Assembly (NCBI RefSeq): GCF_038025025.1
Contig: NW_027117343.1
Location: 1,426,001 to 1,490,000 of the forward strand
DNA: 64,000 nucleotides
Origin: Phyllosticta citribraziliensis
Lineage: Eukaryota
Reading direction: 5' to 3'
A model generated the notes under the pieces. It ran no database searches. It was not told where the DNA came from and was given only the letters and a program-made list of their open reading frames with translations. The position numbers and the translations under genes are program-made. Below are positions 1 through 64,000 of the stretch, piece by piece (within the stretch, counting starts at the first letter, position 1; every line of letters starts with the position of its first letter).

Positions 1-120
1 CAGCCTCCATCCCCCGGAGCAGCCCGGCCCAACACCTCCTCGGGAAGAAGAAAGAGATGGACACAGACCGTGGCGCGGTACCTAAACAATGAAAGAGAGG
101 CACAGGCTAACACTCCACAG

Positions 121-472
121 CGGTGTCGCCGTCGGCTCCAGCATCGGCCACGCCATCGGCGGCTTCTTTGGCGGCGGCTCGTCCGCACCCGCCGAGGCAG
201 CTCCCCAGGCCCCGGCCGAGGCGTCGTCCAACGCGTACCAGGCACCCAAGGTGTGCGAGACGGACATTACGAACTTCAAGCAGTGCATGGACCAGAACGA
301 GGGCTCGCTGACCATCTGCGGCTGGTACTTGGAGCAGCTGGTAAGTCAGGACCCAAACCGAACCGAATTCCCTGCGAGATCGAAGGGGAAGAATGCTTAT
401 GGCGATTGGAATTGACGCTGACGAACCGTTTGTGAATAGAAAGCGTGCCAGCAGGCTGCTAGCCACTACTAA
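121..472 (+). CDS. MIX17: CHCH-domain mitochondrial protein (Mix17/CHCHD2-like), 3' part; 5' end lies upstream of the window
   Basis: GVAVGSSIGHAIGGFFGGG hydrophobic segment and twin Cx9C (CETDITNFKQC, CGWYLEQLKAC). Intron 341-439 (GTAAGT..TAG); last exon KACQQAASHY*. Confidence 0.88.
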
Positions 473-2560
473 ACCGGCCCCTGCTACGTCGATACTCGAA
501 AGAAAAGCTTAAAAATAACTTTGTTGTACTTCTTCCGAGGACTCGCTTCCTCTCTGCCATTGTCATTGCACTCAACTCTCAACTCTTGAAGTCGGTGGAT
601 GGACGGACGGCTGGCTGGCTGCGCCTAGCATGAATGGCAGCAGCAGCAGCAGCATTAGCAGTAGCAGTTGTAGTAGTCGTCGCAGCACCAGCGGCATATA
701 AACATAATCATCTCTTTCCCATGCCATACAGAGCGAAGAAGAATTGCATCCGTCAACTTTCCATTTCCTCCAAACAAACTCCCCCTGACCTCGTCAATCC
801 CTCAATTTCTCGCTCTTCCCTCCTCCTCTAACCATACCTGCAGGCCCTCTCTCTTTTCCTCCCGCCGCCCGCCCTCCCTGCCTAATGAGCACGACGGCTA
901 CGGCCGGGGGATGCAAGCGCAGTTGCAACAGCTGCCAAACCCCCTCTCCATTTGTCTTCTTTGAGACTAGACTGTGCTTGCCTTGTCGTTATGCCGTCCG
1001 TGTGCTGTCCGGTCTTTGCCACGACTACAACCCAGTCACGTACGCGAGACGTGCGTCGGGGACGCTTGTCCTTTACTGCAGGCTGTGCATGCTGTGAGAT
1101 GTATGGCGAGACGAAGCAGGCACGCACTCACTGTGGCAAGGCGGGCGTTCGAGGAAAGGAGTTGAAGGAGGAAGGGGAAGATGGCAGCGCAACAGAAAAG
1201 ACTGCAAGTGTCTCATCCTAGATTTGAATAGTAGAAGTGGGAGTACTTGTGGTAGTTGCAATAGTAGTTAACTAGCTAAGTAGGTAGGTGGGTAGTGTAG
1301 TGTAGCGTACCCAGCGTAAGGTAGGCAGCAGATACACGTAGTAGTGGCTAAGGTAAAGTAGGTAGGTAGGTAGGAGGTAGAGAAGCCCATATATCCCATA
1401 AAGCAATCACCGTCACACCACGACCACAACCGACGCCTCTCCTTTCCCTTGCCCTCCCTTCCCCCCTCTTCCCCAAGCAAGTAGTCGACGATCAATGCCG
1501 CCCGCCTTTTTCCCTTGCGTCCCGCCCTTCTCCCTCCTCTCCACCACATTCCACGCCGAATCCAAGGGCCGTCATCATCTCGTTCCCATAGCTCGACCAT
1601 GCGCCAAGACGGCAAAGAGGCAGAAGCTGCGTCGAACGCATGCACGCGTTTCCACGTCGGTTGGCCATCTCGCCTCTGCGCTGCTGCACCTCACTGCAAA
1701 CGCCCTTGCTTCCACCCAACCAGGCGCCCAGCGAGACGAGGCAAAAAGGGGAAAGAAAGGGGAAGAAGTAGGAAAAGGAAAAGGAGAAGAAGAAAGCAAG
1801 TTGGCTGACTGGTGCGCTACAACGCTAGCTATGCGAAGAGCCAAATAGGAGGCGTCGTCGTCGTCGGAAAAGAATAAAAAATGATGATGAGGAAGTAGAT
1901 GATGAGCCGATGATGATGCCGATTCATACAAGCCATGAAGCGAAACGAAAGAGAAAGAAAAAGAAAAGAATTAAGTCATGAATCCCACTTGCGCCGCGCC
2001 TGTGGTGACTGACCTAACCGAGTCGATCAAGAACTACAACCGAGGGGGCGACATTAACATGGAGGGAAAGAACAGGAAACCGAAATGAAAAGAAAAAATC
2101 TCTCGCGTTCCATCAGTAATCCATTTGGAGAGGAAGCTTTCCAGGCCGACTACAGTAGTGGCAGCAGCAGAAGTAGCATGATTCATGAATGATAAGCAAA
2201 GAATGAGAAAAGAATACGCCAGGTAATTTTTGCTTGCAAGTTAATGGGGGCACCCTGAGGCAAATGGTCTTTCTTGCGTGAACAACGTGCAGATGATGAG
2301 AGAGTAGTAGAGAAACGAGTTTCGTTCGTGACGGGGCATGATGCTAAGACATGATGTTGTGGGTAAGATGAGGACGGAAAAGAGACCTTCCGATACCGAC
2401 TGTCTGAATATCTCGCCAGGTCGATTGGATCGATCGGGTGCTGATTTCAGACAGACTGCAAACTATGGAGGTGGTTAACGAGATTCATTCGGATCATGAG
2501 TCGTTAAAAATGTCGGGCTGATTGAAAGAGCGAGCTTTCCCTGCCGGGATTTGGCCGTGG

Positions 2561-4421
2561 CTATTGCGATGTTGATTTGTGACGCGAGCGAGGGTGGGAG
2601 CCGTAGTCGGCGGCATCCGGCGTCCACTCTTCGGGTTGAAAGTCGGGGTTCAGGAAGTGGGCGGTGTTGTAACAGGAACTGATCAGTCAGTAAAGCGCCA
2701 CGGTTGCATTGTTTCAAACTCACTTTTTGAATATTGGCGTCTGGAGAGTGGCAGCATGAGTCGGTGCCGGTGCAAAATCCTGTGCCAGCTCGTAGACCGA
2801 CGGCCGCAATCGAAACGGCTCATCGCGCGCCATGGGGCCAGATGTGTTGACAGGCAGACCCACGCGATTGTCCATTGGTAGGCTTGGTGCAACGTAGTCG
2901 TGGTTTGCGTGTGTCACGGGCAATGGCGCGTACATTGGCTGTGGCTGCGGCTGGACCGGAGGAGGCGCACTTTGAGGAAACCCATATGGGTCAGACAGGT
3001 AACTCGGTTGCTCGAGCGGCGGTGCCAGCGTTGTGGGACCCATTCCTGGAATGTACGCTAGCACATCGGAGAATCCTCTGTTAATGTACACAGAGTCCTC
3101 GGAGAGATGGGGCGCCAGATTCACCGCCACTTGGTTACCCATGGACGAAGCGACGACTGGCGGTGGCAAATCCTCTGGTTTGTAGAGAATGTCGTAGTGG
3201 CCACTGCAACAAGTCAGCATGGCCCGAAAACATAGGCAGGGTAAGCTTACGGTCGGTAAAGAAGACGAATAGTTGGAGGGTTCAAGACTGGCAGGTCATC
3301 TGGCCCAGAGACATCGAATTCGTACGTCGTCACTTCGTCGCCATCGCTCCTGTCGAGGTAGAGCGCTTCCAACGCAATAGTCGCCGGGCGTAGAAGGACT
3401 TGAAAGAGGGCGGTCAGGCTGACATGTTCAATTTCGCAAACGGCCGCCTCGACAGAGCTAGAGCAATACTGCCGAATGTCCTGGCCAAGGAGGTAGGGCT
3501 CGAAATCAGCCGCATGAGTCCTGATCCAAGCACTCGTCAAGAGCTACCAAAGTTAGTTTTGGCCGTGAACGTCAGGTTGTGCGCTTACCTTGAGGTGGGT
3601 GATGATGCTCTGCGACACAATCTCGTCGTTGAAGGCATCAATCAAAACCGAGTCGTCGGTGGAGTGAGCATTGGACGACAACTTGCGCAGTAGAGCAAAG
3701 GTCTCCTCTGCAAAGTCCTCGTACATGTCCGCCTGGAAGCCGACCTGGTTGAGCAGGTTTGCCAGCGACCTCAACCTGCTTTGCTCCTCGAGAAACTTTG
3801 TACGGTCGCCGAGACGTTGGAGCACTTCAAAGTAGCCAAAGGCAATCGCTGCACGAGTTAGTGGGAGCTGGTGGTGGTGCGGATCGCGTGCGTACCTCTC
3901 CATCCGCAGTGTCCATCGCCGCGACAGGCCCGGTATTGCGAGTACTTGAAGGGGAGATTCTGGTTTGGTCAGTGTATGCAGAGAAAAGGAACGAAAATGA
4001 CTGACCTGGGTCTTTGCGCGATAGATGGGGTCGCTGTTGGCGTACTCTTGGGCAATGGCCGAGGTCGACTGTCTTGGGCCGACCAGCGGTCCCTTGGTTG
4101 ATCAGCACGCGTCGGTCGCGCGGCGGGGCGAGCTAGACTTACAGAGAGCTCGGGCTGGTACTCGTCGGACAGCTTTTGCAGCTGGGCAAAGTCGTCGTCT
4201 TGTTGCATGGCGTAGGTCATCCTTCCAGTTGGGGCTGGTGCGGGCGGGCGAGGAGGCAGAGGCGATGGGGTGTAGCTGGCGGGAAGCTCCGCAGAGCGAT
4301 GGGGGAGCTGAAATTGGTGCCTGTACGACGAGAGCGTCGACAAGCAAGGGAGGGCCGGGTCATGGAATGAGTGCGAAGGATATGGGTGAAAGTTGGGGGA
4401 CAGCATCGGTTGGCGGTCCAT
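2561..4421 (-). CDS. Otubain-like deubiquitinase (peptidase C65), multi-exon; start may instead be ATG 4220
   Basis: Spliced catalytic motif YRACRGDGHCGWRAIAFGYFE, LLYRPGHYDILY His motif, and C-terminal YNTAHFLNPDFQPEEW. Confidence 0.88.
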
Positions 4422-5374
4422 GGCCGCTCGCTCGCTAGCGGAGGCAGGGCCGTCAAGTGGCAGCGGTGGGCGGGCGGGACTGGTGAGAGGCGGCGCGACT
4501 CGACAATGGTGTTGACGGCGACGACGGAACTCGGAGCAGCAGCAGTCGATCAGATCGGATCAGCAGGAGAGGAGATGTGTAGGTGGCAGCTTGCGAGAGG
4601 TCCCGAGGGCTTTAGTAGACGCAGAGAGGCGGGCCGGCGGTTGCAGCGACGACGACGTCGTTGTGATACACAGCGCTTTTGCCAGGGGCAGAGGCAATAT
4701 ATCAAGGAAGGGGGCTTGTAGAAATGCCATGGACTATGCTGCCAGGTACCAAAGCGCTCTGCAACACATTTGCGCAGACGGTTTGAAACGGCGAGCCTCT
4801 CCGTAGCACTTGTGGACGCTATGAATGGGATAGGCATTAAAGAAGGTCTGTCGGCCAGGCATGCAGCGCGAGCGATGCGGCAGCCAGGTAAGACAGCAAA
4901 AGTCCTGTCATGCGTCGTCTCCTCACGTCTCCCGAACATGGCCTCCATGATGCCAACGTGCAGTCGTCGTCGACGCTGCTCTGGTCTGGTGGCCCGGGGC
5001 CGACGCAGCACAACACCACAAACACGACCAAAATAAAAGTGAGCTGTAACATGCAATAGTCTCTGTCACGCCTGGGCTTGCAGCTCTGCTCCTGACTGAT
5101 TGGTGGCCTCAAAGGTACGCGCCCGCCCCGCTGGTCGACTGCATCGTGTCATGTACCAGAGCCCGGTTGGTCCAAGGCGACACGATGCGATCCCTCGGTA
5201 TAAAAAGAAAAACAAACCTCCTCCACGCCTCCTGGTGCCACCAGCCCTCGCCCGGCCCCGATCTTGCAGCACCCAAAAGCAACTGCCCTTCCCTGATGAC
5301 CTGGGGCAGCAAGAACTCATGAGGTTTCAGCCTTTGCCTCTCACAAGGGCTTGCAGCCCACCGCCTGCAAGTCA

Positions 5375-7104
5375 TTACCTCAACCCAGCTCCCGGCAGTC
5401 TTCCCGAGAAACCCTTGCCCTTGGTTCCGCTCCTGACCTTTGCCTGCCGTCCTCCACCCTCCGATAGGCCCTGTGCCGCCTGGAACTGAGAAGCTTCTTC
5501 CGAACGGAAGCCCTCTCCTTCGTTGAGCACACTCGCCCACAGCGACCCTATCGCCGCCGTCCACTCCTGCACCGCATGCACCCGATCCCTGTCCGTGCTA
5601 CTCTCCATCTCCACCGTCCCCTTTTGTTGGTTGATCTTCCCGCGCAGCTTCTTGTCCACGATAAGGAAGCTGACAATGTCTTGCACCTCCGGAAGCGAGA
5701 TTTTGAGCTGCCGTGAGATGAAACTGAGCGTGAACCGCGTGTACGGTGCAATCAGCTTCAGTACCGCCTTGGTGCGCATGTTGCGCGTCACTTCGTCAAT
5801 GTTTTCGGCAATGAACGGATCTGCAAGGAGCTCCTTGTTGTTTTGCAGCACCTTTTCGTACCCGTGGATGTCGTCGCGCTGGAACGCGTCCACCAGGTCC
5901 GTCATGGCCGCGATCCGCGGGTCGTTCTTGTACGGCTTGGTCTCCTGCGAGTCGAACGGGTTGATGTCTGACTTCATGAGCATCGTCGTCAGCACCAGGT
6001 ACTTGAGCACCTGGATCCGCTGCAGCGAGCCCGCCTCGTCGTAGTTGCGGAAGCTCTCGAAAAAGTCGCTCTGTGCCTCCTTCCAATTCTCTGTCCCGTC
6101 GTTAGAACCGCTCACCGCTCGTCAAAAGCAAAAACGAGGAAACCTGCCGCACCTTCGCTCATGTGCATCTTTCCTCCACACTCCCGGATAATGCCCATGA
6201 TCTTGGGATGTGGAACAGCTGATCGGACCTTGAGCGCGCGCTGATAAAGAGCCTGATTCGCTGTCAGCAATGCACTTGCCGCACACGCATGACACAAACC
6301 TTGAGCCGCTTGTTGTTCCTGGTTTCCGCGTACATGAGAATCTCGAGCGAGTACACCTCGAGCGAATAGGTGCCTTTGCTGGGATCATCCGTTCCATCCT
6401 CCCTCTGGCATGCCTTGTGTAGCTCCCGCAGCTTGTCGGTGAGCTGTCGGTAGTCCTTGCGCTCCAGCCACAACTTTGCCAGCTTGATGTTGGTCTTGAG
6501 CCACAGCCGCTCATTGTTGGTGCTCTGGAAGGAGTCTAGCGTGAGCGCATAAAACTTCTCCATGCACTGGTAGGCCTCATCATCCTCGGCCGCCTTTTCG
6601 ATGAAGTCGAGCATGTTGTTTATTGATTTTTCCGAGTAGTTTCGCGTGACGGCCGACTTGACGTAGGTGAGAAGCTCCTGGTAATGCTCCACCGCCTGCA
6701 AAGGGGTCAGTAATGATGCAATCGAGGAGCGCATTGGGACATTTGCCTGGGAATATCTGCCCAGCTTGAATTCCAGCTTGATGGCCTGTTTGAGACCCTT
6801 GAAGCCCCTAGAATCTCTCAGCAACCGTCCATTCAGGCCGACAGAGCGCCATGTACCAGTCGCCTTTCTCGCTCTCCAGCGCGGGTACACCGAGGAATTC
6901 GTCGATAGCATCCTCGGGGTTGTCTCCCTTCATTTGTTTTGCGCCATAGTATCTGTTTTCAATGTCGACATCGCCCGTTTGCTCGTCATCGTCGTCTTCG
7001 TATTCAAAGTCGTAGCTGAGCAGGTCAGTCAAGCTCATGTCAACAGTCCGCGGAGCTCACTCTTCCTGCTCCGACTCTTGCATGAAATCGTCGTCGGAAG
7101 ACAT
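5375..7104 (-). CDS. CSN2: COP9 signalosome subunit 2 (PCI domain)
   Basis: [75 protein letters not shown]. Five introns, including GC-AG 6696-6746. Confidence 0.95.
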
Positions 7105-7521
7105 GATGGCGGCGCACTCAGGGAGCGACGACGTGAAACAGTCTGAGAGGATTGGTTCACCCGACAATGCAAAACCAGAGAGGGCGGTGATTGTAAGGCG
7201 AGTTGAGTGATGCAGTAAATGGTTGGACGTCAGTGGCATGGTGCCAAAGTCATGGCCGCCGGGCCCTGATGGCGGGGCTTTTGCGGGCCGGTGGGTCGTG
7301 CACTCGCAACCGAAAGGCGGTGACCTGTTTGCGCTAGCCACCTCCGACTGACTCTCACCTCCGAGCCTCTCGCCGCACTCGACTGCATCTGCAGACACCA
7401 ACTGTAGACACCAACTGTTTACACCTTCAAGCTTCACGTCACGGAGACCGACGAGAACAAGGGCCCGCAGCCTTCACCCCCACCACCGCCCGTTTACAAC
7501 CCTGCCTAAGCAACCGCCAAT

Positions 7522-8794
7522 ATGGGAGGAGATCTCAACTTGAAAAAGAGCTGGCATCCGCTCTTGATGAGCAACCAGCGTCGAGTATGGGGTAAGTGGA
7601 CTCTCTGCTAGCTTGGAGTCTCGTCTAACTTTGTCCAGAGGAAGAAAAAAAGGCGCTCGAGGAGCGCAAGCGCATCGACCAAATGAAGAAGGAGCGCGAA
7701 GAAGAACGCGCTATTCAGGAGCTCCAACAAATGCAAGAGTCGGCTGGAGGACAAAAGAGGCTAAATCGCGTAGACTGGATGTGAGTGGTTCTTGGAGATG
7801 TAGAAGGAACGTGCTAACAGGCTCGCAGGTATTCCGGCCCATCAAGCGGACAGACTGGTACTACCGAGGAACTCGAAGGCTATCTCCTGGGCAAGGTACG
7901 AAATGCCCTCTCCCCTGAGCATATGGAGGCTGACTGTCGCAGCGTCGCATCGACAATCTCGTCAAGAACGAAGAAAACAAGAAGCTGGAAAAGAGCGCAG
8001 GCGAAGAGTCATTCTTGACGACACAAAATGCGAATACGGCGCGGGACGTGACATCAAAACTTCGCGATGACCCAATGGCGGCTATCAGGAAGCAAGAGCA
8101 GGCGACACTGGAATCCATGATGAATGATCCCGTGCGGCGTAGGCAGCTCCTTCAAGCTTCATCCGGAACTGGAGAAGGCGAACGCCGAAAGCGACGACAC
8201 CGACACCACGACGACGACAGCCACCGGAGAAGACGTTCTCGCTCAGCGGAAGGGGAACGTCGGAGGCGCCATCGGCATCGAGACGACGACTACCGACGCC
8301 GAGAGCGCTCAATCTCGGCTGAAGGCGATCGCAAGAGACGTTATCACGACGACAACTACCATCGCCGAAGACGCTCAGTCTCCGAGGAAGACCGGCGACG
8401 GAATCGCAGGGAATTGGACGATCCTAGAAGACGCTCAGATTCGTTCGGTGGCGACAGGCGACATGACCGACGTGAAGACTCTTGGAGGACCAAATCAACA
8501 GAGCACAAGCCCCGCAGGTCTCGGTCTCCGCCGCGCCGGCAAGACGAAGATGATGCACGCGCGAGGAAGCTAGCGGCAATGCAGTCCAGTGCGTCACAGC
8601 TAGAGGAAGATCGCAAGGCGAGACTCGCGGCCATCGAGGCGCAGGAGCAAAGGGCACGCGAGGAAGAGGACAAGCGGAGGTCCGAAAAGGGCAGATTCAT
8701 CTCTGGAGTACACCGACAGGCCGGCGAGCAGATTGGACTGGGCGATCGGCTGAAGAGGTCGCGCGGAGGACTGGAGAAACTCGAAGCATTGTGA
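7522..8794 (+). CDS. CWC25: Pre-mRNA splicing factor Cwc25
   Basis: N-terminus [53 protein letters not shown]-rich tail; 3 introns. Confidence 0.93.
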
Positions 8795-9276
8795 TGCAGT
8801 GGTCTTGCAGGACAATAGCGTTTAGTCATAGTAGTGTGGTATTGATGGTTTGGGATGGCGGCCCTTGTCAGCAGCAGTCGGGTAAGCCACCATGGTCGCT
8901 AAATTAGGCTTCGGGCGGATCTCACTGAGAAGATCTCCATCACAGCGACTGGCTCCAGCGCACCGTGGTGGCCTCTGCGTTGTTCCGAACAGCCCCCTCC
9001 CATCTCAACTCCGGCCTTCTCTTTGCTCGAAATTGTAACTTTTCCACCTCACTCTCGCAAGCCGTGCCTGCCAGGTGAGGTGCGTTGCCTGGACCGCCCC
9101 CGCCGACCGTCTGACCCTGATCCTGACCTTGACCCTGACCGCGCTCGACCTCGCCCTCGACCCTCTGCTCCGACCGCAACCACTCCTCTCCGACCGCGCC
9201 AGGCGCTCGCCTTATGCCCTTGCGACTCCCTACTGTCCGCAAACTTGTCCGCTGATCCGCCGAGCGCCTCAACACC

Positions 9277-10310
9277 ATGCCTCTCTGTGGTGGCACCAAG
9301 ACGGTGCAGCGGAAGCTCGTGCTTCTGTACGTATAACTGGGACTGGTTCGAGCTTTGGCCGGCACGCGCATCAACACAGGAGACTGATTCAGGACAACAG
9401 CGGCGACGGCGCCTGTGGAAAGACGTCGCTGCTCAACGTCTTCACGCGAGGGTAAGCGATCATGACGATTCGTGTAGGAGCGTATGCTGACGGCTGTGCC
9501 CAGATACTTCCCCACCGTCTAGTGAGTCTCGACGCCCCGGAGCCGTGGTCTGCCTTCACTGACATGTATATGGAAAAGCGAACCAACGGTTTTTGGTGAG
9601 TCGCAGCTGCGCACAAGCACCGAGTTGATGGTATGCTGACATTGCCTAGAAAACTACGTACACGGTACCAAGCCTCCTTGATGGCGCAGCGCTGCGTGCC
9701 AATGCCATGGCCCCTCCTTCGCCCCCACGTATTGACGTCTCGCTCCAGACATCTTCATCGACAATGTCCACGTCGAGCTCAGTCTCTGGGACACGGCCGG
9801 TCAAGAGGAATTCGACAGGCTGCGCTCCCTCTCTTACGATGACACGCACGCCATAATGCTCTGCTTCAGCGTACAATCTTTCTTCCCTACATGGAGCGCG
9901 GCCTAACGTTTCTAGGTCGACTCGCCCGACTCGCTGGAAAACGTCGAGACCAAGTGGGTGGGCGAAATCGCCGAAAACTGCCCTGGAGTCAAGCTCGTGC
10001 TCGTCGCGCTCAAGTGCGATCTCCGCGAAGGAAACGACGACGAAGACGGCGCGCAACAAGGCGAAAAGTCGCTCATAGACTACGAGCAAGGCCTCCAGGT
10101 GGCCGAGAAAATTCGCGCCCTCAGATATCTGGGTACGTTGTGGCAGCCTGGTTTCGAGGCCATCTCGACGTCAGGTCACGTGGCTGACGATTGATAGAAT
10201 GCTCCGCCATGAAGAACCGCGGCGTCAACGAAGCCTTTACAGAGGCGGCCCGAGTGGCCCTCTCCGTCAAGTCGTCCAAGGATACTGACAAAAAGTGCGT
10301 GGTAATGTAG
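9277..10310 (+). CDS. RHO3: Rho3 small GTPase, 8 exons
   Basis: [81 protein letters not shown]-terminal CAAX CVVM. Confidence 0.95.
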
Positions 10311-10895
10311 CAGGTCACACAGATTGACACTCGGGGTGGATTTCATTCTCAGCAAATACCTTGAGCGGGCTCGTCGGAGTTGAAGGCGCGTCATGATATC
10401 ACCCGTTCATTCTTGGTTTTTGGACAGCGAGGCGGATGCGCTGCGGCTCCACGGTGGGAGCATTTCTGCATATGGGCATTCGGAGGAGGATTGGTTTGTC
10501 TCCCTTTCCTCCATACTCACTTTCTTCGCGTTCTTTTGAGCTCGTCTCACTGGCTGCGTATAAACGACTTCATTGTACATAGAATGAATTTCGTTGCTTC
10601 CAATCCGATCTGCATAAAGGGTATCTGTCTCGGGATTGCGCAGGTCTTGGGATTCTGACAATGCAGCGCCTGGAGATTGGCACGCGGGAAGTACTGATTC
10701 ACAAGCTGAGACTGCAGGTCCCCCGCCAGTCGAATCCGTCCCAAGCAGTCTTTGTAGAGAAAATCCCATGAATTTTTAGGACTGAAGCAACATGTCCCTA
10801 ACTTGACAGCGCCAGAGCTGTACCCGACCTTGCAACCAATCCCAAGCACCACCTCCGGAAAAAAGCACCCCGCTCCAGTTTTTCTGATTCGTTGC

Positions 10896-11488
10896 TTAGA
10901 TGTGGGTGTCGTAAGGAATGGGGGTGATGGTCTCGGGGATGTTGTCCTTCATGGTGACGGTGCGAGCATTCCTGGGCTGGACGGGCTGGCGCTTGAGCTG
11001 GACGCTCTTGCCCTCGGCCTTGGCGGCGCGCCTCTTGGCGGCGTTGTCCTTGACGCGCTGGAGGAACTCGTCGCGGGAGCGCGAGTGGTTGACGTGCTCG
11101 ACGCGGAGGTTGACGCGCTTCTCGATGTACCTGTTGCCGACCTGCTTGTAGAGGATGACGCCGACGGCCGACTTGGTCACGTTGTAGATGACGCCCGTCT
11201 TGCCGTGGAAGTCCTTGTGGGGCATGCTGTGGGAGGTGTCAGGACTGCTGTAGCGTGCGTTTTGCGGGTGTTGAGGCGCGGACTGACCCCTTCTGGACGG
11301 CACCGTTGGCAACGACATCGACAATGTCACCGACCCTGCAAATCTGTCAGACGTTGTCGATTTTGCAGCGGTTTGGCGGCTCACTTGTAGTTGCGGAGGT
11401 AGGTGGACAGAGGGATGGCGCCGTGGTTCTTGAAGCCCCGGCTAAAGGCGTATCTGGTGCCAGCGCGGAGACCTGCGGAGTGACCCAT
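10896..11488 (-). CDS. RPL21: 60S ribosomal protein L21 (eL21)
   Basis: [45 protein letters not shown]; 2 introns. Confidence 0.97.
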
Positions 11489-11747
11489 TGCGAAGGTTGT
11501 AGAGGGCGAGAGGTGACGGGGTCGGGGGGGATTTTCTCAGAGTCGTCGTCGTCGCTGCGGAACGGGGTCGTCGTGGTGTTCAAAATTCCCACGGTGGCTC
11601 CCGCCGCCCTCGGCGACTGGTTTACCCGACAAGCGACGCACGGACCGTTCTCCCACAACACGCAAAAGCTCCAACCCCATCTCCCTCTGTCCATCTTTTG
11701 CTTCCGCCCGACGACGACACGACACCTCCACCGACCATCTCGACGCC
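11489..11747. promoter_or_regulatory. Bidirectional promoter/5'UTR region shared by RPL21 and RPS9
   Basis: Head-to-head start codons 259 bp apart. Confidence 0.7.
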
Positions 11748-12536
11748 ATGGCCCCTAGGAGTTACTCCAAGACCTACAAGGTCCCGCGTCGTCCTTTCGA
11801 GTCCGCTCGTCTGTACGTCCACCTCTCTCGCGGCCACTGAGCATGAGCTTGCTTCTCTGCTTACGTCGGTGAGAACCCTCGTCTGATGATTTGCGACCAA
11901 CAGGGACTCCGAATTGAAGATTGTCGGCGAGTATGGCCTCCGCAACAAGCGCGAGGTCTGGCGTGTCCAGCTCACCCTCTCCAAGATCCGTCGTGCTGCC
12001 CGGTAAGTTTGCGCTGTGCGGCCCACAATTTTTGGCCGTTGCTAACGCACGCGACAGTCAGCTCTTGACCCTCGACGAGAAGGACCCCAAGCGTCTCTTC
12101 GAAGGCAACGCCCTCATCCGCCGTCTCGTGCGCGTCGGTGTCCTCGACGAGTCCCGCATGAAGCTCGATTACGTCCTGGCCCTCAAGGTTGAGGACTTCT
12201 TGGAGCGTCGTCTCCAGACTTGCGTCTACAAGCTCGGCCTCGCCAAGTCCATCCACCACGCCCGTGTCCTCATCAAGCAGAGGCACATCCGGTACGCGAC
12301 AACCTGAAGATTTGGACTTTTGGTCCCAATGGCAGTTTACTGACCTCTTCCACAGTGTCGGCAAGCAGATCGTCAACGTCCCCTCGTTCGTTGTCCGTCT
12401 CGACTCCCAGAAGCACATCGACTTCGCCCTCACCTCGCCGTTTGGCGGTGGACGCCCCGGCCGCGTCAGGAGAAAGAAGGCCAAGGCCGCCGAGTCCAAG
12501 GGCGAGGACGGCGCCGAGGAGGAGGACGAGGAGTAG
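11748..12536 (+). CDS. RPS9: 40S ribosomal protein S9 (uS4)
   Basis: [65 protein letters not shown]; 3 introns. Confidence 0.97.
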
Positions 12537-12925
12537 ATCCAGCAAGCAACAGCGTTGCGATGATGGTCCGGTTGTCCAGCACCACGACTCGGGGTTAGGG
12601 AGGTTAAAAATTACACCGGCGGCGCGTGGTGGGCTTCTTTTCCCAAATACCTATGCCCGCCGCCAGCGGCTCATTTCGAATAGGCGACGCAATCAAAAGT
12701 GGCCCGTTATCCGTCTGGTCGTGTCGTGGACATGTTCGTTTTCAAGTCTACCGTGCCTCGTTCGAGAGTAGTTTTCAAGTCATGAAGTCACGATCGTATT
12801 CCGTTTGCGCTCCCGATGCTTTTGTTTGATATCGGACTCCACATGCTGGGTCCGCCCAGCAAGAAAGTCACATCAGTCACCCCTCCGCCAAAGCAGCTCC
12901 GACCTACCCTTGCCTCCAATGCCGC

Positions 12926-13783
12926 ATGCTCTCCGCCATCCAACACGCTCTACCACCGTCGCCGCATCTTTCCAGCAACCCAGCTTGGCAGCCCTCAGGC
13001 ATGCTCGGCACTCCATCTCCCACAGCACCCGGCCATTCACAGACAAAGAACTCCCCCCATCGCACACGGCTCGACGGCCTCGTCTCCATCTTGTCCCGTC
13101 TACCCCTTCTCCTGATTCTCCGCTTTCTACCTGCCTGTCTGCCTTCCTACGCTACAAATGCTCGCGCTCACGCCGTCCCAGTCTACCTCGCCTTATCTTG
13201 CCCCAAGCTGCCTCCCCTCTCCTTGACGCCTCCCATCGTCCTCCCCAGCAGCAGCCTGCCTGACCCGCTCGTTCATCATGACGCCGCCATCCACAACGCT
13301 CGCCGCGCTGCCCAGCCAGCCAGCCACGTGCGTGCAGCGCGCCGTGCCGTCGGCGCCACGCCACCTTGCGCGCAAACGCATCTCCGCTTTGCCTTTACCT
13401 TTCCCATTGCCACCGTGTCTTTGTCGTGCCGCCGCCTAGATCCGTCGTCTGACTGCCCTGCCCGTCTCTCGTCCGCCGTCTCTGGTCATTCGTCATTTGC
13501 CTCCGTCCCGCTTCTGCGCTTCCCCTTCCCCCTCCTTCTCTTCCTTTGTTGCCTCGCTTTGTGGTGTCTTTGTGCTGCGCGGTGCTGTCTTTGTGCTGCG
13601 CTGATCGGCGAACGGGAGGGGCGTGCTTTGGCCAGGGGCTGGAGGCAGCGGATGCGCGGGGCGGCGCTTGCTTTTCTGATGGGTTGGTTGCTTGAGGTGG
13701 TGCCGGGGTTGGGAGTGGTGTGTTGCTTGAGCGGGGTTGGGGTTGTGGGGAATGTGGGCGTGTGGATGGTAGGATGGACCTAG
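12926..13783 (+). CDS. Possible orphan hydrophobic protein (285 aa, intronless); may be non-coding
   Basis: Uninterrupted ATG-initiated ORF filling the RPS9-NVJ2 gap, with hydrophobic C-terminal stretches; no recognisable motif. Confidence 0.3.
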   Translation: MLSAIQHALPPSPHLSSNPAWQPSGMLGTPSPTAPGHSQTKNSPHRTRLDGLVSILSRLPLLLILRFLPACLPSYATNARAHAVPVYLALSCPKLPPLSLTPPIVLPSSSLPDPLVHHDAAIHNARRAAQPASHVRAARRAVGATPPCAQTHLRFAFTFPIATVSLSCRRLDPSSDCPARLSSAVSGHSSFASVPLLRFPFPLLLFLCCLALWCLCAARCCLCAALIGEREGRALARGWRQRMRGAALAFLMGWLLEVVPGLGVVCCLSGVGVVGNVGVWMVGWT

Positions 13784-14036
13784 TCGAGATCAAAATCGCT
13801 GTCTTGGGAGATGTAGTTGTCGGGGGACAAGAACATCGGAGGAATTGTTTGATAAGGGGAATTAGCAGCTTCCGAAAACCCTTTTGTCCAACAGAAGAAC
13901 AGTGTGGATTTCGTGTGCCCCATCCAGTCTCCCTCCTTCAGGGTATCTTCGTCATTCCAGGCCTCGCCTTGATTGCCAACCCATGAGTTTCTCTACTTAG
14001 GTGACGACAATAGTACAACATCATATCTAAAAACAT

Positions 14037-16632
14037 TCACACCTTCGGAGCTTCTTCCACCTCGTCTTCTCCGGCAGGCGGACTCGAAGGTACAACTTTT
14101 CTTCTGATTAACATTGATTGCGAGCGCTGGAAACCGGGATCTGCACTGGATGACAAAGTGGCTTGGGATTCCACGTCCTTTTCGTTGTTTGGAGACTCAC
14201 TTTCCCTGATTGTTGGGATTCGTGAGGTAGGCGCAACGTCATCGAAGTTGAATTCAGGAACTTCTGCTTGGTCTTCTGGTTCGTCTTGACCAGAGAAATC
14301 CTTCGAAGAAACTGATTCCGGTGACGATCCGAGCTCAGGCGGCAATGACTGTGTGTTTCCGAGTGAAGCTTGACGTGCAGAGATCCATTTTTTTGCAGCT
14401 GTGGCAGCCGTGTTGAAAGAAGTATTCAGCATTTGTCTCTTCTCCGAAAATGGAGTTTTCCTCGTAGGGGTTACCCTGTCCGAATCGAAACTGGATGGCG
14501 TAGATGAGCCCGAGAGCGAAAAGCGTGTTGGCGTTGTTCTGTTGCTCATTTCCACTCCTCGAACCGAGACACTCTCACGAGGAAGGATTTCAGCTCTCAA
14601 CTGTGTCTCTTCCTCGTTCAGCGTGATATTAGACTTCAAGCGGTCTGGAACAATGTTTTCCTCGTCGTAATCTGGATTGGAATTCGCATGCGATGCGTAC
14701 TCAGCCGAGGACGAAGAAGGAGAGGCTGACTGTGAAATCGAGGACAAATCTTTCACAGCTGAAAATGCCTCGTGCGGGGATTGATTCAGTAGAGGCTGTT
14801 GGGAGTCGACCGTGGCCATGACAGTGTTGACCACTGGTTGAGCAATGGTGGAAAATGAACCAGACCTCATAGATTTCGGCTTGATTGGAGAATCGCGAGG
14901 GTCCACGCCCGCGGCCCCATGTATTCTCGTTTCACTTTTGCTACTCATGGTAGTCATGGTTCTGGCCATCCTTTGTGATGTGCCATTGTTTCTGAGGGCA
15001 TGCCCAAGATTGGGCATGCTCATGGTCTTCTCCTGACTGCTGGGATAATCTGTTCCGCTGCCCTTCTTCGTGTCTTTTCGGACATTCAAGGGGTTGTCCT
15101 CTTTCGAATTGGACATGGAATCTGTCGGTGTATCGTCTTGGGTGCTTGTCTCTGCGGTCTGCCACAGTCCGCCTCTTACATCGTCAAGGAATGTGTCGTA
15201 GAACGGCATATCGTCCCAATTTGGCATGACCAAAGTCTCAGCGATGACTTCTCGAATTCTGTTTTCGATAGCGCGGAGGATAACACCATAAGTAATTTGA
15301 CGCGAGCTAACGACAGGCTCAACCGCCATTTCCAGGGTCGGTGGATTCTCGAAGGTAATCCAGAGTCTGTTGCTCGGAGGTGGTTTGATGCGTATGAGGA
15401 CATGACCTTCCAGCTTTTTGAGAATGCTGGCAAGAACCATGTTCACATAACGAGGCTTGATGCGAGCACCCAAGTCGATTCGAGCCACGGCCATGATGTC
15501 CAGCCGGAAATTGCCGCAGTATGTTACATCTGCCTCTGCTGTCAAGTCCCCATCGAGTTTTAATTCCCGTAGTCTCGGATTCTTAACAAGAGGTGCGCTG
15601 TCGCCCATATCGATGCTCCGAATGCTAATGCTTTCTATGAAAGCTGGCTTGGCAACCCGCCCAATCTTTTTGGTGATCTTCTCTCGTATGAAGTTTTCCA
15701 CGACAGAGGTGCGGTACATCGCCAGAAAAAGTCTTCCGACGAGAGCGTTAGCCCAGCGTGTTTGCAGATTGTCTTCAGAGCTGTGGAGTTGTTGCACGAG
15801 CTTGGTCATATGGCCTTGTTCGAAGCCGATGGGCAACATCCCGTTCTGACCCTTATGGTGGCCATGGTTACGTAGCAAGGCGAAGTAGAAATCCTCTTTC
15901 GCGGAGCAGTTGTCGGAAAAGAAGTAGAAAGACCGGGATTCCGATTGCAGCTCTGCATCGGACTTGATCGGCCTTAGACGAATACAGTTCCGTTTTATCC
16001 AGAGCTCGCCTTCTGGAATGGAATTGCCACCGGCATAAATGTCTATCGCTCGATCAGCTAGAGATATCACATGCCGTACTTCGATCTCGTCAGCGTCGTC
16101 AAAAAGGATCAAGCGACCGTGTCTAATATGTAATGAGTTAAGCTGGCTTTTAAAGTTGACAGTGGCAGACAGACCTGAGAACAACATAGAAGAAATTTGA
16201 GTTTGCTCTGGCGCGACTGGTTGTCGTATTGGTTCCCATGCTTGATGCTTGTGACTTGTTCCGGTTCACGATGCTTCTGTACATGCTCTGGTAGACACTC
16301 AGACTCTCGGGACCTGAGTTTGGGCGGGTTGACGTTGTCCGCTCCAGTGGCTTCCCATTCATGACTCCAGGTGTGTATTCTCGACATACTGCGAAGTAGC
16401 CAGCGGCGAAGTGGGGCTCTGGAAGTTGGCTCTCATCACGGTAGACTTTGCGAGGGTCTTCCTCGTCGGTGGTGATTCTGGCAGAGCGTCTTTTTGGAAG
16501 CACTATATCGCGGTCCGTCTCTGTTTTTTGAGAGGTAAACACGACATAGCTCAAGACTATCACAAGACAGAGAGGTAGGAAAGTCAGTCCGCCGATCAGG
16601 TAAACAAGAAGATAGGTTGTGGCGGAGGTCAT
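14037..16632 (-). CDS. NVJ2: Nvj2-like membrane-contact protein (TM + PH + SMP/DUF2404)
   Basis: N-terminal YLIGGLTFLPL TM; AAGYFAVCREY; VVLRHGRLILFDD PH-like region; SMP signatures RWANALVGRLFL, KPPPSNRLWITF, ETLVMPNWDDMPF; 1 intron near 16122-16175. Confidence 0.9.
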
Positions 16633-17305
16633 TTCCAGGTTGTCAGATTGGCCAACCGCTTGGAATCAAAAGCGGAGAAAGGCTTCAGGCGAGTACCATG
16701 GCTTCGAGGCACCTGGTTTGGTTTGTCTGAGAAGTTCGAGCAGGGGAGCCCGTAGACGTGGGTAATCAGGCAACTGTGCAGCTTCGGATGCGTGCACTGG
16801 TGGAAAGACCTGCAGGGAAGCGCGTATGCAGGCGGGCATGTGTATGCAGATGCGAGGACATGAGGTGTCTGGGCTGGAAGTTGATGATCGTGTCTGATGG
16901 ATAAAGTACTAAGTCGTGGAAACTTGGATGAGGTTGGGAGGCACATGGACATGGCGCAGGGTTCCGGGCTCCCCCCGCTTCCGGTAGGGCCATGGAATGT
17001 AGGTTTTTCCGACCGGAAGAGACGTCACTCGGTTCATCACCGCGACTGTAATGCGATGCATGGCATTGACTTTTGATTAATCATTCATCGCACTATGTAC
17101 TCATTGCTCTGCATTGCTCATTCCGACGCTAATCAAGAAGAAAAAGAAGAAGAACGCCTTTTATGCTGAAGTTACTGGGGGGAAGGGGTATGGTCGTTGC
17201 CCTTGAGGAAACTCAGCCTTCCTACCAACGATTCCCAAATCCTGCGCTTTCGAAACTAACTCTTCGATATCAATGACACTTGGAATTTGACCGCCCGCTC
17301 AGCTT

Positions 17306-19225
17306 TCATTGTTCCGGACCATCGGAGTCATCATCCCAGTGGCTGGTGACCAAAGGCCAGGAAGTCTCCGGCAACTGGAAGTCGATGCTGTCCACGGCGG
17401 TAAAATCGGGAATTCCATCGATATCGAAGATGTTCAAGCCCTCATGGTCAGGATTGAAGAATTCTGCGTAGGGAAATGTGGAAGATGTGTCCATGAGCTG
17501 CAAAGCGCAGTCAAGCCAGGCGTTTTGCGTGTCCTCGCCCCGAGTCGGACGCAAAACCGAGCTTGCCATCGATTCGCCTTGGGTGCGCGTCGAAGCAGGA
17601 TAATAGTTCAGGATTTCGTGGGGATGCTGCGAGTTGATCGAGACGGCAAGAAGATCTGGGTCGGCGAGGCTGGCTCGTTGCATCACGCAGCTATTTGGAT
17701 CCGGGTTCGAGATAGAATCATCCACGTGTGGCGAGTACATATCGGGGTGGACCGGTTGAACATTGGCCCCATACATGTAAGTCAGCATCTGCTGGTGAGT
17801 CATGGGACCTCCAGTCAGCAGGCCTCCGTTACCACCATTGGCAGCGGTAGCATGTTGGTGAATGATAGCCATCAGAGCCTGGTCGGTGGGCTGCGCTGCC
17901 ACATTACTGCCTGGTGTAGGTCCAGAAGCTCCATTGGCGCTGATTGTTTGAGGAGCTGGTGGCATCGATGCATTGCTTGCTTGCTGACCGACCGCAGAAC
18001 TAGAGTTGGTGCCAGCCGCTGATTGCTGCGAGCTGCTGCCAAGATCCATCGCGTTGTTCTGTGTAGCTGCACCTTGAGTACCCTCGCCGGCCTGAGACAG
18101 CGAAGCGGAAGTTGTCATCGAAGTCGTTTGCGCTGTGCTGGGGGCGGCAGGCCCGGAGAAGTTGGGCGCATGCGGCTCTCCAAGATCGGAATTTGCAGGT
18201 GCTTGGGAGTTGGCACTCGAGCTGGAGTTTGTGGAGTGGAAGATTGAAGAGGGAATAAATCCAGGACCCGTGGTCGATGTAGAATGATGGACAGGCTGCG
18301 CGGCCATCGTAAGGTGAGATGTCGAGGTGTTGTTCGAGGCTGAAGGCGTATCAATGGTAGGTACGCCGTATCCCGAGTTGCGGACGAAGTCGATTACGTC
18401 CTGGACTGACTTTGTGGTTGTGCGAAAGCTGGCAGGAAAGCTCTCGAAATTCGGCGTGAACACTCGCCTAAGCGAGGTCTTGCCATCGTCCGTCACGAGC
18501 TCCCAGCCCAAGGTTGTCAGGTATGCATCGCGAGCGAGGATGTCGATGTGAGGGCAGGCAAGCTCCAGGAATCTGTCAAGCGGAGCAGAGTCTTTGCCCA
18601 CTTCATCCCGAATGATCGACCATGCCTTGGCAATGATGCTCCACTTCGCTTTGGTTTCCTCGTCGGCCCACATCGTCTTCATGAAACCTGAGCGCTCCTT
18701 CTGCTCAAAAGAGTGGAAAATCGGATTGTAGTAAACTACACGTTGTCAGTCAAGCCTCGAAACCGTTTCTCGACCAGATCACCAACCTCGAAACGCCATG
18801 AAAGAGTTGAGAGCCCGCAGAGGGCTTGCCTGCACAGCGTCTGTCTGTTGCGGAGCTTGGGTGGACGAAGAGCTCAGTGTAACATGCTGGATGGTGGCCA
18901 TGCCCTTAGAGATAGGATTCGACTGCGACGTTGACAAGGCCTTTGCCTGGGCACTTGAGGGGATCTGCTTTGTCGAGGATGCAGGCGTCATGTAGGGCGA
19001 CTGCGAAGTTGATGAAGTTGCCGCTTGGGGAGAATTTGAGTTTGAGGAAGAAAGCGTCGAGTGCGCGCCGCCTGCGGTGGTCGGATCGCCTGCGGCGACC
19101 ACAGCGGCGACCGTCCGCTTGCTTTCGATGCCCTTGAGCGAGGAAACAAGCTGGTTGATTTGAGCTTGGGAGCACGCAGCCAGGTACGACTTGATGTGAG
19201 GAGGGAGGTTTGCAGCGACAGCCAT
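17306..19225 (-). CDS. MAT1-1-1: Mating-type alpha-box transcription factor MAT1-1-1 (about 622 aa as modelled)
   Basis: Alpha box RALNSFMAFR|VYYNPIFHSFEQKERSGFMKTMW..KAKWSIIAKAWSIIRD, split by a 51-nt GT-AG intron (18736-18786) at the conserved position; lies near APN2. Confidence 0.95.
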
Positions 19226-19803
19226 TTTGCAGTTGAGGAGCAAGCTGGGTCTTAGAAGAGAAGGAGTCGGAGGAGCAAAGATGGTGGAGGTAGCTGGTGT
19301 TTCGGGTGAGCTGAGACAAAGAAGATTGTTTTGATGAGGATGCAGGCGGACGGTGTAGGTTGGGCGATAGGGCAAGCTTTCATTGTGCGCCAAAAGGAGG
19401 GTGGCTGGTCAGAACAAAGGAGCTTCACTTTACTTCACATTCGGTTTTTTTGTGTGACATCATGGGATGTGAAAATAGTTGATAGACTACAGACTTACAA
19501 CTAGCAGGTGGCTATTTTCTGCGAGACTCTTATCTTAGACATGGCCATTCAAGCGCCCGCCTTTGGCCCTCTGTCACCTCAACATCTTCAATGACGTCCT
19601 CCGCCTTTACAACACATGCAGTTTCGCAGTCTTGGCGACATTTCCGCATTCGCACACTTACCACGCGCGCATAATCACCCCACGAACTTTGACCAGCGAA
19701 GGCGGCCCACTGAAAACGCTTGGTTTTTTCTTCCTCCGATCGACATCTGCGTTGGGACCTGGCACCTGGAGATCAACCTTCGCCCGTCACACCCTTTCAA
19801 GTC

Positions 19804-21225
19804 ATGGACCTTTGGAACCCACAAGCGCCTCTTTTAGAACGAGTCAGGAAACACCCAAAGCTCAGGATTGAAAACCCCGAGGCTGCGATTGTGGCTTCTG
19901 GGCTTACCGGCACACAAGGCAAGACCAAAATTGATCTCCTGTCCTGACCGAGCTGACAGTTCCAGACACTTTAATTCTTGGTTCCGACGCACACCTTTTG
20001 GACGTGATTCAAGACTTCGAGACATTACGAAATCAGTACATCCTCGATTTTGGAAAGCCCACAAGCAGTGAATTCGAGCCCACTGTTGATAAATTGATCG
20101 CAGAATGCCGAAGACTACTGGAGTCTTCCAGCCTAATCAAGGACGACAACACTCGCCAGCGGTTTTTTGCGACTGTCAAAAAATTGGCAACGGACATCAT
20201 CCACTTGACGTCCGTCAAAGAAAAAGTCCACGACACCGTGGAAAGAATAAGAGAAGGAGAACGTGTGAACAAAGCCAGGACTGGGTTCATCAAGGACCTG
20301 CCGCGCTGGAATCAGTTTCTTGACAAGAATGCACCTGGAGCCAGCATCCTTCTTTTACAAATAAGGCGTCTCCTTCATCAAAAGCGTGATGCTTATCAAG
20401 TCATCCCTCGAGGCGGTATCAAAATCCTCCAATTCTGGGACGAGCGTCTGTGGGAATTGATCCAAGCAATCGATTCAGTACGTCCAACCCACGACTCCCC
20501 ACAGCCCAAGCTAACACACCCACAGCTACGCCCGCAATCAGTCTCGCTCTGGCACAAGGTACGTCCACCCCTCTCCCCTCGCGCAAGACGCCTCGCGGCA
20601 CCGCCGCAGCGCAAGCAGCCAAAAGCGCAAGCGCGGCCGCAGAAAGGCAAACGCGCTAACGAGCAAACGCAGCGCATCGAATGGGGCCACCCCAGCATGC
20701 ACCGCCTCAACTTTGGCCTGCGCACCTTCGAGCCCATGACCTTTGAGCCCAGCCCGTGGAACAAGGTACGTGCCGTCGTCGTGTGTGTCGAGCGCTGCCT
20801 CGCTCCCCGTCCTGTCCTGTCACGCCACGCCCTCCCTCCGCTTCTTCCCTTCCCCGAACCCGCGCTCCCGCCCCAGCTAACGCGCCTCCTCTTCCTCGCA
20901 GCTCGACCACGCGACGCACACGTTCCGCGACGTCTCGCGCTTCGACCGCCGGCTGGGCGCGCTGATGCCGCGCGTCAGCGGCCGCGAGGGCGCGTTTGCG
21001 CCGCCCGACCACGACGACGCCGGCGACGACGACGCCTTCGACGCCGTGCTCACGCAGCGCTTCGTCAAGCGCGAGAACAAGGAGGCCGAGCGGCAGAAGA
21101 AGCTGGACAAGGAGCGGCGGAGGAAGATGCAGGTCATCCAGGGCGCAGGGCCGCAGCAGCAGCAGCAGCAGCAACAAGGCGAGAGCTCGGGGTCCGCGGC
21201 GGCGGCGGCGTCTTCGTCGTCATAG
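19804..21225 (+). CDS. MAT1-1 accessory gene (positional equivalent of MAT1-1-4/-5/-8), 5 exons, about 358 aa
   Basis: Exons 19804-19918, 19966-20477, 20526-20558, 20673-20765 and 20902-21225 total 1077 nt in frame. Introns have CTAAC/CTGAC branch points. Divergent from MAT1-1-1, between it and APN2; contains IEWGHPS..FEPSPWNK. Confidence 0.75.
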
Positions 21226-22257
21226 CATGGTGGCGGCGGGCGGGCCGGCTTCCTACGCTGCGGCGGCCGGCGGAGAGGCGGACACTTTCTTCAAGAAGAG
21301 CGGGAGACATGGCGGCGCGGTGGCTGCAGGGCGCGCGCAGCGGACGAGAGGGGCGGCGCAAAAAGACGGCGGAAAGAAGACGGACGCGCAATCTCTTCTC
21401 TCGTATCTTCTTTCTTATACACAAGCTACGCCGGGGGCAGCGGGAGGGCTACGGATATGCGCAGAGCAGGGCAGACATATGACGGCTGGACTGACGGGTG
21501 GCACGTGTGGGGGAAAAAGCTACATAGGATTTCGTTTAGGGAGGCGCCTGATTTATGAGCATCGCGACGCTGACGTCTTTAATGGTGCAAGCGACGACGA
21601 GCGCGGTGGATCTTGTGATGCATGCGATGAAAGTGCTGCCGGCTCGAGCTGCTACAGTTCGCGGGTTGAGTTGCTAGGTCTGCGCAACACTGAACAAACG
21701 GCAGATATGCACACCGTGCAGTGCGTGTTGCAGACAAATGCCACACCAGCCATGCCCTGCTACATCGCGGTCATGATAGCAACGCAGTGTGTCTGCTTTC
21801 CACGTGGCCGTGTCTCTTTTGTCCTGCCTTGGCTCGCTGGCCCGTTGTCTTGATTCATCCATCCGCCTGTGTCTCCTCTCGTGTTTGTCGCATCTCACTG
21901 AAAGAACAAGACACGGCAAACCCCTCGAGCAAACAACCGCCCGCCAATCGTACATTCGCTGACACAGAATCCTCCCCGCTCTTTGCAGAAGCGAGAATCA
22001 GACCAGCAAGAGGACCATGGCGATGAAATGTTTCGTTGGCCGTGGACGAAACTTCTGCCGATGTAAGGCAAGACAGTCTCGAGAAGGATCAGCACAAGAC
22101 ATGGCTGTGATGTGTGACATGCGGCGGGATTGGCAGAAGCCAGCGACGGTGGCGTCGATATGCTGGGAAGCGACATGGCCAGGTCCGATGAGCGCAGGAA
22201 GATGTCCTCTACTCGTCCTTTTCCTGCAAAATGCGTTGCGGCATTGAACGCTCGCCC

Positions 22258-24538
22258 TCACGACGCTGCAGTGGACCCGTTCCAATCACTCGCCCAGATA
22301 AAAGTAGGGCAGCGCCATTCTGTTCCTTTTTCTTTGGAACCACTAGGGCCAATGGGTCTGCAAAAGCAAAGAGTTAGCACGCAGGATCCTCGACATGACC
22401 GCGTTCTGGAAGAGGTCGATGGATGGGGGCTGGTCATGAAGCGTTCACGTCACCAAGACGCTTCAAATGGAAAGATGTAGTAGCAGATGCGTGGCAGCAT
22501 GGCGAGAAGCCGTCATGCCATCAACCAAACAGCTGAACGTGCTCTTACCTCGGACAAATCCAGAACGCCCTGCCACAATTGACGCCGCTCTTCTTGGTCG
22601 TGAGGCTGATGCAGAACTCGCCGTGGTCTTCGCAGCGCGGCGGATCGCGTTTGGCAAAGAGCCGCGACCAAGTCTCTCTCGAATCTGGAATGTCTCGGAA
22701 TTCTTCCAACGCAACAAACGAGTCGGGGGCTGATTTGATTGCGGTAAAGCGGTCATCTCCCGCGACCTCCATCTTTTCACTGTTGCTTGGAGAGCGTGCG
22801 GTCCTGCCATTGTGGGTTTCCGTTTGTGACGCCGCCCCTTGAGATGAATTGTCCTTGGGAGACGGACTTCCCTTGTCCGGATGCGAATTGACAGGCGTCA
22901 TTTGTCGTTCTTCCGATTGAGACATCTTTTCTGTTGGAGTATTTTTCAAGCCAGGCGAATTGGTAGCGTTGCCTTTACTCCGTGCAGCCGGTTTGAGAAA
23001 GCCAGCCAACGACTGCTGACCCTTTGCGGGATTCGTCTTGGACGAGGGGCCAAGCTTTTGCCGTTTTGTGGATTTGGTGGTAGAGCCTCCCGCGGTTCGT
23101 TTCTTGTCGGGGCTTTTCATGGGCTCCGGGGGCGGCGCCTTTCGTTCGGACGATTGCGGTGCCTGATTCGAAACTCCCAACGCGGAGCTTGGTTCGGGCT
23201 GGGTGGAGCGCTGAATGTCCTGCGACCCATTCGAAGAAGTCGTTGAATGGTTTGCTGCAGAATTGGATGCACCTGAAGAAGCAGCGGATGCCGGCGCCTT
23301 GCGTGTAAACATGTCCTTGATGCTTCTCCGGCGGTCAAACTCTGGAAGCAGCCGTCCACACAGCGCAGGCAAACTCTTGAAGCTCCATTCGAGTTTCCTC
23401 TGGCCGTCTTGGAACGTTCCGGGAGGATTCATAAGCTCTGACAAATCGTATTCGTCACCCTTGAATGTGACACGATCTTTGAGCATGACATACACCGGAC
23501 AATGATCAGAGCCCTAGAAAAGTCAGAAATGGTTGAGGACTAGGAGTGCTTCGACAAACCATGAGGCCCTCCTGAATGTTGGCGTCGCAGACCCAATCCT
23601 TCATTGCGATGCTGCAGAGAACATAATCGATCCGGGAGCCAAAATTCCCCGGCCGAGCATTGATCTTTTGTTCCCAATGCGTGTACATGCCCTTGCGCGT
23701 AGGATGAAATTCTCGGCACGAATCCCACAGCACCGGCTGCTCCCGTCCTTCGTCTCGACCGCCCACCACTTCGCCATTTGCAAGCAGCTGGTTGAAAAGA
23801 CGTCGGTTGGGCGACGACACGTACTCTTCGTGCGTGATGCCCTCCTTCTTGAGCGTCTCTTCTGCATTCGCCGTGTCCAGTTCTTGCCGAGAGACATTGA
23901 GGTCGCCCGTCAGGATGACATTCTTGCCCAGCGCGTTCAGATTGCGTATTCGCGCATCCAACGCGCAGAGGAACCCGTAGCGGAAATCGTCTCTCATCCC
24001 GTTCGAATTGGCCGGGCTGTAGACGCCCAGGATGACAAAGGCCGGGAATTCGAGCACGACGCAGCGGCCTTCGGCGTCCAGCGCGGCAGGGTCGACACCG
24101 GCGGCGGCAATCTGTTCCTCGGTTGGATATCCGCCAATGGCTTGGTCGGCGGGCAGGTTGCGGTAGGACGTGGAGGATCCGGGAGGACAGAGGACGCCGA
24201 GCACGCCTTCTTCGGCGCGGATGGGCACGCAGGCAGACTGGCGCGTGTAGATGGCTACACCGGAGTACCCTGAGACTGTCAGCAGCCGTCGTCCCAAAGA
24301 AAGCGGCAGCACGCGCACCTTTTTTGTGTTTTGGCAGGCTGAAGTAGCAATCCCAGCCTGGCACCAAGACCATGTCGTCGGTGAGGTCCTTGCGCTGAAT
24401 CTTCAGCTCCTGCATGATGACAATGTCGGCCTCGAGGAGATCGAACATGGCGTCGAAGGACCGCTTGTCGCGCCACGGCTGGTAGCCAAAAGGATTGCGG
24501 ATGCCATTGACGTTCCACGTGGTTATCCGTAGTGGCAT
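22258..24538 (-). CDS. APN2: AP endonuclease / DNA lyase Apn2 with C-terminal GRF zinc finger
   Basis: LRITTWNVNGIR, MQELKI, GYSGVAIY, GDLNV, YTHWEQKINARPGNFGSRIDY, GSDHCPV; CEDHGEFC..GRAFWICPRPIGP..WRCPTFIWASD. Confidence 0.96.
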
Positions 24539-24853
24539 GGTGATGGTGAGGGATGCGCCCGAGGGTGCAGACCGCTCGCGAGCAGACAGGGGACGAGGTA
24601 GGGCATGGATGAGCGTGTAGCGGTAGAGTGAGGTGTGAGATGGAAATACCTCTAGCATTTGATGACGCTGTAGTCCATGGTAGGTACTCAGCCCTGCGGG
24701 CCGGCGGGCGTCAGCGCACGGGCCGCTCATTGCCGATGGCGCCGAGCGGTGGGCTGACGAACTTCAACGTCGAGCAGCCAACCCTCGTTGCATCCATTAC
24801 CAACCACCACGCCCGATTGCAGTCTCTCCACTCCGCCTCCAACCTCGCCCGCC

Positions 24854-25638
24854 ATGTTCCCCCAGCGTGCCATTGCCCGCGCTTCGCCGCTGCTGCGCGC
24901 CGCCTTCCGCCGCCCCTACTCCGCCCAGGCCGGCGAGTCTGGCTTCACAGGAGCTGCCGACAATGCCTTTAACCGCGAGCGCGCCGCCGTCAAGCACCAC
25001 GCCGCCGAGAGCAGCGGTACGTAGTCTGGCCTGAATGCGAGAGTGTCGAGATTGGAGAATCGTTGGCTGACGCATGGCATCGCAGAGCTCTGGCGCAAGC
25101 TCTCCATCTAGTGAGTCCACAACCCACCACCAACAAACCTCCGCTTCTACGCCAATCCAACCGTCAAAACTCCAAACTATCTCAAAAAACCGTGGTGGAC
25201 AAAGCGCATCCCAAAACACCACCGCCATTGCGCCACACAAGCAGAAGAGCTCAAACTAAGACTTTTACCTCGCAGCTTCGTCATCCCCTGCGTGATGCTC
25301 GGCGCCGCCAACGCATACAGGCTCTGGAACGAGCACTGGGAGCACGCCGCCCACGCGCCGCCCAAAGAGGAGCAGGTTGAGTACGACTACCAGAACCTCC
25401 GCACCAAGAACTACTTCTGGGGCGACGGCGACAAGGTGCGTTGAGGACCCCATCTTTCCATTTTCTCCTTCTTTCCTGCCTTGCCTTGGTTTCTTGCCGC
25501 ATGGACGCGAGCCAGGCCGAAATGCTCGCGCGGTCCTTTTTCTTTGCTTTGTTGCGCTTGAATAGACAGTGGTGCTGAGACTAGACCTCGCAGACCCTCT
25601 TCTGGAACGACAAGGTCAACTACCACAAGAAGGACTAG
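24854..25638 (+). CDS. COX13: Cytochrome c oxidase subunit VIa
   Basis: NAFNRERAAVKHHAAES, LWRKLSI, EYDYQNLRTKNYFWGDGDKTLFWNDKVN; 3 introns. Confidence 0.95.
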
Positions 25639-26155
25639 ACGCATCCTTTCTTCCCGAGGTAGTCAAAGCCAGCCAGCCATTTCGGCTGGCCGCGCGAATT
25701 CGAGCACCGTTTGGCCTGATCTTGCTTGCCTCTCCCCCGCCCGCCGTGTGTAGATTCTAAATCTTTGACAAGACAAGCTCGCTTTATCCTATTTTCCTCG
25801 TCTCCCCTGCGTCGTTGGTCTGTGTAGAAACGTGAGACGGCAGCAGTCTGTCGAATTTCATTGTTGAGCTGTGAATGAGACGTGCGTGTGTTGTCAAATT
25901 GCGCGACTTGCGTTGCCCCCGTCGGTCAGCGGTAATGTCGATCGAATCGATTAATCACCCTACTTCTACTTGTTTCAGCGCCGCAATTCTCACTCTACCG
26001 TACCGGACAGCGCCAATTGATCTTTTCTGTCCTTTCTCTGACCAAACGCCCCTGACCACCACCACAATCGCGCTAGTACACCACGCCCTACTATTCCATT
26101 CCCCGTCAAGCACGCATACACACGTCCAACCAACCCAACCCCTCCCTCTCAGAAC

Positions 26156-26449
26156 TCATCTCACGACGCCCGCCCCCGCCATGCGCACCTCAGCCGCCGT
26201 CCGATACCGCGCCACAAACGCCGACGCAGCGTCGACGGCTTCGGTAGCGGCGCTGCTGCTGCTGCCGCCAGTCGTTCTGCCGCCGTCATTTATCCTGCTG
26301 CCTTCGGTCGCAACAACAGTGGTAGCATTAGGAGTGGTAGCGGTCGCAGCAGCTAGTTTCTTGATAAAGGCCAGTTTGGCCATGGCGTCGCATTCGCCGG
26401 CGATGTCTTGGACGGCGGCGAAAGCTGTGTGGAGAAAAGGGGTAAGCAT

Positions 26450-26495
<46 letters not shown>

Positions 26496-29151
26496 GTGCA
26501 AGGAGGATGAGGGAAGGTCAGGAGTGGGATGGGGTGGGCGCTCACATTCTCTGGCGTTCTCGAGCATCGTCTCCGCGACGGCGAGGCGGGCGGCGCGAGT
26601 GCTGCGCTGGTTTGCCGGGCTGTTGGACGAAGGCGCCGCCGCGTCATTCGCTGCAGCGGTGGTGGTCGTGGCGTCGGTGCTGGTGTGTTGAGAAGCGCTG
26701 CCTGCCAGGCCCATGTGTGCGTCTGCTTGCAGCGCGTAGAGGCGGCCGCAAAGATACTGGTCGCCGCCCTCGAGAGCCTGAAGAAGAGAGGAGCGTTAGT
26801 AGAGAAAGGCGTGTCGCGTTGTCTGGCGGGAGAGTCAACACACCTGCGGAATAACAGCGTCGCCCAACCTGGCCGCGGCTTCAAACTCGCCCATGGCGAC
26901 GAGCGCGCCCTCGACAACAGCCAGCGCCTCCCACAGCGCTGGCCACAGCTTCGCGCGATGCGCCGAGGCAGCCGCACGCATAGCGGCGCTGAAGCCCTTG
27001 AGCGGGTGGCCTGCGTGCGCGAAGAGCGCTGCTTTCAGGATGAGCAGCTGGATGCGCCGGTAAATGTCGCCGCCGCCGTGCAGCTGCTGGTTCTCGCGCT
27101 TGAGCTCGGCCGCAGCCGCCTCGACGCGTTGGAGCGCTGCGCTGTAGGCGCCCATGTTGTGGACGAGGTGCTCGATTTCGAGGAGGAAGAGGTCGAATTG
27201 GAGGGTTGGATCTGAGGGCTGGGAGGAGCGGAGGCGGCGGAGGAGGTTTTCGGCGCTGTGGCTGTCTCTTCTGTTTGGGCGTTAGTGGCGTTTGAATGAG
27301 AGGAGAAGAGTTGAGAGACGAGGCAGTAATGCTCGTCAAGGAGCCAGATGTGCGGAGGGCAACATACCTTCGTATTGCGCGCCTCGCCTTGAGCAAAGCC
27401 ATGTAGCTCGTAATGTACTGATTGACCTTGACAGTGCGGTGGTCTTTTGAGTCGATTGCCTGCATCATTTCAAAGGCTTCTGAATAGCAACCAGACTTGA
27501 CCTTCTGCGTTTATTTAGTTGCACGTCATAATCCAAGCTTAGGAAATAGTTACCGTCAAAGCACTGGAACATGTTGCGCGAACGACTTCTTCCACGGGAC
27601 AAAAAGGTCGGAAGGATTGTTGGAGCAAGCCGCTCGATTCCTCCGAGAGGTGTGTTTGCCCTGAGCCTTGTGAGAAAAGAGACTGAAGTGAGAAGAGCAG
27701 TCTTACCAAGACGTCCATACAAGGCAGACTGCATCAGCAACTGCGCTCCACAATTGCTCTTGATGTCATGCATAATGTTAAGATACGCAGATTGTACATT
27801 GTGTTCAAAAGCCCGGGGGATGCTAGAGCCCTGCATGCTATCAGTTTAAGCCGAAATCGGGTGTCATCGACGCACATTTGCCAGCAACATGTTGGCTTCG
27901 CGCAGCAACGTTGAGCTCAGCAGGCTGAAATTCTTGGACTCCTTTGCCTTTGCTTTGAGAAAAGCTAGACCATCTCTTTCTGTACCGAGAATTCCACCGC
28001 AGCTGGACGGGTCAATTTCTTTGGGATGAGATTTCGCGAGGTGGTTCAGCCAGCTGAGTCCAAAGTTCAAGCAGCTCATGTCTTGATTTTCTCGCGCCGT
28101 GGCTATCGTCTCGTTCATGGCCGCTATGGCCTCGTTGAAGCATCCAAAGTCGGCCTGCAAAATGGCCATGTGCAGTAAGGCGTACTGGTAAAAGGTCTTT
28201 TCCCTGGTCTGGACAGTATAGTCAAAGTAGCGGTGGAGGTTATCAAATGCCGATGTATAATCACCGGCCCTCCAGCTGTCAAAGAATCTGGTGGCGTCAG
28301 CAGTTGCTGGATTGAATGTTTGGGTCTTCTCACTTGACAAAATGGGCAAGCGAGGGAATGGTGGTCGACGGACCGAGCATCCGCTGCAGCTCCTGACGCA
28401 TGTCGTCGGGTACGCGATTACCAAATTCTGGAGCGAGTTAGTACGAGATTTATGCAGCGAGGGAATTTGTACTTTGAAGTTGGTCCAACTGAAAGGTCAA
28501 CAGGCGTTCAAAGTCGTCGACACTCGCGTAACCGTCGTGGCTCTCATCCCATGCATCGGCATATGCCACCATGGATAGACCATCAGAGGCTTGAAGATTG
28601 AGTTCCTCGAGATTCTTGTCCCAAGATAGGGTAGAATCTGCGGAATTCTGCTGCAAGAGACTCGCAGTAGGCTGACGGTAGCTGACAAAGGCCATCCAAA
28701 GCTTGCTGGCGTCATGGAACTGCAGGCGCGCAAATTCAAGCTGCGAGCGCCGCACGAACATGCCGAGTGGCGACGTTCTCGAGAGCTTGATGGAATCATC
28801 GTCGGGGGCCTGGGATGCATCGTGTGGAGGGCGGAGGAGAAGATTGCCGAGGTCGTCGAAGAATTGGTGAAGAGCATGCAACGAGTCTATGTTCCACAGC
28901 CGTGAGAGAAAAAGGAAAAGCAAAGATTCTTCAGATGCCGGACAAAAGTGAGGCGAGAGAACGGCGGCAAAGTCGTTGAGAGTGAGGCCAAGACATGTGG
29001 TCGCATCGACTTCGGCGGATGGAGGAGAGATTATTTGGTTTGTGACGAAAGAGAGGACGGGGACGACGGCGGATGCGGGTACCTGCGAGTCACAGTACAG
29101 AGTGGTGAGAGCCAACAGGCTGATTTTTTGCGGATTGAGGTATCGGGCCAT
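26156..29151 (-). CDS. APC5: Anaphase-promoting complex subunit 5
   Basis: MARYLNPQKISLL, SRTSPLGMFVRR, WRAGDYTSAFDNLHRYFDY, YQYALLHMAILQADFG, ETIATARENQD; about 6 introns; usual COX13 neighbour. Confidence 0.93.
26451..26494. repeat. (CGA)14+ microsatellite in the last APC5 intron
   Basis: Perfect trinucleotide run between the minus-strand GTGAGC donor and ACAG acceptor. Confidence 0.9.
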
Positions 29152-29376
29152 GGCGATGGATTAGGGTGACGAGAAGGAAGACGGACACGGGAGCATCATC
29201 AGCAAGTGGTGAGGATGTCTTTGTCCAAGCGAGGAATGGTCCATGTTCATGATGTTCGCGTGTTGTTTGGCGCGGTCCGCGCTAGAGACGCCGAGACACA
29301 GCCACACGCCACAGCAACTCCTATAGACATTTACCCTACGCGTTTCCATCTGAATTGAACCCCATTTTAATACCCT

Positions 29377-30176
29377 TCAATCCTCACCCCGCTTTTCGGT
29401 AGTGTCCACGCGCCTGCCCCTCCCAGCTTCACGCTCCTCAGGTTCGTTGTTGGTGGCATATATCTGGCTGATGCACAATTCAAATGGACCAGGCAGCCTG
29501 TCCGTCAAGCTAATCCCCACGGTGCGCACCTTTTGCCTAAGCATCTCCCCCTCAGGTTGCACCCGCATGCCATGGTTTGTACGCACGAATTCGTCAAAGT
29601 TTATGAGCACCGTCTCCCACTTGCCCGGAGTGCGAGCATAGAGTCGATGCTGGTGTAGGTCTGTCGGCACAATCGAGTCCGTCTGAAGGTTTACAAAGTA
29701 CTTGCGGCCATCAGACTTGATGCGCAGCGCGAGGTACCGGTAGGGGTCAATGTCCCAAACAGAGCGTCCAAACAACGTGGGTCCCTGGTCTCGCGTCCTC
29801 CAGCCAGCGTATCCCGTACGCATAATCTTCATGCTGTCTTTGGGCAGCTCGGTGGATATGGTGCCGTGGAAGCGGGCATGCGATGGCACTCCTTTGGAGG
29901 CGGGGACGTGGTCGAATTTGACCTCGGAGAAGCCGCCCGTGTCCTTGTCGGACATGCGCTTGCAAGGCTCGACGGCATCTGGGTTGGAAAAAGTGACCAG
30001 GTTATACGGCTTGGTGGGTTCGTACAAGCCTTCAAATTTGGAGGCTACGGCAAGACGAATTAGCGGATGGTTGTGGGCAGCGAATGGCACATGCCTATGG
30101 TGGCTCTCCGCTTGAGCTCCTCCCAGCTGCGTTTGAAGAAGCCCGGCGGGCGGGCGAGCGGCGACGTGACGCGCAT
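29377..30176 (-). CDS. CIA30: Complex I intermediate-associated protein 30 (NDUFAF1)
   Basis: GFFKRSWEEL, MSDKDTGGFS, RTGYAGWRT, YLALRIKSDGRKYFVNLQT, TDLHQHRL, FVRTNHG; GC-AG intron 30045-30094. Confidence 0.93.
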
Positions 30177-30587
30177 GGCGATTGGGCAATGTGGTGATGT
30201 CTGGTGTAGCTGCGGCCATCGGACATGACATGACGGTGTCCGGGTGTGGCTAGGTGCGGCGCGTCATCCCCGCGACTCGCAGGCGGTGAGCACGGCCGAC
30301 GCGACGGACATGCAGTGCGGTGGCCAGCTGGAGTGGCTGAGGTGTTGCTGTCGGCAGGCCTTTTACCGATTGAATTTCTGCCCGCGCCACCATCATCCAC
30401 TCACTCGACCACTACCATTGCAACAGTTCCTAATCCTCGCCCTCCTCTCCTCCGTTCCGTCTACCTCCTCGGCCTCACCATCCAAGCACTCCGTCCTGCT
30501 CCTACGCCCCGACCAATCGCAACCCTTCGATAAATTGCTGCCCAGCACCGCCAGTTTACCCAGTGCTGCCTTCAACACGCTTCGTAT

Positions 30588-31829
30588 ATGACATTAGAAT
30601 CCGGCCGCGAGACTCGATCCTTTCGAGAAAACCCTCCACATATCGAGCAAACACCACTGTCACAATCTCGCGAGACTGGCGATGTCTTGTTAAAAACAGA
30701 CCCGACGGGCCCAGAAGCTGCCGACAAGGTCTCGCCATTTGCAAAATCATGGGCACACTTTGTCGCCGGCGCGTACGTCTGCCAGTCGTGCCCTCGCGAA
30801 CATGGCTAACTTTCCTAGAATTGGCGGAACAGCCGCGGCGACCCTCACGGCGCCTTTTGACGTCCTCAAGACCCGTCTTCAGTCCGACTATTACCACAAA
30901 CAGCTGCTAGCTTCCCGAGCCGCCCGCGGTGTACCCTCTCCAGACTCCATGACCTTTACAAGAAGCGCTGCGCTACATTTCCGCGAGACGTTCCAAATCC
31001 TCTTTGCCATCCCGCGTACCGAGGGCTGGCGCGCGCTCTTCAAAGGATTAGGACCTAACCTAGTTGGCGTGGTCCCGGCCCGCGCCATCAACTTTTATAC
31101 ATATGGAAATGGCAAGCGGCTCATAAGTACATATCTCAATGACGGCCAGGAGGCAGCCTGGGTACACCTCTGCGCGGCCGCATGTGCCGGCATAGTCACT
31201 GGTACCGCGACAAACCCAATTTGGCTTGTCAAGACACGGCTACAGCTGGACAAGTCACACGCAAAGGAGTTGGGTGGTGGTAGACAGTACAAGAACGCGC
31301 TCGATTGCACCATGCAGACACTCAGATTAGAAGGCATCCGCGGATTGTACAAGGGTCTCAGCGCAAGCTATTTGGGGGTCACCGAGAGCACACTCCAGTG
31401 GATGCTCTACGAACAAATGAAGATGGGACTCGCCAACAGACAGGAGAGGATTGATGCCTCTGGGCGGGAACCCACCTTCTCGGACAAGGTCATTTCCTGG
31501 ACAGGAGGGCTTGGTGCGGCTGGCACTGCCAAGTTCATCGCTACCATCTTGACGTATCCACACGAGGTATGACATCGCCCGACGTGAGAGGATCATTCTG
31601 ACAAGTCTAGGTTGTGCGCACGCGACTGCGTCTGGCCCCCGAGGCTAACGGTCTCCCCAAATATACCGGTCTCGTGCAGTGTTTCCGCCTCATCGCCAAG
31701 GAGGAAGGGTTTGCAGGCTTGTACGGAGGGTTGACGCCGCATTTGCTCAGGACGGTGCCCAGTGCAGCCATCATGTTTGGTACATACGAGACGGTGCTCA
31801 AGCTGCTGGGCACGACGTCGAAGGTTTAA
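30588..31829 (+). CDS. RIM2: Mitochondrial pyrimidine nucleotide carrier Rim2
   Basis: KSWAHFVAG; three carrier motifs PFDVLKTRLQ, PIWLVKTRLQ, PHEVVRTRLR; GLGPNLVGVVPARAINFYTYGNGK. Confidence 0.92.
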
Positions 31830-32612
31830 AAAAGTTGTTTGTTTTCAATGACGCTGTAAAATGACTGGCCCTCTCCCCTTTTCCTCACCTTGCTACATGT
31901 TTGAGCTCGGCCGGTCTTCATGTACTCTATGCGCGGCGTTTAGAGAAGGCTATTCCCCTGGGACGGAAGTTGGATCCAATGTCCATAGCAACAGTGCAGT
32001 CCGCTCCATCATTTGCGATTGGCGTTGATTGTGCTTGTATCTGTACTTATGAGTGGCAGAAAAAATGTGCGTATGGGAGTTTGTCGTCACGTGTGCAGAT
32101 TTCGGGGATGATTTTTGTGGAAAATGATTCCAACGCACGCAAAAACGGTGCTTTGCAGTAGATACCAAGTGGATGGTACTTGAAATTCAGAGAACGTTTT
32201 GATGCTGTCGTCGCCGCTCATCGTCTGTGGTCGGGGGAAAAAAATGTCATCGCGCCAAGTTCGGCCGGCTCGCGCAACTACTGCGGCGATTCGCTGACGA
32301 CTTCAAACCATCGACGCTGACTGACAGACTGACTCCGCTTCTCTCACACCGCGTGACTATTCCAACACCAACGCAACTGGAAAAGGTGAGGACGGAATTT
32401 GGATTTCTCTACGCGTGCTTCGCTTTCGTTTGCTGTATCCCCGCATCATTCACTACACCACGCCCAGCATTGCTACCATCCCAGTCATCTCAACTTTCTG
32501 ACTCGACCGCGACTCACCTCACTTCTGTCATTTTCTACTTGACTCCTGATCTCTGATTCCTCTCCAGTCTTTCCCCGGGCCGAAATCGGCGTTGCATCAA
32601 CGAAACGGCAAA

Positions 32613-33909
32613 ATGGCAATATACGCAGTCGTCGAGACGAAGCTTGAAGGCAAGCTGCGGCTCGTGGCGCGCGGAAAGGTGCGCGATGTGTACGAGCTGG
32701 ACAGCGAGAGCCTGCTGTTTGTGGCCACGGACCGCATCTCGGCGTACGATGTTATCATGAAGAACGTGAGTCCGTAGTTTCTCAGCCACTTTTCTCACCC
32801 GCGGTCGTCTCAAATAAAGTCTTTGTCTTTGTTTGCACATGGGCAGAGGGATAGGGAAAAAAGAGATGGCCTCCAATCCGAACACCCCCTAACAGCAGCA
32901 CTCAGGGCATCCCGCAAAAAGGCGCCCTCCTAACCGCGCTCTCCTCGCACTGGTTCACCTACCTCACCTCGCAAATCCCCTCCCTGCGAACCCACTTCCT
33001 CTCCTCCTCGGTGCCGTCGTCGATCCCGCTCGACGAGACCGAGCGCGCGCAGCTGGCCCGCCGCAGCATGCGCGTCAGACGCCTGCAAATCTACCCCATC
33101 GAGGCCATCGTGCGCGGCTACATCACCGGCTCCGCCTGGGCCGAGTACCGCAAGACGGGCACCGTCCACGGCACTCCCATGCCGGAGGGCCTTCAGGAGA
33201 GTGAGGAGCTGCCTGAACCGGTTTTTACGCCCAGCACTAAGGCGGAGGTGGGCGGGAAGGACGAGAATATCTCGAAGGAGAAGGGTGAGTTTTTTCCCAT
33301 CGTGCTATCTTTTCATTTCATTTGTTTCGGGGGACGAGATGCTGTGACGAATGCTGACACGCACAGCGGCCGAAATCATCGGCGTCGACGCCGCCAAAAA
33401 TATCGAGCAGCTCAGTCTCGAGCTGTACAAAAAGGCAAGCTCCATCTGATCAATCATCCAACCGCCCATCCGACGCTGACTCCATGGACTTGTTAGGCCG
33501 CCGCCTACGCCCGCTCCGCCGGCATCATCATCGCCGACACCAAGTTCGAATTCGGCTTCGACCCGGCCGACCCCAGCACCGTCATCCTAGTCGACGAGGT
33601 GCTGACGCCCGACAGCAGCCGCTTCTGGCCGGCCGATGCGTATGCCGTGGGCAAGACGCAAGACAGCTTTGACAAGCAGGTGCGTCTACTTTCTCCCCCT
33701 TTCTCCCTAGTTTTCCAACTCTTGTGGGCGTTCTGTGGTGGATGACTGACGTACTGACGCCCGCGCAGTTCCTCCGCGACTGGCTCACGCGCGAAGGCCT
33801 CAAGGGCAAGGAGGGCGTCGAGATGCCGCTGGAGATCGTGGCGCGCACGTACGAGAAGTACGTCGAGGCGTACGAGCGCTTGACGGGGAGCAAGTGGCAG
33901 ACTCAGTAG
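32613..33909 (+). CDS. ADE1: SAICAR synthetase
   Basis: [77 protein letters not shown]; 4 introns, including GC-AG 33435-33496. Confidence 0.96.
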
Positions 33910-34464
33910 GCTGAAGCCGAGCGATGCTTCGTTGGGCCGGCGCGCCCTTTGCAATAACCTGCTGGCTTTCTTCAGAGCGCCCTATGGGTTGGTTGACCCA
34001 AAACGGCAATCCACCGCTGGCTGTTGAACGTCGAACGTCGAGAGCTTGTTCGTACTTAAGCATGAGTCACTTTTGGCCCAAAGCGGAAATCCTCTACCCG
34101 TCAACTGAATATCAAACGTCTATGCGATTCAATCATGTGCACGAGCCTCTTCATGCTGATGGTAGCTTTGGTTCCTTTCCAAACTTGGCGAGGCGGCTTG
34201 TTTGTATTGCGTTGGTCTTCTAGCTGATATGCCGCTGGCTTTGACTTTGACCCTGCACTGTACTGCTTCCCCTCTCTTTGGTCTTTCTGCAGAGGAGCCC
34301 GAGTGCGAGAGCACACGAACGCTCCTCACCACTCCCAGCCCTTCCGTTTCTATACGTCGGGCAAATGCCAATCGCAAGTTATGGCACCACCCCGCTCAGC
34401 CCTCTGCGTCCTCAATCGTCACGCAAAGAGCACCCCACACAATGCCCCCTTGCACAACCGCCTC

Positions 34465-37069
34465 TTACACAAACCTGCCCCTCTCCTCATCATCCTTCGG
34501 CACAGTCGTCACGACCTTGGCGCCGCCCTCCGCGCGCTCATCCGTCTCCACCACCAGCTCCCTCGGATCATCAAACGCATCAAACCGGACGCCCTTGACG
34601 CGGGCATAGACCATCTGACAAACAACCCTGCCCACAAACGCGACAGCGGCCCAAAGCAGCCCGCCGACAGGCGCAGCGACGAACGCGCCAAACGCACTCC
34701 AGTCGTCCGTGTACAGCCCCTTCTCCAGCAGAATGAGGTTGGCGCCGTCCTTGACGTTGCCGTAGTACACGGTGCCGAACAGCCAGACGGTGAAGATGCC
34801 GCCGAGGCCGCCCACGACGACTTCGAAGCCGCGCCACGCGTAGCAGCGGTCCCACAGGCCGATGAGCAGGACGGGGATCAGCGCCGCGGACACCAGGTCG
34901 CTGATCAGGTAGACCTGCAGCACCGAGGGGCTCTTGAGCGCGACGACGATGGTCGGCGCGATGATTAGGATCACGCCCGCGCGGATCCACCACAGCGAGA
35001 GTCGGTTGCGGAAGAGGTCGTTGGAGCCCGTGCTCACCATGGCGGACTGGAAGCTGTCGAAGGCTGACGTTGAGAGTGCGACGACCATGACTAGCACGAT
35101 GCCGATGACCCAGGCGGGCAATTGGGCTAGCAGCAGGAAGAACGACACGCTGCCGTCGGCGCTGGGCGAGCTGAGCGCCCCGCTCCACGCCGCGAGCAGC
35201 CCCGTGCTGCCGACGAGCACGAGGATGGCGGTGACGCTGGCGCTGGCGATGGCAGTGCCGATCTTCAGGTCCTTATCGGTGCGCGACGCAAAGGTGCGCA
35301 TCCAGAAGCCCGACAGGAAGAAGTCGTTGGTCAGCACGGCGACGGGCAGGATGTAGATGAGCTGCCAGCCGAGGAGCGAGGAGTCGAGCAGGCCGGACGA
35401 CGCGATGAGGCTGCGGTCGATGTGCGTCGTGGAGCCGACAGTGATGACGCCGATCAGGATCAGCCCGATGACCATGGCGGCTTGGATGTTGTTGGTTATG
35501 AACGACACCTTGAAGCCGCCCAGTGCTGTGGGGATGCGTCAGTTTGCGTGTCTTGCTGGATATAGGGGTGAGTTGGCTGGCAGCGTACTGGTGTAGATGG
35601 TCGTGACGACGCACTCGACGATGACGGCCGGCAAGCCGTCTAGCCCCGTCAGCGCGTTGACGGTCTGCTGTAGTGCAGAGAGTTCGGCGACCATGTAGAG
35701 GAACAGCGTAATCAACCTGTGCGCACCGCATCAGCCCCATTCCATCAACACCACCATCGTCTTGATAGAGGCCACCACTCACGTCATGACGCTCAAATAC
35801 AGCGCCGTCACAGCGCCATACCGCTTGCGGGTCCACTCCGTCAACACAAAGCCGTCGGGGCACTTGCGGCGAATAACGGGGCCCAGCCAGCCAAACGCCA
35901 GCAGCGGCAGGCCGGACGAGAGCGAATACACGACCAGGCCCTGCACGCCGGCAATCGTCGAGATCTCAGGGTACGTGAAGAGGATTCCCGAACCGAGTCC
36001 TGCAGGCAGCGAAAGCGCGCGCCTTGGTCAGCAAGAAAGACGGGGGAAGAAAAGGGGAGGGGAAGGGGGGTAAACAGCGGCAGCACGTTCCTCACGCAAG
36101 AATTATCTTGATCGAGTTCTTACGGTTCTTCTCAGCTTCGTTGCAGAGGAAGAGAGGAGCGGCAGCTGTAGCCAGCCAGCCAGCCCTTGAAATCCATGTC
36201 CCCCTCCATTTGAGAAGAGGGGTGGATGGAGCCATGGGCTGATTTGCTGCTGCTGCTGCTACTCCCTCTCTCTGCAACTCGGCGCCCGCAGTGAAGCCGC
36301 ACAGAAAAGCCCCGGCCGAGCTCTTCTCCTCACGCACCTACCCACCTTGCCTGCCTGCCCGTCGGCGCATCCAGCCGCTCACGCGCCCCCCAAACCCTTG
36401 CTCTTAACAACAACGCTCTCAAACAGCGCGCTCCGCCCGGCGACAGCCAGACAGCCAGATAGCCAGGCAAGGCAGGACAGCGATGACGAAGAAAGAAAAC
36501 ACGGCCGAGACCCTCTGCGAGAGATCGATCATGATACGAACCTGAGACACATCCATCCGTCGTTTCTAGTCCGCGAGAGGACGCTCGCTTGCGCCGCCGT
36601 GGCGTCGTTCGTTTTGCCACAGCATGCGAGAAAGAGGCTGCCGCCGCCGCCGTTGTGGATAGCCGTTACGCACACGCGCAGCGGCATCCGCGGGGCCCGG
36701 AGATCAACTCACCCGACGCGATGAAGTTGAGCGCAAGGGGGATCGCTGGGATGCAGTCAGCAAGCGGTTCAGCGAGCGGGGGCAAAAAAGAAGAAGGAGA
36801 TAGCGGGGCGATTGGTTGTCGCCGTCCGGGGAAGAATGGCGCCGCGTTGTTTGATGTTACCCTTTTGCGTCCTGTTGCTCGACAGGTAGTCCCCCTTGGA
36901 CTGATGGCGCAGCCGCCATGCTACAGCCACGCCGCTCAAGCTGCTCGCCGTGCGGCCGGTTAGTTTGCGCGTTGTTTGGGAGACAAGGTGCTTGTGCTGA
37001 GACGTACAGCAATGCTCCGTAGGTCAGGTATATGATGGCGTTGGACGCCTCGAACGAAGGAATGCCCAT
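34465..37069 (-). CDS. Sodium:solute symporter-family transporter (DUR31/NCU01977-type), probably thiamine-related
   Basis: Spliced N-terminus MGIPSFEASNAIIYLTYGALL..YLSSNRTQKAIPLALNFIASGLGSGILFTYPE; GGFKVSFITNNIQ, FWMRTFAS; many TM segments; riboswitch in intron 36000-36712. Confidence 0.88.
36077..36300 (-). promoter_or_regulatory. TPP riboswitch aptamer (intronic, splicing-regulating)
   Basis: Minus strand reads GCGGGCGC..(long P3 hairpin)..GCTGAGAAGAACCGTAAGAACTCGATCAAGATAATTCTTGCGTGAGGA. Contains the invariant CUGAGA, P2 GCGG/CCGU, P4 CUC/GAG and P5 CAAGA/UCUUG, just upstream of branch point GCTGAC and acceptor CAG at 36000. Confidence 0.93.
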
Positions 37070-37649
37070 CTTGAAGATACCGTGTCAGTTGTTCGAAAGT
37101 AAACCAATGCAAGTGGTTGTGATGGAGGCAATGCAATGCGACTTCGGTGGATCGAGGTTTTTAATCTGCCCGGGCCCTCGCGCTGCAGCCGACGCACGCT
37201 AAACTCAACGGAGGAACTCGGCCGGCATCATGCCATATGGGACAACTTGACGAAAGAAAAGAGTCAGAAAGCACCGCATATCGTGCGAGGGTATTTGAAC
37301 TAGCAATAGAAGCAACGATGCCCACGTTTCCATTATCTCCCTTTAGCTCTTCCCATGTTCCCTTTGAATTCGCCCCCCCGAAAATGAAATCCGACTTTGA
37401 CAAGCTACCTCTCGTGAATCGCTGCGTTAGGAAACCGTATCCCTTGGTAAATTAATCCCGCGTAGCAAATGCGTAGCGAATGCCTCCTGCAAAAAATGAA
37501 AAGAAAAAAGAACCGTGAAATAATTGGTGGAAAGACAGTCGGTCCCGAATGGACCTGCGCGATGGTCCGTGAATGTTGAAGCAAGGTGAAAGCAATCGTG
37601 TCGCGTGTATTAGTTGTCGAATCAAAGCGAGTTTTCGTCCGATGTCGAT

Positions 37650-37763
37650 GGTGAAAGTCGAGGAGCATCCCCGGCCAGCGTCGTGTGGGTGAAAGTCGAG
37701 GAGCATCCACGGCCATTTTCGTGTTGGTGAAGGTCGAGGAGCATCCTCGTCCAGTGTCGTGTG
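37650..37763. repeat. 38-bp tandem repeat, 3 copies
   Basis: GGTGAARGTCGAGGAGCATCC..CCA...TCGTGT units start at 37650, 37688 and 37726. Confidence 0.9.
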
Positions 37764-37804
37764 AAGGGGCAAATCACGTCGTAACAAGACTGCCTTGCTG
37801 AGCT

Positions 37805-40034
37805 CTACTGAACGCAGTAGAAGCGGGGGTCCGGGATGTAAGAAGGCGCAACGACGCTCATCTGAGGCTGTGGGTAAGGCTGTAGGTACATGTAGGAGTT
37901 GCCACTCATGTCTTGAAACTGATAGGGATATACCACGGACAGGGTGTTCATGTCGCTGGTCATGTACGCCATGTTGTAGCCGAGCTCCGGATTGTACAGG
38001 AAATCAGCTTGAGGGTTTTCACCGTAGAGGCTGGGACCGTAAAAGGGCAGAACTGCCAGAGGCTGCTGAGCACCGAAAGCTGGGACAAGTTGGCGCATGT
38101 CGTAGGTCTGAGGCGTAGTCGTGAAGCCACTCATTGCGAGAGACATGTTCTGAGGAACCATGCTTTGGCTGACCACGTTCTGAGGAACCATGCTTTGGTT
38201 GACCACGTTCTGACTGTACGTAGAAGCGGTAGCGTTGCCGACCAGCTGCCAGTGTGGCTTCCGGGCGTACTGAACCTTGACGGGGCGCCGGTTGAAGAGC
38301 CGGAGCGTGCCGTACTATGCCAGGTCAGCGACGAACGATTTCATGATTGGAAATCTTACCGTCATGCGCGCAGCCATGTGGGCAGCGCGAGGCTCAAGGT
38401 AGTGGATGAAGGCATAGCTCATGAATTCCGCCCCTGACTTGTTAGTACTTAAGTAGGAATGAAGCATTCGTAAACTCACTGTCCGTGCTGCTGCGAATCC
38501 TGAGCTCGATGTATCGAATCTGACGCCCGGGGCCACCAAAGACTCGCGCGAGATCTGATTTGGTGACCGTGTCGGGAAGTTCGCCGATCCAAAGTGCGCG
38601 GCTGTCGTGCTGGGATGGGTCAAACAGCGGAGCCCTGGCGTTTGGGGGTGGCTTCGTCATGATCGAGGATGAGTCGAAGAACGATATTGCCGACTTTGGG
38701 GTATGCTGGGCTTCGACATTGTACATGGGAATGTCGCGCAGAGCCTTGAGGTGTCAGTGTGGATGAGGTCGAATGCAAGTGGTGACTTACGTTGATGGCA
38801 TCAACCGCATCTTGGTAGTAAGTGAACCTGACGAAGAAGCCAGGGGGCAACTTGTGGACCTCCTGGTCGGTATCGGAAGCCGCCCACGTCTTCTCGATTT
38901 CTCCACGGCTCGAAATGAGGTCCATGACCTCGTCTTCTGTTGGTATCTTGCCGTCTCGGCGGGAGACGTAGACGCATCCTGCACGTGGTTGAGTTGAGTG
39001 CCGATGGAAAGAGGGAATGACTTACTTGGCGCTTTCGCACGCTCCGTTCGGGCCTTGCGACCGAGAACAAAGACACCAGCACCCTGGCCCAGGGCCTTGG
39101 AGGCATCTTCAGCATTGTCGTATTGGATAAAGGCAATTGGCATGCCACGGTCGCGCTTGAGCTTGATGAAGCACTTGCCAAAGCGAGCGTAGACGTCATT
39201 CAAAGCATTGCGAATGACGTCGTCAGGTCGAGTGCTCGGTAGGCTGGCAAGGGTCAGCGCACATTGCCAGCTTGGGGTAGAAGCAAACTTACTTGGCGAC
39301 AAAGATGCAGCACTCGGGCTTGTAGTGAGCTTGGGCGTTGTCTGCCGTCACCTTGTGTCCCTGTCTGTCTGCACGGGGGCTGAGGTTGGAAGCCTCGTTC
39401 GTAGACTTGGTGTCGGAACCATCGACCGAATGCTCTTCTGGGGTCGTGATCGTTGCCAGTTCTGCGTTTCCAAGACCGAAGACATCGTTGTCGTCGTCGA
39501 TACCACGGACGAAGCAGCCTGACACGTTAGCTTCGATGGTCCTGAGATGCGCAGTTCGGCTTACTGTTGGAGCGGGCGAGACGGTTCACGGGCAGGTCTT
39601 GGACCATGCTTGCCAGCTTGGCCGGGCTTGAGCCACAAGTGCTGAGGCTGAGGCCTCTTCGAACGGCGGCGCTGGCATTCTTGCAGCGATCGAGCAAAAC
39701 CTCAAACTTGTAGGGGGGAGCGTCGTCGAATTGATCGTGGGCCTCATCGTTGCGATCAATCACATCGTAGCTGCCAGATGTCTCGCAAGACTCTGCAAGG
39801 CAGGAGGGTCAGCGACGAAAGGGAGACGATAATTTGGCGGAAGAGGGTGCAGGGGTGAAAATGGGTAGATTCGGGGACCTTGCTTGGGGGGTTTTGGGAA
39901 GCTTTCGCTGAAGGAATCTTACCATTGATCAGGTCTGATCCAGGCGTTGGAGGGACGCTGTCGCCTCCGACAAGAGTCTGGCCGTAGGTGCTGGCCGGCG
40001 ATGGCGCAGCCTGGCTTGGAGTGATCGGGGTCAT
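37805..40034 (-). CDS. Three-RRM RNA-binding protein, Rim4/Msa1-like, with low-complexity Y/Q/M/P C-terminus
   Basis: RRM1 CCIFVANLP..KLKRDRGMPIAFIQY..GRKARTERAKAPR; RRM2 GFFVRFTYYQDAVDA; RRM3 RALWIGELP..YAFIHY..PVKVQYA; about 7 introns; 30-nt coding repeat QNVVNQSMVP. Confidence 0.8.
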
Positions 40035-41335
40035 GGCTGCTCCCGGGCGTGATGCAACAGGAAGCGATGGGAGTAGAATAGAATAGGGAGCGAGAATCAA
40101 TGGAGAAGGTGCAGCGATACTGAGAGAGATGGCAATCAGGATGAGTGCTGTAGCGCTGCGGGATGGTGAGATGGAATGGCGAGGAGAGAAATGGGAGGAA
40201 AAGGTCGAAGGCCAGAATTTCAAATCGAATTGGTGGCTTCCTCGCCGGGCAGTCACGCACCGGAGTTACCTAGACCCCGACGTCGAGCAGCAAGTGCTAC
40301 CCAGAGCCAACAACACTCCAATTCGGCTCTTCGCGACCAATTCTTGAGAGATACAGGTGCATACACGGCCTTGGACGCGCTTTCGAAGTCCTGCATGCCT
40401 TGCACTGCTGCTGGAATGGCTCGGCCAATCCTCTCGAGCCTCCGCAGTGCTCGTGCCTGAGATGGAAAGCACCCAAGGCAGTCTGCTTTGCCAAAGCTGC
40501 CAGTAAATGTGTCCGCGACCGTTCCCCTGCTCTTTCTCCCCAGATGCATGCCTTTTGCCAAAGGTCTAACGCATTCCAGATGAAATCCAAAGGCTTCCTG
40601 TTGCATTTGCCGATCGCAGGCCCTTCGATGATTCCATGGCAAACACGTTGACGGCTCTGACACCATCCCCCTAAACTTTCTCTCCAGAGTCTTTTTCTGG
40701 TCAAGAGTCTGATGCTCTCATCATGACTTTGGCCTTTGACGATTGATTCCGTGGCCACCGTGTTGGCGGCCTCTGCGCGGCCTTCCTCGCTCTTTCGAAT
40801 CGTCCACTTCTTCTGCTCAATGATTGAAAACCTTCGAGATGGTGCTTGGCTTTTTGCAAATCGATTCCATGGCCCTCATGTTGACGGATTTTGTACGGGA
40901 TACCATGCTTGTTCTCCTTGACGACTGTTGCTGTTCACAGGTCCAACGCTTTCGAAGGACCCTTGGATCTTGGCCTGTTGATTCCATGTCGGCTGCTTCT
41001 GCTTGCCTGTTTTCTCATGGGACATTGTTGCCAGCTTTTCAACCTTCTCAAGAGCCCCTTGCACATTCTGGAGGATGAGCATCAGCGACAGCGCTCTTTT
41101 CGGAATACGCTTCAACACAGCTCATGACGACACTTGTGGAAGAGGGGAGAAAGAAGGAAAAAAAGAGTTTTGCGCAAGATGCCGACGCTGTGGATTGCAC
41201 GACCACAGTCAGATTCCAGGACACGAGGCTGCTGCCCCTCTGGATCAAGAGCTTCAAATAAACCTGAACATGGAGGTTTTCCGTTGTTGATGTCGCTGGG
41301 TTGTCCAACCGGGGGAGGTCCGAGTTGCATAAGGC

Positions 41336-41375
41336 CGGATTAACTCGGATCGGATTAACTCACGCGGATTAACTC
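41336..41375. repeat. Triple 11-bp direct repeat CGGATTAACTC upstream of SNX3
   Basis: Exact copies at 41336, 41351 and 41365. Confidence 0.85.
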
Positions 41376-41691
41376 ATGGTTGCCCGCTCGACCCACCTAC
41401 CCTACCGGTGGCTCACCCCACTCTGTCCTCCTCCTAGCTGTACCGCGCTTCGCGACCATTCTCTGAGCACGTCATCCCACCAGGCTCTCCGAAGCACTTC
41501 TCTCCATCGCTCAAACTTTCGTTGCTGGTCGACGGTCGCTGGATCTTTCAGCAGACGCGGCCGACGACTCCTACTCCCAAGCTTGGTCTTCGCAGCCACA
41601 TTGCCCTGGAGCTTGAGATCTGGGCAGCTCGGTAGACTTTACGACATCCATTGCCGCCTTGGCCACTATCCCTTCGCGTCAGACCCTCATC

Positions 41692-42226
41692 ATGCAATCA
41701 CTCCCCGACTCTCGGCCACAAACCTACGAGGAACTCTACGGTCCCCCGGAGAACTTTCTCGAGATTGAGGTAAGCTGCTCCCTACCCCGCTCTCAGGGTG
41801 AGCTCCAGTAATACTGACCCAAGATAACAGGTACGCAATCCTCAGACCCATGGAACCGGCCGCGGCATGTACACCACGTACGAGATTAGCATGAGAACCA
41901 ACATCCCCGCCTTCAAGCTCAAGCACTCGACGGTGCGGCGAAGATATTCCGACTTTGAAGCTTTTCGAGACATCCTGGAAAGGGAATCAGCACGCGTGAC
42001 GATCCCACCACTTCCTGGCAAGGTGTTTACAAACAGGTTCTCTGACGACGTCATTGAACACCGTAGAGAGGGTCTTCAGCGATTCCTCCAGATTGTGGTG
42101 GGACATCCTCTGCTGCAGACTGGTTCCAAGGTCCTCGCGGCATTTGTTCAGGGTGAGCCGCTTCCAGCCAATCAAGAGGTCAAAGCTGACTGTGCAGACC
42201 CCAACTGGGACAGGAACCAATGGTGA
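41692..42226 (+). CDS. SNX3: Sorting nexin 3 (PX domain)
   Basis: [57 protein letters not shown]; 2 introns. Confidence 0.96.
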
Positions 42227-43183
42227 ATGCGCAAGTGGCAGTAGAAGCCAGGGGCTGCCAAGTCTCTCAAGATGATTTGATCAATAGATACCCAACTGTT
42301 CTCCCTTTTCACATGGCGCCCCCAGCTCGTTTGCCGATTGCTGGCACGACTCGGTTCACCAATTCCTCATTCCCCTGACGCATGGCAGCCGCTCCGAAAG
42401 GGGTACACGCACATGAAGCTTGCACTTGAAGATACATTCTTGTCTTGAGTACACAACTAGTCATTTTGTTGATTTTGCAAAGGAAAAGCGCGGCGTGTAG
42501 GTCGATCAAAGCGAATTCGCTTTCCAATACGAGGACAATTTTACCTCACGCGACCAGTACAACATTTGATGATATGAATCTCCACTCACATGAGCAACGT
42601 CTATCCAGCAGGAGAGCATTGTAGATTTCCTCACGAGCGACATGACACAAATTGATAGTGTAAAGAGCGTTAGCAGCTCAACTCTCACCTTTTGGGGCAC
42701 TTCTGGCGAGTTGATGCCATTCGACGCCGCGGGTTGGTTTTCCAAAACCGGGATTTCAACCTCGAATCTCTATATAAACGCAGTACCGTTCATTCCATGT
42801 TTTTTGAACGTATTGGACACCCTACGTGTCGTGTAAGGGACGTGGGTGCGGGCGGCTGGAGACTGAATGCAGAGAATAGTCTGAAGACCATGCATTGGCT
42901 AATGTAGCTGGCAAAACATGTAGGCGTGTCTCTGCCGCTATGTTGCTTTCGCTCAGGCAAATGCAGATGCATCACAGCAAGGAGTTGTATTCAAATTCAA
43001 TCAAAGTGGAAAAGAGGAGTGCACCTCGGCTCAGACTACTGCAATCGAACATTCGTCAACGTGCATGTGGCGCTGCATCCAGTGGCCGTGCACCCGTAGG
43101 GCTGAATGAAAGTGTGGCTCGCAGCTTGGACCGGGATCTCCGCGTTGATCTTTGAAATCTTGAAGCGGCCACGACCAAACACA

Positions 43184-44498
43184 ATGGCTTCGCATTCGCA
43201 ATCCAAGGTACCATCGCCCACCAAACTTCGTCTCCACCACTAATAGCTCGCAGAAAAGAAAGCGCAACAATGTTGTGGTCCACCAGGCCGGTGTGGCCGC
43301 TAGCAGCGACGGCGCCGACACATCCAAACCCACGGCCGTCTTCAAGCCAACCAAAGGGAGGAGCTGTACCTTGAGCATCGCTCTGCCGGGGAGCATCATC
43401 GCCAATGCTCAATCGCACGATCTCAAGACCGCCATGGTTGGCGCCATTGCACGAGCTGCCGCCGTCTTTAGCGTCGACGAGATCATCATCTTCAACGACG
43501 GCCAGAGCCAGAAGCACAACGCCGAGAGACAGAAGCGCTATAGCAACGACTATTACAACGACCGGCGCAGACAAGACGAGGCGTCAGGCTACACCGGGTT
43601 CTCGGACCCAGACAACTTTCTATTCCACATGCTGTCCTACCTGGAGACGCCACCACACTTGCGCCGAGCGCTATTCCCACTACACCCGAACCTACGCACG
43701 GCGGGCACGCTGCCTAGCCTCGACATGCCGCACCACCTGCGCGCCGACGAGTGGTGCCAATACCGCGAGGGCGTCGTCAGCGAGCCGTCGTCCTACGTGG
43801 ACAATGCCACGCAACACGGCGACCCCACTCTGAACAAGCGCAAGAAGAAACAAAGAGACGACGACGCACCCAACACCACGGCCGGTGCCGCCGTCCCGGT
43901 CTGGGTCGATGCTGGGCTGCCATCGCCCGTGCGGCTAGACCCTCCGGCCGCGATACCACCCCACTCGCGTGTGACGCTCAAGTTTGCGGACGAGAACGAC
44001 CCCGGCGCGTACGACGACCTGGTGGCGGAAGCCGTGGACCCGTCGGCGCCGCGCGAGGAGACGGGGCTGTACTGGGGATATCAGACACGGCCGGCGGGCA
44101 GTCTGAGCGCCGTCTTCACAGAGTGCCCGTGGGACGGAGGGTACGATGTTTCGGTCGGCACATCCGAGCGCGGCGTGGCGCTCTCGTCACTCCTGACTGC
44201 TGCGGGGGAGCCTGCGGCCAAAGGAGGTGGGTCCGATGAAGAGGCACACGGCTTGCCGCAGTCGTTTCAGCATCTGTTGCTAGTTTTTGGTGGAGTTGCG
44301 GGGTTGGAGGTGGCTGCCAATGCGGACCCCGAGTTGGCTGGCAAAGGCATTGATGGAAAGTCTGTGGGAGCCATGTTTGACGCGTGGGTCAATCTGGTTC
44401 CGAACCAGGGGAGCAGAACCATTCGAACGGAGGAGGCAGTATGGTTAGGGTTGATGGGATTGCGGGAGTACGTTCGAAGAAATGCTGGCGAGACTTGA
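43184..44498 (+). CDS. SPOUT1/DUF171-type RNA methyltransferase
   Basis: TLSIALPGSII, IARAAAVFSVDEI, YLETPPHLRR, GTSERG, LLVFGG, PNQGSRTIRTEEA; short first exon with intron 43208-43253. Confidence 0.9.
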
Positions 44499-44678
44499 AA
44501 AGCGTTAGAAATAGAGAATCAAACGCTTCCTGCAGAAAATGTAGAATTGCAGCCGTGGAATTTTGATATCGCTCGACACGTGACTACGCAGCTTTTCCGC
44601 TGGACGGCGCATCACCAGAGAACCGCCGCGCAACCCACCCGACGCCGGTCCGCGACAACCTCTACGACCTCGAGCGCC

Positions 44679-45902
44679 ATGATTCCGCGGCGGCTACCCG
44701 TGGCCATGCCAATTCGCAGGCACGCTGCGTTCCAATGCCTCCACCAAAGCCCGAGCTCGACCGTCTCGGCCGCCGTCCGCTTCGTCCACACCCCCAATGC
44801 CCTCCACCGAAGAACGAAAACGGCGCCGTCGTGGACCGCCAGCAATGGCTCAATCCGACAATTCAGCGTCTCCAGCAGCCAGCGCCAGTCGATGAAGGAC
44901 GCGCGGCAGGCGGTCATGGGCGGACGCAAAGAAAAAGAGCCCAGCTTCATGGCGGCGCAGAGGGACGCGCAAAACATCAAGCTGATACCCAGAGATATCG
45001 GGCTGCTTCCTGGTGGGTGATTCTGGTCTCCTCGCCGGCGGTGCACAGTGGCAGCACATGGGTCTTGGAGCTGGCGGGACAATGAGATCTGATGGTGTGC
45101 TGCAGGGACGTTTATAAGGCCGCGCCGCGCGGACATGCCTGGGATACTTGAGGACCCGAAGAAGAGACTCATGGTCGAATACAAGCTGGTCAAAAGCTAC
45201 TTCACCTCCGCCATCACGTAAGTCAGTCAGTCTGGGTCCCGACCAGGCGCGTAGCTGACGGCGTACAGTCTGGGCCTCTACAAATTCAAGAGCGTCAAGC
45301 CCCGGCCCAAGCTCACCAGGAAAGGCGTGCCTGAGCTCGCCAAAACGCTGTACGAGCAAATGTACACGGCGTTTGCATTGTAAGCAGGCACTTGTGCGAC
45401 GCATGGCACGGCATGAGCTAACGCAACGGCTGGCAGCGGCGACATGGACCACATCCGTCAAATATGCACCGAAGGCATTGTCGATTCGTTTTCCCACCGC
45501 ATTGCGCAGCGCGACTCCAACCAGCGCCTCTACTGGAGGCTGCTGTCGAGCCACAAGCCCAAGATCGTCTCCGACCGCTGCGTGCAGCTCCCATACCCGG
45601 GCGGCGACAGCAACAAGCGGCCCATCTTCTACCGGCAGGTCATCTACCGGATTCGGTCACAACAGGCGCTGGTCAAGGGTACGGTCAAGAAGACTCGTCA
45701 CGGGGAGAAGCTGTTGGACGCGTGGGGCAAGGAGCTGCCGGTGGACAAGGACGGCGAGGTGACGTTGAAAAGGATGGAGCAGGAGGCGCGCGAGGTGACG
45801 GAGCTGTTTGTGGTGCAGAAGCGCATGTTCCTGGGCAAGGAGGAGAAGTGGTATGCGTGGGGATTGACGCAGGAGACGCCCGTGTCGGCGATTTTGGCAT
45901 AG
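44679..45902 (+). CDS. Tim44-like-domain mitochondrial protein (Mba1/mL45-like)
   Basis: Basic presequence-like N-terminus; DIGLLPGTFI, LYEQMYTAFA, RQVIYRIRSQQAL, VTELFVVQK; 3 introns. Confidence 0.75.
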
Positions 45903-46540
45903 GGATTTCTAGTGCATGCATAGACAACAGCGGCAAAAGCCAATGAGGGCGACGCTGATGCGCGATCGACGGAGCAGCGGTAGACCCTGACGCTAACGTG
46001 GGGAAGAAGCGCGCCATGGCGCTTGTCCTGCCCAAGCTTGATTTGACCTCTCTCGCTGCTCAACCTCATCAACACCATTTTTCTGGCTCTCCCCGGCCGA
46101 CAGCAAGGGCTGTCTCGACCTTTCAAATCTCCCGATCCTCCATTTCTCCACCCTGGCGTGCCCTCGTCGCCCTCGTCCGCCCTGTCCTCGTCCCCGCCCG
46201 CCCTGCCCGCGCAATCCCCGCCGGACCCATCTCTTGGCCGTCTTTCCACCACGGTGCTCTGCTCTGCTCTGCTCTGCTCTGCTCCTCGCGCCATTGCCGC
46301 TCTCTGCCGCTCTCGACTCGGTCCCCGACGCCTGTGGATCCCCTGTGAAAAGACTGCCCGGTGTCCGTCGCCTGGCCCATTTCGTTTCGTTTCGTCTCCG
46401 CTCGTCACATCCGTCCACGCTTCTCTTGTATCGATTTCCCTCCCCGATCTTCTCACCTCCGCCTCGCCTGGCCTCTGGATCAGGAAAAAGAGCACGAGGG
46501 CACCGCCGCCGCCGGACCGTGGGCTGCCGCAGCCGGCCAC

Positions 46541-47827
46541 ATGTCTCTCCACCAACCGCAACCACTACGCCCTCGCTCCGCCGGCCGCCACACGTTCAAC
46601 TCGTCCGCCCCGGCCCCTCTGACGCAGACGCAGCAGCAACCGCCGCCGCCGTCGACCCCTCCGCCCTCCTACAAGGACATCGCCGCCGAGGACCGCCGCT
46701 CGCGCTCTCGTCCCTCGTCGCCGAGTCCTCGTCACGCCCATCCGCTGCGCAACAGCAATGCCGCCTTCTTGGATGACCCCCCGCCCAGTCCTAATGCCGC
46801 CGCCGCCCTGCACGCCCCCCTGCGCCGCCGCTCCCTTGGCGCCATCAGCTCCCCGCTCGACAGCGACTTGGACCTCACCCACGGCGCCGCGTCGCCAGCG
46901 CCGCGCCGTCCGCGCCGCCGCTCCAGCGCAACCGGCACCCGCATGCGCGACCGCGACCTCCAGCCGCTGACGGCGGCGCGCGTGGACGATCGGGACCCAG
47001 GGGAGCCGTCCGAGTCGGAGCCGCAGGCGGGCACGGGGACCGGCAAGCCGGCCGTCCACCCGCAGGTTGCGGGCTTGCTCGGCGTCAAGCGCAGATGGCA
47101 CGTCCCGCTGCTGTGCTCGCGGGCGTTGGCTTGTGCGCCGGCCATCTACTGGTTCATGGGGCACAGCTCTGCGTTTTTGGATCTGTTGCTGGGCGAGATT
47201 CGCGGGCAGCGCATGTACGAGGGCGCGGACGAGGGCACGCTGGTGCTGACCGAGGTGGGCCTGGCGTTGCTTTGGGTGCGTCGTTCAATTGGGCTATTGG
47301 AGAAACTCGGAGACTCGAGGCTAATTGCTGGCAGTGTGCCACTTCGGGCTACCTCTCCTTTTACTTTCTCGATTGCCTCATGTCGCGCTGGTAAGACTGC
47401 CATTTCCCGGAGACATCTCATATCGCTCATACAAAACGACAGGCTCCTGAATTACGCCGCCCCCGCCACACTCGTGCGCCTGTGGACTGTGGTCGCCATC
47501 AACTTCTTCACAACATCGCGCTGGTTGCGTCTGTCCGGCGCGGGCGACGAACCGCGCCTCCTCCTCCCCGCGTGGATCGCCATCGCCACGACCCTCACCC
47601 TGCTCTACCTCTTCACGCACCGCCACGTCAACATCCGGAGAGAGACCCGCGCCGCCCTGCGTGCCTTTTGGTTCTCCACCTCCGTCTCCCTGTTTGCGTT
47701 GTTGTTGCATCGGCATGTTGCCCGTGAAAGTTGGCGCCAGATGCCGCTGTTTCAGATTGGGAGGGATGTTGTTGTTGCGTGGAGGGGTGCTGCTGCTGCT
47801 TCGGCGGCGTCGTCGTCGTCGCAGTAG
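46541..47827 (+). CDS. EOS1: Eos1-like ER membrane protein
   Basis: HPQVAGLLGVKRRWHVPLL; spliced EVGLALLWCATSGYLSFYFLDCLMSRWLLNY..LVRLWT; LLPAWIAIA; 2 introns. Confidence 0.8.
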   Translation: MSLHQPQPLRPRSAGRHTFNSSAPAPLTQTQQQPPPPSTPPPSYKDIAAEDRRSRSRPSSPSPRHAHPLRNSNAAFLDDPPPSPNAAAALHAPLRRRSLGAISSPLDSDLDLTHGAASPAPRRPRRRSSATGTRMRDRDLQPLTAARVDDRDPGEPSESEPQAGTGTGKPAVHPQVAGLLGVKRRWHVPLLCSRALACAPAIYWFMGHSSAFLDLLLGEIRGQRMYEGADEGTLVLTEVGLALLWVRRSIGLLEKLGDSRLIAGSVPLRATSPFTFSIASCRAGKTAISRRHLISLIQNDRLLNYAAPATLVRLWTVVAINFFTTSRWLRLSGAGDEPRLLLPAWIAIATTLTLLYLFTHRHVNIRRETRAALRAFWFSTSVSLFALLLHRHVARESWRQMPLFQIGRDVVVAWRGAAAASAASSSSQ

Positions 47828-49602
47828 AGTTCTTCTTTTTCTAATGCTTGAGCGGGGCTCAGGGGCTGACGGACTGGTGAGAGTGAGCGAGAGGGAGGAG
47901 GTAACCAAGCGGAAAGGAAAGGCAATACCGGCGTTTGGGCGTCTCTCTGTATGTATATATTTGTATCCCTTCATGTTCCTTCCTTGCTGGCTGGCGTTAG
48001 TACAGGACGGACGGACGGATAGTCGGTTGGGTGGGAGCAAGTAAGTACATTGTGTATCCACAACATGTTTGATAGTCGACTTTTGCTAGGCATCTCTCTG
48101 TCAGCAGTGCTTTCCGCCGCAACGGCTGGCAGTACGGACGGACATACCGAAATTTGAAGCGCAGTAATGATGCTCAACGTCCAAAGGCGAGAGAACAGAG
48201 AACCGTCTCCTTTCGCTTTCACTCTGGCTATTTCTCGAAAGCCCGTCAGCACACCCACCAGCTGACTCGCAAGGAGGGGGAGGAGGAGGAGGAGGACTTG
48301 GGCCCCGTGGGTGCCGTTGTCTGCCTGAGGTCAAGAGGCAGGCGCGCGAACAGTCGCCCTTCTTGCGATTTTCCAGCCAAATTATTTGGATTCTTTGCGC
48401 CAGTGAAGCAAAACACCATCATTCCACGCCGCAACCATCCACCATTTTGCTCCAACGTTGTTGAACATTGAGAGATGCTCCTGCTGCCTCGACGGCTGCG
48501 AGAGAGGGTGTTGTCGACATGGCGTCCTCGCCCCGCAGCCGCGGAAGAGTAGCTCGAATGTGTTTTTGTGCCACGAGAAAAGGACACAGTGTTGAGAGTG
48601 GTGGTCATCTCTGCAGGCGCTGGCTGCATTTTTCCTCCTGAAGCAGAGCCTCTCGATAGGAGAGGCCGGCTTTTATGCTCGGGGGCAGAGGCGGAATCGG
48701 ATCCAGGGGACCGGGAGCTCAGGACTGGAGGCGTGACTACAGAGCTCTCACAAGGCCCTGGTGGTGTCAGGAACCAGGACTCAGAGCTTACACATGAAAT
48801 GTCAGATGCAATGAATGCTCCACATGCTACAGCATTTGCACTGCATCTGGCTCTTCGCCTTCTTACAGCTCCTAATTGTTGAGGTATAAAAAGCGTGCTC
48901 GGTCCGCCATTGACAATGTCCAGAGACTCGCTCTTCCACTGACAGCGAACTACTGGAAGAGACGTACTGCCGTGTTTGTCTTCCTTTTCCACCTTGGATT
49001 GTAGTCAAACTGCCAGAGACCTTGTTTGTTGGTCGTTGATCTGACGCCGCCGTCCCAGCTCGTCAATTGACAAAATGCCACAACGATGGCTTCAGGCATG
49101 TCCTTCTCGAGATGCTTATCTTCGTCATCGTGTCATTGCGGTACTCTTTCAATCGAGTCTGGTGTCATCGAATTAATATATGCACAGCCGTCGGGCAGGG
49201 CTCGAAGTGTTTAGTGAGTATGTCAAAAGACGAGACGGTCGAAAAGGTCTGAGAACCGGAACTGCTTCATCTAAGGCTCTGCAACCACGTCGTCCTTCTT
49301 GTGTGCTCGTCTTCAGTGCGGGCTCGCTTGCGGTTCATGTACTTCCTTCTCACGCGCGATGGTGTTGGATCATGGCATCCGAGCAGCCTTAGGCACGCTC
49401 CGGCCGCGCACCTTCTGCGCCTGCCCCATGGTGGGCAACGGCACCCACCTCACGAAGCAAACAAGACCGGCCAGGCTTCTGCTCCTTCCGCGTCGTGACT
49501 CGCTTACGGTACCGCCGTGGTGGGCTTCGCACTTTTGAAAATCGTCGTCCTCTCCTCTCCCTCCTCTTCCTCTCCTCCTCACCATACCGCTGCAACACCA
49601 CC

Positions 49603-50604
49603 ATGATCGCAGCAACAGCATCTTCCGCCGGCGGTGGTGAGCCACCCCGCAGACCAACTGGACCTGGGTCCACCAGGAAAACCAAAGAAACGTGAGTGAA
49701 GCCCGCCCTTCCCGTCCGCATCACCTCTGAATGCTGACACTCCAATACTTTTAGGCGTGCCAACTACAACAGGTGTACCCGGTGCAGTCAGCCCCGTCAC
49801 GGTGGACACTGGACCTACTGCGCCAATAGGTGCTGCCACTGCAACAGCAACGGGCACGTCGGGAGGCCCTGCCCCCAGGCCATGAACCACTTCAAGAAGT
49901 ATGGTGGCCCCTCCAGGGTCATCCATGGCCAACGCGTGTTCCAAACGCGGGCCAATGCTCATGGTCAGAAGGGGTCCGGGCAGACACAGCAGCCATCTGG
50001 GTTGAGCACATACCAGCAGCCTTCAGGGTTGAGTACATACCAGCAGCCTTCAGGGTTGAGCACATCTCAGCAATCCTACGGGTTGACTCCTTCTCAGCAA
50101 TCTTCTGGGTTGGGCCACGGTCTCGTGATCCAAGGGACAGTCGGGGCAATCAATTTCTACGGCGCGCAGCCATCACAGCACCCCCCGCCCGTCAACACCC
50201 AACGGCGGTCGAACCAAATTCAAATCGACGCCCGGCCACCTTGGAGGTGGAGTCAATCCGATACGCAGCCGCCACGGGAGCCCCGGCGGAGCATTTTCGA
50301 CAGAGCTTCCACGCCGCCATGCCAGCCCAACGTCTCTCAGCCCCGACAACGCGGGCCAACACTCGACTCGGCGCTGCAGCACCAGCCGAGGCGGAGCAAC
50401 AACAACAACAACAACCAAGACGTCGAAATGCGCGACGCAGAAGGAGTCGAGAGGACGCGACTCGGCGATGGAATGGACGGGCGCGAGGTTGACCGCTTCC
50501 CACTTTACTGTCCTGTCTGTGACGTGCATGTCTACCCAGGTAATGTCCAAGGCAGTCCAAACGAACGAATGCTCCTCGCCCGCGCAAGTGTGGACATACA
50601 GTAG
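49603..50604 (+). CDS. Zinc-knuckle protein with QQPSGLSTY repeats, function unknown
   Basis: Exon 49603-49691 and intron 49692-49754 splice in frame into the 49882 ORF, giving CTRCSQPRHGGHWTYC and CCHCNSNGHVGRPC (CX2CX4HX4C). Confidence 0.7.
49987..50115 (+). repeat. 27-bp coding tandem repeat, about 5 copies
   Basis: CAGCAGCCWTCWGGGTTGAGYACATAC units, degenerating toward the 3' end. Confidence 0.9.
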
Positions 50605-50963
50605 TACGAATGCTCCTCACACACCCGCCCGTTGTGAGAACCGCCGTCTCGTTGGTGCCGGGGGAAGTCTGATTCGTGCACATCGAAAGACCATGCTGTT
50701 GGGCAGCATCTCGGGACGCAGATCTACCAAAGCGAAGCGTGCGTGGATGGGGAGCAGCATCTCGAATGTTGGACACCTGGCCACGTCGACGGATGACCAG
50801 CACAAGAAGACAGACAGAGCTTAACGACCGCCTCCCTCTCCATTGACATCATCAGATTAGGTACATGTACCTACCACAGCGCCACGAGCAAGCAGCATAC
50901 ATACATACCAACCCCCTCAACATCTCCTCGCGCCATCAGCATCACGCAGCGTCAACACCGCCA

Positions 50964-52440
50964 TCACGACTTCCGCACACCGACCAAGCCCCTCTCAGCC
51001 TCCGGCGACGCCCGCCACGCCCGCGCACTCGCGCCGCCGTGGCTCTCCTGGTTCACGCCAGCCGGGAAGGGGCTGCCGGACGAGTCGCCGCGGTCGACCT
51101 GATGGCGAGCCACGGTGCCGGAGCTGGTGGCCGACGTGACGGAGCCGGGCGGAGCGCCGCCGATGCCGCCTTCGAACGACGCCTGGCGGCGGAGCGGAGG
51201 CGAGTCTTTCTCGAGCAGCGGGTCTGGGTCGGAGTGCGAGCGGCCGACGAGGTTGGATTCGCCCGGGGCGGCGTACGGGCCGTCGTAGCGGGCGGCGGCG
51301 GACGCTGGGCGGCTCCGGTTAGCAGTGCTCGAGCGGAGAGTGGCATACGAGGACCGCGGGCGTGGAAGGGGGTTGGGGAGGGTGCCAAAGATGGGGGGGT
51401 TGGTGGAGTGCAGGACGAAAGGGAGAGGTTTATTGGTACCGGGGTTGCGGGCGCCAGTTTCCTCGTCAGGGTAAAAGACTTGGGCTTCGTGGTCGTCGTC
51501 GGCGCCTGGGTTGGCCGTTTCGTACTCGAGGATCTTGATGGTGCGGTAGAGCAGCACGGCAAGCAGGGCTCCCAGGGCCGGGCCGACCCAGTAGATCCAG
51601 TGGTAGCCGTTGAACGTGTGCAGGATGACGTCGGGGCCGAAGGAGCGCGCGGGGTTGAGCGAGCCGCCAGTGAAGTAGACGCCTATGTGGTCGGTTAGCT
51701 GCGTCAGATAGTGCTGGTTCGATGCACCCACCAGCGAGCTCGGCAATGAAAAGCGACAGGCCAATGCCGACAGGGGCCAGGAAAGTTCCCTTGTGCTTTT
51801 CTGCTGCGAGCATGAAGATGGTAAAGATCAACTGCAGGGTCAAAAACATTTCGATAAAGAGGCCGCGGACGATGGACGTGCCCCCACCCAGCGTGGTGCG
51901 GACGGCAAGGTCACCAGGGAAGAGGGCAGAAACCACGCCAGCTGACGCTATTGCACCGGCAATCTGCGCGAGGACGACAAGGAAGCCCCTCAGCCAGCCC
52001 ACGGCGCCGATCAGACAGAGCCCCAACGTCACCTGCGAGAATTAGCTGGGCAAGACGATGCAAGGCCGCAAAGCACTTGCTGCTGGGTTGAAGAGGCCGC
52101 CCGAGATGCGGAAAAAGACCCAGACGTTGACGGCGAGCGAGAAACCAAAGGCCAGACTGATGTACAGCAAGACGGGCGTGTTTGGAGCGTCAGCGACGGC
52201 CGTGTCCGCAACCTCGGCCGCCGCCGCAGCGCCGGCATTGGCAACTTGAGTGGCTGCAAAGGCGAAGAAGAGGAACAGAAAGGTGCCAGTGAACTCGCCA
52301 ATCATGGCAATGAAGTGGTTCTTGATGGTCGTGGGCAGCCAGCTGAAGCCTCGCAAGGGGCGCGGAGGAGGGACTTCGCTAGTCTTGACTCTCATGCCGG
52401 GCAGGACGATCGGGGTGACGGCTGGAGGGTTGGTATACAT
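50964..52440 (-). CDS. Aquaporin (MIP family) with long C-terminal tail
   Basis: GEFTGTFLFLF, ISGGLFNPA|VTLG, FTGGSLNPARSFGP, HWIYWVGP; two NPA boxes; GC-AG intron 52033-52080. Confidence 0.95.
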
Positions 52441-53249
52441 TTTGGCGAGTTCTGAGGCTGTTTTCGATTAGGTGGTGATGCGGCCCAGGGTACGGCTGTT
52501 GAAGCGTAATGAAGCCGTTTTAGGAACAGGAATAGTGAGATGCACAGGGCTGAAAGAGCGTAGGATGAGATGATGGAGATCGCAGGAATAGAGGTTGGTG
52601 GGATGAAGAGTCGAGGCATGGCGAGCAGAGATGGGAGAGCATGTTGACGGCCGGGGGAGCGTGGTGTAGCAGAAGTTGCGAATGACGTGAACGAGAGAGA
52701 GCAGGTGGCTCCGACGTGACGGAGTCGTGGTCGCATCGCGTCGCGGCAGTTGTCAACGACTACATCGAGGCAGAGAATGTAGATGTCGGGTGGCCGGGTG
52801 CTGGCGTGGAGATTTGGTGTCGTCGTCGAAACAGTCATGTGCCGCCATCCCGGCGCCGTTTGATTCGCTGGCGGGCCGGTTGCAGTGGCCAACTGAACTG
52901 CAGCAACCCTCTAACATCATCTCTCATCACCCTCCGCACTGCATCGCCAAGTCGAGTCGCGTCCGGTCCATTCTGTCTATACTCCTCATACATATTGCTC
53001 CTGCTGCTCACTCTTGCCTCTCGTCGCTTCCTCCTCCTGCAACCCGCCGCCTGGCCCGCTCTCACTCTGCGTCCCTCCGCGTCCTCGCTCGCCGCTTACA
53101 CTCGGGCCTCTCTCCACACCCGCACCACCACCTCCAGCCGCCGTGCTCCCCAGATGTTTACGCCATATTAGTCTGTCCGTCCCCAAAACAACAGCCAGAA
53201 ACCTCTGCTTCCATCCCACGCGGCGGGCAGCGTCGCCACCCTCGCGACC

Positions 53250-56200
53250 ATGCGTCCGCTCCGCCTCCTGCTGTCGCTGCTCTCCTGCGTCCTCGCCATC
53301 ACGCTGCTCCTCTACATCACCGTCCCCACCCACAGCGCAGACGCCTCCACCAACCCCAACGAGTCTGCAAAACAAAAGGGCAGGCTGCGAGCCCTCTTCT
53401 CCTTCTCTGCTCCCTCGCTTTTCCCTCCGTCGGCCATCATCAGCTTGACCGACGACAACTCGACCTTCTTCCTTGCTCGACCTGCGGCATTCGGCCCGGG
53501 CCTGCCATCCAAGGGTCTGAGTGGCCAGCTGTGGACCGGCAGCGGCTTCGGAGGCGACAGCCTCAGTCACGGCGGTCTCACAACCGGCGCCGAGGGCGAG
53601 CTGGGCTGCAGCGACGTGCCTGGCTGGGAGGACAGGCGGCGCGCCGGCAAGACCCCGGACCTCGACCAGTCCATCAAAAAGGCCGCCAAACCGGGCGAGG
53701 ATGCGAAAAAGCAAAACAAGAGAGCGGCCGATGGTGGTGTCTCGGATTCCAAGACGGACCCGTCGCTGCAAGATGGTACCGACAACCACTTGCAAGACCC
53801 TTCCGACTATTCGTGGGCCAGCACCAGATCGCGCAGCTCCCTCGACCTCGGCAAAGTGAGCGAACACGCAGACATACAGTCGCTGCAGGAGAGCGCCGAG
53901 ATTGCTGGCAAGGTCGTCCTGCTCAGTCGCGGCGGCTGTGGCTTCTTGGAAAAGGTCAAATGGGCTCAGCGAAGAGGTGGCGTGGCCGTCATCGTCGGCG
54001 ATGACATCCGCGGAGGCCCTCTCGTGACCATGTACGCGCGCGGCGATACTTCCAACATCACCATTCCAGCACTGTTTACCTCGCATACGACAGCACATTT
54101 ACTATCTTCGCTTGTGCCGTCGGGAGGACAGCCAGACGACTCGCCCCTCGACGAGTCCATCAAGCTGGGCCACAAGACGAGCAAGGAGCAAAAGGGCGGC
54201 GACAAGTCCCACGTGGCAGGTCCGACCTTTACGCAGGGCGTTACAGGGTCCCGGCCGACGTCTGCGGCAAATTCGGCCAAGACTTCGAACCGCGCGTCGC
54301 GCGAGGAAGTGCACGCCGACGAGGCTCGACCTAGCTGGATTCGCTCTCTCTTTACATTATTCTCTTCCAGTCGGAACAAGGAAATTAGCAAGAGCGATAG
54401 CCGACGCCCTCCAAGCAGTGGAAATATTGATTGGATTCTCGTGGAGGACTGGGACGAAGAAGAGCCAAGAAAGACCAAACCAAATACCAAAACCCCCAAA
54501 GCCACTGCGACGCCAAACAGAACCAAGCCAACGGCAACCAAGGCTGCTTCGAGGCCGGCTGACAACTTCGTCATTGGCGTGCAGGACTGGAGAGACCCGG
54601 ATCTCTTGCCGCAGCAGACGGACCTCGCCAAGAACCCAAAAGACATTTCATCCAAGCAAAAGCCTGGAGAGTCGAAACCGAAAGGCGGGAGCACTTTGCC
54701 CGGGAGCGGCGAATACTCTGGCAAAAACAACAACGGCAAGGAGAGCAACTGGTTCAACAAGCTTCCTTGGGGCAAGCAACCAGGAGCCTCTCCATCGAAG
54801 CCATCAGCTTCGGTGACGCAAAAGCCAAGCCCAACCTCTGTGCGACCGGCATTGAAGCAATCACAATACGCTGTCCAGAGTCATGCGCCTGGGCTAGGGA
54901 AAGACGGTCCTCACGAAGGGCTGTGGGTTACGCTTACCCCCACAAGCATGTCCAACTCTCCATTTTTCGACACACTTGTGGTTCTCGTCGTAAGCCCGCT
55001 GGTTACATTGACAGTTGTCTACGCACTGCTCCTCCTGAGGTCGCGCATCAGACGACGCAGGTGGCGCGCACCCAAGAGCGTAGTCGAACGGCTGCCCGTT
55101 CGCACGTACCACACTCTTGACGATGACAGCACCGCCTCCAACAGCCCTGTCGCAACACCAGCAGCAGGCAGCCCTCGCACGCCTCTGCTGCAGCAAGCAA
55201 CCAGCTCGGGCTCCTCTCGCAGCCGCCCGCGAAGTCGCACAGCAGGAGATGTCCCCACGGCACGCAGCCGCTCTCGAAGCGCTGACGCCGAAAAAGACAC
55301 GAGTGGTCTGGCAGCGTGGCGGCGCAAGTACGGTGGACGTCAAAAAGAGTGCGTCGTGTGCTTGGAGGAGTACGTGGATGGCGTCAGTCGCGTCATGAGT
55401 CTGCCTTGCGGCCACGAGTTCCATGTCGACTGCATGTAAGCTGTCCTAACCCCTGAATAAACCGCAAACGCTAACAACCCTGACAGAACACCATGGCTAA
55501 CCACCCGCCGCCGCACCTGTCCCATCTGCAAAGGCGACGTGGTCCGCAGTCTCGCGTCGTCCCCGTCGTCCTCTCGCCGCCACCACCGTCCCTCGCGGCA
55601 CCCCCACTCCTCCACCGCAACCGCCATCCCTACCTCGGCGCCATCCTACACCCCTGGCCCAACCTCCCCCTTCTACCTTTCCACTGCCGGCGCCTCGGCC
55701 CCTGCGGCCACTTCTACCGGCCCTGCCCGCCGCCCTACGTCCACCATGTCTTCCAGCCCCGACGCCGCCCTCTACGAAACGGCCACGTCGTCGCTCCCCT
55801 CGCAGTCTGCCATTGCCTCGGCCCGCAACGACTCGCCCTCGGCCGCGCGCCCGCTCAGCATGCGCTCCGACGACGCCCCCGACGACCCCTTCATCGACGA
55901 CGTGTACCGCCGCGGCCGTCGGCGTGGCGGCGGCGGCGGGGCCAGCAGTGCTGACGCCGACGACCTGGACTTGGATCTCGAGCGCGGCAGCACGGCCGAG
56001 CGGCAGGGCCTGATGCACGACATGGACGACGATGACGACGACGAAGATGACGACGGTGATGATGGCGGCGTCGTGGCGTGGGCGCGCGACGGATGGAGCG
56101 AGGTCAGGAGCTGGGCTGGTGGGTTTTTGAGCGGGGGCACGGCTGCGACGGGCCGGGGGAGGGGCAGGGGACGAGGAGGGGAGGGCGTGGGTGTGGGGGG

Positions 56201-56267
56201 CGAGCCGCGCAGGGAGAGGGGCAGGGCGTATGATAGTGATGGCGAGTATATAGACCGCGACCGCTAG
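53250..56267 (+). CDS. PA-domain, transmembrane RING-H2 E3 ubiquitin ligase
   Basis: [77 protein letters not shown]; intron 55436-55486. Confidence 0.93.
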
Positions 56268-56557
56268 CTAGGGTTTTGTGTGTTTGTTTGTTTGTTTGCT
56301 TGCTTGGTGTTAGCGTCATGATGGATGGATGGAAGCGAAGAGCGGCGGCGACGACGGACGGATGGACGGATGGATGGATACAGGAGGGGAGGAGGAGAGA
56401 AAGGAAGGAAGCAGAAACTCAACGCAACGCAACGAATTCTAGTGAGCTCACATACACACACTCTCTCTCTGTGGGCTTGAACTGTGTTGAGGTGAGTTGA
56501 GGTGAGTTGCGTCGTCGTTTGTGTCTTTGGTCGGAACGAGCGAAATGTATGTTTGAG

Positions 56558-56587
56558 CCCCCCCCCCCCCCCCCCCCCCCCCCCCCC
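56558..56587. repeat. C30 homopolymer in a microsatellite-rich convergent 3'UTR region
   Basis: 30 consecutive C bases. Confidence 0.9.
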
Positions 56588-56941
56588 TATCCGTATCTGA
56601 AAGCCAATTCGATCGATTGATAGAGTGAGGTGGTTGTGTGCTTGCTTGCTTGTCGAGTAGCTAGCCATGAATGAATGGATTACGACTTGGATTGAAGTGG
56701 TCTGTCCTTTCCCTTCTCCACATTTCGTTTTCTTTCTTCTTTCGCGTGGTTTGGGGGGGGCAGTTTGAGCGTGAGGAGCGTTCGTTAATTTGCATTGACG
56801 ACCTACATGCATACATACATGCCCCGACCCTCTTCCTCTCCTCTCCTCTCCTCTCCTCATCTCATCTCATCCCATCTCACCATACCACCTTACCCGGCCA
56901 CTTCTTTCCTTCCCGTCGTCACCCCCACTGCACGCCCCGCT

Positions 56942-58132
56942 CTAGTAACTGTACCTCCTCCTCTTTGGTGCGGGGGGAGCGTCGTCGTCGTCGTCGGGTT
57001 TGCCCGCGGGGCGACTGGCTGCGAGCCCCGGTCGGGGCTGTGGGTGCGGTTCAAAATGTCCTGTGTTGGCTTGGAGCTGTCCCTCGTCGGTTGTGATGGA
57101 TGTGTTGACCTCGAGCTTTACTCCGTTGGCTGTGGTGAATGCGGCGGTGGCGGCGGTGGTGGTGCCGGGGGTTTGTCCTCCTTCAGCCGCGGTTGAGGGG
57201 CAAGCACTGGCCTGGAGCTGCCCTCCTCTGACCGTGGTGGATGTGTTGGGGTGAGGCAATCCTTCTGTGCTTGTGGTGGCCGCATTGCTTCTCGAGGGGC
57301 AAGTGTTGGCCTGGGGCTGTCCCTCTTCGACCACAGTGGGTGCGTTGTCCTGGAGCTGGCCTCCATTGGTTGTGGTGGATGTGGCGGCGGCGGCGGTGGT
57401 GGTGCTGGGGGAAGGCTGCCCTTCTTTGCTTGTGGTGGCTACATTGCTTCTTGAGGAGCCAGCATTGGTCTGGGGTTGTCGTCCTTGGGCCTTGATTGAT
57501 GTGCTGACCGGGGGCTGTCCTCCTTTGGCCATGGCAGACGAAAGCTCCGAAGACTTCGCCGCGCCGTCCGCAGTCGAAGAAGCCGATGGGGCAGGTCTAG
57601 GGGCAAGCCCACTCAGTTGTTCCCGCTGGATGGCCATGAGGGTTCGGATTGGCTCCCACAGTCGGCGTCTTTCGACCATGACCGCCTGCCACGCACTCGA
57701 TGCGACTGGATCACGCGGCTTGCCCCAGCCGATGGCTGGCCGGGGGAGGACTATGCCGTACCGCAAGGCGACTCTGTCCATGTGCATCATTGCATGCCCT
57801 AGGATAAAATATTTGTGAGTGCTCGATTCGTGGATAAAACGTCGAGGATACGTAAAGTACTTACTAAATCGCTCTGGTGTGTATTTGGGGACTTGCTGCG
57901 GGTTGTCTGCCGCGTTTGTTGCGGCGAAAGATTCTGCGAGACAGAGTAAGAGCTTGGTTTCTCGGGGGCTCGATACACTCTCACCTTGAGGTTGGCCAGG
58001 CCTCGTGGAGTTGGGGTCTCGAATCATGTCAGTCAAGCTCAAGAGAGGGCGACGCGATGCGATGTGATTGGGAAACTCACTGGCTGAGGAAGACATGTCG
58101 TCAGCTTTTTGAGATGGAGACTGAGGCGCCAT
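56942..58132 (-). CDS. Hypothetical protein (about 396 aa) with degenerate EGQ(P/L)Q..T/A-rich repeats
   Basis: Long ORF; ATG directly follows a 5'UTR intron acceptor (GTACGG..CTTAC..CACAG|ATG); C-terminal PKRRRY is NLS-like. Confidence 0.6.
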   Translation of the reverse strand: MAPQSPSQKADDMSSSASEFPNHIASRRPLLSLTDMIRDPNSTRPGQPQGESVSSPRETKLLLCLAESFAATNAADNPQQVPKYTPERFSKYFTYPRRFIHESSTHKYFILGHAMMHMDRVALRYGIVLPRPAIGWGKPRDPVASSAWQAVMVERRRLWEPIRTLMAIQREQLSGLAPRPAPSASSTADGAAKSSELSSAMAKGGQPPVSTSIKAQGRQPQTNAGSSRSNVATTSKEGQPSPSTTTAAAATSTTTNGGQLQDNAPTVVEEGQPQANTCPSRSNAATTSTEGLPHPNTSTTVRGGQLQASACPSTAAEGGQTPGTTTAATAAFTTANGVKLEVNTSITTDEGQLQANTGHFEPHPQPRPGLAASRPAGKPDDDDDAPPAPKRRRYSY

Positions 58133-58475
58133 CTGTGGTTGAGTAAGTACGCGTTTGCGTGAATCGATTTGTGGTGCCCGTACCTTGAAGGTTATTGTGT
58201 GGTGTTGGAGTTGGTCGAACGGCGACGCTCTTTTTTGCCTCGACGACGCTCCTTCCTGCCTCGACCGGCGCAGCGTCCGGCGCACAAAACAATTCTTTTG
58301 ACTGCGACGCTTCAAAATTTTACATCCACCTCCCACATCGTCTCTCCACTCGTGCGACCTTTCTCATCTCCGTTGATCGCGCGAGCCCTCGTCTGCTCGC
58401 CCATCGCTTGCTCGGCCGCGTCCAAGGAGGCTTCGACTGCTTGCTCACCCGCATCCGGCATACCTAGTCACCGAC

Positions 58476-59075
58476 ATGTGTCAAGACAGCAAGACGGACT
58501 CGGCCAACCCGGTCGAGTACTTCTACGCCACGCCGGACCGCTACCTGCCAGACCCCACGGTGTTGATCCGCAGGCTTGACCCTCACCAGATGGCCTGCCT
58601 CTTCATGGGTGGAGTCTTCAGCGACAAGATTCTCAAGGATGACTCGCTTGACACCTACATTCGCATGCGCACCGGCTATCTCGACTGTCCGTTTGGAACG
58701 CTCGGCACGTTCTGCACGCACGTGTTCCTCTACCGCCTGTGGATCGAGCGTCTCAAGGTCATGAATCCCCTCCACTACTACTGGCTGAGTCAGACTGGCT
58801 GCATCGTTCCACATCTTTGTCCTTCCCCCGGCTCGGAGCTTGCCAAGTGGGTTGCTGCCAGCGTCGCTCCTTACCATCTTCCTCATTCCTTCTACGTGGA
58901 CAACAAGATCGATCCCAAGACCGCCTACCAGCCTCTCGTTCCAGCTCATGCCGAGGACTCGCGTTTCTGGCTCTTTCTCAGTGGTGAGCTCCTCGATGAG
59001 CTGCTGGGAAGCTGCAGCGATGACGACCTGGAGTCCAAGGATTCGGAGACTGAAGTCATGTCTGGAAGCGAGTGA
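58476..59075 (+). CDS. Hypothetical protein (199 aa), globular-looking with acidic tail
   Basis: Intronless ATG ORF with C-ending codon bias typical of genes in this window; divergent from the previous gene. Confidence 0.6.
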   Translation: MCQDSKTDSANPVEYFYATPDRYLPDPTVLIRRLDPHQMACLFMGGVFSDKILKDDSLDTYIRMRTGYLDCPFGTLGTFCTHVFLYRLWIERLKVMNPLHYYWLSQTGCIVPHLCPSPGSELAKWVAASVAPYHLPHSFYVDNKIDPKTAYQPLVPAHAEDSRFWLFLSGELLDELLGSCSDDDLESKDSETEVMSGSE

Positions 59076-59310
59076 TCCGATCCGATCCGTTTCATCCGAT
59101 GCTGTACGTCCTAGCCTTTCCATGAGCTTTTGATTTCGCATCGACTGACTGGACGTTCAGCGCATCGTCCTGCCTCTCTTAGTGGCGTCTTTGCGCCTTC
59201 ACGCACCTTGCTGAACACCAGACAAAAGAATTCGACAGCTCCTGTACTGCACTCTGCCTTTCGGGGAGTTGACGGATTTTCAATGCAATGGATCGAGGAA
59301 TGCATCCACA

Positions 59311-59774
59311 ATGGTACGTGATCAAATCTCCCTGGACTGTGATCCTCGCAGGACAGCTAACAGAATATCCAGTCTCTTCGAAACAGGCCCCTTGCTCAAG
59401 ATAAGATACTGCCGGCGTGCGTGTCGTCCAAATCTCGAAAAACAAAAAAATGGTTTGCGGAATTGTACGAGAAAGCATGGGATACGGATTCTGATCGAAA
59501 ACACTACGAGGCAGACACTGATTTTGCTTTGAGATACCCAGGCCTAGGCAAGGTCATTGCAAAATCAAGCCAAAGTGTGGTGGCATCAACGGTAGAGAAA
59601 CAAGACAGTCAGTCAATGGAAACTCTGCCCCAATCTTTCGCCCAGTTTGAATGTTTCTGCCGCTTGTTGCTTGTTGCTTGTTGCTTGTTGCTGGTAGCAA
59701 TTACGAATGCTACGTGGAAGAAGACCAATGCAGCAACGTATATTAGCCAGCGTCCTGCTTCCCTTGCGGCTTGA
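59311..59774 (+). CDS. Possible small two-exon gene (ATG then intron)
   Basis: Canonical intron 59314-59372 (GTACGT..GCTAAC..CAG) joins ATG in frame to SLRNRPLAQ..KKWFAELYEKAWD. Confidence 0.3.
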
Positions 59775-60233
59775 ATCTGCCTGTCGTCATGAATGGCAGC
59801 TCCATGGGCGGAACTGTAGCAGTGATGAATGCTCCCTGGAGCCGCTGTGATGCAGACTTGGAAAAATGGTATGGAGAATGGTCTGCTCCCTAACACTCCC
59901 TGCAATTAACACTTTCAAGTGTTAATATGGTCTTGTGATAGGTCTGTGCGCTGAAGCGGCCACGGTATTGCGCCTGCGCCTGCGCCTGCGCCTTCGCTGA
60001 TGCACTGCTATTTAACTGTTGTTATGATTCTTTTCTCTCAGCGTCTGCTTTTCTCTACACACTCTCGGCGTCTGCTTCTCCACTTTCATCCTCAGCGTCA
60101 GCTTCAAGGTCACTCGGCAAACATAGCACACTTTTCTCTGGACCAGATCACGGAGATATACTCTTCGTCAAGGTAAGTCAGTCCGATGGTGTTTCTGTCT
60201 CGAATACTTCAAGCTCATCACACACAGATCATC

Positions 60234-61562
60234 ATGGCTTTCCCAGACAGGAATCCTCACCACTCAACGCCGACGTACAACCAGCTGTATCAGCAGTATC
60301 ACATCAACACCACCCAGTATAATCCTGGCGTTCGATTTCCGGCAGCCCCGTACCATCAACCTGTCCACCACACCACGAACACTGTCCAGCCGATGCCGGC
60401 AGTGCAGCAGCATTATATAAACACCGCCCGATATAATCCTTACATCCAGGCTCCGGCGAATCCCAACCCTCAACCTCTCCAGCAGGCCGCGAACCCTCAC
60501 CTCACAATCCACGTCGACCAACCCATTCCCGCCGCGAATTTCAACCAACCGCCCAATGTGGTGCGCATCTGCGACTTGAAGCCTCGCCAAAAGATCTACC
60601 GCGCCAAAACCCTGCTGTGCGGCTACTTGGGACTCTCCCACACCCGCGAGCTCCAATCCATCCTCCGCGCCCACGAGGGTTTCTTCCGCCAATTCCAGGA
60701 CGCGGAAAACCGCAAGTGGTTTCCAGCAGGCGACATCCGCGCGGCAGGCTCGGTAGCGCGCTGGGTTGAAAACCGCCTCTTCTCAATGTTCTTCGTCGTC
60801 CACGGCAGCGGCAGTTGGCGCCACAGATTCGCCCGCATCCGCCAGCGCGTTGGCTTCTTCCGCCAGCCTTGCCTCCAGGACTTGAGGGTGGAGAACAATA
60901 TGATGCTGTTCCATGAGTATGACATGCATTATGTTGGTCAAGCGATGGGGGTTGTGCAGTTGATGGCTCGTTTGCCGCACTTGTTCCGGAACAGCACCAA
61001 TATCGCGGCGAATGCGACGGGTGAGCCGGTCTTTGACGCTGAGGACGTTTATCGTGCGTTTTGCTTGCTGCGGTTTGCGCGGATTCAGAACTTTCGGCCG
61101 ATGAACGATCAGCTTGCCACGCCAGTTCATTACGCACACCCGCAGGCGCAGCCTCAGTCGTGGGATGATGCTGCGAGCGTCAGCGACGAAAACGACGACA
61201 TGGATGTGGATGGCGAGCAATACGGCACATCGGGAGAGCAAAGACCCATGGAGGCTCCGCCATCCTCTCCGCTCACGGTCATGGGCTCTGACGACGGCGA
61301 TCAAGACATGGACGCAGGAGCCACCATGGAGGAAGAATTCGTGTCGCGTGCGGAGTATGAGAGGCTGCAGCGCTCCCACGAGGCCTTGCAGGAGCGGAAC
61401 GGCCTGTTGAAACGCTTGAATCAGGCCTTGGAAACGCACAACGAGTTGTTGCATGACAAGGTCGACAGACTCGAGGCGGCTGCGCGGGAAGCTGCAGAAA
61501 GGGAGGAAACCATGGTGGCGGCGCGGACGATGGTGGCTTTGAAGGAAGGGAGGAGGGGATGA
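60234..61562 (+). CDS. Hypothetical protein (about 442 aa): Q/N/H/P/Y-rich N-terminus, central globular region, C-terminal coiled coil
   Basis: Long ORF after 5'UTR intron 60173-60227 (GTAAGT..CAG); heptad pattern YERLQRSHEALQERNGLLKRLNQALETHNELL. Confidence 0.7.
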   Translation: MAFPDRNPHHSTPTYNQLYQQYHINTTQYNPGVRFPAAPYHQPVHHTTNTVQPMPAVQQHYINTARYNPYIQAPANPNPQPLQQAANPHLTIHVDQPIPAANFNQPPNVVRICDLKPRQKIYRAKTLLCGYLGLSHTRELQSILRAHEGFFRQFQDAENRKWFPAGDIRAAGSVARWVENRLFSMFFVVHGSGSWRHRFARIRQRVGFFRQPCLQDLRVENNMMLFHEYDMHYVGQAMGVVQLMARLPHLFRNSTNIAANATGEPVFDAEDVYRAFCLLRFARIQNFRPMNDQLATPVHYAHPQAQPQSWDDAASVSDENDDMDVDGEQYGTSGEQRPMEAPPSSPLTVMGSDDGDQDMDAGATMEEEFVSRAEYERLQRSHEALQERNGLLKRLNQALETHNELLHDKVDRLEAAAREAAEREETMVAARTMVALKEGRRG

Positions 61563-62698
61563 CAATGTATGTAGTGGAAGATAGTGTTTGATTATTGCGG
61601 GCTAGGAGGTTGTAAATAAGAGGTGTTCATGGCAAAGAGTATTCGTGTATGTAAAAGGACCGTCCAAGAAGAAGTGTTCAAGAACAAGAAGTACCCATGA
61701 ATGAGGAGAGTTGTGTGGCCAGAATGTGCTGTACTTACGGTCAGTGAAGTACATCTCTGAAAAAAGTGGGTGAATAAGTTTCCATCTTGTAGAAGGCCAC
61801 TGGACAGGTCTCCTCCCTCTTGATCATTAACTTCCATCCTCCAATTCCAATTCTTTGCTTATATGAATGTAGTGGTGCGCGCTATCTTCGCTCGACAACT
61901 TAGCGAAGCCTCCGATTAGCCGACCCAGCTGGCACTGTGTGTGCGTGTCAATATCTCTTCTTTCTGGCTCTATGCGTCACAAGTCTCTCTCCTTGTTCGA
62001 ATTCTCTGCTCTTACTTCAAGCTCTTCTTCAACAGGATTTGCGGCCCACGATTTCAAGAGCTCGGCATCATTGAGCAATTCAACGCCACTCCATTGCGCA
62101 GTGATGGTGGCGCCTTTGGGACAGCTGCCAAGGGGACGACGAGAAAGCTTCTGCAAAAGACAAAAGCAGCCGCAATCGATCGAGAGATGTCTTCTAGAAC
62201 GGACCAAATTTATCTCTTATGCGTTTGACGCTTCTTTGTTGCAAAGCTCCGCCGGAAGAGTCGGCTACATGATGTGTGTCAAAACAAGGTGCGCCTCGTC
62301 GGGAGCATTCATGCGTCTTCGCTCCTCTAAGATAGTAAGAGTAGTCTTAATACTGGTACGAGGTAATATCCGAGAGCAGAGTGTAGCCAGGATCAGTCAA
62401 CAACGATAAATGTCTGGGTCAGGGGCAATGCGCAACTTTTTCTTCTGTTTGCCAAACAAGAAACCGCTGCTGACTTGCCGATTCCAGGTCTCAGAAGGAT
62501 GCACACAAGCCAAAAATACTTGTCTCTTTTCATCGCTATGCCTTGGCTCTCCACATTCTCTCACCATTAGCAAGTGACGCCCCAAGGGCACCCACCGAGT
62601 TCCCCCACGCCCCTTGGACTCCCGCCTCATCCTAGTCATAAACCTACTTGCCGGAATCGTTTCCAACAAGTTCCTACAACGAACCAACACCACGAATC

Positions 62699-62824
62699 GG
62701 GTCTGTGGTCTAGGGGTATGACACTCCCTTAGCAACATCCAAAACTGCTCTAGATCGTCTAGAATAGTCTCTGATAGCGCTCCTCGAATGGGAGAGGTCC
62801 CGGGTTCAATTCCCGGCGGATCCA
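62699..62824 (+). tRNA. tRNA-Ala(AGC) with 54-nt intron (62735-62788)
   Basis: Acceptor stem GGGTCTG/CGGATCC with G3:U70; anticodon arm CTCCC-TTAGCA|T-GGGAG; T arm CCGGG-TTCAATT-CCCGG; discriminator A. Confidence 0.95.
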
Positions 62825-63722
62825 TCACTATCTCCTTCATCTAGGTGATGGGAAGCGTGGTGTTGAGGTTGTGGTGAAGATTTTTTTGCATTTTCGGTGC
62901 GAGGGGGTGGAGACGGGAAAGGGACCGAACGGGGACCGTGCACGGGCCGCCTGGGCGTGGGAGCGCGCTTCTTTTTGCGAGAAGCGAGTACGGACGAGCT
63001 GGCACTGCTGCGGGAAGTGCATGACCAGAATAATGGGGGTTATGAGCGTGTGGTAAGGTGTTGGGATAGGGGTTGGCGGAGGAATCGGGCGGATGGGTTT
63101 TTGTGCGTGGGAAACTGCGTCTTTTGTCCCATGGGCATACCGTTCGCTCTTGCCACTTGAGTACACCCCTTCTCAGCATCCAGAAGTGCTTTGCGCGTCG
63201 ACTGCATCGTCAGGGGTTGTTATCGCCAGGGGGGAGCAGAGACGTCGTGCGACGCGCGGCGGGAATGTCCTGGCCGGCTGCACTGTGCGAACGCGCACCA
63301 ACGCCGGCCATCAGAAGCCCCGCCGGGCCCGCAAAAATCTCAGCGCGCCTCGGTCTTCCCGCTCCGCGCGCGCATCAACAACCCACTCTCTTTCAACAAC
63401 AGAACAACCAAACTCGTCTGTTTGAGCTCGAACACCCTGCAATTGCGCTTGACCGCCTCGATTGCTTCATTTCACAGCTGTGCGCGTCGATTGGAATCGC
63501 CCAGCTCAGTCAAGGAGCATTCATCTCTATCGACAGTCGCCAGCCGCCTTGATTCATCGACGCCGGGCGTGAGTGCAAGCGACTCAAAGAGCAGGATCGA
63601 ATATCCGGAGGAATTAGCAGAAAGGGAAATTTCGACACTAGAACAAAGAGCTAAAGTACATCAAACGCACCATTGCACCGTCCGATTCCTGGCCCGCAAA
63701 CGGACCATACCATCTCACCACC

Positions 63723-64000
63723 ATGCCGACACCGCCCTCCCCCTCTCACCCTCTCATCCTGGACGGCGGGCTCGCCACAACGCTGGAAGCGCCACCCTTC
63801 TCACTTCCATTGCAAACGCGCCTCTGGAGCGCCGCTGCCCTGCTCACGGCGCCCAAAACCGTCCGCGCCGCGCACGCCGCCTTCTTCCAGCACGGCGCGC
63901 AGGTTGGCACGACGGCAAGCTACCAAGCCAGCGCGGCGGGCCTGCAGCAAGAAGGCTACGGCTGCAGTCTCCGCGATGTGGTCAGCGCCAGCGTCGGTGC
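63723..64000 (+). CDS. Homocysteine S-methyltransferase (Sam4/Mht1-like), 5' part, runs off the window
   Basis: LILDGGLATTLE, LWSAAAL, VRAAHAAFFQHGAQVGTTASYQAS. Confidence 0.88.
   Translation, partial: MPTPPSPSHPLILDGGLATTLEAPPFSLPLQTRLWSAAALLTAPKTVRAAHAAFFQHGAQVGTTASYQASAAGLQQEGYGCSLRDVVSASVG

Follow-up and report, generated by a model that had tools for sequence, protein, structure and literature searches.

Intron 3 of a putative sodium:solute symporter (SSF) family gene in Phyllosticta citribraziliensis carries, with a probability that we put at about 0.88, an ortholog of the NCU01977/DUR31 TPP riboswitch of fungi ('Type II' of Mukherjee et al. 2018), together with the switch mechanism proposed below. 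Riboswitches of this kind have already been described (Li and Breaker 2013), and the 64,000-nt stretch analyzed here (the window; contig NW_027117343.1, positions 1,426,001 to 1,490,000) adds one more instance, its orthology to NCU01977 being suggested by its best homologs. In the NCU01977 model, as given in the text of PMC3597705, a segment called alpha base-pairs, in the absence of TPP, with the P1 3′ shoulder, favouring the distal donor S1, while TPP locks the partner segment alpha′ into P1 and splicing moves to proximal donors, whose use leads to premature stops. The same text gives the class an alpha consensus of RGCGGYRRY and about 11 contiguous pairs with the P1 3′ shoulder, which cannot coexist with P1. 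A preliminary description of this DNA had pointed out that NCU01977-type riboswitches steer alternative splicing through long-distance pairing, which matches Li and Breaker 2013 (PMC3597705). The features of the window on which the argument turns are the following.

36713..36745, minus strand: exon 3, 33 nt (..PLALNFIAS+G), ending at the productive donor S1 (RNA contig joints; gene model identical to public protein P0016)
36000..36712, minus strand: riboswitch intron, 713 nt, GTGAGT...CTGCAG (sequence; P0016 gene model)
36666..36668, minus strand: in-frame TAA, 15 codons past S1, truncating isoforms that keep the start of the intron (reading frame)
36637..36648, minus strand: alpha, GGCGGCGGCAGC, inside a (GGC)n run; its core GGCGGCAGC matches RGCGGYRRY (pairing analysis; consensus from PMC3597705)
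36535..36543, minus strand: alternative donor S2, AGGUUCGUA, AG/GUUCGU, cut between 36542 and 36541 (RNA contig X2)
36077..36300, minus strand: TPP aptamer, P1 to P1 (minimum free energy fold; RF00059 alignment; covariance model of relatives, match 36073-36303)
36141..36278, minus strand: extended part of P3, with many GCA/GGCU repeats (fold and comparison of relatives)
36130..36135, minus strand: CUGAGA in J3-2, on the side that senses the pyrimidine (RF00059 consensus alignment; invariant in 11 relatives)
36091..36116, minus strand: P4-P5 arm, CUCG AU CAAGA UAAU UCUUG CG UGAG (fold and RF00059 alignment)
36073..36084, minus strand: alpha′, GCUGCCGCUGUU, of which 36077-36084 double as the P1 3′ strand (pairing and folds)
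36027..36031, minus strand: CUGAC resembling a branch point, 28 nt upstream of the acceptor, with a C/U-rich tract at 36033-36072 preceding it
36000..36001, minus strand: acceptor AG, exon 4 beginning at 35999 (RNA contigs and gene model)

By analogy with NCU01977, at low TPP alpha (36637-36648) would pair with alpha′ (36073-36084), looping out ∼550 nt that include the internal donor at 36541 and bringing donor S1 (36712) close to the branch point and acceptor. Use of S1 would then remove the entire 713-nt intron and allow the 526-aa carrier to be made. With TPP bound, the aptamer would close and P1 would capture alpha′, such that S1 would lose its advantage and the transcript would either be spliced from the internal donor AG/GUUCGU (36541) or retain the intron. 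Since both of these outcomes contain the in-frame TAA at 36666-36668, expression would be expected to fall. Both the dependence on TPP and the direction of the switch in P. citribraziliensis are read from the anatomy and from the known system.

The translation of the gene model is 100% identical to a public 526-aa P. citribraziliensis protein (P0016), in whose public annotation the intron at 36712..36000 (minus strand) is excised exactly as such, between coding exons 3 and 4. At 713 nt it is 6 to 11 times longer than the other four introns of the gene (63, 66, 67 and 115 nt), in line with the roughly tenfold excess that had been noticed at first. The peptide end of exon 3 recurs as ..NF[IV]ASG/GT in all 58 loci with enough upstream DNA. 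The public annotation of the 526-aa protein is ‘urea transporter’, and its homologs are named urea transporter or SSF; against Pfam PF00474 (SSF) it scores 22.7 bits where the whole-protein cut-off is 22.8 (E 5e-5, residues 41-401), and many homologs have a precomputed PF00474 match. The best homologs include Verticillium, Fusarium, Parastagonospora and Coccidioides proteins, and the text of PMC3597705 lists species of these genera as carriers of the NCU01977-type riboswitch. Judged from the protein match, the source fungus is a Dothideomycete. As reported in the text of Donovan et al. 2018 (PMC5997356), Candida DUR31 was shown to transport thiamin, and the authors call DUR31 the ortholog of NCU01977. 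In agreement with that report, the ‘urea transporter’ gene of the window probably encodes a thiamin importer, its cargo being thiamin rather than urea, much as the preliminary description had guessed (thiamine or a precursor).

Non-productive isoforms of this gene exist. One RNA contig (X1, depth 783) retains the whole intron, and another (X2) joins 36542 to 35999, combining donor 36541 with the normal acceptor; the alternative-donor isoform encodes 73 residues and then a stop. The RNA evidence consists of assembled contigs of four runs, among which the productive junction 36713->35999 is absent, and such contigs drop rare forms and cannot show absence. Upstream of the acceptor, GCTRAC is found at the place equivalent to the branch-point-like CUGAC in most relatives. 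A coding function for the intron itself, as a minus-strand frame or a plus-strand gene, was considered and rejected, the 177-aa plus-strand frame at 36191-36724 having no Pfam match.

The minimum free energy fold of 36300-36075 shows helices P1-P5 arranged as in TPP aptamers, P3 being extended by ∼140 nt. A class covariance model, built solely from 11 metagenomic relatives with the window excluded, matches 36303-36073 (minus strand) end to end with 106.8 bits (E 4e-31). The full aptamer that had been proposed at 36077-36300 (minus strand), at the 3′ end of the intron, is therefore upheld by both fold and model. The RF00059 search that the preliminary description had suggested as a check gave a divided answer: the whole-window scan has no match at the gathering score (54.3 bits), while a 1-kb scan at an E-value threshold returns 38.0 bits (E 1.2e-5) but misplaces the 5′ half inside P3. 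At the gathering score RF00059 detects only 1 of 13 aptamer-bearing relatives (L068, which has a short P3). We read this shortfall as a limit that the long P3 insertion places on the sensitivity of the model rather than as the failure of a defining feature, and treating the lack of an RF00059 hit at the gathering score as a refutation, as had been proposed, would have wrongly discarded the finding. The defining P1-P5 architecture is present, comprising P2-P3 with CUGAGA in J3-2 and P4-P5 with a UAAU loop and GCG junction; the RF00059 alignment of the window matches GCUGAGA, ACC, GAAC, GAUC, UAAU, GCG and GGA. Its P3 extension makes the aptamer of the window the longest of 65 compared, with a model match of 231 nt versus 89-226 nt in the 64 relatives that match over the full length, and in N. 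crassa the P3 extension is described as dispensable (PMC3597705).

Comparison of relatives shows that the aptamer fold is maintained. Across 49 distinct sequences, 96.4% of aptamer pair cells are standard, a share that drops to 25-44% on sliding the partners. Both sides have changed in 12 of 32 pairs; within the P4-P5 arm, pairs are kept in 99.0% of cells. An aptamer lies upstream on the same strand in 66 of the 80 metagenomic loci that encode the protein family of the window, and for 12 of the 14 loci that lack one the upstream DNA is no longer than 511 nt. These counts come from the covariance model; searching for the aptamer core with a strict regular expression matched just 17 of the 80 loci, and its counts were dropped for that reason. 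Taken from sequence and fold, the RNA of the window would be expected to bind TPP.

The proposed long-range helix joins the 10-mers CGGCGGCAGC (36646-36637) and GCTGCCGCTG (36084-36075) through 10 contiguous pairs, one of them G-U, exactly as the preliminary description had it, and two further G-U pairs lengthen the helix to 12. That description had also placed the upstream segment about 65 nt past the 5′ splice site and about 560 nt from a partner overlapping the 3′ strand of P1; by our measurement alpha begins 66 nt past S1 (GGCGGCAGC lies 67 nt past S1, and the GCGGC core at +68), alpha and alpha′ are ∼553 nt apart, and alpha′ shares 8 nt with the P1 3′ strand (36084-36077), such that 8 of the 12 pairs use P1 3′ nucleotides. 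The distance from alpha′ to the acceptor is 73 nt in the window and 49-74 nt in 42 relatives. An unconstrained fold of a 766-nt pre-mRNA stretch forms alpha-alpha′ at −354.3 kcal/mol, 6.3 kcal/mol below the best fold of that stretch with P1 forced. In the window the helix can be extended into the P4 3′ strand by pairing UUUCUCGC with GUGAGGAA (total duplex −35.5 kcal/mol). This extension was rejected as a general feature, with a mean z of −0.65, z < −2 in 6 of 42 loci and a rank of 113/200 for the window, and it may be present in some lineages (L037, L067, L009, L010).

The internal donor S2 (AGGUUCGUA) is a non-consensus site, a consensus donor being AGGUAAGUA. It lies in AGGUUCGU, which is kept in 39 of 44 distinct loci while the surrounding intron is otherwise not alignable; the donor motif AGGTTCGT falls between alpha and the aptamer in these 39 loci, and a stop precedes S2 in every one of them. 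No mention of AGGUUCGU was found in the main texts or by a literal string search, and the supplementary intron alignments may bear on its novelty. Pairing of the donor motif with the branch-point region was dropped as an idea, since that region is conserved no further than GCTRAC. It is possible, though we think it doubtful, that S2 belongs to the expression platform as a fixed element of specific sequence and is not one of several interchangeable cryptic sites. It is used in vivo in this fungus, and its GU has been lost in the lineage in which alpha-alpha′ has decayed (L061, L062, L071). The regulation that persisted after deletion of alpha led Li and Breaker to infer an ‘other, undiscovered route’ (text of PMC3597705), and S2 could be that route, for example if a protein, or an snRNA pairing in a special register, recognized it.

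Considered within the window by itself, alpha-alpha′ stands only modestly above chance. When the upstream intron is shuffled with dinucleotides preserved, 41 of 1000 shuffles match the P1 3′ shoulder with a run as long, and 69 of 1000 reach the pairing energy; if only its first 110 nt are shuffled, the run length is reached in 11 of 1000. This modest rarity is due to the position of alpha within a (GGC)n run, which permits three registers. Such figures would suit a reading in which the aptamer is real, the pairing is a by-product of the GC-rich (GGC)n microsatellite, and regulation acts only via retention or the internal donor, as would the residual thiamin response reported for N. crassa after alpha deletion (PMC3597705). 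However, the alpha of the window sits at the place where relatives have theirs (30-82 nt past S1) and fits their consensus, and it is this recurrence at the equivalent place that raises the pairing above chance. Of 44 distinct loci, 31 have an uninterrupted helix of ≥10 bp whose alpha side falls in the first 150 nt past S1, versus 2.41 expected from dinucleotide shuffles and a maximum of 6 loci in any of 100 whole-set shuffles; the other 13 have runs below 10 bp. These 44 loci are mutually related, so the counts are not independent events. The flanks of the helix vary in pair type as well, at position −2 (AU 14, GC 9, GU 4) and at position −3 (GC 15, GU 8, AU 4), and when alpha′ was permuted among loci the observed flank pairing was reached in only 2 of 5000 trials. 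The pairing is therefore conserved and its flanks co-vary, and we hold the microsatellite explanation to be very improbable.

A switch of the NMT1/THI4 kind, in which P4-P5 of the free aptamer would mask a nearby alternative donor until TPP releases it and alpha-alpha′ would be secondary, strikes us as slightly less probable again. It draws on the presence of a strictly conserved internal donor and on the minor P4-P5 effect on proximal site S4 that Li and Breaker suggest (text of PMC3597705), but the duplex between the donor motif and the aptamer 3′ core is no better than that of shuffled motifs (median rank 115/200, 39 loci), and the predicted aptamer partner shifts from locus to locus. Least probable of the three is that the aptamer is a decaying relic, with the long intron constitutively spliced and the odd isoforms amounting to splicing noise. 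The contigs of the four RNA runs, in which neither the productive junction nor a thiamine condition was seen, would be compatible with this, as would the degenerate appearance of the lineage L061, L062 and L071 among the relatives. By contrast, every conserved aptamer core position is intact in the window, and neither alpha and alpha′ nor S2 nor the in-frame stop has been lost. Contigs of runs X4 and X5, from a relative of ∼93-95% identity, also have zero substitutions in 36073-36156 although both flanks vary. A functional riboswitch of the NCU01977 class thus remains the reading that we prefer.

This case illustrates that a riboswitch of a eukaryote, along with an expression platform acting at long range, can be recognized, and correctly read, from raw sequence. 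Since riboswitches of this class escape RF00059 at its gathering score, including the window and all but one of the 13 relatives, genome surveys based on that model will count too few fungal TPP riboswitches. For annotation, the gene publicly labelled as a urea transporter is most likely a thiamine-regulated thiamin importer. The 43 metagenomic loci provide an independent check on the alpha-alpha′ covariation published in 2013, and they also point to the strictly conserved internal donor motif.

Among known systems, the NMT1/THI4 type (Cheah et al. 2007) shares with the window the aptamer class, and, going by the texts of PMC3597705 and PMC5882874, it likewise acts by alternative 5′ splice-site choice and is OFF with TPP. 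It differs in residing in 5′UTR introns and in using P4-P5 nucleotides to mask the proximal donor, a pairing that is unsupported in the window. The DUR31 gene of C. parapsilosis, as presented in the text of Donovan et al. 2018 (PMC5997356), resembles the window in its probably orthologous carrier family (their clade V) and its intronic TPP aptamer; its splicing is thiamin-dependent and its carrier is assigned as a thiamin transporter, the difference being that its intron is a budding-yeast one. The closest likeness is to N. crassa NCU01977, where an aptamer also sits at the 3′ end of a long coding-region intron in a gene of the urea-transporter family, an alpha fitting the class consensus follows soon after S1 and pairs with the P1 3′ shoulder ∼550 nt away, internal donors lead to premature stops, and P3 is long and variable. 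Unlike NCU01977, the window comes from another fungal class, the Dothideomycetes, and has its alpha embedded in a (GGC)n run, with a helix that extends 5′ of alpha via G-U pairs and a P3 longer than in any other of the 65 aptamers compared. Its spacings fit the published architecture, 68 nt between alpha and S1 and 73 nt from alpha′ to the acceptor being a little more than the ‘commonly under 60 nt’ that the NCU01977 paper gives.

The six-exon gene on the minus strand translates to a product identical at every residue to a public 526-aa protein (P0016, 'urea transporter [Phyllosticta citribraziliensis]'), a name that is probably wrong for this gene. Its ordinary introns measure 67, 115, 66 and 63 nt in contigs of public RNA runs, and the sequence and the gene model (P0016) place the third intron exactly where the preliminary description had put it (36000-36712). 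The features of the gene and its riboswitch are:

37069-37008, minus: first exon
36940-36861, minus: second exon
36745-36713, minus: third exon, 33 nt, ending ..NFIAS-G, directly preceding the 713-nt intron
36712-36000, minus: third intron, 713 nt, GTGAGT...CTGCAG
36712, minus: S1, the productive donor
36637-36648, minus: alpha, an element soon after S1
36541, minus: S2, an internal alternative donor
36073-36084, minus: alpha', the 3' shoulder of P1
35999-35781, minus: fourth exon
35714-35589, minus: fifth exon
35525-34465, minus: sixth exon

Convergent to the transporter gene, an open frame at 32855-33496 (plus strand) encodes a SAICAR synthetase domain (PF01259, 88.7 bits). Since a contig from one RNA run, X1, extends ∼2.4 kb past 35300, the 3' ends of the transporter and SAICAR-frame transcripts may overlap.

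The minimum-free-energy fold of 36300-36075 shows a complete TPP architecture, composed of the following elements:

P1: GCGGC..CAC with GUG..GCCGC
P2: UGCGG with CCGUA
P3: extension of ∼140 nt
P4: CUCG with UGAG
P5: CAAGA with UCUUG

The preliminary description had named an RF00059 search as a check on this aptamer, and the outcome depends on the threshold: an Rfam scan of the whole 64-kb window gave no RF00059 match at the gathering score (54.3), while a local scan with an E-value threshold gave a match of 38.0 bits (E 1.2e-5, 36071-36176). The 3' half of that alignment is good (GCUGAGA, ACC, GAAC, GAUC..UAAU..GCG, GGA), and the 5' half was misplaced by cmscan inside the 3' strand of the long P3, because GCUGCCGCU, the core of alpha', recurs in that strand (36155-36167, minus), within the P3 extension. 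This second copy could also form a 9-bp pairing with alpha. At the gathering score RF00059 found only one of 13 aptamer-holding loci (L068, with a short P3) and missed the window, because of the score lost to the long P3 insertion. A missing Rfam match is therefore no evidence against membership of the NCU01977/DUR31 class of fungal TPP splicing riboswitches, and surveys relying on that score under-count riboswitches of this type. Elsewhere in the window, Rfam places a tRNA at 62699-62824 (plus strand, 46.7 bits) with a 59-nt, probably intronic, insertion in the anticodon loop; ARAGORN, run with bacterial settings, reported no tRNA gene at this site.

As a test independent of the window, we collected 80 metagenomic loci, each encoding relatives of the large last exon, aligned 11 of the relatives' aptamers, for which RNAalifold returned the TPP fold, and built from them a covariance model (R1) with the window excluded. 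Against the window, R1 scores 106.8 bits (E 4e-31) at 36303-36073 (minus), a match that spans the full 153-position model. Matches were found in 66 of the 80 loci, every one on the same strand and upstream of the transporter exon; R1 matched nothing in the other 14, and in 12 of these the available upstream DNA is no longer than 511 nt, whereas L027 and L040 have ∼1 kb. Across 49 sequences (the window plus 48 loci, noticed duplicates and two matches cut by contig ends being omitted), standard pairs occupy 96.4% of pair cells, compared with 25–44% when the partners are slid, two-sided changes occur in 12 of 32 aptamer pairs, and five measures of support were reached by 0 of 500 shuffles, all in an alignment that was fitted to the model and is thus biased towards its structure. 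At 231 nt, the window aptamer is longer than those of all 64 full-length-matched relatives (89–226 nt).

The long-range pairing of alpha with alpha' had been put forward as two 10-mers forming 10 contiguous pairs with one G-U, which is correct as written. Two more G-U pairs lengthen it to 12 bp (36648-36637 with 36073-36084), and eight alpha' nucleotides double as the P1 3' strand. The window's alpha, GGCGGCAGC, has its core at S1+68, matches the consensus RGCGGYRRY published in PMC3597705, and lies within a (GGC)n run where three registers are possible. By the window sequence alone the pairing is only modestly unusual: when the 412 nt preceding the aptamer were dinucleotide-shuffled, the same run length arose in 41 of 1000 shuffles and the same duplex energy in 69, and shuffling the intron's first 110 nt gave 11 and 13 of 1000, respectively. 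An unconstrained fold of 36745-35980 contains the pairing at -354.3 kcal/mol, and forcing P1 changes this by +6.3 kcal/mol, values that for a 766-nt fold are indicative only.

The main weight of evidence for the predicted pairing lies in the relatives. S1 and the aptamer could both be placed in 44 distinct loci, including the window. In 31 of them the intron's first 150 nt can form 10 or more uninterrupted pairs with the P1 3' region, compared with 2.41 loci expected from shuffles and a maximum of 6 over 100 whole-set shuffles, though the loci are mutually related and such statistics overstate their independence. Rows anchored on a GCGG[CU] core (42 loci, 41 distinct rows; L014 and L068 lack the anchor) are mostly paired from positions -3 to +8. 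Pair types are AU 14, GC 9, GU 4, UG 1 and CG 1 at position -2, and GC 15, GU 8, AU 4 and UA 1 at position -3. Positions -3 to -1 are paired in 91 of 123 cells, which alpha' permuted among loci matches in 2 of 5000 trials; the 3' flank has no pairing excess over permutation (148 of 205 cells are paired, and 4985 of 5000 permutations do at least as well) because the 3' side hardly varies.

Directly after alpha' and before the branch point lies a C/U-rich tract (CCCCUUCCC-like; 36033-36072, minus), as it does in nearly all loci. One locus, L028 (214-240), lacks 47 nt (GTGAGT...AAAG) between S1 and alpha that are present in the near-identical L073 (2833-2905); the gap looks as if a mini-intron had been spliced out from S1 to the AG just before alpha.

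RNA evidence comes from contigs of four of the 21 listed public runs. A 736-nt X2 contig (depth 8.7), from which three covered ordinary introns are removed, carries the junction 36542-35999, pairing an alternative donor at 36541 (CAG/GUUCGU) with the normal acceptor. The deepest contig, from X1 (4072 nt, depth 783), retains both the riboswitch intron and the 115-nt intron 36746-36860 and has the other three introns removed; removal of the two introns flanking the 33-nt micro-exon may be coupled. Contigs from X4 and X5, plant metagenome RNA of a ∼93–95% identical relative, are unspliced across the acceptor (35973-36217), and one X5 contig reads through S1 (36677-36745, joined to 36861). The productive junction was found in none of the contigs of the four runs. 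Every form retaining the intron start meets an in-frame TAA at 36666-36668, and the alternative-donor form encodes 73 residues. Within the X4/X5 coverage, which excludes alpha, the aptamer 3' core and alpha' (36073-36156) are free of substitutions, with substitutions and indels in both flanks.

The X2 donor sits in AGGUUCGUA (36543-36535, minus). Of the 44 distinct loci, 39 carry the motif AGGTTCGT between alpha and the aptamer, with A as the next base in 34 of these 39; nothing else in this interval reaches 90% conservation, and in all 39 motif-bearing loci an in-frame stop follows S1 before the motif is reached. The motif is absent from L068, whose intron is very short, and replaced by GGUUUAU in L012, by GGUAAGU in L015, and by AGCUUCGU, which has no GU, in L061 and L071. 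In the latter two, alpha-alpha' is broken too and R1 scores are the lowest among full-length matches. In the lineage of L061, L062 and L071 (aptamer at ∼5305-5465 or 4705-4865; 46.9 bits), alpha' reads GCUGCCACU, the long-range pairing is broken and the donor motif is AGCUUCGU; several riboswitch parts seem to be decaying together. An NMT1-like pairing of AGGTTCGT with the aptamer 3' core did not rise above shuffles, and the branch-point region holds no conserved partner for the motif. Li and Breaker (PMC3597705) report that no single alternative donor was critical in their reporter and that a second, undiscovered route exists. We found no mention of AGGTTCGT in the available text of PMC3597705, PMC5882874 and PMC5997356, though supplementary intron alignments of the first two may already show it, and a literal literature search for GGUUCGU/GGTTCGT in a riboswitch context gave only unrelated work among the matches listed. 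The conserved internal donor is a lead that merits a bench test.

In its anatomy the window riboswitch corresponds to the Neurospora crassa NCU01977 riboswitch. There, without TPP, alpha pairs with the P1 3' shoulder over ∼530 nt and the distal donor S1 is strongly favoured, while bound TPP keeps alpha' in P1 and leads to premature stops via the proximal donors S2-S4 or unspliced RNA, a model backed by disruptive and compensatory mutants (Li and Breaker 2013, PMC3597705); the pairing is conserved in 16 of 18 riboswitch-carrying species (PMC3597705). Mukherjee et al. 2018 (PMC5882874) name this class 'Type II' and locate it to long introns (650–900 nt) of urea-transporter-family genes, and Donovan et al. 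2018 (PMC5997356) identify DUR31 as the NCU01977 ortholog, with thiamin transport shown in Candida. The preliminary description, in which the pairing serves productive splicing, TPP disrupts it and the transporter imports thiamine or a precursor, agrees with these publications (PMC3597705, PMC5997356), and by analogy the same mechanism and substrate would apply in Phyllosticta citribraziliensis. The case shows a correct first reading.

Riboswitch class, mechanism and likely substrate are thus already published; a literature search for a riboswitch in Phyllosticta gave only unrelated work, and the window copy is a newly recorded example of the published class. Its differences from the NCU01977 type example are small: alpha is embedded in a (GGC)n run, the helix is lengthened by G-U pairs 5' of alpha, whereas most relatives lengthen it on the opposite side or with Watson-Crick flanks, P3 gives the longest aptamer of the 65 measured, and the distance between alpha' and the acceptor is 73 nt, with a range of 49–74 nt in 42 relatives.
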